53,297 bases of DNA, taken from assembly GCA_902384685.1 (NCBI GenBank), contig CABMCU010000073.1:1-53297 (forward strand), in the 5' to 3' direction. The notes under the pieces are model-generated. The model ran no database searches. It was not told where the DNA came from and worked only from the letters and a program-made list of their open reading frames with translations. This DNA comes from an uncultured archaeon (GTDB taxonomy: Archaea; Thermoplasmatota; E2; DHVEG-1). Shown here one piece after another: positions 1-53,297 of the stretch. Position numbers and translations under genes: made by a program. Positions within the stretch are counted from its first letter, which is position 1; each line of letters begins with the position of its first letter.

Positions 1-59
1 ATTACAGCATCTACGGAGATCATAAAGGACAAACAAAGATCGGTGATTTCACCAAGTGA
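1..59 (+). CDS. 3' end of a gene cut by the window edge, probably an IS200/IS605-family transposase
   Basis: Frame 3 reads YSIYGDHKGQTKIGDFTK*, ending in a PIP-box-like QxxIxxF, and is followed by an IS200-type hairpin. Confidence 0.4.
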   Translation, partial: YSIYGDHKGQTKIGDFTK

Positions 60-79
60 ACAAAAAAAGTTAGACTCCA

Positions 80-116
80 ATTCATCCACTGGTTAAAACC
101 AGTGGTATTCTTGGAG
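80..116. mobile_element. IS200/IS605-like subterminal hairpin
   Basis: Perfect palindrome CCACTGGTT-AA-AACCAGTGG at 86-105, in the context ATTCAT...TATTCTTGGAG. Confidence 0.55.
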
Positions 117-165
117 ATTTTTTATAATTAATTATCTAAATGGATATTCTCGGAAATCTTCAGAA

Positions 166-252
166 TTAAATACTTTTCGAGTACATGCTCCTTTTTTCAG
201 CAACTCCTTTTTGTACTTTTCTTTTTACTCTTCTCCTTACACCTAAAACCAT
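166..252 (-). CDS. 28-aa basic micro-protein MVLGVRRRVKRKVQKGVAEKRSMYSKSI
   Basis: ATG preceded by GGTGGAGGT SD; promoter motif about 40 nt upstream (291-317). Not in the ORF track. Confidence 0.55.
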   Translation of the reverse strand: MVLGVRRRVKRKVQKGVAEKRSMYSKSI

Positions 253-290
253 TTTTTTACCTCCACCTTATCGTTTCATAATAAATACTT

Positions 291-317
291 CTTTAAAAAC
301 ATATCTTTGGTAACTCA
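291..317 (-). promoter_or_regulatory. Shared BRE/TATA promoter motif, copy A
   Basis: CTTTAAAAACATATCTTTGGTAACTCA; minus strand reads AAAGATATG-TTTTTAAAG. Confidence 0.55.
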
Positions 318-533
318 TGTTTTCTGGTAATGATTGGCAAGATTATTTTCTCCTTTTTTTCTTTCTTTATCTTTATATCTCCAACCATATCCTGGGTATC
401 TCATTTCTTTAAAACCTTTTAAAAATTCGTCAAATTTTTTTGGACTCCTGAAACAAATTGTTCTTACAACTTCTCCTGTTTTTTCATTAAATAACTCAAT
501 TACTTTTTTATTCATCGTTCTAAACCGACTCAT
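315..533 (-). CDS. Hypothetical 72-aa protein
   Basis: ATG directly abuts the stop of the upstream C2H2 micro-ORF (TAA ATG). Confidence 0.6.
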   Translation of the reverse strand: MSRFRTMNKKVIELFNEKTGEVVRTICFRSPKKFDEFLKGFKEMRYPGYGWRYKDKERKKGENNLANHYQKT

Positions 534-626
534 TTAAACATATCCTTTATCGTGTTCTTTTGCATAATGTGCATATAGTTCCTTTTCACTTTTAAAGGAT
601 TTACCACATACCTTACATGTTGGCAT
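534..626 (-). CDS. 30-aa single C2H2 zinc-finger protein MPTCKVCGKSFKSEKELYAHYAKEHDKGYV
   Basis: C-x2-C-x3-F-x5-L-x2-H-x4-H pattern; promoter motif 40 nt upstream. Not in the ORF track. Confidence 0.8.
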   Translation of the reverse strand: MPTCKVCGKSFKSEKELYAHYAKEHDKGYV

Positions 627-660
627 ATCCTATACCGCCATCTTGTTATTTTATAGCAAT

Positions 661-691
661 CCCTCTTTAAGAACATATCCTTAGAAACCCA
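661..691 (-). promoter_or_regulatory. Shared BRE/TATA promoter motif, copy B
   Basis: CCCTCTTTAAGAACATATCCTTAGAAACCCA; 29/31 identical to 5735-5765. Confidence 0.6.
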
Positions 692-863
692 ACTTTCGTG
701 CAAATGAATAACGATGATAAAAATAAAAGAAGAATTATTCGAGTTTAAGTCTTTTTCGTTTCATTCTATTCTTCCGAATTTTTTTATCTTTCCGTTTTTG
801 TTTTGTGGTCGTTTAAATCACCTCCTCAAACCATGAAGTCTGAACTTCTTTAAAACAGTTGGT

Positions 864-1100
864 TCAATGTAACTTTACGCCTGTTAATGTCTTGGTGTCG
901 ATTATACCATCTATTGTTTTAATCTTTTGTATAATGATTTGTCCGATGCTTTCATAATCTTCTTCTTCAATTTTTGCGATAAGATCGTATTCCCCAAACA
1001 ATGGATGAAGTTCAATAACTTCTTTGAGCATCGAGAGTTTATTGAATACTTCGTACTCATGTGTAGGCGAAATATGAATGAGAACAAAACCTATTACCAC
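864..1100 (-). CDS. Stand-alone Lrp/AsnC ligand-binding (RAM) domain protein
   Basis: 78 aa with LFGEYDLIAK and IDGIIDTKTL motifs and no HTH; motif copy at 1141-1167 upstream. Confidence 0.85.
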   Translation of the reverse strand: MVIGFVLIHISPTHEYEVFNKLSMLKEVIELHPLFGEYDLIAKIEEEDYESIGQIIIQKIKTIDGIIDTKTLTGVKLH

Positions 1101-1253
1101 CTTTATTTCTCCTTTATCATCAATATCATAACATCTCGTTCCTTAAAAGCATACCCTTAGAAACACATGTTTTGTGCGGGTAGCCGCTAAGTGAACTTCG
1201 GTCTGAGAACCTTTATATAACATTCCCTCCTTACGCTACTCCGAGGAAATAAT

Positions 1254-1445
1254 ATGGCATTTGAAAAAGACGGGTATATCCTCCACACACGTGAAGTCAA
1301 GTTGAAAGGCGGAAGAGACCAGAAAATATACTATTTTTGCAAAGCAGGAAACAAACCAAAAAGTGGCAAACCCTGCGATATACCCGATGGGTATACAACT
1401 GGTGTCAACAAACGAACTAAATTACCATATCTAAAAAAGAAATAA
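1254..1445 (+). CDS. Small basic hypothetical protein (63 aa)
   Basis: TATA (TTTATATA, about 1212), GAGG SD, ATG, T-rich terminator after the stop. Confidence 0.75.
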   Translation: MAFEKDGYILHTREVKLKGGRDQKIYYFCKAGNKPKSGKPCDIPDGYTTGVNKRTKLPYLKKK

Positions 1446-1693
1446 ATTTTTCTTCTTTTTTTAATTAAGTATATGCAAAATGTATTGTCTTTTCCCCAAT
1501 GATTTACAATTTTATAACATCTTTTTCCTTAAATAACCAACCATAAGTAAAATTAAAAAAATATAAAGATGTTAAAAAAAACAGATTATGTAACCAGCAT
1601 ATTATGAGAGAATCATTTTAATAGATATACTTGTTCTTTGTTTTGCAACCTAAAAAATGTGACACTGCACTTTTTAATGAAAAGTGATACTCT

Positions 1694-2245
1694 ATGATAG
1701 AAATAAAATTACAAAATATTGTAGCATCTACATCTTTTGCAGATAAGTTGGATCTTGATGTGATAGCACAATCATTGGAAGAAGCTGAATATGAGCCTGA
1801 GCAGTTTCCTGGGCTTGTGTATCGGTTGAGTAATCCGAAAACCGCTACCCTTCTATTTAGAAGTGGGAAGGCGAACTGTACTGGTGCAAAGAATATTGAA
1901 GATGTCAAAACCACTCTCAATATCATTGCGGAAAAACTGAAGAAGCTAGGTGTTGAGGTCTATAAAGACCTTGGGATCGTCATTCAGAATATAGTTGCTA
2001 CAGCTGATCTGGGGGGAGAACTTAATCTTAACGAAGTAGCTATATCTCTTGGTTTAGAGAATATAGAATATGAACCTGAACAGTTCCCCGGACTTGTGTA
2101 TCGTATCAAAGAGCCGCGTGTTGCGATGCTGCTGTTCGGCTCCGGTAAAATAGTCTGTGCAGGTGCAAGAAAGATACAGGATGTGTCATTAGCCGTAGAT
2201 AATTTATCAAAAGAGCTTTCTTCTTTAGGGCTTCTCCATAAGTAA
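1694..2245 (+). CDS. tbp: TATA-box binding protein
   Basis: Two direct repeats QNIVA...EYEPEQFPGLVYR...LLFxSGK. Confidence 0.97.
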   Translation: MIEIKLQNIVASTSFADKLDLDVIAQSLEEAEYEPEQFPGLVYRLSNPKTATLLFRSGKANCTGAKNIEDVKTTLNIIAEKLKKLGVEVYKDLGIVIQNIVATADLGGELNLNEVAISLGLENIEYEPEQFPGLVYRIKEPRVAMLLFGSGKIVCAGARKIQDVSLAVDNLSKELSSLGLLHK

Positions 2246-2402
2246 AAACTTTCTCGTACTATAATGGGGCAACGGAAAAAACCCCAAATCTGTTAAATAG
2301 AGGGATGTTCTGTTTTCATAAGAAAATCCTCAAAAATTCCCATGTACGAGTATTTATATAACTCAACTGATGAGTGAGAGAATATCAGGGATTTGATTTG
2401 TT

Positions 2403-3338
2403 TTGGTTAAAAAAGAAAAGCAGACAATAGAAGAGATCGTTCAATGTCCTGAATGTGGGAGTAACCATCTGAGTAAAGATTACTCTCGGGCAGAATTGGT
2501 GTGTAGAAATTGCGGATTTGTTCTTGATGAAGATATCATTGATCATGGACCTGAATGGCGAGCGTTTGATAGCGAACAGCGGGAAAAACGAGCTCGAACT
2601 GGGGCGCCAATGACGTATACCATTCATGATAAGGGACTCAGTACGATGATCGGATGGAAAAACAGAGATTCCTATGGGAAGTCAATTCCAACGAGAAATA
2701 GAGCGCAGATCTACCGTTTGAGAAAATGGGCACGGCGTATTCGGATTAGCGATGCAACAGAGAGAAGCCTTGCTATTGCATTTTCTGAGCTTGATAGAAT
2801 GGCATCAGGCATGGGACTTCCAAGAACGGTGAGGGAGACCGCTGCTGTGATTTATAGAAAAGCAGCATTGAAGAAATTGGTCCGTGGTAGAAGCGTAGAA
2901 GGTGTTATCACTGCAGCTTTGTATGCGGCATGCCGGCAGTGCCATGTGCCACGTACGCTTGATGAAATAAGTAGCATAGCACATATATCGAGGAAAGAGC
3001 TCGGAAGGACCTATAGATATGTCTCCCGTGAATTAGGATTAAGATTGTTACCGACTTCACCAGAGGATTATATTTCAAGGTTTTGCAGTGAACTGAAACT
3101 TAGTGGTGATGTGCGAGTGAAGACCTTGGAGATATTACAAGATGCTACATACCGAGAACTTACGAGTGGACGTGGCCCAACGGGTATGGCAGCAGCATCT
3201 CTCTATATTGCATCAGTTCTTTGTGGTGAACGGAGAACACAACGTGAGGTAGCAGATGTCGCAGGTGTAACAGAAGTCACCATTCGAAATCGCTACAAGG
3301 AAATCACAAAAAAACTAGATATAGCCATTGGCTTGTAA
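2403..3338 (+). CDS. tfb: Transcription initiation factor IIB
   Basis: CPECG...CRNCG zinc ribbon, GPEWRAF B-reader, two cyclin repeats, [10 protein letters not shown]; TTG start. Confidence 0.97.
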
Positions 3339-3639
3339 GTTTACCGTTCTCCCTATTTACTCTTCTTTATAGTTGTTAAGATTATTTCCATTGAAGATAC
3401 ATTGGAGGCTCTACCTTCTTCGTTGGTGAGGCTATCGTTTCCAATTTTTATCTTTTTTATTGTTGCATCTGTAACAAACCTGTTTCTCACATGATAAGCC
3501 ATATTACGTGGGGAAATGCAGGAGCAGTGAGGGTCAAAACCTGTATCAAACCCTCAAATCACTGACCTCCATCCGTCAATGTATAGCATTATATAGTGAT
3601 TGTATTATTTACGCAACCCAAAAAAGGATGTAATGAAAA

Positions 3640-3813
3640 ATGTATCGAGACAATAATAGAGGCGGTGGCTATGGTGACGCACCCCGAGTAATGCATAAGG
3701 TTACATGTGCAGATTGTGGAAAAGAAACTGAAGTTCCCTTTAAACCAGATGGTTCTAGGCCAGTTTACTGTCGGGACTGTTATCAGAAACATCGGCCACC
3801 AAGGAGATATTAA
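3640..3813 (+). CDS. CxxC-x17-CxxC zinc-ribbon protein (57 aa) with N-terminal RGG segment
   Basis: MYRDNNRGGGYGDAPRVMHKVTCADCGKETEVPFKPDGSRPVYCRDCYQKHRPPRRY; poly-T terminator follows. Not in the ORF track. Confidence 0.9.
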   Translation: MYRDNNRGGGYGDAPRVMHKVTCADCGKETEVPFKPDGSRPVYCRDCYQKHRPPRRY

Positions 3814-3892
3814 ATATCTCTTTTTTTTTATTTTTTTCTTTAAAAAACGATTAATTTTGTTTGAACAAGTAAAAGATCCTTCATTTCAGACC

Positions 3893-4039
3893 GTATTATC
3901 GGCCTGGATCGACCTTCATTTTCCTACTCTGTTGGTCCTTGGTAGGAACTTTCGGAACTACTACCACTATCGTAACCTTTATATGAAAGTGTCTACATGG
4001 TATTTCTACTTTTAATAGTATTTAAAGGAGGTAAACATT
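3893..4039 (+). promoter_or_regulatory. Thermosome upstream region, copy 1 (putative heat-shock operator, TATA, SD)
   Basis: Homologous to 27982-28128; 39-bp identical block 3924-3962; TTTATATGAA; GGAGGT SD. Confidence 0.7.
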
Positions 4040-5701
4040 ATGATGGCTGGAGGACAGCAACCAATTATCATCCTTAGAGAAGGAACGAAGCGAGATAAAG
4101 GAAAAGGCGCACAGTTAAACAACATTATGGCAGCACGAGCAATCTCCGATGCAGTGAAATCAACACTAGGTCCGAAAGGAATGGACAAGATGTTGGTCGA
4201 CTCTATGGGTGATGTGGTTATCACGAACGATGGAGCTACTATTCTTAAAGAAATCGATGTTGAGCACCCTGCAGCGAAGATGATCGTTGAAGTCGCCAAA
4301 TCACAAGATGAAGAATGCGGCGATGGAACAACATCAGCGGTGATTCTCACCGGTGAGTTGTTAAAATACGCTGGAGAACTTATCGAGCAGAACATCCACC
4401 CGACCGTTATCTGCGCAGGATACAAGCTTGCAGCAACCAAAGCAATTGTTGAACTCAACAAAATGGCGATACCGATAAAACCAGGGGACAAGAAAACCCT
4501 GAAAAACATCGCGATGACCTCGATGGCTAGTAAAGGTGCGAGCGCATCGAAAGATCTCCTCGCGGACGTCGTCGTTGACGCAATTACCAGCGTCGCAGAA
4601 CATATCGGTGATAAAACCATCGTTTATATGGACAACATCCATATCCATAAGAAACACGGCGGTAGTATCCAGGACACCAGGATTATAAAAGGTATCATTC
4701 TGGATAAAGAACGCGTCCATGAGGGAATGCCCCGACATTTAAAAAATGCAAAAATAGCACTTGTGAACGCGGCCTTAGAGATCAAAAAAACAGAGATTGA
4801 TGCACGTATTCAAATCCAAGACCCTACCCAGCTGCAAGCATTCCTTGATGAAGAGGAGTCCATGCTACGGAAAATGGTTGAGAAAGTCAAAAAAAGCGGT
4901 GCGAACGTTCTAATATGTGAGAAAGGCATTGATGATCTTGCGCAACATTTCCTCTCCAAAGAAGGTATTTACGCAGTTCGGAGCGCGAAGAAAAGCGACA
5001 TGGACAAACTCGCAAAAGCAACCGGCGCAACCGTTGTCGCAAACCTTTATGAGCTCTCAACAAAAGACCTCGGATTCGCAGGAACTGTCGAGGAGCAAAA
5101 GATCGGCGATGACAAGATGACGTTTGTTACGGACTGCAAGAATCCAAAGGCAGTCTCCATTCTTATACGCGGTAGCACCGAGCATGTAGTTGACGAACTT
5201 GATCGTGGTATGCACGATGCGTTGTTTGTTGTGAAAGTCGCTCTGGAAGATGGTAAAATGACAGCTGGTGGAGGCGCAGCCGCTACATGGATTGCTATGG
5301 CGTTACGAGAATATGCTACCACAGTCGGTGGACGAGAGCAGATGGCGATCGAAGCCTATGCAAACGCAGTTGAAATCATCCCCAAGACCCTTGCTGAGAA
5401 TGCGGGGTTGGATCCTATCGATATGATGCTTGAGGTACGCAGATCCCACAAGAAAGGCGGCAAGTACGCTGGTATTGACGTGTTAAATGGAAAAGTCAGT
5501 GACATGTTAAAAATCAATGTCATCGAACCACTTCGCGTCAGCGTCCAAGAAGTACAAGTCTCAACCGAAGCAGCAACCATGATCCTTCGGATCGACGACG
5601 TCATCGCCTCAAAGGGTGGCGGTGGTGGCGGAATGCCTCCAGGTGGACCTGGTGGTATGCCCGGTGGAATGCCTGGTGGCGGTGGGCTAGACGATTACTA
5701 A
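4040..5701 (+). CDS. ths: Thermosome (group II chaperonin) subunit, copy 1, with unusual substitutions
   Basis: TLGPKGMDKML, TNDGATIL, GDGTT, GGM-rich tail. Confidence 0.96.
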   Translation: MMAGGQQPIIILREGTKRDKGKGAQLNNIMAARAISDAVKSTLGPKGMDKMLVDSMGDVVITNDGATILKEIDVEHPAAKMIVEVAKSQDEECGDGTTSAVILTGELLKYAGELIEQNIHPTVICAGYKLAATKAIVELNKMAIPIKPGDKKTLKNIAMTSMASKGASASKDLLADVVVDAITSVAEHIGDKTIVYMDNIHIHKKHGGSIQDTRIIKGIILDKERVHEGMPRHLKNAKIALVNAALEIKKTEIDARIQIQDPTQLQAFLDEEESMLRKMVEKVKKSGANVLICEKGIDDLAQHFLSKEGIYAVRSAKKSDMDKLAKATGATVVANLYELSTKDLGFAGTVEEQKIGDDKMTFVTDCKNPKAVSILIRGSTEHVVDELDRGMHDALFVVKVALEDGKMTAGGGAAATWIAMALREYATTVGGREQMAIEAYANAVEIIPKTLAENAGLDPIDMMLEVRRSHKKGGKYAGIDVLNGKVSDMLKINVIEPLRVSVQEVQVSTEAATMILRIDDVIASKGGGGGGMPPGGPGGMPGGMPGGGGLDDY

Positions 5702-5734
5702 ACAATCAATCCCTTTCTTTCTTTTTTTTTATTT

Positions 5735-5765
5735 CCCTCTTTAAAAACATATCCTTAGAAACTCA
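5735..5765 (-). promoter_or_regulatory. Shared promoter motif, copy D, pointing antisense into thermosome 1
   Basis: CCCTCTTTAAAAACATATCCTTAGAAACTCA immediately after the T-rich terminator. Confidence 0.45.
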
Positions 5766-5981
5766 GGTTCATAGAGCCCCAGTAGGGCTTACGGAACTTA
5801 AGTTAAAAGCCCACAAAAAATATCGTCTTAAAAAAATTAATAATTATCAAAATGCATATCCTCGCAAATCATCAGAAATAAATATTTTTCGGGTATAATG
5901 CTCCCTTTTTTCAGCACCAGAAGAAAGATCGATTTTTACAAATTTTTTGTGTTCTTCCAACAGGTGAAAAAAATGAAAAGG

Positions 5982-6054
5982 TGCTCCTGTCGGGATTCGA
6001 ACCCGAGTCGAAGCCTCGAAAGGGCCTCATGATTGGCCGCTACACTACAGGAGC
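5982..6054 (-). tRNA. tRNA-Glu (anticodon TTC)
   Basis: GCTCCTG acceptor stem, AGGCC-CTTTCGA-GGCTT anticodon arm, TCGGG-TTCGAAT-CCCGA T arm. Confidence 0.95.
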
Positions 6055-6071
6055 AGTTATTTATTTGAGCA

Positions 6072-6144
6072 TAGCCCCAAGAGGATTCACACCTCCATCG
6101 CTAGTACCAAAAGCCAGCATTACCGACTACTACACTACGGGGCA
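6072..6144 (-). pseudogene. Degenerate tRNA-Gln(TTG)-like gene
   Basis: GCCCCG/TGGGGC acceptor, anticodon loop TT-TTG-GT, T arm GGAGG-TGTGAAT-CCTCT lacking TTC. Confidence 0.7.
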
Positions 6145-6248
6145 AGCAATCATTTTTAGTGTAATAGGTCCGAGATTAGAATTAACCTATATAACTTTTT
6201 CACGTTTGTGAAACCTTATATCACACAAATGAGTTTACCTCTGATGAG

Positions 6249-6746
6249 GTGTGTTCGTTGGTAGATATAAAACTTATTAATAAAGTCTCTGATGAACTAA
6301 AAAAACATCATGTAACTATTGCAACAGCAGAGTCTTGTACTGGCGGTCTTCTTGCACATAGTTTGACGAACATTTCCGGAAGTTCCGAATATTTTGATTA
6401 TGGAGTAATTTCTTACAGCAACAAAGCGAAAAAGCAGTTGCTTGGTGTCCCAGAACAATTATTAAAAAATTACGGCGCGGTTAGCAAAGAGGTAGCAGCA
6501 GCAATGGCTAAAGCAATACAGCAACGTGCACAGGTTAATTATGGTCTCGCAACTACAGGAATAGCCGGACCAACCGGAGGCTCTAAAGATAAACCGGTTG
6601 GATTAGTGTACATCGCTATATCTACAAAGGATACTGTTATCGTTAAACAATTTCTTTTCTCTGGTGATCGACTTACCAATAAAGAAAGCACGTGTACCGC
6701 TGCATTGGAACTCCTGTTAAACATACTATCCCACAAAAAGGGTTGA
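6249..6746 (+). CDS. pncC: CinA C-terminal family NMN deamidase (PncC)
   Basis: TAESCTGG, SYSNKAK, GAVS, TTGIAGPTGG, KPVGLVYI. Confidence 0.92.
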   Translation: MCSLVDIKLINKVSDELKKHHVTIATAESCTGGLLAHSLTNISGSSEYFDYGVISYSNKAKKQLLGVPEQLLKNYGAVSKEVAAAMAKAIQQRAQVNYGLATTGIAGPTGGSKDKPVGLVYIAISTKDTVIVKQFLFSGDRLTNKESTCTAALELLLNILSHKKG

Positions 6747-6751
6747 AAAAT

Positions 6752-7771
6752 GTGTTATTAATCGATGGTTCATACGGTGAAGGTGGCGGACAAATTGTCC
6801 GCACTGCAGTTGCGTTATCAGTGCTTACCAAACAACCTATAACAATAACAAATATTAGAGCAAACCGTCCGATCCCTGGGTTACGACCTCAACATTACAC
6901 AGCTCTTTCTTGTATCCAACGAATTTGTGATGCAGAGGTAGAAGGTGTTTCAGTACATTCAACGAGCTTGATGTTTACACCTCACGATATTAAACCAGGA
7001 ACCTATATCTTCGATATCGGTACCGCAGGGAGTATGACGCTTGTTTTTCAAGCATGTTTGCTAAGTGCGTTTCACACATCAACACCTCTAACCATAAAAC
7101 TGCGAGGAGGAAGCGATGTACGATGGGCACCATCATGGGATTATTTTACCTCTGTATTTCTCCCATTAATTTCAACAATTGGGATTAAAACTGAATCCCA
7201 ATTAATCAAACGTGGGTATTACCCAACAGGTGGCGGAGAAGCGATACTTACGATTTACCCCGTTGAAAAACTTATACCTTTCCATGGAGAAGAACCACAG
7301 AACTTTACCGATATGCAAGGAATCATACACCGCGCAAACCTTCCAGATCATATCAGTACACGTATGAAACATGCAGCGATAAAGATCGCGATGAAACACA
7401 ACCTTCGTTCTACCCTCCAAATTGATGCTGCCTCATCGACATCTTCTGGTACTGGAATTACCTTATGGTCTGCTTCAGGACCAACAATTCTGGGGTCATC
7501 AGTACTTGGAGAAAAAACAATTTCTGCTGAAGAGATTGGAGAAACCGCAGCAAATCAACTTATCCAGGAAATCACAAGTGGAGCAACTATTGATCGATAT
7601 GCAATAGATCAGATTTTACCTTACTTTGTTCTTGCACCGAAGGGATCTGCTTGTCTCACCAGAGAAATAAGTAATCATACCAAAACTAATATGTGGTTGA
7701 TTAAACAATTTTTTAATGTAGATTTTGAGGTGACACCGCAACAAGCTGCTATTCGAATTGTCGTCAAATAG
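6752..7771 (+). CDS. rtcA: RNA 3'-terminal phosphate cyclase (start GTG 6752 or TTG 6743)
   Basis: IDGSYGEGGGQ, RPIPGLRPQH, GTAGS, RGYYPTGGG, catalytic His in SNHTKTN. Confidence 0.95.
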   Translation: MLLIDGSYGEGGGQIVRTAVALSVLTKQPITITNIRANRPIPGLRPQHYTALSCIQRICDAEVEGVSVHSTSLMFTPHDIKPGTYIFDIGTAGSMTLVFQACLLSAFHTSTPLTIKLRGGSDVRWAPSWDYFTSVFLPLISTIGIKTESQLIKRGYYPTGGGEAILTIYPVEKLIPFHGEEPQNFTDMQGIIHRANLPDHISTRMKHAAIKIAMKHNLRSTLQIDAASSTSSGTGITLWSASGPTILGSSVLGEKTISAEEIGETAANQLIQEITSGATIDRYAIDQILPYFVLAPKGSACLTREISNHTKTNMWLIKQFFNVDFEVTPQQAAIRIVVK

Positions 7772-7845
7772 AACACAAATTTAAATACAAATAATATATT
7801 AGTTAATTGAACAAGCTTTGTTATAAATTGAATGTATATCAAGTG

Positions 7846-9411
7846 ATGGGAATGCAAGAAATAAAAGAAAATTTATTAGAGGAGAAACCAGAATTCACAA
7901 CACCTGATGATCGATATCATACGTTGTTTGAAAGGATTAATGCTGCAGCATTTCTTACCAGTTTTGACGGACAGATCCAAGAAGCAAATCAAAAATCATG
8001 TGAGTTACTCGGTTATGATTGGAATGAACTTCTACGTTTAACATTACAAGATATTTTGTCAAAGGAATTTGATTGGAAACAATGTCGTGATGAGCTTGCA
8101 ACACGTGGGTGTATGACCCTTGAATCAGAAACGATCTGTAAAAACGGAAATCATTTTCCTGTTGATGTCAATATCTCGATTTTCCGGATGAATGGTAAAC
8201 TGGTTATGTTGGCTTTACTTTGGGATATCACACAACGGAAAAATCAGGAAAAACGGTTGAAAGAGAGTGAAAAGAGGTATCATGGATTGTTCGAATATAC
8301 AACCGATGGAATCTTCGTTCTTGACGCACATGGTGATATTCTTGATATTAATACCCGAATGTGTGAAATTCTCGATGCCGTGAAATCCTCCGTTATAAAT
8401 AAAAATCTGTTTAACATGGATTTATTAACTGCAAAATCCCTCCCTGTGGTGATCCAGCAGTTTGAACAACTCCTATCAGAGAAAATCGCAGCGAGTTATA
8501 CGACTGAAATTAAAAATCAGCAGGGGAAGATTTTGGATGTAGAGATCAGTTCATTTTTCCTGGTAAAAAAGGATAACGAGGTCGATAATTTTGTTTTAAT
8601 TGTACGCGATATCACCTCACGCAATGAGGTAGAGTTGAAACGTGCAAGAGAACGTGAATTGTTAAAGACCCTGATGGATAATATTCCTGATTCAGTGTAT
8701 TTTAAGGATGATCAGAATCGTTTTATCCTGGTAAATAAAGCAAAGGCAACACATTCGAATGTTAACCCTGAGGAAATGATAGGAAAAACTGATTTCGATT
8801 TCTTTCCTCAAGAGCAGGCACAAAGAATCTTCGATGATGAGAATGCAATTATACATTCTGGGCAGAGAATCATCAATAAATTAGAATGTTTAGTTCGTAA
8901 AGATGGTTCGGAGCAGTTGGTATCTGAAACCAAAATTCCGCGATACAACGAGGATGGAGAGATTATTGGGACGATGGGAATTACACGGGATGTGACGGAC
9001 TGGAAACACGCGGAGGACGAGCTTGCCAGAAACCTTGAGATGTTACAGACACTAATGGATACCATCCCTGATTCAATATATTTTAAAGATATTCAGAACC
9101 GATTCGTTCTCGTTAACAAAGTAAAAGCAGAACAGTGGAATATTCCACCAGGGGTGATAATCGGTAAGACTGATTTTGATTTCCTACCTATTGATCAGGC
9201 ACAGAAATTATCTGATGAAGATTACAAGATACTACAAACCGGGAAATCGATTATTAATTGTATTGAAAAAAGAATGGGTTCTGATGGTTCAGAGCAATGG
9301 TATTCGGTTACGAAAGTACCTCGATATGACCTCAGAGGAAGAATTATTGGAATCCTGGGTATATCACGAAATATCACAGAATGGAAGAAGATACAAGAAA
9401 TAAAGCAATAA
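7846..9411 (+). CDS. PAS/PAC-only sensor protein (four PAS domains, no output domain)
   Basis: Four PAS-PAC units ending in WDIT, RDIT, RDVT and RNIT; no kinase, GGDEF or HTH motif. Confidence 0.85.
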   Translation: MGMQEIKENLLEEKPEFTTPDDRYHTLFERINAAAFLTSFDGQIQEANQKSCELLGYDWNELLRLTLQDILSKEFDWKQCRDELATRGCMTLESETICKNGNHFPVDVNISIFRMNGKLVMLALLWDITQRKNQEKRLKESEKRYHGLFEYTTDGIFVLDAHGDILDINTRMCEILDAVKSSVINKNLFNMDLLTAKSLPVVIQQFEQLLSEKIAASYTTEIKNQQGKILDVEISSFFLVKKDNEVDNFVLIVRDITSRNEVELKRARERELLKTLMDNIPDSVYFKDDQNRFILVNKAKATHSNVNPEEMIGKTDFDFFPQEQAQRIFDDENAIIHSGQRIINKLECLVRKDGSEQLVSETKIPRYNEDGEIIGTMGITRDVTDWKHAEDELARNLEMLQTLMDTIPDSIYFKDIQNRFVLVNKVKAEQWNIPPGVIIGKTDFDFLPIDQAQKLSDEDYKILQTGKSIINCIEKRMGSDGSEQWYSVTKVPRYDLRGRIIGILGISRNITEWKKIQEIKQ

Positions 9412-9854
9412 AAAAAAAAAAATTAAATACCTCTTTCTTTTTTTTCTCATCTTTAAATAGATAGCTTTAGTAATCTACATATCTACTGGTATTACTGACT
9501 AAAAAGAATTTCTTTAAATCAGAAGAAATATTACAACATGTTAGACAAAAAATAACCGGAAAGAGAACCTAACGAGATTTTTTCATAGTCTATTCTTCTT
9601 ATCTTATTTGTATTAATTATGTGATCGGGAAAATAGTAAATGCAGGTTTATTCAAAAGATAATAATTTTATAAGAAGATTTATATACTTATTAAAATAAT
9701 ATAATTTTGAGGTCTGTTGATGGGGGATGATCCCTATTTTTCCCATCTTTCCTCACCACTTCCTCTGGATCCCCCATCTACACCTTAATATCTATCTTGA
9801 GAAAAATTTTATTCTAAGATAGATTTAAATTCTCAACCTTTTCTATAGATATGT

Positions 9855-10889
9855 ATGGAAAAACGATGGAAACGAATAGAAAAAATTCTATCACCAATCG
9901 GTATAGTATATTTCTTGGTGTTAATTCTTTTTGTAACCCAGTCAATAGATCCATCATGTAGAGCCATTTTGAGTTATGAACAACGAAACACTCTAAAAGA
10001 ACCACCAACACCACTACAACAACCACCAACCGGTCCGGGTGGTTCAAATTATTCTCATGAAGGTGTACGACAAACGCATTATGGCTGGGGTGATCATGAA
10101 TTCTGGATTTTTGAGCCAACCAACCCGATACCACCATCAGCACCCCTAATTGTTTTTAATCACGGATGGAGTGCATTTTTTCCCAATTCCTATAAAGCTT
10201 GGATAGAACATCTGGCCAAACGTGGAAATATTGTAGTCTATCCACGATACCAACTAAGCTTCATCATTGGTGTTCGGTATGCGACACTAAATGCGATCCA
10301 AGCTGTAAAAAAAGCAATTACCATCCTACAGAACAGCGATCATGTTCAACCTGATCTCGATAAGTTCGCTATCGTTGGTCATTCACTTGGTGGCGGTATC
10401 ACCGCAGAGATGGCTGTGCTTGCTGAAGAAAAAGGGTTACCCCATCCAAAAGCCATCATGCCTGTCCAACCATTCATACGAAATGATACCATGATGAAGA
10501 ATTTCCATGATATCCCCGCAACAACCTTATTATTGGTTATCGTTGGAGAAAATGACACTATTGCAGGGAATTTCTCAGGAAAAATGATTTTCTCCACCTC
10601 AGATCAGATACCATTCAATCAAAAAGATTTTATTATTCAACGGACAGATCGGTATGGGTCTCCTGCTCTTGTTGCAGATCACTTCGCACCGATCTGCATC
10701 CCTAATAGTTCTTGGGTCAACGCAATGGATTATTACTCGACGTGGAAGCTTTTTGACGCGCTTACCGATTATGCGTTCTATGGTACTAATCATGAGTTTT
10801 GTCTTGGTAATACATCAGAGCAGCGATTCATGGGGTACTGGAGTGATGGAACTCCGGTAAAGGAACTCACAGTAACGGATACCCCATAA
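9855..10889 (+). CDS. Membrane-anchored or secreted alpha/beta hydrolase (chlorophyllase/lipase-like)
   Basis: N-terminal hydrophobic helix, NHGW, GHSLGG nucleophile elbow, GENDT, ADH. Confidence 0.85.
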   Translation: MEKRWKRIEKILSPIGIVYFLVLILFVTQSIDPSCRAILSYEQRNTLKEPPTPLQQPPTGPGGSNYSHEGVRQTHYGWGDHEFWIFEPTNPIPPSAPLIVFNHGWSAFFPNSYKAWIEHLAKRGNIVVYPRYQLSFIIGVRYATLNAIQAVKKAITILQNSDHVQPDLDKFAIVGHSLGGGITAEMAVLAEEKGLPHPKAIMPVQPFIRNDTMMKNFHDIPATTLLLVIVGENDTIAGNFSGKMIFSTSDQIPFNQKDFIIQRTDRYGSPALVADHFAPICIPNSSWVNAMDYYSTWKLFDALTDYAFYGTNHEFCLGNTSEQRFMGYWSDGTPVKELTVTDTP

Positions 10890-11018
10890 TTTCCGTCTTT
10901 TTTAATGGCGTTTATTTTTTCGTTTTGTCGTTTTCACGAGGTACGTTTATATAGATTCTCTGGCAACAGATATCATGCTATTGCATATCAATAGTAGAAT
11001 ATAAGTGAGGTAACGAAG

Positions 11019-11198
11019 ATGAAAAACAAAACAAAAAAATCTAAAATCAAAGGGAAAACCATGTATCAAGAGATTGAAACCGTGCAAGATGATCTGTTTG
11101 ATAGATGCATACGAAAGGGACTTATTGAAAAAACTTCCTTCGGCTATTATTTTACACCGGAATTCTTCGAAACATTAGATATCTATAATGAAGAGTAA
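11019..11198 (+). CDS. 59-aa hypothetical protein, possibly winged-helix-like
   Basis: GAGGT SD plus ATG; MKNKTKKSKIKGKTMYQEIETVQDDLFDRCIRKGLIEKTSFGYYFTPEFFETLDIYNEE. Not in the ORF track. Confidence 0.6.
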   Translation: MKNKTKKSKIKGKTMYQEIETVQDDLFDRCIRKGLIEKTSFGYYFTPEFFETLDIYNEE

Positions 11199-11254
11199 AC
11201 ATAGATAACCCCGCTGTACTTTTCTCCTTTTTCTAAAACAAAGAGGTAATTTTA

Positions 11255-11743
11255 CTATTTTTTCTTCCGTCTGAGTCTCTCCCTTGTATAAGGTAATAAC
11301 CCGCCAGAATCACGGATTGCGAGAATTTCTTTTGGAAGCTTTTGGAACGAGAAGGTATTCGAACCAATCATAATGGTACCTTTCTCAACATCAAGCCCGA
11401 CGCGATCTCCTTGTTTATATGCTTTCACTGCTTCAGGACATTCAATAAGCAACAGACCTTGATTGATAGATGATCGATAGAAGATCCGAGCAAAACTTTC
11501 TGCAACAACCGCAGCAATACCAGCCGCTTTTATTCCAAGAACAGGTTGTTCACGAGAGCTCCCACAACCAAAGTTTCTCCCAGCAAAAATAAGATCACCT
11601 TCTTTTACATTTTTAGCAAACAGGGGATCTAAATCCTCAAGCAGATGTGGCCTGATTTCTTCTGCAGTGCTGCAGGTGTAGGTGTATTTTCCTGGAAAGA
11701 GCATATCGGTATTGATGTTATCACCGTACTTCCAGATTTTCAT
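11255..11743 (-). CDS. leuD: Isopropylmalate/homoaconitate-family hydratase small subunit
   Basis: [26 protein letters not shown]; ATGA overlap with the large subunit. Confidence 0.9.
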
Positions 11744-13008
11744 TTTCGCATCTCCTTTCGAGGATCGGTGATTTTCCCATAAATAGCAGATACCGCAACG
11801 ATTGCTGGACTTGCCAGATAGATTTCTGCTTCGTTACATCCCATACGTCCCTTAAAATTTCGATTTGATGTACTAAGACATCGTTCACCAGGTGCAAGCA
11901 CACCCTGATGTGCACCCAAACACGGTCCACAGCCAGGTGGGAGCACCGTGGCTCCTGCTTCAATAAAAATTTTAATAAGACCTTCTTTTAATGCATCAAG
12001 ATATATTTTTCGAGAAGCAGGAAGTATCAACAACCGCACATATGGATGTACCATCTTTCCTTTCAAAATTTTCGCGGCAATCTGAAAATCAGATAACCTC
12101 CCGTTCGTGCACGTACCAAGGAGACATTGCTGGATTTCGATCCCCTCAACTTCCTTTATCGGTTTGACTTTGTCAACACCGTGTGGTACCGCAATAACTG
12201 GTTCAATCATCGTAAGATTATATGTGAGTTCTCGACTATAGGTTGCATCATCATCAGGGTTGATAGCTGTATACTTTGATTTTAAAATTCCAATCGATTT
12301 TAGGTAATTTATCGTCACATCATCAACAGGGAATACCGCGTTTTTTGCTCCCATCTCTACACCCATATTTGCAATGGTAAATCGCTCTTCAACTGAGAAT
12401 CGATTAACGTTTCCATGGAACTCTACAGAACAATAATCAGCACCAGACGCGGACACATCTCCAATAACAGAGAGAATCACATCCTTCGCAGTAACCATAC
12501 GCTGTAACTGACCTTTCAATGTTATTTTGATGCTCTGAGGAACCTTCAGCCACGTCTCACCCGTAAGTAATAACGCAGCAGCCTCGGTTCGATCTATTCC
12601 TGAGGAAAACGCACCAACCGCCCCATACGAACATGTATGGGAATCACTCCCCAGCACAATTGTTCCTGGTAACGCAAGACCGTTCTCAACGATTATCTGA
12701 TGACAGATCCCGGACCCGACATCAAAAAAATGTTTTATCTTGTAGTTCTTGACAAACTCACGGATTTGTTTATGTTGTACAGCATTTTTTTCAGCTGCCG
12801 CCGGGATGACATGATCTAGGACAATAACAGGAAGGGATCTGTTGAAGATACCATACTCTTTTAATTCTGGTTGTATCTTTGATATAATTGGTGCTGCATT
12901 ATCATGCATGAGCAAATGATCAGGTTTTATTGTCAAGATTTGCCCGGGCACGACCTTTTTTTCACTACCATATTTTGCTAGGATTTTTTCTGCAAAAGTC
13001 ATTCCCAT
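11740..13008 (-). CDS. leuC: Isopropylmalate/homoaconitate-family hydratase large subunit
   Basis: GICH, DSHT, GTCTNGR, GCGPC, TSNRNFKGRMG; three Fe-S Cys present. Confidence 0.92.
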   Translation of the reverse strand: MGMTFAEKILAKYGSEKKVVPGQILTIKPDHLLMHDNAAPIISKIQPELKEYGIFNRSLPVIVLDHVIPAAAEKNAVQHKQIREFVKNYKIKHFFDVGSGICHQIIVENGLALPGTIVLGSDSHTCSYGAVGAFSSGIDRTEAAALLLTGETWLKVPQSIKITLKGQLQRMVTAKDVILSVIGDVSASGADYCSVEFHGNVNRFSVEERFTIANMGVEMGAKNAVFPVDDVTINYLKSIGILKSKYTAINPDDDATYSRELTYNLTMIEPVIAVPHGVDKVKPIKEVEGIEIQQCLLGTCTNGRLSDFQIAAKILKGKMVHPYVRLLILPASRKIYLDALKEGLIKIFIEAGATVLPPGCGPCLGAHQGVLAPGERCLSTSNRNFKGRMGCNEAEIYLASPAIVAVSAIYGKITDPRKEMRK

Positions 13009-13014
13009 ATTATC

Positions 13015-14820
13015 TCACCGTTCTAATAAACCTCTGCGCAGATAGATTTCTTTTTGCACCTCAGAAAATGGTTTTACTTGAAATGTTTTTCCCTGTGTTT
13101 TATTCTTAAATATACCGGTAATAAAATCAATAAAAACGATGTCTTTCTCATGTATCTTTTTTGTAATATCATCTGCAACAAGAATTGACATCCCACTATT
13201 GATCGCATTTCTTTCGTATATCGCACCAAACGATTCTGCGACTATCGTACTAATTCCTAATGCTTTGAAACAGTCGACTGCCTGCTGCCGAGAACTCCCA
13301 CAGCCGAAATTTTTCCCAACCACAACGATATCACCTTTCTTCGCTTCTTTAGCAAATTGTTCATATCCCTTCAGGTTCCCAAATGTATATTGTCCCATCT
13401 CTGATATAATAGTGAGCGAAAGATGTCTGTTGTGGTAGATCATATCGGTGTCAATGTTATCTTTTTGGATAAGCCACACTCTACCTTCAACGCTGAGCGG
13501 CGGGACAACCAGCTCGTTCTTCTGAAGTGTTTCACTTTTTGTAAGAATCTTTTCAACTTTCACTGATACTGGTTTCATTGGAATCGCATCAACAGTTGTG
13601 ATGTACCCGGCAAGTAATGATGCTGCGACGGTTTCTGGTGACGCCAGGAAAATGTCCCCTTTTCCTTGTTTCCCGACAAAGTTCCGATTTCCAGAAGAAA
13701 TTGTAACTTCTCCTGTTCCAGTTTGACCGATTTGTCCAGCAGCACATCCGGCACAACCGGCGGAACCAACTAATGCTCCCGCGTCTTTGAAAATATTTAT
13801 TAATCCTTCCTTCAGACAGGTATTCCATATCGTGTCAGTAGCAGGGACAATTTTCAGGATTCTTCCTGGTGCTATTGTTTTATCTTTCAGAATAGCAGCA
13901 ACTGCCCGCATATCCTCGAGGCGAGCATTGGTACTCGATCCGACAAAGCCAGAATTAACAATTACACCTCTAACATCAGCTACATTCACAACATCCTCCG
14001 GATGACCAGGACGCGATATCTGTGGTGGAAGTTCTGAGATGTTTATTTCCATGGTACGTTCGTAATGTGCATCAGGATCTGCGTTAATTGGTTTGATAGT
14101 AATTCCAAACGTTTTTTTGTAGTACTCCATGACTTTCTGGTTGGTGGGAAACAAGATGATGATACCGCCCATTTCCGTTGCCATTGATGCTATCGTAATC
14201 CTCCCATCTAATGATAACGAATCAATATATTCACCGTAGAGTTCTGCAGAATACCCAAGTAGTCCATTCGCTCCAAGTTCTTTATTCATCTTTAATACAA
14301 CATCTTTCGGGGTTGCAGTTTTTAATGGTTTACCCTTGAGAATAATTTTTATTGAGGGGGGAACCTTAAACCAAATCGTCCCATGGGCGAACGTATGTGC
14401 AATATCAATATCGCCCATCCCTTGACCGAATGCACCAAGTGCACCGAGGATGTTCGCGTGAGAATCTGTTGATACGAACGTATACCCTGGAGATATAAGT
14501 CCTTCTTCGAATGCGAGATGGGTTCCAATGCCACTGTTGATATCATATATTTTAATACCGTATTTCCTGGCAAACTCCCGACAGATCTGTTGGTTCTCTG
14601 CGTATTTTTGATCGCAGCCGCCAGGATTACAATCAAAGGTGAAGAACGTGCTCTTCGGATCGTGGATAGAAAGGTTGTTTTCTTCAAGGCGTTTGACGAC
14701 GTTTGCTCCACCGAAATCACGTGCAACTCTTACGTCAATAACAATATCTATGATTTCATCGACATCTGCAGTACTTTTTGAATGAGCTTCAAAAATTTTT
14801 TGAATAATGGTTTTTCCCAT
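13015..14820 (-). CDS. Fused large+small subunit aconitase-family hydratase; first Fe-S Cys replaced by Ser
   Basis: DSHA, GSSTN, GCAGC, NRNF, then DNIDTD and [10 protein letters not shown] in one polypeptide. Confidence 0.88.
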   Translation of the reverse strand: MGKTIIQKIFEAHSKSTADVDEIIDIVIDVRVARDFGGANVVKRLEENNLSIHDPKSTFFTFDCNPGGCDQKYAENQQICREFARKYGIKIYDINSGIGTHLAFEEGLISPGYTFVSTDSHANILGALGAFGQGMGDIDIAHTFAHGTIWFKVPPSIKIILKGKPLKTATPKDVVLKMNKELGANGLLGYSAELYGEYIDSLSLDGRITIASMATEMGGIIILFPTNQKVMEYYKKTFGITIKPINADPDAHYERTMEINISELPPQISRPGHPEDVVNVADVRGVIVNSGFVGSSTNARLEDMRAVAAILKDKTIAPGRILKIVPATDTIWNTCLKEGLINIFKDAGALVGSAGCAGCAAGQIGQTGTGEVTISSGNRNFVGKQGKGDIFLASPETVAASLLAGYITTVDAIPMKPVSVKVEKILTKSETLQKNELVVPPLSVEGRVWLIQKDNIDTDMIYHNRHLSLTIISEMGQYTFGNLKGYEQFAKEAKKGDIVVVGKNFGCGSSRQQAVDCFKALGISTIVAESFGAIYERNAINSGMSILVADDITKKIHEKDIVFIDFITGIFKNKTQGKTFQVKPFSEVQKEIYLRRGLLER

Positions 14821-15534
14821 AGTATTTGTCCCTCTAGGATTATTTTTTTACAATGTTTTCCCCGTTGGTACCTCTAATCAATTGTGAGTATGAAAGCATT
14901 GTGGTTTTATTACCTATAAAAATTGATATAATAATATAATCATTCCTACTCCTTTCATACTGTGTTGTATGAATGTACTATTGCGTTTTATGAAAATTTT
15001 TTTATATAATTTAACGTCTTGATATCTTGAAAATACTTTTTTAGAATTTTTAATTTAGATTTCTCAATATTTTCTTTTCTCCGTGGCTTTGTCTTGGGAG
15101 ACCTCATAGAACATTCGTAGTGATCATTTTCCAATCCGCGATGAGATCGTTCGAAATTATTATCAATTACTTAGAATCTACAATCGGGTATTGTATAGTT
15201 TAGAGGTGGAAAATTTATAGTGGAAAATCAGGGTTGGTATCGTGCAATAATGTATGGGGAGTTCAGCTGGGAAACTAAGAAAGATGAACAAGGAGACAAG
15301 AATAGTCTATATAGAAGTTTTACCTTATCTATGATCGACTCCCCGAGAATTATTATCTTATTATTGTATAAAAGAATATTTTACCTTTATTGTTACAAAT
15401 GTAACCAAAAATATAATAAATTATAAATATAGATGATGGTTTAGTTTTATTTGAGAAAAAGGAGAAAGGGATGTTTAACGATCTTCACCTGTATTCCCGA
15501 TTTTTTTTCCCTATCCTCCTTTAAGAGGAAGAAC

Positions 15535-15684
15535 ATGATAAAATGCAAATTTCTTGAACAATATCGTATTCCGACGGTTACACTTGATGGTGAAGAACAC
15601 GTGGTAAGTGAACGGTGTAGGTTAGGTAATGAAGTCCCATTAGATGGCTGTTTAGAAGATTGTCCTGACTTTGAATCAGTATGA
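15535..15684 (+). CDS. 49-aa four-Cys micro-protein
   Basis: GAGGA SD plus ATG; MIKCKFLEQYRIPTVTLDGEEHVVSERCRLGNEVPLDGCLEDCPDFESV. Confidence 0.6.
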   Translation: MIKCKFLEQYRIPTVTLDGEEHVVSERCRLGNEVPLDGCLEDCPDFESV

Positions 15685-15808
15685 TGTTTTAGCTCTTTTA
15701 TGTTGTATTGTTGTATGTATCAACGTGAGCCATTTGTTTTCTCCCTCAACTGTTATCCCTGCTTCATCAGAAGGTGTTCTCCTATCGAGTACAATCGGGC
15801 TCCGTAAA

Positions 15809-15856
15809 CCACAGTTGATTTCCCACAGTAAAAATCCCACAGTGATTTTGCACAGA
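15809..15856. repeat. CCACAGT direct repeats with 14-bp period
   Basis: Copies at 15809, 15823, 15837 and a degenerate GCACAGA at 15850. Confidence 0.7.
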
Positions 15857-16059
15857 GCCTTATAAATCTAAGGTAAAAGTCAAATCGTAGTCTTCCCTTT
15901 TGATAAAAAACTCCTGATAAAAGTCCTCTATATAGTGTAGATTGGCAATCAACACACAAGGGGCGACCAATAGTACCAACACAATTAGTTTTTAAAACTG
16001 TTTGCAAACACTAAATTGACAAAAAGAAATTAAAAAATAGTATTTATGACTAATATCAA

Positions 16060-16470
16060 TCATGTATTTAATTTAGGCCATTTCCATGCATGCCAGACGA
16101 TCAAAAACGCAATTATTACCCCAACAGCTTCTAACAAAAGGTGACCGCTAAATTCTTGACCCATACTTAAAGGAAGAACTATAGAAAAAATAAGGTAAAT
16201 ACCAAAGAAAAGACCTAGAGCAGCATTTGTATAACGATTTGTTCTCTCTTTCAGGACTAATGTAAGGAACGCCATTGTTAAAGGAATAAGCCAAAAGAGC
16301 GAAAACACTATTAAAAAACCAGTATTTATCTCCATTCCCTCAAACTTACCTGCAATAATATTATTTATTACACCAGGTGCAAGAATGTACAATATCTGTG
16401 TACCTGAACAGCCTGCCGCAAGAATAATCCATAACACGGTAATTCTAAGTTTCCAAACTAATTCTTCCAT
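16060..16470 (-). CDS. Four-TM membrane protein
   Basis: Four hydrophobic segments, C-terminal WHAWKWP. Confidence 0.8.
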   Translation of the reverse strand: MEELVWKLRITVLWIILAAGCSGTQILYILAPGVINNIIAGKFEGMEINTGFLIVFSLFWLIPLTMAFLTLVLKERTNRYTNAALGLFFGIYLIFSIVLPLSMGQEFSGHLLLEAVGVIIAFLIVWHAWKWPKLNT

Positions 16471-16630
16471 AAATTTCCTTTCTCCTTTCTCACCAATAGA
16501 GAACTAATCAACCAATCATTTTAATATTTTACTATACAAGAACAATTCACAAAGAGTTCTGTCTCTTTAAGGGTAATATTATAGTTTTTTTGTATAACAC
16601 GATAAAAAAAAGAAAAAGATAAAATTGAAC

Positions 16631-16900
16631 TTACTTCTTATCTCTTCTTTCAGACTCTACACCATACCAAGACTTCAAAGCTACTACTTGTACATGAGGA
16701 GCTATACTAATCACAGCGAAAAAAAGTCCAAGCAGTAACCAAGTTGTTGACGCCAAGTGAAGATCGATCTTCAATGCTTCTCCAATGACTCCTGCTATAA
16801 TAAATAGCAAGGCAATAATTAAACAACAGAGGTTCGACCATCTCCATTTTTTAATATCTTTCCTTACTTCATTCCAATCCTTATATGGTTTACCACTCAT
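16631..16900 (-). CDS. Small two-TM membrane protein
   Basis: AAGGAG SD plus ATG; two hydrophobic helices. Confidence 0.75.
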   Translation of the reverse strand: MSGKPYKDWNEVRKDIKKWRWSNLCCLIIALLFIIAGVIGEALKIDLHLASTTWLLLGLFFAVISIAPHVQVVALKSWYGVESERRDKK

Positions 16901-17287
16901 TCTCCTTATACCTCAATAATATCAACTGATGATATGTTATATAATTTTACATTTGTGTTCTACTATTTACAAAAACAAAATATATAAAACTTCCAGAATA
17001 AGAGGAAAGGGAAAAATTAGGGGATATATGAAGAATCTGTACCCTTCCTCCTTCTCCACAATAAAACTATACTACCATCTCTATAAATGCTTTTCTACAT
17101 TTTGTGTTACATTTGTAACGTTAGAGGAGGAAATATTTATTTACTACCATTTTATATATTTCTTTGGGGGTCTGGATTCTCCAAGTAGAGTTGAGTTAAC
17201 GATTATCTTTTTTTTGCCTACCCTTTTTTAAAAAACCAGATCCCTCCTTTCCTTCAAACAACGAGTTTTATGCAATACCAGATCTTC

Positions 17288-17443
17288 TTAGTCTTTTACT
17301 TCACCTATTCCTTTACAAACAGGACATATTCCTGTTGTACCGCAACGTATACAATTATCATCTGCCATAACTCCAATAATACTACCAGTTCCATTACAGT
17401 GACAGCATTCACCACTTCCACGACAACTTGCACATACAGCCAT
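17288..17443 (-). CDS. 51-aa stand-alone DnaJ-type CxxCxGxG zinc-finger protein
   Basis: MAVCASCRGSGECCHCNGTGSIIGVMADDNCIRCGTTGICPVCKGIGEVKD; GAGG SD; promoter motif at 17481-17496. Not in the ORF track. Confidence 0.85.
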   Translation of the reverse strand: MAVCASCRGSGECCHCNGTGSIIGVMADDNCIRCGTTGICPVCKGIGEVKD

Positions 17444-17622
17444 TATTATCCTCTAAATTACAAATTCAAAGCATTCAAATCCTTAAAAACATATCCGTTT
17501 TCCAACCCCAATTTCCCAACGAAGATTTCCTAACGCTATATTACACAGAACCTATGACGAAAATATTTATATAAATTCACTGTCTTAACTTTTATAAAAT
17601 AAAAAGGGAGGTATTAGATAGA

Positions 17623-18045
17623 ATGAGAAAAATAATATTTTTAATAGCCTTTTGTATAATAACAAGTCTATCATTACCATTAGTAACCGCAGAAAACACC
17701 ACAAATAATACTGGACCAGAATTTGAAGTCGGTCTTTATACAAGCATAGGATTCGGTTTAAGTTTTCATGGTTTTGAAATATCGGTAAAAAACATCGGTG
17801 ATTCAACAGCTCATAATGTAACACTTACCAATTTAAGTATCGAAGGAAATGTAATTTATAATAATCGAGTTACAAAGTGGGAAAGGGATATTGAATCAGG
17901 AACTACCTTATTAGGTTCTCCTAATAGTTTATTCATTGGTATAGGAAGATTCACTGCGACAATGACAGTTACTTGCGATGAAGGAATCTTTGGTACAGGT
18001 AGTGGAAATGGTTTTATCTTTGGTCCTTTTATAATAGTACCATAA
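17623..18045 (+). CDS. Secreted beta-sandwich (CARDB/Ig-like) protein
   Basis: Signal peptide; VKNIGDSTAHNV motif; GGAGGT SD. Confidence 0.7.
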   Translation: MRKIIFLIAFCIITSLSLPLVTAENTTNNTGPEFEVGLYTSIGFGLSFHGFEISVKNIGDSTAHNVTLTNLSIEGNVIYNNRVTKWERDIESGTTLLGSPNSLFIGIGRFTATMTVTCDEGIFGTGSGNGFIFGPFIIVP

Positions 18046-18064
18046 AACTAAATTTCCCTACCTA

Positions 18065-18670
18065 TCATTCCCAAACGAGAATTATACAGAACCTACATAG
18101 TACCTCCGAATGCAAAAATCTACCAAGGAAGTCATCAATTTTGGATTGTTTCTCCTTAGGAATTGAGTAATACCTGTTTATTGATTCCTTAATTCTCCGT
18201 GTCTTCCTCCAATGATTTTTACCAAGGAACACCCTTTTCTCATGAATATCGATGTCAGTGTTGAAAACCTGCGATACCTTCGCTAGATCTTGATATGAGA
18301 TAATCCTCGATGTATTCTGCTTCATCAACTCTAAGAGGGCAAGTTTATTCTTATCCTCTAGATAATAACAGGATTTATTCTTGAACTGAGACCGTTTAAT
18401 CGAAGGAAAATATCGTTGTAATGCTCGGAGAGCATTCCGATTCTCCTCTGTATAGACATATCCTTTCGCTATAAGTTGCTTCAATAGTTCAAGTGGTTTT
18501 CCGCTGACGTACGGCTCCCGTTTGTATTTATTTGGGAGATCCTTTGTATGTTTGTAAACTGTTGTACGATCGATATGCATCTCCTTGGAAACCTGGAACT
18601 TCGATTTACCTTTCAGAATTTCCTCTCGTATTTGCTGAATATCCTCTTTAGTAAGATGTCGTATCATCAC
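18065..18670 (-). CDS. HTH DNA-binding protein with C-terminal PIP-box-like motif
   Basis: GKSKFQVSKEMHIDRTTVYKH HTH; QSKIDDFL. Confidence 0.75.
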   Translation of the reverse strand: MMIRHLTKEDIQQIREEILKGKSKFQVSKEMHIDRTTVYKHTKDLPNKYKREPYVSGKPLELLKQLIAKGYVYTEENRNALRALQRYFPSIKRSQFKNKSCYYLEDKNKLALLELMKQNTSRIISYQDLAKVSQVFNTDIDIHEKRVFLGKNHWRKTRRIKESINRYYSIPKEKQSKIDDFLGRFLHSEVLCRFCIILVWE

Positions 18671-18845
18671 TAAGGAGCGTAAAAGGATCTATAAAAACAT
18701 ATCTTTATAACAGTAAGTTTGCAAAACTTATATAAAAAGATATCGAAAAAATTCAATTTTTTATTTTTAAAAAAATAGAAATATTTATAAATCATTTTTT
18801 AATCTGCAATACAGGAATTAGAAAGGAGTAAGGGGGAATGAAATA

Positions 18846-21296
18846 ATGGTTTTTAGTAAAATTTTTTCTCGAAAAAAGATAATAGCGTTATTTTTATCAT
18901 TGATAATCTTTTGTAGTTCAACAAGTGTAATTTCTATTTCTTATAATATGAACACAATTCAAAAAACAAACGAGTATAAAAAAGAAAATTTTGAAGTTGA
19001 TCAAAAATTTATTTATCAAATAATAGAAAATTTAAGTCATATATGCTATAATTATTCTCAAGGAAGAACTTATGGTACATCTGGAGAAAATTTTGCGGCA
19101 AATTATATTTATGATTTTATGGATAAAATTAATCTTAAAAACAATTATCTTGAAAAAATTTGCGATGAATCTCTTCTTTCAATTTATCCAAATATTACAA
19201 GATACAAATTAATTGATGATAAAATTCAAATAAACGGTTTTAGTCTAAAAATATATGAAAATGGTACTGCTGAATCTCCCGAATGTTTCCCGATAGCATC
19301 AGGAGCAAATAATCCAATATATGACATTTTTAATTATAATTATAGTTATAAAAATCTAAGGTTGCTTCCTGGAGATATTTTTGATACAAATTTTTTCTTA
19401 CAAAATTCAATATCATTTCCATGTAAATTAAATAACTATAAATCTATGATTATTGGAGAAATTATATTACCAAGAAATGACACAATTTTTAATAGCTATG
19501 ATGATAATAAAATAATTTTATTGGATTCAAATAATTCACAGATATTTACTAAGCAAGAAAAAGATATTAAATATCCAAAATTCGTATTATCATATGATTC
19601 CAATAATAAATATGATTCGTATGCTAATACTACATTTATTCAAGTTTCAAAAGAAAATTGGTATAAAATAAAAGAATTAGTTAAAAAAGAAAATGTTATT
19701 ATAACAAATATCATTTCTGACGGAAATATTACATTAATATATAATTATGAAAAAATTATTGAAGATAAATTTGGACCAATAGATTTTGAGTATATGTTTA
19801 TAGAAGGAATGCCCTCAATAAATCAAACATATACTGAACTTAAATGGAAAATATTGAAAGAATTTAATTTGAGTTATTATAGTCTATTATTTCTTAAAAC
19901 ATATATATGGGGTGCCATTTGGAAAATTGGAAATAAATGTCGAGGTGGCATAATATACGACAACGATAACGAGACCCATTTGATGATATGTTCATTAAAA
20001 GATTATAATTATATTGACATAAGTCAAGCAGGAGGAGCAACATGGCCATATACTCCCCTGTTTTCTATTAATAATACTATAGGTTCAAAATTATACAAAG
20101 ACGCCTGTTTAAAAATTAGCGAGAAAAAGTATAAAGTTGAATATTATCTAGATCAGAGCTATAATGAAAGTGCTATTAGTTACAATGTAGCAGGTAATAA
20201 TAGTAAATATGAGAATGATAGTAAAATTGCTATAATAAGTGCTCATTATGATGGATATTGGGGTCAATCTAGTGCAGATGATGCTGTTGGAACCTCAATT
20301 ATGCTTGGAATTGCAAAATTAATCGAGGATTATAAACTTGAATCTAAATATAAAATTCGATATGTCGCTTTTGCCGGAGAAGAGTATGGATTTCGTGGTT
20401 CTCATTTTCATAATTTATTTCATTTTAATGACAGTATCGCATATGTTATTAATTTTGAAGAAGAAGGATTTGAACAACATAATCCACCAGTTAAATTATT
20501 ATTATATTCACCAAATGGATCGATTTTAGATGCTGCAGAAATAATTCTTGAAGATATAGGTTATTTTGAAAAAACTCAAACTGAAATTGAAAGAAACAAA
20601 AAACCAGGCCCAAGTGATGAATCAGTATTTGTTAAGAGACCAGGAATTAATACTTTTTGTTTTGGAAAAGACCATAACTGGACAGATTATCATAAAACAG
20701 GTCTTTCTAATAAAGTAGGAGATTGCATTGATAATATTAATAAAAGTTTACTGAATATTGTTTCTGAATTTTCTTGGAGAATGGTTGAATATTTATTATT
20801 TAATCCAAATTGTTGGTTTACGAATATTTCATTTACATCTTTTAATTCAAAAAATAATAAAAATAATAAAAATGATTCGATAATGATACATTTCAGCATT
20901 AATTCAGTAATACCAAAAGACAAAATAATGCTCAAGATTTATTATCGAAATGAAGATAATCTGAATGATTATTATCATTTGTATCAGATAGAAAATTTTA
21001 TTATTGACTCGACTGTCTTGAAAAAAAACATAATTTTTAGTCTGAACGATAGTATAATTAATGGAGATTATTCTATAAAACTTGAACTTTACAATTCTAC
21101 TGGAAGAATAAATGAAATTATGAATATTAATAATAAAAACTATAATGACACAGCCTCGTCGAATATCCTACATCTGGAATCTTCATTGCTTCATCAAGAA
21201 AAAATATCTATTTTTAATTATGTATTTAAAAATTTTTTAAATGAAAATAATATTATAAAACTAAAGATTTTTTTCGATTACATTCTAAGGAAGTAA
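18846..21296 (+). CDS. Secreted M28-family metallopeptidase
   Basis: Signal peptide, SAHYDG, SADDAVG, FAGEEYGFRGS, DYH; visibly very AT-rich. Confidence 0.85.
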   Translation: MVFSKIFSRKKIIALFLSLIIFCSSTSVISISYNMNTIQKTNEYKKENFEVDQKFIYQIIENLSHICYNYSQGRTYGTSGENFAANYIYDFMDKINLKNNYLEKICDESLLSIYPNITRYKLIDDKIQINGFSLKIYENGTAESPECFPIASGANNPIYDIFNYNYSYKNLRLLPGDIFDTNFFLQNSISFPCKLNNYKSMIIGEIILPRNDTIFNSYDDNKIILLDSNNSQIFTKQEKDIKYPKFVLSYDSNNKYDSYANTTFIQVSKENWYKIKELVKKENVIITNIISDGNITLIYNYEKIIEDKFGPIDFEYMFIEGMPSINQTYTELKWKILKEFNLSYYSLLFLKTYIWGAIWKIGNKCRGGIIYDNDNETHLMICSLKDYNYIDISQAGGATWPYTPLFSINNTIGSKLYKDACLKISEKKYKVEYYLDQSYNESAISYNVAGNNSKYENDSKIAIISAHYDGYWGQSSADDAVGTSIMLGIAKLIEDYKLESKYKIRYVAFAGEEYGFRGSHFHNLFHFNDSIAYVINFEEEGFEQHNPPVKLLLYSPNGSILDAAEIILEDIGYFEKTQTEIERNKKPGPSDESVFVKRPGINTFCFGKDHNWTDYHKTGLSNKVGDCIDNINKSLLNIVSEFSWRMVEYLLFNPNCWFTNISFTSFNSKNNKNNKNDSIMIHFSINSVIPKDKIMLKIYYRNEDNLNDYYHLYQIENFIIDSTVLKKNIIFSLNDSIINGDYSIKLELYNSTGRINEIMNINNKNYNDTASSNILHLESSLLHQEKISIFNYVFKNFLNENNIIKLKIFFDYILRK

Positions 21297-21547
21297 TTAC
21301 TCCTCGATCCAATTATTGAAGATAAAGATGTGGGCTGAAAGTGGATTGTTTAGTAAGTAATTAATATAAAACGATACCAGAAAACAATCATATAATACAA
21401 TAATAAAATTTTAAAATGGCCAATTAAAATGATGAACTAGTAACAGTATAGTCATTATAAGCGCTTTTAACATCTCTAATAGCCACATAACCTTACTCTC
21501 CAAACAACTATAAAAATGTAGCAACAAAATGTTTATAAACCTTTCTA

Positions 21548-21746
21548 TTATCCAAATTGATTAGTAATTTCAATATCTGCGTTAAAAACCTGGGATACTC
21601 TTGCTAAATCCTGATATGAAATGATCCTTGTAGTATTCTGCTTCATCATTTCCAGGAGTGCGAGCTTATTTCTATCTTCCAGATAGTAACATGATTTGTT
21701 CTTAAACTGAGATCGCTTTATTGAAGGGAAATACCGTTGTAATGCT
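21548..21746 (-). pseudogene. 5'-truncated paralogue of the HTH gene at 18065-18670
   Basis: Reads ALQRYFPSIKRSQFKNKSCYYLEDRNKLALLEMMKQNTTRIISYQDLARVSQVFNADIEITNQFG*. Confidence 0.85.
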
Positions 21747-23877
21747 GTCCTATTACAACTGGTTTGATGTAATCGCCTATTTTTTCATCCGATCTCATTA
21801 ATTCCTTTCTCGTTATTTCATCTACAATAAACGCCTCGTTTAATCCAGTTTTTAAACCGTAAAAAATTTTATTTCCGACATAGTCTTCAATCGGTATACT
21901 ATTGGCCTTTATTTTTTTTAGAATATCATTTGCCTCTTTCCTTTGGATGTTCCAATCATTCTCTCCAAATTCCTTTTGATTTATTATAAACTGTTTACTT
22001 TTAATATACTCCTCTAAAGAATCAAAATTCAGTGTTTCCATTTTACACACTTGGATTTTTGGATTTAGTTTGTTTATTTTTCTTATTACGATTATACAAG
22101 GATAAATTGTTGCTTCTGGAAATACCTTAAGGTCTCCAAAATCAATGAAGGTTTCTATCCAATATTTACTAATAAATTTACGTAAATTGGCTCCGTAACC
22201 TGCTCTAAGCCACTTGTTAGATACAATCATTCCGAAGTAACCGCCATCTTTAAGTAACTTGATTTCACGTTCAAAGAAATATACATATAAATCGGCCATC
22301 CCATTATACACTTCATAATTTTTCTGGAGGTATGGTTTTAATGCTGAAAATTCCTCCTGTCTTACATATGGTGGATTGCCGATTACAACATCGAAACTTC
22401 CTTCTTTAAAATCTCCCTGCCATTTGAATGCATTATATTCTACAATAGTTTCATCGTCAATTACGGAATTACCATGTTTAATGTGTAAATCTATTTCTTC
22501 TGGTAATCTCCTATTTTTCTCTGCCGCTTTTAATAATAGATTTAATTTTGTGATCTCAACAGCTTTATTATCCAGGTCAACCCCGTAGAGATTATTTTTC
22601 AATATCTCCGTTTTTACAGAATATAAGCCCTGACTATCAAACATACGTTGTTTTGAACTTTTTTCAGATGAAATATTTACACGTAGATAATCAAATGCTT
22701 TAATCAAAAAAGAACCAGAACCACACGCAGGGTCTAGAACCTTAATTTTCTTTGCCTTAATCTTCTTATCTTTTAACAATTCCCCGACAGTGTTTTTAAC
22801 GATGTAATCCACAATATAGGTGGGAGTATAATATATCCCTTGCTCTTTTCTGTGTGCCTGTCCATTTGTAAGTTTTGCTTTCCCTGTTTTACTTTCCAAT
22901 AATATTTTACCCAAGTATTGTTCATAAACCTGTCCAAGAAGATCGGCAGTTATCCACTCAAAATTATAGATATATCCTTCATTTTTTGAAGTATAAAGAT
23001 ACCGAATAAGTTTCTTAATAATCTCGCCATTGATTGTTATTTTATCGCAATCATTATCCTTATTAATAGCAAATAATCCACTGTTATAGACATCATTGTA
23101 TTTTTCAAAAATCTCTTTTAACTTCGAGTATGCTCTGTTATCTGGAACTGCTACTGCATCTTTCAGTATCAAATTCTCAGGATTGATTCCCGTATCTTCA
23201 CATTTTCTGATAAAAATAAGTCGGTCAATGATTCTTTGAGTTATCTCTTCCTTTTCATTTGGTTGGTATTTCCCATGATAAATTTTTTCTATATCATCAG
23301 CTATGTACTTTCGTATTAAAATTAAATCGTCGAGAAGCGGTTTATCTATCGTAATCCTTTTCTTTAATAATCCTAGATTTTCTGCCTTCTTCAATAACAG
23401 GTTTTGTTCAAAACTTGATTTAGATAGTAATAATAAATCATGGATATTTTCAATATATTCCTCTGGTGTACTAAATACCATTATTTTCCTTTTAACAATA
23501 TTTTCTTCTTCTACACAAAATACCTTTAATTCCTCAAAATTTGTAGAGATCGCAATAGGAACCGATTTTGATAAGGCATAGGATACAACCTGTGTATCTG
23601 CATCTTTATATAATGGTACACCGATTTTTTTTACCTCCAAGAAGAATACTTTTTTATCTCCAATGTAAAATGTGTAATCAGCGAAACCTCGTTTACCTTC
23701 CCGTTGTGTCTTTTCTCGTTTTTTAAAATCCTTTTCTGTCCAACCCAGATGTTTGAATAACGGTTCGATTAGTTTTGTTTCTATAGATGCCTCAGATTCT
23801 TTTTTGTATTCCTGATAGTTTATTCTAAATTCATCAATCAGGTTTTGTACTTTTGTTTTTATCTGTTCATCAGTCAT
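21718..23877 (-). pseudogene. Type IIG (Eco57I/TaqI-like) fused restriction endonuclease / N6-adenine methyltransferase, C-terminally truncated
   Basis: ADY...EVK nuclease motif, GIYYTP, LDPACGSGSFL, GNPPY; runs into the HTH remnant at about 21746 and loses the target-recognition C-terminus. Confidence 0.85.
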
Positions 23878-23948
23878 AAGTAAGATGTGATATTGTTCGT
23901 TTCTTCTTTAATTTTTGGCAATGACTCATCCCATTAATTCTTGATTGT

Positions 23949-24728
23949 CTATATACATTTTTTTGGGGGATAATACAATCCGATAATCATCCAGACAGGA
24001 TACATGGAATGAGTCCCAACAAAAAAATGTAAATCACATTTTTCTATCATCATTGTATAATATCTTTGATAGATTTTCTCCCATAATACTTCAGGAGTTT
24101 GATAAATATGACGCCAACTACGATACGATTGAAATAATTCCCAATCTTCACAAGTCATATTATGATTACATAAACAACTCTTTGTGCAAGAAAAATGGTA
24201 TTTGAATATATGTGGCAATTCTTCCAAAAGTGTCCTTTCTTCACCCAATAAAGTCATTTGTCTCCCTTGAATAATATCAGTATCCATATCTTCAAGAGGT
24301 TTAGTTGTAAAAAAATTATGAATAACCGATGGTTTAACAAGTCCTAAAGATGTTCTCTCTTCTTTAAAATCAAATTGTAAATCTTCTATTGTACATTTAG
24401 GCATCGATAATATTATTTTATCCCGTTCTTCCCAATTTACTGGTTTTTTTGTTAGTAGATCATCAATAATTTTAATGGAATCTGGACGAAGTTTAAAGCT
24501 TTCTTTTCTACTTAGTTTTTCATCAGTTGCTTTTTTTACATCGGCTTCAATCCAAGTGTATTTAGGTATTTTTGTTCCACCTCTAAAAGTTTCAAATGGG
24601 ACAGGATAAATTCTTATCCACTCACCATCTTCAGTAATCCCTGCTGTACAGACTACAGAACCATGTCTTTTACTACTTTCTGGATATGCCTTTACAACCA
24701 ACAATATCTTCTTTTTTTCCCAGCTCAT
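23949..24728 (-). CDS. Conserved hypothetical protein (KAYP...VCTAG...WIRIYP; predicted OB-fold nucleic-acid binding)
   Basis: 259 aa; ATGA overlap with the upstream ParB-ASCH gene; CxxxCxxxHxxxC cluster. Confidence 0.75.
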   Translation of the reverse strand: MSWEKKKILLVVKAYPESSKRHGSVVCTAGITEDGEWIRIYPVPFETFRGGTKIPKYTWIEADVKKATDEKLSRKESFKLRPDSIKIIDDLLTKKPVNWEERDKIILSMPKCTIEDLQFDFKEERTSLGLVKPSVIHNFFTTKPLEDMDTDIIQGRQMTLLGEERTLLEELPHIFKYHFSCTKSCLCNHNMTCEDWELFQSYRSWRHIYQTPEVLWEKIYQRYYTMMIEKCDLHFFVGTHSMYPVWMIIGLYYPPKKCI

Positions 24729-25738
24729 ACAATCATTTCAATATTTTTTTTCTTTTTAATTTTAAAAATTATTGTATTCACTGTTTCATTTGGATCCCAG
24801 TTTCCATGAAGATTTTTCCATACTTCCTTAAATTCTTCAAGTGTATATCCACCCTCTCGTTTGGCATCTTCTTCTGTAAAATCTCCTAATTTTTTCTTTT
24901 CAATTTTTTTAACAATTAAGTCTGCAAAAGCTGGTTGCCAAAGATTTGCTCTTATTATTGCTCCTTCTCTAATTTTAGGATCAAGCGATTTTCTACTTGT
25001 CTGTATTTTTATCCCATCTAATATAGGTTTCATATGAGAGAGTCTAAATATTAATTCGGCTGGTTCTTGTTCCACTTCTTCAACCAATTCCTTAATAGAT
25101 TTATTTTTGTCCTGTTGAACCTTTTTCGTTATTTTTATTACATCGTCCCTTGTTATTTTTTTTTCTGCTACTTCTTTAACAAGTTCTAATTGTTTTGATG
25201 GTTCTTTTACTGTTTTTGCTATTATTAATGCCTCTCTACTTGCTATCTTACCTATTGGCGTTCTTCCTCTTTCATCTGCTGTAGCTACATATTTTTGAAT
25301 TTCTGGAGAGATTTCCCGAAATGCAGAAATCCATCTGTGAATGGTAGTGGTTCCAAAACCCAATTTTTCCCCCATGGAGAAAATTGTTGGATAATCTGTT
25401 GAGTAATCCTCCATTAATTTAGTACAACATTTTCCTTTTTCAATATCAGTCAAATCTTCCCTTTCAATATTCTCTATGAGATTCAATTCGATAACTTCTT
25501 TATCTGAAAATTGTTTTATGATTGCTGGGATTTTGTCTAATCCAGCTTGTTTTGCGGCTCTATATCTTCTTTCACCCACAACAACTTCATAATAATCATT
25601 TTTTTTCCTAATAATGATTGGTTCAAGCAAACCGAATTTTTTAATACTTTTAGATATTTCATCAATTTTTTCCTTATCGAATGATGATCTCGGATTCAGT
25701 CTATTTGGCTTAATTCTTCTTAAATCTATTTCTGACAT
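24725..25738 (-). CDS. ParB/Spo0J-family protein fused to a C-terminal ASCH domain
   Basis: NPR, GLLEPI, GERRYRA, ENIEREDL, HTH; C-terminal ILDGIKIQTSR...FTEEDAKREG. Confidence 0.85.
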   Translation of the reverse strand: MSEIDLRRIKPNRLNPRSSFDKEKIDEISKSIKKFGLLEPIIIRKKNDYYEVVVGERRYRAAKQAGLDKIPAIIKQFSDKEVIELNLIENIEREDLTDIEKGKCCTKLMEDYSTDYPTIFSMGEKLGFGTTTIHRWISAFREISPEIQKYVATADERGRTPIGKIASREALIIAKTVKEPSKQLELVKEVAEKKITRDDVIKITKKVQQDKNKSIKELVEEVEQEPAELIFRLSHMKPILDGIKIQTSRKSLDPKIREGAIIRANLWQPAFADLIVKKIEKKKLGDFTEEDAKREGGYTLEEFKEVWKNLHGNWDPNETVNTIIFKIKKKKNIEMIV

Positions 25739-25762
25739 ATTTTTCCCTTGTAAAACAAATAG

Positions 25763-26167
25763 TTATTTTAATTTCCAAACTATTCCTCTTTTTCTATCTC
25801 TAATTCTAATTAATTGAATATCTTCTTCTAATTTTTTTACCCATTTATTATTAGGGACTTTTTGTGGGAAATTTTCAATTTTTTTTATATCTGTCCATGT
25901 CAGACCAGATGAATTTTTATTTAATAACAATTTAATTCTTTCTTTAAATTCCTTATACGGAAGTTTCTCTTCTTTTTTTATAAGAATTTCTTTAATTTCT
26001 CCATTTTTCAAAGATTTTATTATGAGAGTTTTTCCTTGTATTTCGTCTTTTAACCATTCTCCTTCTTTCCATCCTATTTTTTCAATTGTGGATGGTGGAA
26101 TTACGATAATCCATTTTGGATATTCCTTATTATCTACAACTCTCGATAATTGTTTTTGTAATCTCAT
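25763..26167 (-). CDS. AbrB/MazE/SpoVT-type regulator with C-terminal wHTH-like domain
   Basis: IVIPPSTIEKIGWKEGEWL...LIIK swapped-hairpin signature. Confidence 0.75.
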   Translation of the reverse strand: MRLQKQLSRVVDNKEYPKWIIVIPPSTIEKIGWKEGEWLKDEIQGKTLIIKSLKNGEIKEILIKKEEKLPYKEFKERIKLLLNKNSSGLTWTDIKKIENFPQKVPNNKWVKKLEEDIQLIRIRDRKRGIVWKLK

Positions 26168-26193
26168 TTAGAAATAGGTATAGATTTTGGAGT

Positions 26194-26291
26194 ATTATAA
26201 ACTTTTAGGTGCCGAAAAGTATAAATAGCGTGTAATGTATATACATTAGGCACCTAAAATTATAAGTGCCTAAAGGGAGTTTAGGGCTCCC
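26194..26291. promoter_or_regulatory. Divergent promoter with clustered palindromic operators
   Basis: ACTTTTAGGTGCCGAAAAGT (26201-26220), TAATGTATATACATTA (26233-26248), TTAGGCAC-N12-GTGCCTAA (26246-26273). Confidence 0.65.
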
Positions 26292-27855
26292 TCAGGCTGG
26301 AGACAAACGAATGCTGCTAGGCAATCGAAATATCTCCAAAGAAACCATAGAATTGGAGATATATAAGATATTCGAGCAATGCAAACAAGAAAAAGAAATC
26401 ACGATAGTGGATTATCTCAATCGATTACATTTAGATTGTTTTAATGATAATTACCGATCTATAAAATTCCCATACGAATCATTATTCAAACTCCTTATTT
26501 TTCAGGAACTCAAAGGAATAAAATTCCAAGCACAACTAGAAAGATACCTTCGGTTGCATAAACAAGAGCTTCACAAACTCAACATGACATCAGTACCAAA
26601 CCAAAGGACGATAAGTTATTTCATCAATAATATTCTTGATGAAGAAACAAAACAATTGATAGATTTTATCGCCTCGAAAATTGAGGAAGTCTCAAACAAA
26701 TTCGGAATACTACTCGATACAAATATCATACAACCAACACAACCTAAAAAACAAGCAGAACGAACATACTACCATAACAAAAACATCAAGATAAGAGAGA
26801 TCAGCACTCTTTTCAAGAAACGTTTTTCATCTGTAATCGAACTGAATACCAAGAGAAATTCCGTTTACCAAAAAAATGATTTCATCGACCTCGTGCTTCA
26901 TATGTGTAACACGAATGACTTCGCAGAAAACGGAAGTAAAACATTCCAACTACAGAGAACAAAGACCCCAAATGGAGACACGCTCCTCTATCATCTGAAG
27001 GATTACAAGGATATCTACCAGATGAAACGCATGTTCGTCTCGATGTTTGAGATGATCTGGGAGACCGCACGCAAAGCAAACCAATTCCACAAGATAGTTG
27101 ACTGTTCTATTGATTACACAGGTTGGCACTATTATGGAGACAAGAATGCCCCGATGGTCACTGAGGGCAAACCTGATCGAGGGACTACACACTACTATAA
27201 ATTCGCCACAATAACCATATCGGAACGAAATCAACGATTCACACTCCTAGCAATACCTGTTGGACCATTTGACAACAAACAGGAGATACTCAGAACGCTC
27301 CTTGAATATGCAATGCAACGGATGAAGATAAGACGATTGTATGTTGATAGAGGGTTCTTTGACTCTGAATCCATACAACTCTTCAAGTATTACCATCTAA
27401 AATTCCTCATGCCATGCACAGCTAACGAACGAATCAAAAAGATACTTGAGATTGTTCCATCTCCAACAGTAATCAAAGATTATGAGATGAAAAGCGCTGT
27501 GTTTAACGTTGTTGTTGTCAATGATGAAAATGGTGTGAAGAGAGCGTTTGCGACCAACATAGACTTCAATGAAAACGATGTCGGATTAGCAGAGCGATTA
27601 TTCAATCTCTACAGCAAACGATGGGGAATAGAAACATGCTACCGAGTGAAGAAACATTCATTCAGACCAAAGACCACATCAAAGAATTATTTCATTCGAT
27701 TGTTTTATTTTATGTTCTCAGTGTTATTGTACAATCTTTGGCTCCTTACAGATATTCTCGTATGCTTAGCTGTTCTAGGTGTCTTCAATGGTAACCATAT
27801 CATTACATCCAAGTATTTCTGTAGCATTTTTGTTTTGGTGGATCCTGGAGGCTGA
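26266..27855 (+). mobile_element. DDE transposase (ISH3/IS4-like) with extra N-terminal domain; start may be ATG 26311
   Basis: SIDYT, YVDRGF, YSKRWGIETCYR catalytic motifs. Confidence 0.88.
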
Positions 27856-27981
27856 AACAATGTCGTCTGTCCTTATTTTTATTAACATAACTTTTAGCGG
27901 ATGCTAGATTTTTCTCCTGATTTTTCTTTGAAAACACCCCTTATTTTGTCTACATAAGCAAAAGATTTTTCTTCTACGATC

Positions 27982-28128
27982 GTATTATCGGACTGGATCA
28001 ACCCTGTTTTTACTACTCTGTTGGTCCTTGGTAGGAACTTTCGGAACTACTGCTACAATCGGAATATTTATATAGAAGTGTCTACATGCTGTTTTTACTT
28101 TTAATAGAATTAAAAGGAGGTAAACATT
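27982..28128 (+). promoter_or_regulatory. Thermosome upstream region, copy 2
   Basis: Block 28013-28051 identical to 3924-3962; TATTTATATA; GGAGGT SD. Confidence 0.7.
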
Positions 28129-29796
28129 ATGATGGCTGGAGGACAGCAACCAATTATTATCCTTAAAGAAGGAACGAAGCGAGAAAAAGGAAAAGGCGCA
28201 CAATTAAACAACATTATGGCAGCACGAGCAATCTCCGATGCAGTGAAATCAACACTTGGTCCAAAAGGAATGGACAAGATGCTGGTTGACTCTATGGGTG
28301 ATGTAGTCATCACGAATGATGGAGCAACCATTCTTAAAGAAATCGATGTTGAGCACCCGGCGGCAAAGATGATCGTCGAAGTTGCTAAATCACAAGATGA
28401 AGAATGCGGTGACGGAACAACATCAGCCGTGATTCTTACTGGTGAGTTGTTAAAATACGCCGGAGAACTTATCGAGCAGAACATCCACCCAACCGTTATC
28501 TGTGCAGGATATAAGCTCGCATCAACCAGAGCAATTGCTGAGCTGAACAAAATGGCGGTACCGATAAAACCAGGAGATAAGAAAACCCTGAAAAACATTG
28601 CGATGACCTCGATGGCTAGTAAAGGTGCGAGCGCATCAAAAGAACTCCTCGCGGACGTCGTCGTTGACGCGATTACCAGTATAGCAGAACACATCGGTGA
28701 TAAAACCATCGTAGACATGGACAACATCCAGATCGAGAAGAAACACGGCGGCAGTATTCAGGACACCCGGATTATAAAAGGAATCATTTTGGACAAAGAA
28801 CGTGTTCATGAGGGAATGCCACGGCATGTAAAAAATGCAAAAATAGCACTTGTGAACGCAGCCTTAGAAATCAAAAAAACAGAGGTTGACGCACGTATTC
28901 AAATCCAAGACCCTACTCAGTTGCAAGCATTTCTTGATGAAGAGGAATCTATGCTACGAAAAATGGTCGAGAAAGTCAAAAAAAGCGGTGCGAACGTTCT
29001 GGTCTGTCAGAAAGGCATCGATGATCTTGCACAACACTTCCTCTCCAAAGAAGGTATTTACGCAGTCCGACGCGCGAAGAAAAGCGATATGGACAAACTT
29101 GCAAAAGCAACCGGCGCAACCGTTGTTGCAAATCTTGATGAGCTCTCGTCAAAAGATCTCGGATTCGCGGGAAATGTCGAAGAGCAAAAGATCGCCGATG
29201 ACAAGATGACGTTTGTCACGGATTGCAAGAATCCAAAGGCAGTCTCCATTCTTATACGCGGTAGTACTGAGCATGTGGTCGACGAACTTGATCGTGGTAT
29301 GCACGATGCGTTGTTTGTCGTGAAAGTCGCTCTGGAAGACGGTAAAATGACGGCGGGTGGAGGCGCAGCCGCCACATGGATTTCTATGGCGTTACGAGAA
29401 TATGCTACCACCGTCGGTGGACGAGAGCAGATGGCGATCGAAGCCTACGCAAACGCAGTTGAAATCATACCCAAGACCCTTGCTGAGAACGCTGGGTTGG
29501 ACCCAATTGATATGATGCTTGAGGTACGCAGATCTCACAAGAAAGGCAGCAAGTACGCTGGTGTTGACGTGTTAAATGGAAAAGTCAGTGACATGTTGAA
29601 AATCAACGTCATCGAACCACTTCGCGTCAGTGTCCAAGAATTACAAACCTCAACTGAAGCAGCAAACATGATCCTCCGGATCGACGACATCATCGCCTCA
29701 AAGGGTGGCGGTGGTGGTGGAATGCCTCCTGGCGGTATGCCTCCTGGCGGCGGAATGCCCGGTGGAATGCCTGGCGGCGGGATGGACGACTACTAA
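28129..29796 (+). CDS. ths: Thermosome subunit, copy 2 (canonical residues)
   Basis: GDGTT, CQKGIDD, AVRR, GGM tail. Confidence 0.97.
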   Translation: MMAGGQQPIIILKEGTKREKGKGAQLNNIMAARAISDAVKSTLGPKGMDKMLVDSMGDVVITNDGATILKEIDVEHPAAKMIVEVAKSQDEECGDGTTSAVILTGELLKYAGELIEQNIHPTVICAGYKLASTRAIAELNKMAVPIKPGDKKTLKNIAMTSMASKGASASKELLADVVVDAITSIAEHIGDKTIVDMDNIQIEKKHGGSIQDTRIIKGIILDKERVHEGMPRHVKNAKIALVNAALEIKKTEVDARIQIQDPTQLQAFLDEEESMLRKMVEKVKKSGANVLVCQKGIDDLAQHFLSKEGIYAVRRAKKSDMDKLAKATGATVVANLDELSSKDLGFAGNVEEQKIADDKMTFVTDCKNPKAVSILIRGSTEHVVDELDRGMHDALFVVKVALEDGKMTAGGGAAATWISMALREYATTVGGREQMAIEAYANAVEIIPKTLAENAGLDPIDMMLEVRRSHKKGSKYAGVDVLNGKVSDMLKINVIEPLRVSVQELQTSTEAANMILRIDDIIASKGGGGGGMPPGGMPPGGGMPGGMPGGGMDDY

Positions 29797-29827
29797 TCCA
29801 ATCCCTTTTTTTATTTTTTTGGTGATT

Positions 29828-30337
29828 ATGCCAACAAAAAAACCAATTGACACCAAGAAAAATATACAAGAAACAACACATCATACATTAAAAAAATTAG
29901 AAGAAGAAAACAAACAACTGAATCAGGAGCTCATTGATAAAAACGACAAATATCTACGAACACTCGCTGATTTTCAAAACTACCAGAAACGCATGGAAAA
30001 AGAACTACAAACTCAAAAAGAAGATATTAAGAAAAAATACTTACTCGAACTTCTTGACCTAACTGAACTCTTGAAAAAAGCATATGATGATTCCAATCCA
30101 AAATCAGGATTAAAACTTTTACTAGAAAATCTTGACAAATTTCTAGAAAAAGAAGGAATAACCTACATTGACTGTAAAGGAAAACCTTTCAACTATCAGC
30201 TTCATAACGCAGTCTCAACTATAGAACAATCTGAATGTCCTGATGGGACAATCCTTGATGAAATAAAAAAAGGGTATCTGATAGGAGAAAAACTTCTCCG
30301 ACCAGCCTGTGTTATTGTTGCAAAAAAGAAACTATAA
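29828..30337 (+). CDS. grpE: Nucleotide exchange factor GrpE
   Basis: YLRTLADFQNYQKR, KKGYLIGEKLLRPA; GGTGA SD before ATG 29828. Confidence 0.93.
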   Translation: MPTKKPIDTKKNIQETTHHTLKKLEEENKQLNQELIDKNDKYLRTLADFQNYQKRMEKELQTQKEDIKKKYLLELLDLTELLKKAYDDSNPKSGLKLLLENLDKFLEKEGITYIDCKGKPFNYQLHNAVSTIEQSECPDGTILDEIKKGYLIGEKLLRPACVIVAKKKL

Positions 30338-30364
30338 TAAAAAACCACCTTGGAGGTGTATAAT

Positions 30365-32245
30365 ATGAGTAAAATAATAGGAATTGATCTCGGAACTACA
30401 AATTCCGAGGCCGCGTATATCGAAGCAGGAAAACCAGTCGTCATTAAGAGTGTAGAAGGACAACCATATTTTCCCTCAGTCGTCGCATTTACAAAAACCG
30501 GGGAAATGCTGGTTGGTGAAGCAGCGAAACGACAAGCAGTCACTAATACCGAAGGAACTGTCCAACGAATAAAACGAAAGATGGGGACAAAAGAGAAAGT
30601 CAATCTACGAGGGAAAATGTATACGCCGCAGCAGATATCCGCATTTATCCTTCAGAAAATTAAGAAAGACGCTGAGGATTTTCTTGGAGAAAAGATTACC
30701 GATGCAGTAATTACGGTTCCTGCCTACTTTAATGATGATCAACGACAGGCGACAAAGGATGCTGGTGCGATTGCGGGATTTAATGTGAAACGAATCATCA
30801 ATGAACCGACCGCTGCCGCTCTCGCTTACGGGTTAGATAAAGAGGGCGATCAGAAAATCGCGGTGTATGATTTCGGTGGGGGAACCCTTGATGTCACAAT
30901 CATGGAAGTTGGAGGTGGCGTTTTCGAAGTCTTATCCACTAGTGGTGATACGCAACTCGGTGGCTCGGATATGGACAGAGCACTTGTTGATTACATCGCT
31001 GAAGAATTCAAGAAAAAACATGGTGTTGATCTCCGCAAAGAACCGAAAACGTTACAACGAGTTTTAGAGGCAGCAGAAACAGCAAAAATAGAATTATCTT
31101 CGACGCTTCAAACCGATATAAACCTTCCCTATATTTATGTCGTTACCGGAGAACCAAAACATCTTGAAATAAAACTAACTCGAACCAAACTTGAAGAAAT
31201 TATTTCTCCGATTGTCCAACGTACCGAAAAACCCTGTCATCAAGCATTACAAGATGCGAAACTGAAACCAGAAGATATTGACCACGTCGTGCTTGTTGGT
31301 GGTGTCACCCGCATGCAGATGGTACAGAAGAAAGTCGAGGAGATTTTCAAACAGAAGCCGAAACGAGAGGTCGACCCGATGGAATGTGTCGCGATTGGTG
31401 CCGCGATTCAAGCAGGTGTGCTCTCGGGTGCAATAGATAAAGATATCGTACTGCTAGATGTAACCCCATTGACTTTAAGTATCGAAACCCTAGGCGGTGT
31501 AGCAACTCCATTGATTGATCGAAACACAACAGTACCTACGCGAAAAAGTAAGATATTTTCCACCGCAGCTGATAACCAAACCAGCGTCGAAATCAACGTC
31601 TTACAAGGAGAACGGCCTATGGCAGCGGACAATAAAAGCCTTGGACGTTTCCACCTTGACGGCATCCTTCCAGCACCACGGGGACTTCCACAAATCGAAG
31701 TTTCCTTTGATATCGATGTTAACGGAATTATAAACGTTTCTGCAAAAGACCTTGGGACTGGTAAAGAGCAATCTATTCATATCACCGGATCGACGAAACT
31801 CTCCGATTCCGAAATCGAACGGATGCGAAACGAAGCAAAAGAACATGAAGAAGAAGACAAGAAACGCAAAGAAAAAATCGAAATACGAAACACTGCAGAT
31901 TCACTCGTGAATAGTACTGAAAAAGCACTAGAAGAATTAAAAGATAAGTTCTCCAGTGAAGATAAAGAGAATCTCGAAAAAGCATTAAAGGAACTTCGAG
32001 AAGCACTCACAGGTGATGATACAGACAAAATAAAGGAAAAAACAGATTCGCTTACTCAAGCGTTCCAAAAAGCATCGACCGCAATCTATAAGCAGGCAGC
32101 ACAACACTACCAACAACAGCCAGGACAGGGTGAAACACAAGGAGATGCATGGCAAGAACACACTTCAGATGATGATTCTACCATCAACGCTGATTACAAG
32201 GTGAAAGGAGAAAAAAAGAAAAAGAAAGATGAAGACACCGAATAG
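30365..32245 (+). CDS. dnaK: Hsp70 chaperone DnaK
   Basis: [37 protein letters not shown]; GGAGGTG SD. Confidence 0.98.
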
Positions 32246-32353
32246 ACACTCCTTTATTTTTTCTTTAATTGCAAATTATCGAGTTAAACCTTTTAATTTC
32301 ATACGGATACGAAGCCTAAACATTTTTATCGTACTATTTTATATACCGCATCT

Positions 32354-32863
32354 GTGAAAATCAAACCGAGAAACGATATTCTAAGAGATATTATTCGAGA
32401 TGCAAAAAAATACCCAAAAGGATGGAATGCAACATTCGGCTATGATTCAAATTTATTCTCACATGACTGCTACATATTCCATCCCAATATTGGAATTTAT
32501 TTGTTAAAAGAATACAACAAGAACCCGTTTGAAGTTAAAGGAATGGGATCAAAACTCGCACGTCATATCGACGAAGATATCGAAGAACAAATAACTAAAA
32601 AATCTGGAGACTTCGGAATCATCCAAGGAGATATTCAGAAAATCCTCCGAAACATAAACAAGGGAATACCTCCACAACAAATCCTTACCAGTGCAATGAA
32701 CGGTAGAGACCTCGGAATTACAATACCAGTCAAAGGACGTGCATCTACCTCAAAAGACACGTTTCATACTATGAAAAACATATTCTGTTCGCATCAAAAA
32801 AAACTTGAAACCTCTTATGAAAAAATGGTCTCAGAAGACGGAATTTACAAATCATATGAATGA
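32354..32863 (+). CDS. Hypothetical protein (169 aa)
   Basis: Uninterrupted ORF with own TATA-like element; convergent with trpS. Confidence 0.7.
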   Translation: MKIKPRNDILRDIIRDAKKYPKGWNATFGYDSNLFSHDCYIFHPNIGIYLLKEYNKNPFEVKGMGSKLARHIDEDIEEQITKKSGDFGIIQGDIQKILRNINKGIPPQQILTSAMNGRDLGITIPVKGRASTSKDTFHTMKNIFCSHQKKLETSYEKMVSEDGIYKSYE

Positions 32864-32865
32864 CA

Positions 32866-34182
32866 TTATTTCAGATATTCTTGCATTTTTCCCGCAGCTG
32901 TTTTTCTTTTTTCCTCTAGATCAATAAGAAGTTTCTCCATTTGCTCTGCTGCGCGTTTCTTACATAGACCACACATCAACTTCCCTTTTTTACAAGAATC
33001 ATAAATTTCTTTCAAATCAGTATCATCCTCAATAAGATGATATAAAAATAACTCATATATCATACATTCATCTGGTCTTCCCCCAAATTTCTTCTGCTCC
33101 TCGAGGGTTACTGCACCACCAGTTTTCGTATTCATGATCTTCTTTTTCGCTTCCTCAGGCGTATCAGTAAGAAAGATCGCACTTTCTGGTTTCGACGATG
33201 ACATTTTCTCACCGGTCAAACCGGTGATAAAACGATGATATGTGGAAGAGGGCTGTAAAAATCCATATCCACCAAGTGCTGGTTCTATATGTGCAAGAGC
33301 TTCGTCGATTCTAGGAATATCAGCCTCTTCTGCAGTGTTGATATATATTGCTTTATAATCGGTGATACGTTTCAAATCAAAAAACTGTAAGGTTCTTAGG
33401 ATTTTCTCTGCGGCATCTAAAAGTTCTTTGACATGTTCATCGACCTTAACGAATACGCCGATTTTATTATCTTTTGTTACTGTTATATTATAGAGACGAT
33501 GGGCTTGAGCAATATCTCGGCTGAGTCTGATATGCGGGTCTTGGTCTACCCCAACTGGTACAAGAGTTGGTCGTACACCACCGAACTTTTCAAGCTGGAC
33601 GTGCAGGATATCCCCCGTCTGAACTAAGGGTGAGAAGATATGTGTCATATTTGTTGACCCTTCAAACCCGTACGTAGCGACCATCTGAGACCAGTTCACC
33701 TTTTTTCCAAGGAGAAATACGAGATCCTTTACATCTTGATGTCTTGATTGGAAATAGATATGACAGTGTTCTGGTTTCAGCCCTAGTGCGATGTAATTGG
33801 CGATGTATTCGTTTATAGCTAGCTCCTTAGTCTCTTCCAGGGTGAAACCTCGGGTTGCATAGGCTTCAATGTCAGCAACCGCGATAAAAATATCTGCTCC
33901 AAGGCTCTGGTAATACATAACTTCGTCAATTACCATTTTGTGACCTAGGTGCATTCGTCCAGATGGCATCAACCCGGTTAAAATCGCCCATGGTTTTTTC
34001 CGCTGGATTGCCTCGTGAATCATCTCGAAACCTCGATGACCAAACACTACCCCTCGTCGTAACAATCGATGAGGATGCGGCAGGTCCTTCCAAAGATCAT
34101 CAGAAAATTCCTGAATCCCAAATTCATCACGCAGACGAGTGTAATCTTGATAGGTTGTTGAGCTCCATGGGTCTATCTTCAT
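32866..34182 (-). CDS. trpS: Tryptophanyl-tRNA synthetase
   Basis: GLMPSGRMHLGH, VPVGVDQDPH, KMSSS. Confidence 0.96.
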   Translation of the reverse strand: MKIDPWSSTTYQDYTRLRDEFGIQEFSDDLWKDLPHPHRLLRRGVVFGHRGFEMIHEAIQRKKPWAILTGLMPSGRMHLGHKMVIDEVMYYQSLGADIFIAVADIEAYATRGFTLEETKELAINEYIANYIALGLKPEHCHIYFQSRHQDVKDLVFLLGKKVNWSQMVATYGFEGSTNMTHIFSPLVQTGDILHVQLEKFGGVRPTLVPVGVDQDPHIRLSRDIAQAHRLYNITVTKDNKIGVFVKVDEHVKELLDAAEKILRTLQFFDLKRITDYKAIYINTAEEADIPRIDEALAHIEPALGGYGFLQPSSTYHRFITGLTGEKMSSSKPESAIFLTDTPEEAKKKIMNTKTGGAVTLEEQKKFGGRPDECMIYELFLYHLIEDDTDLKEIYDSCKKGKLMCGLCKKRAAEQMEKLLIDLEEKRKTAAGKMQEYLK

Positions 34183-34351
34183 AGGTGTTCTATCTCCAAA
34201 TCAGGTATCCTTACAAAAACTTACCGTTATGAAAAGAGATTAAACAGAGAACCGGGAAAATAATTATCATATAAGGTTTACTAAAAAAGAAATACTTTAT
34301 ATTGTACGGTCTCCATTACTCTGGTCAGAGATAAAAAATGGAGTTTTTGCC

Positions 34352-34483
34352 ATGAACCAGAATTGTTCGCTCTGCGGCACAAACCTTCTCCCTGCTGACG
34401 AGGAAGGTATCTGTCATCTCTGCAAGATGTCGATTATTTTCAATGAGGATACGTTCCCCGATGTCGATGACTGCGCCTCATAG
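34352..34483 (+). CDS. 43-aa CxxC-x12-CxxC zinc micro-protein
   Basis: MNQNCSLCGTNLLPADEEGICHLCKMSIIFNEDTFPDVDDCAS; GGAG upstream. Not in the ORF track. Confidence 0.65.
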   Translation: MNQNCSLCGTNLLPADEEGICHLCKMSIIFNEDTFPDVDDCAS

Positions 34484-34560
34484 AACCCTTTATTTAAAGA
34501 GAAAAATCATTTGGCAGCATAATTGATATAAGATAAGATACTATCGCATTTTTATTACCT

Positions 34561-35493
34561 ATGAATCCTGAGTTACAGAAAATTCTGAAACGACAGCATT
34601 ACGCGATTATCGGGAAACATTCCGGGGTAAAACTCTGTCATTGGATGAAACAAAGTCTTCTCTTTGGTAGAGAATGCTATAAACAAACCTTTTATGGTAT
34701 CAATTCACATCGATGCCTGCAAATGACCCCCGCAATTACGCATTGTACACAGATGTGTCTGTTCTGCTGGCGGTTCCAAAATTTTACGGAAAAAGAGTTG
34801 CATGACATCGACGATCCAGGATATATTCTGGACCATGCGATCGAGGCACAAAAAAAACTCATCACCGGGTTTAAAGGGGATCCTCGGTGCGATCAGAAAA
34901 AATGGAAGGAGGCAAACGAACCAAACATGTTGGCTTGTTCGCTTTCTGGGGAACCAACATTGTATCCGAAGCTTGGAGAATTTTTTGAAGCATGTCACCA
35001 GAAAGGTATTACGACGTTTCTGGTGACCAACGGGACAACGCCCGCGGCTTTAGAAAAGTTAGATCCCTTACCAAAACAACTCTATGTCTCGGTTGTGGCA
35101 CCAACCGAGGAACTTTACAAGAAAATCTGTGCGCCCCTTATTCCTAACGGATGGGAAAACATCCAGCGAACACTCGCGCTCCTCCCGTCTCTTGGCACAC
35201 GAATTGTGATTCGCCATACCTTGATTCATGACTGGAACATGGATGAAAAATACATCGAAGCATACGCGAAACTCGATGCTCGGGCGTCACCCACGTTTAT
35301 CGAACCAAAAGGATATGTGTTTGTTGGTTCATCACGAAATCGACTGCATTTTTCTAATATGCCACCATACGACCAGATTAAAAATTTTGGACAGAAACTC
35401 GCAGAACAACTCGGATATGAACAGGTTATGGAAAAAGCAGATTCTCTTGTCGTATTGCTCTCTTCTCAGCAAAAAAACAGAAAAGTTAAATAA
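34561..35493 (+). CDS. taw1: 4-demethylwyosine synthase Taw1/TYW1 (radical SAM)
   Basis: KLCHW, CYK..FYGINSHRC, CTQMCLFCWR, SLSGEPTLY. Confidence 0.95.
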   Translation: MNPELQKILKRQHYAIIGKHSGVKLCHWMKQSLLFGRECYKQTFYGINSHRCLQMTPAITHCTQMCLFCWRFQNFTEKELHDIDDPGYILDHAIEAQKKLITGFKGDPRCDQKKWKEANEPNMLACSLSGEPTLYPKLGEFFEACHQKGITTFLVTNGTTPAALEKLDPLPKQLYVSVVAPTEELYKKICAPLIPNGWENIQRTLALLPSLGTRIVIRHTLIHDWNMDEKYIEAYAKLDARASPTFIEPKGYVFVGSSRNRLHFSNMPPYDQIKNFGQKLAEQLGYEQVMEKADSLVVLLSSQQKNRKVK

Positions 35494-35508
35494 AAAAGGA
35501 AATAGGTG

Positions 35509-35877
35509 TTAGAATTTTCCGCGTAATTTTCGACGTTCGACTTTCACGCCATTTGGAGAGACGACCATAAGGTTGTTCCCGATACCTGCGACATCGCCAC
35601 CCACATCATCCGTAATCCGTTTTAACTCATTGGTGACTCTCTTGAGGAGTACTTCTTGGTCAGAAATGGCGGTGAAATCAAGGATTAACACATTTCCACC
35701 ATAGACATAATCTGTTAATCCCTTTAAATCCTCATACCGTTGAATCTCACCAATGGCAACATGCATGCGTGCATTAGTCGCACCCCCGACTTGTGCATCT
35801 GTATATTTCTCAAGATCGATATATCCCTCTGTTGTTCCCGTTTTCTTCTCACCAAAAATTTTACTTGTTATTCCCAT
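35509..35877 (-). CDS. sepF: Cell division protein SepF
   Basis: GNVLILD, GGDVAGI, VSPNGVKV. Confidence 0.88.
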   Translation of the reverse strand: MGITSKIFGEKKTGTTEGYIDLEKYTDAQVGGATNARMHVAIGEIQRYEDLKGLTDYVYGGNVLILDFTAISDQEVLLKRVTNELKRITDDVGGDVAGIGNNLMVVSPNGVKVERRKLRGKF

Positions 35878-36381
35878 ACTGACACACGACTCCTAATTTT
35901 TGCTCGTATTCTAAAATATATTTCTCTTTATAAACATTTGTAAGGCTCTATAATTACCTGTTTAAGATAGAATATCTATCCGTCACATATCTTTGATAGT
36001 TCTTGGGAAACAGAAAATGTCATAACATCAATATAAGAATATTTGTTTTTGGCATTAGGCTGAGCCAGAACGGGAAATTTACCGAACGAATTACTTTTAA
36101 GAATAGAAACATTTGATACCGTGTATTAGAAATGAACGGTTCGTTAACGATTTATCAAAGAACAATGTATTAAACTGAATGATATCTGTAATATATTAGA
36201 TGAGGGCAAAGGAAAAATATTTGTTACCAAACGAAAGAAAGAAAATAAGGAAAAAAAATAATACAAGGTGATACTTATCGAACACTCGGACAATAAACAT
36301 ACCGATGTCCCTAAAATGTATTTCCATTAAATTATTTTACTTCATTCCCTTTCCATCTTCAATAAAATTGAGGTATCGTCT

Positions 36382-36918
36382 ATGCTCTATTTCCTCCATG
36401 GGTATCAGTCTAGTCCTGACGGTGAAAAAGCAATAATATTCAAAAAAACATTGAAAGCTATACCTATCAAATATCAAGATAGCGCTCCTGAGGATCTTGT
36501 TATTTCAAAGGCTCTCCATCGCATCTCTGATGCAATAAAAGACGACCAACAGGTTGTGTTAATCGGCTCATCGTTCGGAGGATTTCTCGCTGCATTCACA
36601 GCACTTACCCATTCTACTGTCAAACATATTATTCTTCTCAATCCTGCGATTATCCCTCCGGATGTCGATCTACATACAATTCAAGGAATTCCCTATGGAA
36701 TACTTAAAGAAATGAAAGATCCACAACTGTTTGAACAGAGAATCCCTGCAGCTATTACTATCCTGCGGGGAACTCAAGACGATATTGTTCCTGACCAATG
36801 GATTCTGAGCTTTGCAAAGGCACAACAAGCAACGATACAATTATACAACGATGACCACCGGTTTTCAAAAAACCTGCAGAAACTACCTACTATTATCTCA
36901 AAGCTGTTACAAAAATAA
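36382..36918 (+). CDS. YqiA/YcfP-like alpha/beta esterase
   Basis: FLHGYQSS, GSSFGG, LLNPA, DDIVP, DDHRF. Confidence 0.88.
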   Translation: MLYFLHGYQSSPDGEKAIIFKKTLKAIPIKYQDSAPEDLVISKALHRISDAIKDDQQVVLIGSSFGGFLAAFTALTHSTVKHIILLNPAIIPPDVDLHTIQGIPYGILKEMKDPQLFEQRIPAAITILRGTQDDIVPDQWILSFAKAQQATIQLYNDDHRFSKNLQKLPTIISKLLQK

Positions 36919-36930
36919 GCTGTTGTTTCA

Positions 36931-37419
36931 CTAATGTGTAAGCATCCACAATCGGTCACCTACATAATGGAGTGTTTTTACCGCTTTTCCTGGTTTTTTT
37001 GTTTTCATTTCTTCCCCTGTCATCAACGCAACCCCAACTACTAGAGGTTTCCGATGCTTCTCATCACAGATCCAGACAAGATCATTTTTCTGAATCAGTG
37101 GATCTGCATCGGTTATGCCTGGTGCCATCACATCAGCTCCTTTTGTGATAAAAACCACCGCGCCCATGTCGACGACTACGAAATTGGTGCTCGGTTGATA
37201 CTTATTTAAGCCTTGTAACGTAAACACCAGCTGGTTATTATGCATTATAAAATCAATACTATCATCGATGAGCAGGACCGTAAACTCCTCTAGAGATCCG
37301 ACATCGAATGTGGCTTTCGAATCAAAAAAATCACCATGGAACCTGGTTTTTAACTCATTAGTCAGTTCTTTTACTTCCCGTTCTTTTAGACGATGTCTAT
37401 TTTTAATTTTGACGGCCAT
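36931..37419 (-). CDS. PUA-domain RNA-binding protein (Tma20/MCT-1-like)
   Basis: VVVDMGAV, GADVMAPGI, HYVGD. Confidence 0.9.
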   Translation of the reverse strand: MAVKIKNRHRLKEREVKELTNELKTRFHGDFFDSKATFDVGSLEEFTVLLIDDSIDFIMHNNQLVFTLQGLNKYQPSTNFVVVDMGAVVFITKGADVMAPGITDADPLIQKNDLVWICDEKHRKPLVVGVALMTGEEMKTKKPGKAVKTLHYVGDRLWMLTH

Positions 37420-37520
37420 ACTAGAGATATTCTGTACATTGTTTTAATAGTTATCCTGGAGAATATAAGCCCAAACTCTTATAAATGATATCTCTATTTC
37501 GTCTCTCCTAGGTAACAATC

Positions 37521-37739
37521 ATGGAAAAACCATTAAAACTTCTACATGCCAGCTTGAACGCCCGAGTCATTGTTGAACTTCGAGGCGGAGTCGAGTACCA
37601 AGGTGTCCTTGATGGCTATGATGTTCCTCATATGAACCTTGTATTAAAAAATGCAGATGAGATTGTCCATACCGATAAGAAATCAAAACACGAGAAAGTC
37701 ATTGTCCGAGGGGACAATATCATTTATATATCACCTTAG
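37521..37739 (+). CDS. Sm-like archaeal protein (SmAP/LSm)
   Basis: Sm1 GVLDGYDVPHMNLVL and Sm2 IVRGDNI; upstream of L37e. Confidence 0.93.
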   Translation: MEKPLKLLHASLNARVIVELRGGVEYQGVLDGYDVPHMNLVLKNADEIVHTDKKSKHEKVIVRGDNIIYISP

Positions 37740-37756
37740 AATAGGGGGTAACTACT

Positions 37757-37921
37757 ATGACGAAAGGAACAACGTGCAGAGCGGGGAATAAAACCACTCA
37801 CATTGCGTGTCGACGTTGCGGTAGACATTCTTTCCATGCACAGAAGAGACGTTGCTCGTTCTGTGGATTTGGGGAAACAAGTAAAATGAGGCATTATAAC
37901 TGGGTCAGAGAAAAGACCTAA
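37757..37921 (+). CDS. rpl37e: 50S ribosomal protein L37e
   Basis: MTKGT...THIACRRCGRHSFH...CSFCGFG...YNW. Not in the ORF track. Confidence 0.95.
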   Translation: MTKGTTCRAGNKTTHIACRRCGRHSFHAQKRRCSFCGFGETSKMRHYNWVREKT

Positions 37922-37923
37922 CG

Positions 37924-38289
37924 CTATTTTAATGAGTTTTCTTGTTGTTCATTGCTCTGTTTTAATATGTTTTTATATTTCTCGAGAGACCAACGTCCTT
38001 TTTTACCCCATAATGAATTATACAATCGGATTTCCACGTATAAAAAGATACCAAGAACGATGAGAGACACTGCGATGTTGAATGGTAAGGGAAGATCTCG
38101 ATAAACCTCAAGGGGAATCAGCGTGTCGATAAGCAGAACAGCAACAAGGAAGAGGTTTTTCAACGCTTCCTGATAAAGTGGTCTCATTAAACTATTCTGG
38201 ATATTTTCCCTTTTTTTTCCTAACAGATAATTTACTAGGTTTTCTGTTTTTTCTACCTGAATATCCAGTCGACTCTTTCTCGATAGCAT
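37924..38289 (-). CDS. Two-TM hypothetical membrane protein
   Basis: GAGGGG SD plus ATG; two hydrophobic helices. Confidence 0.7.
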   Translation of the reverse strand: MLSRKSRLDIQVEKTENLVNYLLGKKRENIQNSLMRPLYQEALKNLFLVAVLLIDTLIPLEVYRDLPLPFNIAVSLIVLGIFLYVEIRLYNSLWGKKGRWSLEKYKNILKQSNEQQENSLK

Positions 38290-38341
38290 TCAAAACAACC
38301 CCTCAAATGATTCTAATATAATAAAACTATGTAGGAAACAC

Positions 38342-39307
38342 TCAATAAAGATAACAAGCGACAAAATGATCTTTATGAAACTCCTTAAGCACGGGTTCAT
38401 TTTCTGAACATTTAGGCATGGCTTGGGGGCATCGAGGATGGAACCGACATCCGGATGGCGGTGATATCAGACTGGGGACTTCCCCTTTCAAATGAATATG
38501 TTTTCTTTTTATCCGTGGGTCAGCGACAGGGATAGCAGAAAGCAACGCTTTCGTATACGGGTGCAACTGCTCCCAGAAGAGATCCTTCGTAGGTGCGTAT
38601 TCCACGATTTTACCAACGTACATCACTGCGACACGGTCACTAATAAATTTTATCACACTTAAATCATGGGTGATAAACAAATAGGTGAGCCCAAATTTTT
38701 CTTGCAGATCTTTAAAAAGATTTAGGATTTGAGCTTGCACGGAAACATCAAGCGATGAGGTGGGTTCATCAAGCACAATAAAATCAGGGTTTAGCGCAAG
38801 CGCTCGTGCGACACCAATTCGTTGTTTCTGTCCGCCACTGAACTCATGCGGGTATCGATACATATGTTGTTCATCAAGTCCAACTGTTTTTAATAGTTCA
38901 AGCACTTTTGTATTCAATGCTTCTCCTTTGAACCTTTTGTTAATTTTCAATGGCTCCCCGATGATGTTCTTTACAGTCTCACGAGGGTTTAACGAAGAGG
39001 AGGGGTCTTGGAATACTATCTGCATATGAGGTCGTAACTTTCGAAGCTCTGATTTGTTGATTGCAGTGAGATCAGATCCCATAAACACCAAGGTGCCCGC
39101 AGTGGGTGGTATCAGATGAATTAGGACACGACCAAGCGTTGTTTTCCCACAACCGGATTCACCTACAAGACCGAATGTTTCCCCCTTTTGTATCTTAATG
39201 TCGATATTATCGACTGCTTTGATGTAGTCTTTTGTTGAGGAGAATATTCCTTCCTTCATCGGAAAATATTTCTTCAGTTTAGTCGCGTTTACAATAGTCT
39301 CTTCCAT
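38342..39307 (-). CDS. oppF: Oligopeptide ABC ATPase OppF, operon 1
   Basis: GESGCGKT, FSGGQKQR, DEPT, CRFHPRC tail. Confidence 0.92.
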   Translation of the reverse strand: MEETIVNATKLKKYFPMKEGIFSSTKDYIKAVDNIDIKIQKGETFGLVGESGCGKTTLGRVLIHLIPPTAGTLVFMGSDLTAINKSELRKLRPHMQIVFQDPSSSLNPRETVKNIIGEPLKINKRFKGEALNTKVLELLKTVGLDEQHMYRYPHEFSGGQKQRIGVARALALNPDFIVLDEPTSSLDVSVQAQILNLFKDLQEKFGLTYLFITHDLSVIKFISDRVAVMYVGKIVEYAPTKDLFWEQLHPYTKALLSAIPVADPRIKRKHIHLKGEVPSLISPPSGCRFHPRCPQAMPKCSENEPVLKEFHKDHFVACYLY

Positions 39308-40376
39308 CTTCTTCCCTCGAGGCAACAGAATATTTCACGGTTTCATAGTGATGACACGCCACCTGATGGTCCTTTTCAACCTCCCTGAGTGGCGGTTCGC
39401 ATTCTATACAGACATTGGTGTGGTATCTGCATCGTGGATGGAATCGGCAACCTGTTGGTGGCTCGATAAGATTTGGGACACTCCCTGGGATAATATCTAA
39501 TCGTTTTCGTTCATCTGCTACCTTTGGTATCGCCTTCATCAGTCCCCTTGTGTAAGGGTGATCCGGGTTATCAAAGATTTTTTCTGTTGTCCCGATCTCG
39601 ACAATGTACCCTGCGTACATGACACCGACACGATTACACATCTCCGCGATGATACCAAGATTATGGGTGATCAACCAAATCGCGGTTCCCACACGTTGTT
39701 GTAACTCTTTCATCAGGTCAAGGATCTGTGCTTGGACGGTAACATCCAGCGCAGTTGTTGGTTCATCTGCAATCAATAAATCAGGGTTGCATGCTAGCAT
39801 CATCGCGATCATCACTCGTTGTCGCATCCCTCCACTGAGTTCATGTGGATATTGTTTTGCAACCTTTTTCGGATCAGAGATTTTTACAAGATCCAGTGTG
39901 TTTATTGCTTTTTCAAATGCTTTTTTTTGAATGGTCTTTTTTAGTTTCCGTTTTTTCCAAATATTATATGACGGCGTTTTTTGGTTTGTTTCCGGAAAGG
40001 TTCCATGCCGTAAAATAACTTCAGCGATTTGTTGTCCCGCAGTATAAACAGGATTCAATGCAGTCATCGGTTCTTGGAAAATCATTGAGATGTCTTTTCC
40101 CCGAATTTTTTGCATGTCTTTCTCTGTTTTTTTAAGGAGATCTTCACCTTTGAAAAGGATTGTTCCCTTGAGGATTTTTCCAGGAGGTTGAGGGATGAGT
40201 TTCATGACCGAAAGAGCAGTAACGCTTTTTCCACATCCAGTCTCGCCGATTAAACCAAAAGTCTCTCCTTTCCAAATGTTGAAACTTGTTTCTTCGAGTG
40301 CTTTGACGACTCCTTCGTAGGTGTAGAAGTAAGTTTTGAGGTCTTTTATACTGAGTAATGGTTCGTTTTCCGCTGT
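39279..40376 (-). CDS. oppD: Oligopeptide ABC ATPase OppD, operon 1; lacks an in-frame canonical start upstream of Walker A
   Basis: Open frame extends above 40205 through GETGCGKS to TAENEPLLSIKDL; LSGGMRQR. Confidence 0.85.
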   Translation of the reverse strand, partial: TAENEPLLSIKDLKTYFYTYEGVVKALEETSFNIWKGETFGLIGETGCGKSVTALSVMKLIPQPPGKILKGTILFKGEDLLKKTEKDMQKIRGKDISMIFQEPMTALNPVYTAGQQIAEVILRHGTFPETNQKTPSYNIWKKRKLKKTIQKKAFEKAINTLDLVKISDPKKVAKQYPHELSGGMRQRVMIAMMLACNPDLLIADEPTTALDVTVQAQILDLMKELQQRVGTAIWLITHNLGIIAEMCNRVGVMYAGYIVEIGTTEKIFDNPDHPYTRGLMKAIPKVADERKRLDIIPGSVPNLIEPPTGCRFHPRCRYHTNVCIECEPPLREVEKDHQVACHHYETVKYSVASREEDGRDYCKRD

Positions 40377-40377
40377 C

Positions 40378-41301
40378 TCACCTTCTTAATTTTGGATCAG
40401 TCACATCTCGTAATCCATCACCGAGTAAATTAAATCCAAGAACAACCAGTAGAATTGCTAAGCCTGGGAATGTCACGTACCACCAGGCATGGAACATAAA
40501 TGATCGTCCATCTGATATCATAAGTCCCCATTCTGCGGTTCCAGGGGATGCACCAAGACCAATGAAACTTAATCCCGCAGCAACGAGGAGAACTGCTCCT
40601 AGGTCAAGGGTAATTTGGACTAAAAGAGGAGCAAGTGAGTTTGGTAAAATATGATGAAGAAGAATCCGTGAGTTTTTTGCTCCGACACTTCGTGCTGCTT
40701 CCACAAATGGTTGTTCACGTATTGTAAGGACTTGGCCTCTCATGAGTCGAGCATAAGTAGGCCACCATGTGATTATCATTGCTTCCATGATATGGTCGAT
40801 ACTTCGTCCTAATGCAGCAGCAATAGCCAATGCTAAAATGAGATAAGGAATGGAAAGAAAGACATCGGTTATTCTCATAAGTATTTCATCAAGTACTCCT
40901 CCGAAATAACCTGCAAGACCGCCTAATACAACACCGATGAGTGTTGAGATTGCAATGACCAATATACAGATCCTTAATGAGGTTTGAGAACCATAAACAA
41001 TCATACTAAAGATATCGCGTCCGTAATCATCGGTTCCGAAGAAATGGTCTGTACTCGGTGGGAGAAGTTTTTTATCAAAATGGATTTCCCATCGTTCTTC
41101 GACTTGGGTTGTACCTTGTTCCGTGGACACCTCTGCATAGGTGGGATGTTCTTTTGCGATGAATGGTGCAAAGAGAGCTACAAGGAGTAATGCAATGATT
41201 ATCGCAAGTCCTATCATGGAGAGAAGACTTTTTCGAAAAAGGTGAAACATGAACCGTATATCTTTGATCCTCGACTCATGTTTTTTAAGATAATCATCCA
41301 T
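40378..41301 (-). CDS. oppC: Oligopeptide ABC permease OppC, operon 1
   Basis: FGTDDYGRD, EAARSVGA, GDGLRD. Confidence 0.92.
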   Translation of the reverse strand: MDDYLKKHESRIKDIRFMFHLFRKSLLSMIGLAIIIALLLVALFAPFIAKEHPTYAEVSTEQGTTQVEERWEIHFDKKLLPPSTDHFFGTDDYGRDIFSMIVYGSQTSLRICILVIAISTLIGVVLGGLAGYFGGVLDEILMRITDVFLSIPYLILALAIAAALGRSIDHIMEAMIITWWPTYARLMRGQVLTIREQPFVEAARSVGAKNSRILLHHILPNSLAPLLVQITLDLGAVLLVAAGLSFIGLGASPGTAEWGLMISDGRSFMFHAWWYVTFPGLAILLVVLGFNLLGDGLRDVTDPKLRR

Positions 41302-41320
41302 TATTCTAAAACGCAGGATA

Positions 41321-42343
41321 TTATCCCCCTCCTAATTTAACACGAGGATCGACGACCGCGTAGAGGATGTCTACAATTAAGTTTGCTATGACGTAGATTA
41401 TTGCAACCACGAGGGTGAATCCCATTACCGCGTTGAAATCTAATCCGAGGACAGCATGAGCAGCAAACCGACCCATTCCCGGCCAATTAAAGATAGTTTC
41501 AGTAAGCACTGCACCACTTAACAAACCACCAAACGATAAACCGGCGACAGTAATGGTAGGTATCATCGCGTTACGTAAGGCATGTTTATAGATTACGGTA
41601 CGTTCAGATAATCCCTTTGCTCGAGCAGTACGAATATAATCCGAACCCATGACCTCTAGCATACTTGAACGCATCATACGTAAGATAATTGCAAGTTCAG
41701 CAAAGCCAAGGGTAAATGCAGGCAAGAGAAGATGATGTAAAGATGAGATAAGTGCCGCACCATTTCCGGAAAAAATACTATCTAAAATATAAAATCCGGT
41801 AAACGTCGTTGGAGATGTCATCCCAACAGATAATCGTCCTTCTAGCGGAAAAATTGGAAATTGATAAGCGAAGACATATTGTAGCATCAGCGCCAACCAA
41901 AAAATCGGTAATGAATATCCAACGATGGCAATAATTCTCGTAATATGATCGGAGAGTTTATTTTGTCGGATTGCGGATATGATACCTCCAATAATACCAA
42001 ACGGGATTGCGATGATCGTAGCAAAAATCGTTAGTTCAAATGTCGCTAGGAAATATTGAGCGAGAGCAGTCGTGACCGTCCTATTTTCAAGAAATGATTT
42101 CCCGAGATTTAAATGAATGAGATCATTCATATAGTAAAAATATTGTTCCCAGAGTGGTTTATCTAAATGGAGTTCCGCGCGTATTCGTGCAATGGTTTCT
42201 GGTTGTGCTTTTGGTCCTCCAGCAAACGCTCTTGCAGGATCAGCTGGGATTACATGGGAGACTGTAAAAGTTATGATAGTTACCCCAATTAATACCGGTA
42301 TTAACAGTAATAGTCTGCGGACTATATATTCCCATGTCTTCAT
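41321..42343 (-). CDS. oppB: Oligopeptide ABC permease OppB, operon 1
   Basis: RTARAKGL, ETIFNWPG, DPR. Confidence 0.92.
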   Translation of the reverse strand: MKTWEYIVRRLLLLIPVLIGVTIITFTVSHVIPADPARAFAGGPKAQPETIARIRAELHLDKPLWEQYFYYMNDLIHLNLGKSFLENRTVTTALAQYFLATFELTIFATIIAIPFGIIGGIISAIRQNKLSDHITRIIAIVGYSLPIFWLALMLQYVFAYQFPIFPLEGRLSVGMTSPTTFTGFYILDSIFSGNGAALISSLHHLLLPAFTLGFAELAIILRMMRSSMLEVMGSDYIRTARAKGLSERTVIYKHALRNAMIPTITVAGLSFGGLLSGAVLTETIFNWPGMGRFAAHAVLGLDFNAVMGFTLVVAIIYVIANLIVDILYAVVDPRVKLGGG

Positions 42344-42372
42344 GTGTTAAAAAAAAAGAAAAAGAAAGAGGT

Positions 42373-44049
42373 TTATTTGTATGCTTTATAGTAGTTATAG
42401 TAGTAGTATTCAATACAGGGGTTATATGAGTAACCTTGTAACCAAGTGCGCATCCCTCTAGTGTACGATTCCTGGCCAATATAGATAAGCGAAGGATCAT
42501 TGATGTAAATGTTAAATGCGGTAGCGTATGAATCACCTCGTATTTGAGTACTAACATTGAATTTCGCTCTGTTTATCATTCGGTCAACTGTTGCGTTCGC
42601 CCATCCCGTATGGAATGTATCTCCACCATTTGCCGCAGATCCGACAAACGGAGCAACATAATCATCAGGGTCATTATAATCAGGCATCCATCCGAGGAAC
42701 ATGAAATCCCAGTCTATGGTATTGTACAATCTGTTGAGGTATTGTGGCCATGATTCTGTGCTGACAATAGAGTTTATTCCAATGTTCGCGAGATCTTGTT
42801 GGAAGGAAAGCGCCATTTTTTGTCGTTCCGAGTTTCCTGAGTTGTACCAGATACGTATTGCTGTGTTATTGAATCGATAGAGTTTTCCTTTAAACATCGT
42901 CGTTTGCGTGTAACCTGATGCGTTCAAGAGTTCTGCTGCTTTTTCAAGGTTGTGATTATAGACAGGCACGCCATTATTTTGTGTTTCATAGTACGGCATT
43001 CCTTTTGGAATTGCTCCTGGGGAAAGAAACAGATATCCGTTGAAAGCATCGTCAATTGCAGACTGATAATTAAATACATAACTTAACGCCTTTCGAACAT
43101 CTTTATTGGCCATGAATGTGTTCTCGCTTTGTGTGTTAAAGATCCCATTGACCGTATTATAACTGGGCGAATTATAGATGAGAACTCCAGTTTTATTTTG
43201 TATATCAACAAGGTTTTCAAAAGGGATATACGCGAAATCCGCATCTCCGCTATTCAAGGCAAGTATTCGGGTTGATGCTTCATCAGCAGTTTTCACAACA
43301 ACTGTATCAACATGGTTTCCACTCCAGCCACCCCAATAGAGATCATTTTTCTTTAAGACGATTTCCGAGTTATGTGTCCAGTGATCAAGTTTATACGGGC
43401 CGGTTCCAATAGCATGTTCTTTCATCCATTGATTATCCGTGTTGGCGATCACACCCCCATTTGCTTCAACGATTTTTTTATCAACAATAGACGCAACACT
43501 AAACGCCATTAATGCGAGGAATCCCCCATAGGTATTTTTTAGTTTAATTTGAACAGTATATGGATCGAGTATTGTCGTACTGTTTAAATCCATGCATTGG
43601 GACAAAATCCAAGCGACTCCAGAATCGGGAGAGTTTATGGTTAACACACGATCTAATGAGTACTTCACATCGGATGCGTTAAAGAGATCTCCGTTAGAGA
43701 ATTTCACTCCTTGCCGTAAATGGAATGTCCATGTTTCTTGATCGCTCCCCACGGTCCAGTTTGTTGCAAGTGACGGATAAATGGTTTTTGTATCGTTCCC
43801 ATGATAAGTGACTAATGTTTCATAGATGTTAAAGACCATATCAGTCGATGCTGAATCATATGCCTCTGCAGGATCAAGTGTTCTGGGTTCTCCAATATCA
43901 TAACGGACATATGTTGTTGGATTTTTTATTTCAGGGTTTCCCTGTTGCTGCTGCTGTGTACATCCACTAAACCCGACGCAAATAAACATCGCACATATCA
44001 AGATTGCTAGAACACCAGCCTTCACATCTTTCTTTCCAAAACTTCTCAT
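42373..44049 (-). CDS. oppA: Oligopeptide-binding lipoprotein OppA, operon 1
   Basis: Lipobox FSGC, LRQGVKFSNG, GTGPY, WMPDYNDP. Confidence 0.92.
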   Translation of the reverse strand: MRSFGKKDVKAGVLAILICAMFICVGFSGCTQQQQQGNPEIKNPTTYVRYDIGEPRTLDPAEAYDSASTDMVFNIYETLVTYHGNDTKTIYPSLATNWTVGSDQETWTFHLRQGVKFSNGDLFNASDVKYSLDRVLTINSPDSGVAWILSQCMDLNSTTILDPYTVQIKLKNTYGGFLALMAFSVASIVDKKIVEANGGVIANTDNQWMKEHAIGTGPYKLDHWTHNSEIVLKKNDLYWGGWSGNHVDTVVVKTADEASTRILALNSGDADFAYIPFENLVDIQNKTGVLIYNSPSYNTVNGIFNTQSENTFMANKDVRKALSYVFNYQSAIDDAFNGYLFLSPGAIPKGMPYYETQNNGVPVYNHNLEKAAELLNASGYTQTTMFKGKLYRFNNTAIRIWYNSGNSERQKMALSFQQDLANIGINSIVSTESWPQYLNRLYNTIDWDFMFLGWMPDYNDPDDYVAPFVGSAANGGDTFHTGWANATVDRMINRAKFNVSTQIRGDSYATAFNIYINDPSLIYIGQESYTRGMRTWLQGYSYNPCIEYYYYNYYKAYK

Positions 44050-44182
44050 AATTATGATCCCTCTTTATTTCACCATCTCCATATATGAATTAACACTGTA
44101 TATTATTTATTAGTTAATTACTTTTTCCTTTTAGACAATGATTGATTCCACGAGAACAGACGATTATTTCATTTAACGTACT

Positions 44183-45145
44183 CTACGTGGGGAAACATGC
44201 AACAAAATGATCTTTTTTCACTTCCCGTAATTCTGATTCATTCTGTGAACATTCTGGTCTTGCCTCGGTGCAGCGTGGGTGAAATCGACATCCAGGTGGG
44301 GGGTGCACAAGACTTGGAACCTCACCAGTTAAAGGGATATATTTTGTTTGGTACTCTGGATCAGGAATTGGAATTGCTGATAATAACGCTCTTGTGTAAG
44401 GATGCATTGGTTCGTGGAATAAATCCTGTTTTGACGCCAATTCCACAAGTTTCCCGGCATACATTACCGCAATTCTATCACTCGTATGTTTTATGACGCT
44501 GAGATCATGGGTGATAAATAACAGAGTCAAACCAAAATCCTTTTGTAAATCCTTCAAGAGATTAATGATTTGTGCTTGAATAGAAACATCAAGGGCAGAT
44601 ACTGGCTCATCCGCGACAATAAATATCGGATTTGTCGCCAACGCCCGCGCAATACCGATCCTCTGTCGCTGTCCTCCGCTAAACTCATGAGGGTATCGGT
44701 TTATCTGATCTGGTGTCAATCCTACTTTTTCCATTAGTTCAATGATTTTGTTCTCTTTTTCCTCTTTTGTTGCAGCGAGTTTATGGACTTCTATCGGCTC
44801 TGCGATTGCTGCACCTATAGTCATCCTCGGATCAAGGGAGCCATAGGGATCTTGATAGATAATCATCATTTTTTTGCGAAACTCATTCATCTGCTTTGGT
44901 CTTAGATGAGTGATATCATGCCCATCAAAATAGATACTACCAGCGGTAGGATTTATCAATCGCAAAATCAGCTTTCCACAAGTGGTTTTTCCGCACCCAG
45001 ACTCTCCAACAAGACCGAGAATTTCATTTCGTTTAATATAAAAACTTACATCATCTAACGCTTTAATCGCTTCTTTCTTTTTAAACGGCCCACTGCCTTG
45101 ATAAAAATATTTTTTTAGATTCTTTACTTCAACTAAATTATCCAT
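44183..45145 (-). CDS. dppF: Di/oligopeptide ABC ATPase DppF/OppF, operon 2
   Basis: GESGCGKT, FSGGQRQR, DEPV. Confidence 0.92.
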   Translation of the reverse strand: MDNLVEVKNLKKYFYQGSGPFKKKEAIKALDDVSFYIKRNEILGLVGESGCGKTTCGKLILRLINPTAGSIYFDGHDITHLRPKQMNEFRKKMMIIYQDPYGSLDPRMTIGAAIAEPIEVHKLAATKEEKENKIIELMEKVGLTPDQINRYPHEFSGGQRQRIGIARALATNPIFIVADEPVSALDVSIQAQIINLLKDLQKDFGLTLLFITHDLSVIKHTSDRIAVMYAGKLVELASKQDLFHEPMHPYTRALLSAIPIPDPEYQTKYIPLTGEVPSLVHPPPGCRFHPRCTEARPECSQNESELREVKKDHFVACFPT

Positions 45146-45148
45146 TTA

Positions 45149-46120
45149 TTAAAGACCTCCAACTAAGTAGCATCGTACCCAATGATGGTTTCCTACTTGT
45201 ACTAGTGGTGGTAAATTTTTTGTGCAGGGCTCAAAACAATATTCACATCTCGGGTGAAATGGACATCCCGTGGGGAGATCAAGAAGATTTGGAACCAAAC
45301 CCGGAATGATTTTCAATCGTTCGGTATCGGTATCAAGTCGTGGTATTGATTTCATTAATGCTTGTGCATAGGGATGTAATGGATCTTTGAAGAATGTATG
45401 CACATCGGTGTATTCAGCCATATATCCAGCGTACATCAACGCAACATTATCACATGTTTTTGCTATAACACCAAGATCATGTGTTATCAGTAACACCGAG
45501 GTATTGAACTGTTTTCGTAATTCATCGATCAATTTTAAAATCTGAGCTTGGATAGTCACATCCAAGGCGGTGGTGGGTTCATCAGCAATAAGAAGAGCAG
45601 GATTGCATGATAATGCCATAGCAATCATCACTCGCTGTCGCATCCCTCCAGATAATTCATGCGGGTAATCATCTATTCGTTTTTCCGGATCTGGGAACCG
45701 GACGGTATACAACGATTCAATCGCTTTTTTTTGCGCATCCTCTTTTTTCAATTTGTGATGCAGTTTTAACACTTCTATTATTTCAGAACCAATCGTAAAC
45801 ATGGGGTCTAACGAGGTCATCGGTTCTTGAAAAATCATGGATATCTTACATCCTCGGATATTTCTCATTTCCTTTTCACTAAGCTCTAAAAGATTCGTTT
45901 CTTCGAAAAATATTTTCCCACCGACGATTTTTCCTGGGGGACTCTGTACCAATCTCATGATGGATAATGCGGTGACGCTTTTCCCACACCCTGATTCTCC
46001 AACAAGGCCAAGGGTTTCTCCTTTGTTGATGGTGAAACTTACCCCATCGACTGCTTTGACTGTTCCTTCATGGGTGAAAAAGTACGTTTGGAGATTTTCA
46101 ACTCTGAGTAACTCTTCCAT
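45149..46120 (-). CDS. dppD: Di/oligopeptide ABC ATPase DppD/OppD, operon 2
   Basis: [20 protein letters not shown]. Confidence 0.92.
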
Positions 46121-46129
46121 TTTTTCATC

Positions 46130-47011
46130 CTATTCTTTCAGTCGTGGATCTAAAATATCCCGTAAACCATCTCCTAACAGATTTAGTCCTAATACCGCAA
46201 TGACAATTGCAATTCCTGGGAATGTCGCAGCCCACCAGGAGCCACTCACGATGTAGAAACGGCTCTCGGAAAGCATCGCACCCCATTCTGGACTTGGTGG
46301 TTGCGCTCCTAATCCTAAGAAACCAAGTGCTGCTGCATCAAGAATAGCGCCCGCCATCATCAATGTCCCATAGACAATAACCGGTGAAAGGCTATTGGGC
46401 AGCACATGTCGGAAAATAATTCGTGTATTGCTCGAGCCAATGGCTTTCTGCGCCTCGATATATTCCGTTTCTTTAATGTATAATACTGAACCTCGCATGA
46501 CTCGTGCCATCTGAGGCGAATATTCAATACCAATCGCGATCATTGCTTTATCCAATCCCTGTCCAATCACTGCAACAATCACTATAGCGAGTAATAACGA
46601 CGGGAAGGCAAACAAGATATCAGTGATTCTCATAAGAACATTATCAATCCATCCGCCATAATACCCCGCAGCAACCCCAATTAAAATACCAAGTAATGTC
46701 GCAATACCAACTGCGATGAAACCCACTGTTAAGCTAATTCTAGAACCATAAATGATTCTACTTAAAATATCTCTGCCCATCATATCGGTTCCGAGAGGAT
46801 ATCCTGATATACTTTCATTGCTCCAAAATCCTGGTTTCAGGCTATTTTCAAGTTTCGGAGGTGAGGGTGTTGGGTCCTGTGGAGCAATAAAGGATGCAAA
46901 GATCGCTAAAAATACGAGAAAAAGGATGAGGATTAGACCAAAAACCGCTGATTTATTGTATCGAAATCGTCTGATTAATTCATGGGTTTTTGTCTCTCTT
47001 TTTCGTGCCAT
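46130..47011 (-). CDS. dppC: Di/oligopeptide ABC permease DppC, operon 2
   Basis: LGTDMMGRD, PEWG, GDGLRD. Confidence 0.92.
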   Translation of the reverse strand: MARKRETKTHELIRRFRYNKSAVFGLILILFLVFLAIFASFIAPQDPTPSPPKLENSLKPGFWSNESISGYPLGTDMMGRDILSRIIYGSRISLTVGFIAVGIATLLGILIGVAAGYYGGWIDNVLMRITDILFAFPSLLLAIVIVAVIGQGLDKAMIAIGIEYSPQMARVMRGSVLYIKETEYIEAQKAIGSSNTRIIFRHVLPNSLSPVIVYGTLMMAGAILDAAALGFLGLGAQPPSPEWGAMLSESRFYIVSGSWWAATFPGIAIVIAVLGLNLLGDGLRDILDPRLKE

Positions 47012-47018
47012 TCTTCAC

Positions 47019-48023
47019 CTAATCATAATGAATTCTTGGGTCGATATAGGTGTACAAAAGATCCGTAATCAAATTGACAATAACGAACACAAGTGCAAAA
47101 ACAAGGATGCAACCGATCACCAGCGGATAATCCCTCGCGTACACCGAGTCGACTACAAGGCGACCAACTCCCGGCCAGGAGAACACAGTTTCTGTTAAAA
47201 TCGCACCTGAAAGGAGTAGACCAAAATTCAATCCAATAACTGTCACCACTGGGACCATCGCATTTCTAACTGCATGTTTATAGATGACTTTGCGTTCTGA
47301 TAAGCCCTTTGCTCGTTCCGTTCGTATAAAATCCTGACGCAATATTTCAAGCATACTTGACCTAGTGGTCCTGGCAATAACCGCCATAGGGATAGTGCCT
47401 AATGCAATAGCGGGGAGAATTAAATGACGAAGAACACTAATCAGTGCTGCACCATTTCCCGTAATGATACTATCAACGACCATAAAACCAGTGATGCGAT
47501 TGAAGGGAAGTAACAAATCAATTCGTCCACCTATTGGAAGCCACCCGAGGAAAACTCCAAAGATCATCATCAGCATAATCCCAAGCCAAAACACGGGCAT
47601 GGAAATCCCAAAGAGTGCGATACCCATCACCGAATAATCTGCAACTGAATATTGTTTTGTTGCAGAGATAATACCAGCGACAACACCAATAAGGATCGCA
47701 AAAATCATCGCTGCAATCGCAAGCTCGATTGTATTTGGAAAACGTGATGCAATCTCTGTGGTAACTTGTTCGTGAGAAAGAATGGAACGACCAAGGTCAC
47801 CATGTAGCACGTCACCAAGCCAGATGAAATATTGAACAAACAGCGGTTGATCCAATCCATATTTCGCGCGGGTTTCGTCGATTTCCTGCTGTGTGGCATG
47901 TTGCCCAAGCATGGTTCTTACTGGATCACCAGGGGCAAGATGAATCAATGAAAACGCGATAAGGGTAACTCCTAGGATAACTGGTATAATCTGCAATAGT
48001 CGCTTAATAATGTACCATTTCAT
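47019..48023 (-). CDS. dppB: Di/oligopeptide ABC permease DppB, operon 2
   Basis: PGDP, RAKGL, ETVFSWPG, DPRI. Confidence 0.92.
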   Translation of the reverse strand: MKWYIIKRLLQIIPVILGVTLIAFSLIHLAPGDPVRTMLGQHATQQEIDETRAKYGLDQPLFVQYFIWLGDVLHGDLGRSILSHEQVTTEIASRFPNTIELAIAAMIFAILIGVVAGIISATKQYSVADYSVMGIALFGISMPVFWLGIMLMMIFGVFLGWLPIGGRIDLLLPFNRITGFMVVDSIITGNGAALISVLRHLILPAIALGTIPMAVIARTTRSSMLEILRQDFIRTERAKGLSERKVIYKHAVRNAMVPVVTVIGLNFGLLLSGAILTETVFSWPGVGRLVVDSVYARDYPLVIGCILVFALVFVIVNLITDLLYTYIDPRIHYD

Positions 48024-48103
48024 TTCTGATCAACAGAATATCTTAGAATCTCTCTCATTTATTCCTTCGTGCATCAGAAAATCGGAGATTACCCTGTATG
48101 GTT

Positions 48104-49786
48104 TTATGTTAGAGTCACAGGATAGAAGAAATATCGTCCTGTTGGGTTTAAGACAAATCCCTGTACGTTCTTAGTAAAGACAAGGTCTTGGTTTGCATGT
48201 GCTAGATACACAAACGGTGCGTCTTCGTGGATGATTCCTTGTGCATCTTTGTAGAGTTGTGCGCGCTCATTGGTATCATAGGTTTGTAATGCAGCTGATA
48301 ATAAATCTTGTACTTTAGTATTGTTGTAAAACGCTACGTTTCCTGCAGTTCCTAACGTGCATTGGTTCGCGCCGTATAAAACGTTCATGAAGTTATCCGG
48401 GTCACCATTGTCTCCAGTCCAACCAAGCAGACACATTGGATGTTCTCCTGCCTGTGTCTTTGCAAGATACGTCGACCAATCGATCTGGTAAATTGTCACA
48501 TGAATATTCACAGCCTCAAGATAGCTTTGAATCGCCTCTCCAATCTTAGCTGGATCAAACATATATGGTCGACTAACTGGCATCACCCAGAGTGTGGTGT
48601 TAAAACCATTTGACCACTTTGTTTCATTTAATAGTTCTCGTGCTTTGACAGGATTATACGGATAATCAACAACAGAATTATTATATCCGAGCATGAACGG
48701 TGGCATCCCGTTCTTTGCAACGATTGCTGTCCCTTTATAAAGATTCTTAACTATCGAGGATTTATTGATTGCATAATTGACTGCCTGTCTTACCGACTTG
48801 TTCGTAAACGGCTCGAAGTATCCAGGAGTTTTCACCCATGGTTCATTTTGGTCATGCATACCGTTTTTATTGCTATCATTATAACCATATCCATTATTCA
48901 TCGCCAGATACCCAACATTCATCCCCGCTGCCGTCAACAGCTGCAGATTAGTATTAGCTTTAATTGAATCAAGGCTTGCAGGGTCAGGGAACTCCATTCC
49001 TTGAATTTCACCTGCCTGTATCGCGAGCAGTCTGGCAGAAGGATCCGTGATGACCCGATAAATCACTTTATCAATTTTTGGGGCTCCACGCCAATAGTCC
49101 TTGTTTGCTTCTACGGTAATATGATCATCTTTTACCCATTCTACGAACTTAAATGGACCAGTACCACAAGGGTGTTTAAACGCATCTGCTCCATATTTTG
49201 CTGCGTTGGTTGGACTGACAATAGCAACCGTGAACATCGCGAGGCTTGTCATAATCGCAGCGTTTGGTCTGCTTAAAACAATTTTCACCGTGTAATCACC
49301 GATTTTTTCGACTTTCGCTATATCACTGAACATGTATCCCCAATACGCCCATTCGCCATATTGATGATACGGATGACTTGTATTATACTGCCGTTCAAAT
49401 GAAAAGACAACCGCATCAGCATTGAAGGTAGTATTATCATGGAACTTCACACCCTGTCTTAAAGTGAAGGTGATATTCTGTCCATCTGCTGAAGTAACCC
49501 ATGATGTCGCCAAGCACGGCTGGATCTCTGCAGTACCTTCTTTATATTCCACTAACCCTTCAAAGATGCTATCGGTTCTCGCTGTAGACTCTCCATCAGT
49601 GACATCCGCTGGGTCGAGTTTATCAGCATCTCCAGAACATGCAAAGATCAGCACCTTTTCTTTTACAGTTGGAGTGTTGTTTTGCATACATCCGCTAAAA
49701 GAAACTGCGAGTAATAATCCACAGACAATGATTGCAATGACACCAGCCTTCATATTGGTCGAATTTACTCTCCCCATGATTTTCAA
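48104..49786 (-). CDS. dppA: Dipeptide-binding lipoprotein DppA, operon 2
   Basis: Lipobox FSGC, GTGPF, MPVSRPY, GWTGDNGDPDNF (DppA-like). Confidence 0.92.
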   Translation of the reverse strand: MKIMGRVNSTNMKAGVIAIIVCGLLLAVSFSGCMQNNTPTVKEKVLIFACSGDADKLDPADVTDGESTARTDSIFEGLVEYKEGTAEIQPCLATSWVTSADGQNITFTLRQGVKFHDNTTFNADAVVFSFERQYNTSHPYHQYGEWAYWGYMFSDIAKVEKIGDYTVKIVLSRPNAAIMTSLAMFTVAIVSPTNAAKYGADAFKHPCGTGPFKFVEWVKDDHITVEANKDYWRGAPKIDKVIYRVITDPSARLLAIQAGEIQGMEFPDPASLDSIKANTNLQLLTAAGMNVGYLAMNNGYGYNDSNKNGMHDQNEPWVKTPGYFEPFTNKSVRQAVNYAINKSSIVKNLYKGTAIVAKNGMPPFMLGYNNSVVDYPYNPVKARELLNETKWSNGFNTTLWVMPVSRPYMFDPAKIGEAIQSYLEAVNIHVTIYQIDWSTYLAKTQAGEHPMCLLGWTGDNGDPDNFMNVLYGANQCTLGTAGNVAFYNNTKVQDLLSAALQTYDTNERAQLYKDAQGIIHEDAPFVYLAHANQDLVFTKNVQGFVLNPTGRYFFYPVTLT

Positions 49787-49901
49787 TCCTCGTTAGCTTC
49801 CTTCTCTCAAAGAAAGTCTAAATTCGTATCACGTATATTATTTAACTACTTTTTCTTTTAACGAGAATTTATACAAAATATTTCACCTAACAAGCGCTTC
49901 A

Positions 49902-52103
49902 TCACAGCATCCCTTGAAGTTTTTCTCTCGTATAATCGAAAGGAATCAGAAGGCTTTCTGCACATTTGGCAAGCTGACGAAGGTAATAATTAACGTCGAT
50001 GTCTTCAATCCTCTGCATCTTTTCGGCAAGACAGACTCGCCTTTTGTAGTTGTGAGAAGATTCATCAGTGACGATATAGTGAATCGATTGACCTGGCTGG
50101 ACTTGAACATCGAGATCTCGCAGTTGCAGTAACGCTGATTTAGGGAGCGTATTGACCCTATAGTTCACGATATCCTTTGAGATCGTTGTCGTAAACACCA
50201 AGTCCTTGTGATCCACTGCGCCGTCTCGTAGTGCTACCGCAGATCGTCTGAGTACCTCAACAGATGTTGGTATCAACGCACGGAACTCATCTGCGGTACG
50301 TGCTTGTTTGAAGACGGTGAGCATTTCTTGCTGAGCATTTTTCAGGAATGCTGGCGTGTTATGCTGCCGGAGCTCCACGCCGCGTATCTTTACGGCCCCG
50401 TTTTCAAATAACCCATAGTACCTGGTTAATGCACCGACACCGGTTGCTTTATTCGGGAGAAACACAATCCATTTGTAGTGACCTTCCACATCCATACGAA
50501 TCCCGGTACGATGGCTGATCATTCGTGAGAGGTGAAACGGACGAACGCACCCTTCGGATCCTTTAACCCATAGCGAGTCAACAATGCCGTGGAGCACTTC
50601 ATAGCCTGTTTGTTGTGCAACCTCAGATGCGGTCAGCAGAATATCGCGGCTGAACGCAGTGATGCTCTCATGGCATTCGATGCGTCCGTACCGGGCGTTT
50701 CGATACCCAGTGTATCCGAAACAGACTACAAGGATCCATTTCCATGCTTTCTGCAATTCTGTGTAGACCGCATGATCGTACCGTGGGTTTTTTGCGCGTG
50801 CTTTGAAACAAAATCTGCGCTGTAAAATTGGTTCAAGGATCGCAGGGAGTAATCCTTTCTGCTTCTCACAAATATGATATCCAAGTTGAGGGACTCGTTT
50901 GGTAGAGTCAGGGCAGCAGGAACAAAGCATTGTTTCAGGGCTTATGTTATGCACTACCATGATATTTGGGTATAACGAGGCGTAATCCAACTCAACAACA
51001 TTCTCATGAAGACCAACCACTGGCTCAAGCACCAGCCCACCTCGGTCCGCGATGAGTAATTCTTCTGCAGTCTTCCAATTCTCTGGCATGTTTTTCTTCC
51101 AAGGTACGAGGTAATCTTTTGCCATCGCAGCATTGATTTCGATTTGGCTGATAGCGGTCCCAGGGCCGAGTCGTGAGAGGAGTTGAAGGGGGATATTTGC
51201 GCATCGTGCAATATCAAGAATGCCGCGAAGCCCGCTTTCCCCGTAGAAGAACGATTGTGCAGTATCTAGATGAATACGACCCAGCAACGTGTAGAACGCA
51301 GGTCGATACACAATCCGTCCATAGCTGAAATACGATTTTGCTTTTTTCACGGGCCGGAGGTTGCTTTTTTTCTGATTCGTCTCTCGCCCCAAGTTCATCT
51401 CATGTTCGATACCACAGAGTTTCGCACGATGATACAAAAACGGAAACAGTAGACTGTCTCCATTCACAGTTGCAATCACATCAGGGTCAATCTGCTGAAT
51501 CTGATTAAGTGCCGAAAGAATCGTATCTGTTTCGTTGTCTTCTTGGATTACTTCGTCATTTATAGCTATCCCAGGGAGTGGTTCCTGAAATGACGGGACT
51601 CCTTGTTTTTTCGGTGCGATATCAAGATGTAGTATTTTCAGTGAGGGCACCTCGTAATCAAGTGCCCATTGGTCGTCATCAAGAATGAATCGCCTCCCGT
51701 CCCATGCCACCTGCGCATGGCAAAACACGCCGCGTTCCTGAAGGTACCTGGTTGGAAGACGTATATCGACGTTGAACAACTGATACCAATGAAAACTACC
51801 CCACGAATCAATCAGGTTAGCAAGCGTATGAAGAGAGCTGAGAGTTTTTGGTACCACTTCTAAGACCATGGTATGCCTTGGTGAACCAAGTGTGAGCTTT
51901 GCTGGAGTCAGCTGCAGTCGTTTCACCTGAGGAAGTAGTTCTAACGCCTTGGCAACCTCAGAGATGTCTTGCGACGTATGCACATAAAAACATGGTTCGT
52001 ACGGCTCCTCAATTCGGGTTGTTTTGCCGTTTTGCAGCAGCCAGGTGACCATGACGTTTTTCTCATAGTCTGGGTACACGTCAAGGATGTTCCCGCGTAA
52101 CAT
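49902..52103 (-). CDS. polB2: Family B DNA polymerase, PolB2/Dpo2 clade
   Basis: LDYASLYP, KWILVVCFGYTGY, degenerate motif C HGIVDS, decayed exonuclease motifs; ATG 52103 overlaps the upstream gene. Confidence 0.88.
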   Translation of the reverse strand: MLRGNILDVYPDYEKNVMVTWLLQNGKTTRIEEPYEPCFYVHTSQDISEVAKALELLPQVKRLQLTPAKLTLGSPRHTMVLEVVPKTLSSLHTLANLIDSWGSFHWYQLFNVDIRLPTRYLQERGVFCHAQVAWDGRRFILDDDQWALDYEVPSLKILHLDIAPKKQGVPSFQEPLPGIAINDEVIQEDNETDTILSALNQIQQIDPDVIATVNGDSLLFPFLYHRAKLCGIEHEMNLGRETNQKKSNLRPVKKAKSYFSYGRIVYRPAFYTLLGRIHLDTAQSFFYGESGLRGILDIARCANIPLQLLSRLGPGTAISQIEINAAMAKDYLVPWKKNMPENWKTAEELLIADRGGLVLEPVVGLHENVVELDYASLYPNIMVVHNISPETMLCSCCPDSTKRVPQLGYHICEKQKGLLPAILEPILQRRFCFKARAKNPRYDHAVYTELQKAWKWILVVCFGYTGYRNARYGRIECHESITAFSRDILLTASEVAQQTGYEVLHGIVDSLWVKGSEGCVRPFHLSRMISHRTGIRMDVEGHYKWIVFLPNKATGVGALTRYYGLFENGAVKIRGVELRQHNTPAFLKNAQQEMLTVFKQARTADEFRALIPTSVEVLRRSAVALRDGAVDHKDLVFTTTISKDIVNYRVNTLPKSALLQLRDLDVQVQPGQSIHYIVTDESSHNYKRRVCLAEKMQRIEDIDVNYYLRQLAKCAESLLIPFDYTREKLQGML

Positions 52104-52335
52104 ACTCTCGGAGCATCCGCAGTGTTTTCTCATGTTCCACAAGAATGGACATCACGATTGGTTCAAACGGGTTGGGGTTGCTGATGTTGCTGCCTGCTGC
52201 CGCGTGTTTCCGGGCATGGTTGATGAGCTCATCGAATGCTTCCTGATCGATATTTCGCAGTGCGCGTTTGAAATCATTCCATTCCCAGCCGAATGATTCA
52301 ACGACCATGCGGAACGTCGGAACAGTCCGGCCCAT
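52081..52335 (-). CDS. Small helical PolB2-associated protein (arCOG07300-like)
   Basis: MGRTVPTFR...FKRALR..DQEAFD...ARKH; sits between the RadA-like gene and polB2 with overlaps. Confidence 0.8.
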   Translation of the reverse strand: MGRTVPTFRMVVESFGWEWNDFKRALRNIDQEAFDELINHARKHAAAGSNISNPNPFEPIVMSILVEHEKTLRMLREYVTREHP

Positions 52336-53081
52336 CAGTTCACCATCCCGAACGCTTCAAGACGGAGTTGCCCTTTTGCACCACGAACAATCGTCGCATT
52401 CTTCTGATTCTTGACAAGCTCAAGAGAGGTGTATTGCTCAAACTGTTTCATTCGTACGATTTCGCTGACGCTATCGTACAGTTGTTTCCCCAGGCCTCTT
52501 GATGGTGAGAGTGGCATCAAATCTAGATTTGTACACACCGTGATGAGCTGGTATCTGCTGGTGAGGTTCTGTATCTTCTGAAGATCCGATGACAGTACTG
52601 CCTGCGCCTCCTGAGCGGGGATTTCGGGGTCGAGGTACAGCGCAGGCAGCATCCCGATGAGAAGGGTCCGTGGACTGCGTTTCAGGATCATCGGCTCAAG
52701 CAGTTCCTGGAGTAGGGTGGAGAGCTGGTAGACGGTGAACGCCCTGCTCATCACCACGTTCTGTAATACCTCCCGCTGATCTAACTTTGCCATCCGTGCG
52801 TACCGAGCAATCCGATACGGATCGGCACACATCCCACCATCAATATAGATCGTGTCACTCCGAAACGTTCGGTAGGTGTTGACACAGAGCTGGTTTGGTA
52901 GATCTGAGATCAGGCTGCTGTTCCCATCAACGAGAGTCATTTCCCCTGCTTTAAAACCACCACATAAACTGTCCAGTTCTGCTATCCCTGAAGAGACGAT
53001 GATGTCAGGTCTCAGGACATGTACAAAGGACATGTTCGCATGAGATCCCTCAATATCCTGTTCTGAACGACTGTTTTTCAT
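52335..53081 (-). CDS. Inactivated RadA/RecA-fold protein of the PolB2 operon
   Basis: SGIAELDSLCGG, YIDGG, SRAFTVYQL; no Walker A GKT and no Walker B Asp. Confidence 0.85.
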   Translation of the reverse strand: MKNSRSEQDIEGSHANMSFVHVLRPDIIVSSGIAELDSLCGGFKAGEMTLVDGNSSLISDLPNQLCVNTYRTFRSDTIYIDGGMCADPYRIARYARMAKLDQREVLQNVVMSRAFTVYQLSTLLQELLEPMILKRSPRTLLIGMLPALYLDPEIPAQEAQAVLSSDLQKIQNLTSRYQLITVCTNLDLMPLSPSRGLGKQLYDSVSEIVRMKQFEQYTSLELVKNQKNATIVRGAKGQLRLEAFGMVN

Positions 53082-53297
53082 GAATCTGCCTCCCTTAAAA
53101 TAGGTGTAAGAAAAAAAACATAGGCGGTTCTATTTTAAAAAGCTAAAACAAGGATGAGTGAAAGTATTCTAGGGCTTTGTCTCAAAAGTATTCCTCTTCC
53201 ACATATTTCCTCAACAACATCATCAAATTATACACAATGATTTTCAACGCGATTTCTACCTGTTGAACACCTCTTTTAATGGAGGCGACAGTGCCTC

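Follow-up and report, generated by a model that had tools for sequence, protein, structure and literature searches.

The locus raises the question of whether an orphan ParB-type protein fused to an ASCH domain, encoded next to a transposase gene in an AT-rich island, belongs to a new defence or modified-base system and, if so, which of its neighbours take part. We analysed it within a 53,297-nt stretch of DNA from an uncultured archaeon (GTDB lineage Thermoplasmatota; E2; DHVEG-1), referred to here as the window. The layout proposed in a sequence-only reading was borne out (Table 1). Four genes are co-oriented, all of them minus-strand ORFs between 21718 and 26167, and G+C is 0.23–0.33 over about 16–27 kb vs 0.40–0.47 on either side. 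The adjoining ORF does encode a transposase (25 bits, cut-off 23), and the genes for the 337-aa and 259-aa proteins overlap by ATGA, the upstream stop and the downstream start sharing positions 24725–24728. The functional unit, however, consists of three of these genes (134-aa, ParB-HTH-ASCH and 259-aa tandem-OB), not four.

Table 1. Features of the cassette and its surroundings, in window coordinates.
Feature	Position	Strand	Description
DDE (IS4-like) transposase ORF	26266-27855	plus, divergent from cassette	Pfam DDE_Tnp_1
Intergenic control region upstream of 134-aa gene	26168..26273		inverted repeats, TTTATA-like boxes
134-aa ORF	25763-26167	minus	accessory protein, MazE/AbrB-like + winged-helix (by model)
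ParB-HTH-ASCH ORF, 337 aa	24725-25738	minus	ParB_N + HTH + ASCH
ParB N-terminal (CTPase-fold) domain, residues 2-91	25466..25735	minus	Pfam ParB_N 2e-31; TIGR00180
ParB-type helix-turn-helix + linker, residues about 92-215	25094..25465	minus	profile match to ParB-family structures
ASCH domain, YqfB-like, residues 238-327	24758..25027	minus	Pfam ASCH; K244, T247, R249, E295
Tandem-OB (DuOB-like) ORF, 259 aa	23949-24728	minus	PADLOC PDC-M19B
Type IIG R-M ORF, 719 aa, truncated	21718-23877	minus	neighbour outside module
Second copy of 181-nt piece of 201-aa HTH gene (18245-18425)	21566..21746		direct repeat family D1, 79% identity

The ParB assignment of the 337-aa protein is firm (TIGR00180 at 134 bits, NCBIfam cut-off 58.45). 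The GERRYRA patch lies inside ParB_N and is followed by an ENIEREDL box at the C-terminal edge of the domain; G55, E56, R57, R58, A61, E89, N90 and R93 are invariant among 30 sequences. A family profile matches Spo0J (1vz0) over positions 5–215 at 1e-39, and Noc and ParB structures as well, and PF17762 is precomputed for many relatives, the HTH/linker region being the part most divergent from the counterpart in genome G090 (33% identity). ParB_N and ASCH each occur in a single copy in the genome of origin, which is 85.5% complete. No ParA-type family was found in 40 of the 43 non-overlapping window ORFs, which were scanned with Pfam; the other three, judged by eye, are thermosome, GrpE and DnaK. 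The absence of parA thus agrees with the earlier proposal of an ASCH-fused, ParB-type orphan clamp outside ParA-dependent partitioning.

The C-terminal domain is recognised by Pfam as ASCH (2.1e-6, 28.8 bits vs a cut-off of 21.2), and GIKIQTSR and EDAKREG, the two other motifs singled out beforehand, are both present in the protein. ASCH profiles weakly match E. coli YqfB (1te7, at 6.5e-7 and 5.5e-5) and also N4-acetylcytidine amidohydrolase 9kyf. In the profile alignment the Lys, Thr, Arg and Glu of the ASCH domain fall on K21, T24, R26 and E74, the catalytic residues of YqfB (PMC6972931), and all four are invariant in 30 relatives and in a 12-sequence set; the predicted Lys/Thr/Glu site is intact, with an Arg in addition. 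A reader or eraser of modified cytosine may reasonably be inferred from this domain combination. In the accessible portions of the ASCH literature, the substrates from which ac4C is taken are nucleosides and tRNA, not DNA (PMC6972931; bioRxiv 10.64898/2026.02.27.708502).

The 259-aa protein matches PADLOC PDC-M19B over its full length (E 3e-61) and belongs to Pfam's DuOB kind. Its 775 homologues form a very conserved family (mean column identity 52% in an alignment of relatives), and a PDB sequence search returned no match. The confident predicted model (pLDDT 88.9, pTM 0.87) shows RPA/PriB/HIN-like tandem OB folds, which bears out the OB-like character first suggested for it. Foldseek retrieved RPA70 (4gop_C, 1e-4) and HIN-200 domains with this model, and VIA-align retrieved PriB (Z 8.9), archaeal RPA (Z 8.6) and HIN (Z 7.6, 157 residues aligned), all of them values that the tool itself rates as common. 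C27, C181, H189 and C193 form a probable Cys/His zinc site, and the protein also carries a CEDWE motif.

That ParB-ASCH works with a partner protein, as had been suggested, is supported by its recurring pairing with this conserved, translationally coupled gene at other loci. Of the metagenome ParB-ASCH loci in our neighbourhood survey, 53 leave 800 nt of room or more, and 32 of these have the OB gene directly downstream of ParB-ASCH; because it recurs in so many independent loci, the pairing is far beyond chance. The wider OB family has another habitual companion. A DUF488 (PDC-M19A) gene adjoins the OB relative in all 80 genome loci; in 74 it lies directly upstream, in the same orientation. 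Burroughs and Aravind reportedly described such DUF488-DuOB neighbourhoods in 2023; the Pfam families concerned are PF04343, PF22751 ('Active DUF488-N3 subclade') and PF22557 ('DuOB'), and DUF488 is of a rhodanese/phosphatase-like type. What the DUF488 proteins carry at the N-terminus differs: nothing extra, an unassigned domain, ParB-HTH or the 134-aa module. The ParB-HTH-DUF488 form adjoins the same OB partner in six loci (L041, L051, L054, L060, L061, L074). DUF488 and ASCH were never found together at one locus (0/160), the genome of origin has no DUF488 gene, and the 337-aa protein matches neither PDC-M19A nor DUF488 at E up to 10. On the OB-protein tree, ParB-ASCH-linked rows lie in at least three places and the window protein nests among DUF488-linked ones, a scatter that indicates repeated partner swaps. 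We therefore put at roughly even the chances that the three-gene mobile cassette is a domain-swapped variant of the candidate DUF488-DuOB conflict system (PADLOC candidate PDC-M19). The ASCH and DUF488 folds are unrelated, and equivalent roles would thus follow from position only.

The remaining 21 of the 53 ParB-ASCH loci have no OB gene, and most belong to a single clade whose neighbourhood is conserved and housekeeping-like, with genes for an HD protein, GNAT, radical SAM, DUF362 and PolD. The fusion can thus function in the partner's absence and away from islands. This large clade, with an HD protein adjoining and a GNAT acetyltransferase nearby, favours a role in chromatin or nucleic-acid maintenance, in which N4-acetylcytosine or related acyl lesions would be cleared from the DNA, the RNA or the nucleotide pool of the cell itself and the OB protein would handle single-stranded intermediates. 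The reported ac4C-removing activity of ASCH proteins would suit such a role, as would two fused domains that both appear directed at cytosine nucleotides (CTP binding; N4-acylcytidine hydrolysis). We nevertheless regard maintenance as unlikely for the OB-linked form, which is patchy (among 118 genomes of the order, 11 have the module), sits here as a mosaic cassette in the AT-rich island beside a transposase, and frequently has integrases, transposases and R-M genes nearby: about 8 of 13 ParB-ASCH-OB loci have mobile or defence-type neighbours, and about 3 of 13 lie among housekeeping genes.

The 134-aa protein, with 17 homologues, belongs to no Pfam, PADLOC or NCBIfam family (no Pfam family at E up to 10). 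Its AlphaFold model (pLDDT 80.2) suggests that a MazE/AbrB-like beta domain at the N-terminus is followed by a winged helix at the C-terminus; the fold matches are weak, to the winged helices of Rpc34 and ScpB and to MazE/AbrB at E 0.25–0.56. The AbrB label given to it at first keeps this faint fold resemblance but has no Pfam backing. The protein is likely the cassette's transcriptional regulator. The module has a gene of its own upstream in L001, L060, L138 and L169, and it is fused to the N-terminus of DUF488 in L072 and L076. The control region ahead of it, which overlaps the first bases of the transposase ORF as listed, contains three copies of a TTAGGCAC-like motif, at 26208-26216, 26246-26254 and 26265-26273; they are arranged as inverted repeats and cluster within 66 nt, with a window-wide motif count not above chance. 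The region is 91% identical to its G090 counterpart over 101 nt, compared with about 70% for flanking coding DNA, and is a putative operator.

A regulator of this kind would also fit a toxin–antitoxin or abortive-infection module, in which the tandem-OB protein would be a toxin that coats ssDNA and stalls replication, the upstream protein (DUF488 or ParB-ASCH, with DNA-binding additions in the style of antitoxins) would neutralise it and the 134-aa protein would repress the operon. The 4-nt overlap with the larger, regulator-like gene first, the separate or fused MazE/AbrB-like module, the highly variable N-terminal additions of the upstream protein and the small, mobile, patchily distributed cassette all agree with this, and MNT/HepT pairs often adjoin the wider family (10/80 and 8/80 DUF488-DuOB loci). 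On the other hand, invariant residues of the enzyme type are retained in the upstream proteins, the OB protein is strongly conserved and folds like no known toxin, CTP clamps are not known from antitoxins, and ParB-ASCH persists alone in the OB-less loci. We consider such a module improbable.

The sequence-only reading had counted the Type IIG R-M enzyme as a member of the system, so that clamp and OB protein would act together with it. The gene is co-oriented, only 71 nt from the OB gene, and R-M genes are common neighbours across the wider family (type I R-M subunits in 8/80, 7/80 and 5/80 DUF488-DuOB loci). Its residues 6–692, however, match positions 6–737 of a 1011-position PADLOC IIG profile: the nuclease and methyltransferase domains are kept (Pfam Eco57I, N6_Mtase, HSDR_N_2), whereas the C-terminal target-recognition region is missing, leaving the protein about 230 residues short. 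In the closest relatives (67% and 63% identity) the frames run to 951 and 932 aa, matched by query residues 1–712 and 2–618, and the 3' end of the gene falls inside the repeat copy listed in Table 1, which marks the rearrangement that cut it. Linkage is missing elsewhere too. Those two relatives come from genomes without the OB gene (G016, G077), G021 and G022 carry IIG and OB genes on different contigs, and another gene comes after the cassette in G090. No comparable IIG enzyme is linked to the pair in 80 DUF488-DuOB loci or 11 other genomes of the order, nor in 80 ParB-ASCH loci, one weak opposite-strand match aside. The four-gene version is contradicted by the truncation and the missing linkage, which makes it highly improbable; the Type IIG gene is a bystander and is itself broken.

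Signs of mobility extend beyond composition. The identity of the cassette to that in G090 differs by region, and G090 has a 54%-identical transposase in the same position and orientation. Together with the 91%-identical intergenic region in the two genomes, the integrase or resolvase genes near L085 and L142 and the enrichment of DUF488 genes in Methanoperedens plasmids (PMC9674854), this raises the prospect that the cassette serves a mobile element rather than the host, with ParB-HTH marking element DNA and the OB and ASCH parts aiding its replication or protecting it. OB-like clusters occur in phages too, and the family is therefore not confined to the host side. Against such an accessory role, ParA is absent from the scanned window ORFs, most OB-protein partners have no ParB at all, and transposase linkage was seen at two loci only, with no transposase of this kind adjoining the others. 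Pattern-limited viral searches found the OB gene on one contig only, and none of 80 viral ParB matches extended into ASCH. We consider this explanation quite improbable.

Under the preferred reading, a domain-swapped conflict cassette, the 134-aa protein would autoregulate the operon through the inverted repeats, which are conserved. The ParB part, with its invariant GERR and EN..R motifs, would bind CTP and load on DNA as a clamp; an archaeal ParB-HTH-DUF488 relative binds CTP experimentally, according to accessible parts of PMC12704722. The tandem-OB zinc protein, by its fold, may bind the exposed ssDNA, or the DNA ends, of an element that is invading or replicating, and the ASCH domain, with its YqfB-type Thr-Lys-Glu triad and Arg, would hydrolyse an N4-acyl or similar amide-linked cytosine mark carried by the OB-held nucleic acid or by the nucleotides from which it is made. 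The outcome would act against foreign DNA. Our best reading is thus that a CTP clamp would bring a base-deacylating enzyme to DNA that the OB protein holds.

Several known systems share parts of this design. The N-terminal domain and HTH match canonical ParB clamps (Spo0J, Noc and ParB structures, 1e-35 to 1e-39), whereas ASCH takes the place of the C-terminal dimerisation domain of ParB, Noc and KorB, and ParA is not found in the window. YqfB-type amidohydrolases share the ASCH fold and, within that weak match, the four catalytic positions, but YqfB, 103 aa long, acts on nucleosides as a free monomer, and here ASCH forms the C-terminal end of a DNA clamp. With RPA70, PriB/SSB and HIN-200 the OB protein has in common a predicted tandem OB architecture, the first OB being closest to PriB and RPA and the whole chain to HIN domains; it has no sequence similarity to them, and the Cys/His site and CEDWE motif set it apart. 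The ParB-HTH-DUF488 proteins (Kaljevic et al., PNAS 2025, PMC12704722) share the ParB CTPase fold and HTH. Archaeal ParB-ASCH fusions are already in print there, given as an archaea-enriched architecture with ASCH termed RNA-related; in its accessible portions the description includes no OB partner, which the cassette has, and ParB-ASCH was not found among the proteins in six of its supplementary files. The view that this is not a named system accordingly stands for the ParB-ASCH form itself, which is outside PDC-M19A, but not for its partner, which is PDC-M19B. PDCs were nominated through their embedding in R-M, BREX and DISARM loci, as far as the available text of Payne et al. (bioRxiv 10.1101/2024.01.29.577857) goes, and PDC-M19 by name was absent from a main-text literature search. 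The cassette resembles DUF488-DuOB systems in its tandem-OB partner, the small enzyme-like domain encoded directly upstream and the variable DNA-binding additions, but its enzyme domain is of the ASCH amidohydrolase type, not the DUF488 type. With PDC-M19 (A, a DUF488 protein; B, a protein of about 260 aa) it shares the two-gene, co-oriented, overlapping pair and the accessory, island-like context; the A component is missing, and ParB-HTH-ASCH stands in its position.

All four co-oriented ORFs that the sequence-only reading had placed at 21718–26167, in an AT-rich island adjoining a transposase, are present in the window, and every motif that it cited is found in the translations. The island has a G+C content of 0.23–0.33 across ~16–27 kb, compared to 0.40–0.47 on either side, and the archaeal markers of the window are TBP, TFB, thermosome, a family-B polymerase, and a Rad51-family protein (Pfam PF08423). 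Comparisons with related loci establish the anatomy and the evolutionary pattern of the cassette. Based on its sequences, we read three of the four genes, encoding a 134-aa protein, a 337-aa ParB-HTH-ASCH protein (ParB-ASCH), and a 259-aa tandem-OB protein (OB protein), as a putative DUF488-DuOB-type conflict module. The earlier interpretation thus survives in its combination of ParB-ASCH with an OB partner, and changes in that the system comprises three genes rather than four, its restriction-modification (R-M) gene is broken, and part of it was already catalogued.

The island lies directly upstream of a chaperone cluster, which starts with the second of two thermosome (chaperonin) genes in the window and continues with ORFs that are GrpE- and DnaK-like by eye. 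Within the island, a 51-aa ORF consists almost entirely of CxxCxGxG-type repeats, which resemble a DnaJ-type zinc finger.

Table. Features of the window, with identity to the corresponding parts in G090, a genome of the same taxonomic family but another genus.
Feature	Window coordinates	Strand	Identity to G090	Remark
Thermosome gene, first copy	4040-5698			
51-aa ORF	17288-17443	minus		CxxCxGxG-type repeats
201-aa HTH gene	18065-18670			
181-nt direct repeat, first copy	18245-18425			79% identity between copies; piece of the 201-aa HTH gene
181-nt direct repeat, second copy	21566-21746			
719-aa ORF (Type IIG)	21718-23877	minus		
259-aa ORF (OB protein)	23949-24728	minus	34-36%	
337-aa ORF (ParB-ASCH)	24725-25738	minus		
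ParB N-terminal domain			53%	part of the 337-aa ORF
HTH region			33%	part of the 337-aa ORF
ASCH domain			89%	part of the 337-aa ORF
134-aa ORF	25763-26167	minus	76%	
TTAGGCAC-like motif cluster	26198-26273			three motifs
DDE transposase ORF	26266-27855	divergent from cassette		
Thermosome gene, second copy	28129-29796			start of the chaperone cluster

The 337-aa protein contains a ParB_N domain (Pfam, 2e-31, residues 2–91) and an ASCH domain (Pfam, 2.1e-6, 28.8 bits against a cut-off of 21.2, residues 238–327), and it scores 134 bits against a cut-off of 58.45 with the NCBIfam ParB/RepB/Spo0J domain model TIGR00180. The HTH model PF17762 is precomputed in many relatives, and the window protein alone does not match it at E 0.01. 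The family is large and uniform (~334 aa), and ASCH (PF04266) is precomputed in 116 of its best 120 relatives. A profile of 30 sequences matches Spo0J (1vz0, 1e-39) through position 215, as well as Noc and ParB structures, and over its last 100 positions, at the C-terminus, it hits E. coli YqfB (1te7, 6.5e-7) and 9kyf, the entry of an N4-acetylcytidine amidohydrolase. Using an ASCH-only profile, K244, T247, R249, and E295 align on YqfB K21, T24, R26, and E74; all four are invariant in 30 full-length sequences, and also in 12 ASCH segments drawn from both OB-linked and OB-less genomic contexts. The assignment of the C-terminal domain to ASCH, first made by eye, is borne out by Pfam, by both structural matches, and by the retained catalytic residues.

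The N-terminal CTPase-fold domain has a GERRxRA box; its GERR part (G55–R58) and E89/N90/R93 are likewise invariant in the 30 full-length sequences; we take these to be the CTP-binding and hydrolysis boxes of ParB. Of the 43 non-overlapping ORFs of the window, 40 were scanned with Pfam and none of these has a ParA-type family, the other three being thermosome, GrpE, and DnaK by eye, in agreement with the earlier remark that no parA is present. Partitioning by a ParABS system was rejected because neither a ParA among the scanned ORFs nor a C-terminal dimerisation domain is present. In YqfB, changing K21, T24, or R26 to alanine eliminates activity, and turnover of the E74A mutant drops 100- to 1000-fold (PMC6972931). 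CTP binding has been shown for an archaeal ParB-HTH-DUF488 protein (Kaljevic et al., PMC12704722), a study that also lists ParB-ASCH as an architecture enriched in archaea; ASCH does not occur in the six supplementary files of that study that were searched.

The 259-aa protein matches the PADLOC model of PDC-M19B, one half of a candidate phage-defence pair (PDLC04508, 3e-61, residues 4–257 on positions 2–263 of 269). Pfam gives no match for the protein itself; its DuOB model (“dual OB-containing domain”) is reached by a few of the relatives. Among 913 candidates, 775 proteins belong to the family at E <=0.001, and conservation is strong, with C27, C181, H189, and C193 followed by E-D-W-E invariant in 31 sequences. 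Solved structures gave no match by sequence at E <=10. For the AlphaFold model (pLDDT 88.9, pTM 0.87), the top solved structures in Foldseek are RPA70 (4gop_C, 1e-4), HIN-200 domains, Teb1, and LEF-3, and clusters structurally similar to it occur in the Atlas in bacteria and Uroviricota. VIA-align pairs residues 1–100 with PriB (Z 8.9) and an archaeal RPA domain (Z 8.6), and the whole chain with a HIN domain (157 residues, Z 7.6); because Z values near 8 are common by the tool's own remark, we base the fold on how well the matches agree with each other and on the Pfam and PADLOC names. The original “OB-like” label holds on the strength of these RPA, PriB, and HIN matches and of the names DuOB and PDC-M19B. 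A complex prediction for full-length ParB-ASCH with the OB protein scored 0.00, with controls absent, and speaks neither way.

To place the pair in context, we surveyed the best 80 of 183 genome loci with a relative of the OB protein. A gene of one cluster neighbours the OB relative in 80/80 of these loci, directly upstream and co-oriented in 74, mostly with a 4-nt overlap. Cluster representatives are DUF488 (Pfam) and PDC-M19A (PADLOC), and true PDC-M19A partners match PDLC04505 at 1e-25 to 5e-81. The DUF488 domain is constant in the partners and the N-terminal additions vary: DUF488 stands without one in two bacterial loci, most loci have a ~130-aa N-terminal domain of no assigned family, and ParB_N and HTH_ParB precede DUF488 in L041, L051, L054, L060, L061, and L074. 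The 134-aa module of the window type is fused to DUF488 in L072 and L076, and lies upstream as a gene of its own in L001 and L060. For the N-terminal domain of the common 274-aa DUF488 partners we considered Panacea/DUF4065, suggested by its motif, and dropped it after Pfam gave no such match. By sequence, the DUF488 profile matched nothing meaningful among solved structures. In L061 (Promethearchaeia, 1797–4328), three consecutive OB-family matches (22%, 29%, and 43% identity to the query) precede the ParB-HTH-DUF488 gene, and the OB partner appears to be tandemly multiplied there.

The reciprocal survey covered the best 80 of 491 metagenome loci with ParB-ASCH, 53 of them with at least 800 nt downstream. 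The OB gene, as detected by the family HMM, lies directly downstream and co-oriented in 32/53 of those with room (33 loci when clustering is used instead), and two representatives from ParB-ASCH loci match PDC-M19B. ASCH has no match in the 80 DUF488-OB loci (best 80 of 183), and DUF488 none in the 80 ParB-ASCH loci (best 80 of 491). Neither PDC-M19A at E <=10 nor Pfam DUF488 matches the 337-aa or the 134-aa protein. The suggestion that the locus matches no named system is only half right, as the OB partner is catalogued as PDC-M19B. Because the genome of the window (85.5% complete) has no DUF488 match, one ParB_N, and one ASCH, its OB protein has ParB-ASCH as sole candidate partner.

The 21 OB-less ParB-ASCH loci fall mostly into one clade (29 rows, SH-aLRT 98) nested among OB-linked rows in a midpoint-rooted quick tree. 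Their common neighbourhood has an HD protein upstream and GNAT, radical-SAM, DUF362, an MFS transporter, or PolD nearby; for instance, the metagenome loci L093, L098, L103, L116, L126, and L143 have the HD-domain gene directly upstream and PolD only sometimes. This conserved neighbourhood indicates that the fusion also exists stand-alone in a stable context, and the clade may be an offshoot of the module with a housekeeping role.

In a quick tree of 117 OB proteins, the rows linked to ParB-ASCH require at least three changes, and the OB protein of the window groups with its homologues P0001–P0005 in a clade otherwise linked to DUF488. Its best genome relatives (49–52% identity) are DUF488-linked, and most ParB-ASCH-linked OB proteins share only 22–41% identity with it. 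The same three genes occur in G090 (L179, G090:C13, 6941–9226, corresponding to 23949–26167 of the window) at uneven levels of identity (Table), and the HTH and OB parts may have been exchanged or may be diversifying together. A transposase in the matching place in G090 is 54% identical to that of the window. Downstream of the OB gene, the window has the truncated Type IIG gene and G090 encodes a PD-(D/E)XK protein on the opposite strand. These differing downstream genes and uneven identities indicate that the cassette ends after the OB gene and that its parts have recombined. In six cases, for example P0001/P0126/P0253, homologues of all three proteins come from the same source and from contigs of equal length, a circumstantial sign that they may be co-located.

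The 134-aa protein has 17 homologues and no match among Pfam, PADLOC, or NCBIfam models, including no Pfam family at E <=10. Its predicted structure (pLDDT 80.2, pTM 0.49) has a beta-rich N-terminal half (pLDDT 71–82) and a C-terminal half that is helical with a hairpin. Foldseek returned nothing at E <=0.001; the top rows are the winged helices ScpB and Rpc34, with MazE and AbrB at E 0.25–0.56 for the N-terminal half, and the profile matched nothing meaningful by sequence among solved structures. The protein may plausibly be an AbrB-like regulator. The protein accompanies ParB-ASCH in 7/69 loci with upstream room (best 80 of 491), a gene of its type lies between the ParB-ASCH and OB genes in L104, and it is an optional accessory. 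Upstream of the gene, three TTAGGCAC-like motifs in inverted orientation surround TTTATA-like boxes. The region is kept in G090 (L179, 9167–9266) at 91% identity over 101 nt, above neighbouring coding DNA. The cluster may act as an operator, as a site where ParB loads, or as the end of a transposon; since the 134-aa protein is far better conserved between the window and G090 than the ParB HTH, we infer an operator for the 134-aa protein.

The Type IIG gene, which the sequence-only reading had counted as the fourth member, carries the Pfam domains HSDR_N_2 (27.8 bits against 25), Eco57I (1.2e-45), and N6_Mtase (1.9e-26), and the motifs DPACGSG and NPPY can be read in its translation. The PADLOC IIG profile (1011 positions) is matched over positions 6–737 only. 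Within the order, the two nearest relatives share 67% and 63% identity with it; their open frames run to 951 and 932 aa and align with query residues 1–712 and 2–618, respectively. The window ORF ends within the second copy of the 181-nt repeat. Judged by these alignments, the gene lacks ~230 C-terminal residues. The genomes holding those relatives, G016 and G077, have no match to the OB gene; in G021 and G022 the IIG and OB genes are on different contigs, and the 160 DUF488-OB and ParB-ASCH loci (best 80 of 183 and best 80 of 491) contain only distant methyltransferase-domain matches. A four-gene system including the R-M gene was thus rejected, as this gene is truncated and unlinked to the module in these other genomes and loci. 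Of the proposed co-occurrence in other genomes, the ParB-ASCH/OB pair recurs and the Type IIG gene is a bystander.

The second repeat copy, a fragment of the 201-aa HTH gene, abuts the truncated gene. Between the copies, 3.3 kb contain a gene of only ~23–27% G+C for an 816-aa M28-peptidase-like protein, and this region looks like an insertion or rearrangement.

The OB gene was detected in 11 of the 118 genomes of the order, that of the window included, two of the eleven being fragments, and in 7/43 of the high-quality genomes. One remnant (L170, G058:C56, 1504–1635) has 46 codons at 87–91% identity, and another (L171, G102:C139, 574–702) has 43–50 codons at 58–63%; such short remnants in related genomes suggest decay or loss of the module. 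Genes next to DUF488-OB pairs (best 80 of 183) include those for type I R-M subunits (R in 8, M in 7, and S in 5 of the 80 loci), MNT (in 10), HepT (in 8), and a methyltransferase-Mrr fusion (in 5). Around OB-linked ParB-ASCH, ~8/13 loci contain genes of mobile or defence type (transposase, integrase, resolvase, type III R-M, methyltransferase, Schlafen/AlbA_2, DUF499, HerA, PD-(D/E)XK) and ~3/13 have housekeeping surroundings. Using two peptide patterns, only one viral contig with an OB gene was found, and none of the 80 viral ParB matches kept reached the ASCH part.

Family members carry the Pfam names “DuOB” and “Active DUF488-N3 subclade”, which presumably point to the 2023 work of Burroughs and Aravind. 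That work reportedly placed DUF488 in a rhodanese/phosphatase-like clade with predicted DNA-end processing in conflict systems. In the literature searched, we found no functional study of DUF488, only unrelated matches to “DuOB” or “dual OB”, and no description of a ParB-ASCH and OB pairing; the name “PDC-M19” is absent from the paper texts searched. PDCs were predicted because their genes lie inside R-M, BREX, or DISARM loci, and seven other candidate systems of the same study, PDC-M19 not among them, were confirmed experimentally (bioRxiv 10.1101/2024.01.29.577857).

By analogy, DUF488 and ASCH could have equivalent roles, and the strongest argument is position: they occupy the same slot, with the same partner and the same optional additions (ParB-HTH and the 134-aa module), are never found together, and have been swapped more than once. 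In our preferred model of the mechanism, the OB protein would hold single-stranded or end-containing DNA, the ParB part would load and move on DNA using CTP, the ASCH head would hydrolyse an N4-acyl-type mark on cytosine, and the small 134-aa protein would repress the operon. The main doubts about this model are that the DUF488 and ASCH folds are unrelated, that a large ParB-ASCH clade is without the OB protein, and that the known ASCH substrates are nucleosides and tRNA (PMC6972931; bioRxiv 10.64898/2026.02.27.708502). In a bolder generalization, ASCH and DUF488 would be interchangeable eraser heads of one immune strategy, with which a DNA-bound platform, the tandem-OB protein joined here by a CTP-driven ParB clamp, strips a protective covalent mark from invader DNA or nucleotide precursors, in this case an N4-acyl group on cytosine. 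We consider this generalization unlikely. If true, defence through de-modification of foreign nucleic acid would be seen here for the first time, a YqfB-type amidohydrolase would for the first time have a role directed at DNA, and the DUF488-DuOB class as a whole would become accessible to biochemistry. Modules of the DUF488-DuOB (PDC-M19) type occur widely, and the swap of DUF488 for ASCH brings in known chemistry with all catalytic residues conserved. It thus offers a concrete hypothesis for the enzyme half, the hydrolytic removal of a nucleic-acid modification, for which the ParB-ASCH variant supplies simple point mutants. An orphan archaeal protein with a ParB CTPase fold also gains a defined two-partner context, of interest for the roles of ParB proteins outside partitioning, and the annotation of the locus is corrected with regard to the R-M gene.

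Compared to Type IIG enzymes of the Eco57I/MmeI kind, the window gene has the nuclease and the gamma-class N6-adenine methyltransferase but is missing the C-terminal target-recognition domain. ParB-ASCH shares with ParB/Spo0J of ParABS systems the ParB_N CTPase-fold domain, the GERRxRA box, and the central HTH, whereas it has no adjacent ParA and carries ASCH in place of the C-terminal dimerisation domain. With respect to PADLOC PDC-M19, the window pair is without the A component (DUF488), but has the B component, the adjacency, and the co-orientation, with an ATGA overlap between the 337-aa and 259-aa genes. Finally, in common with YqfB-type ASCH amidohydrolases, its ASCH domain keeps the equivalents of the Lys21/Thr24/Glu74 triad and of Arg26.
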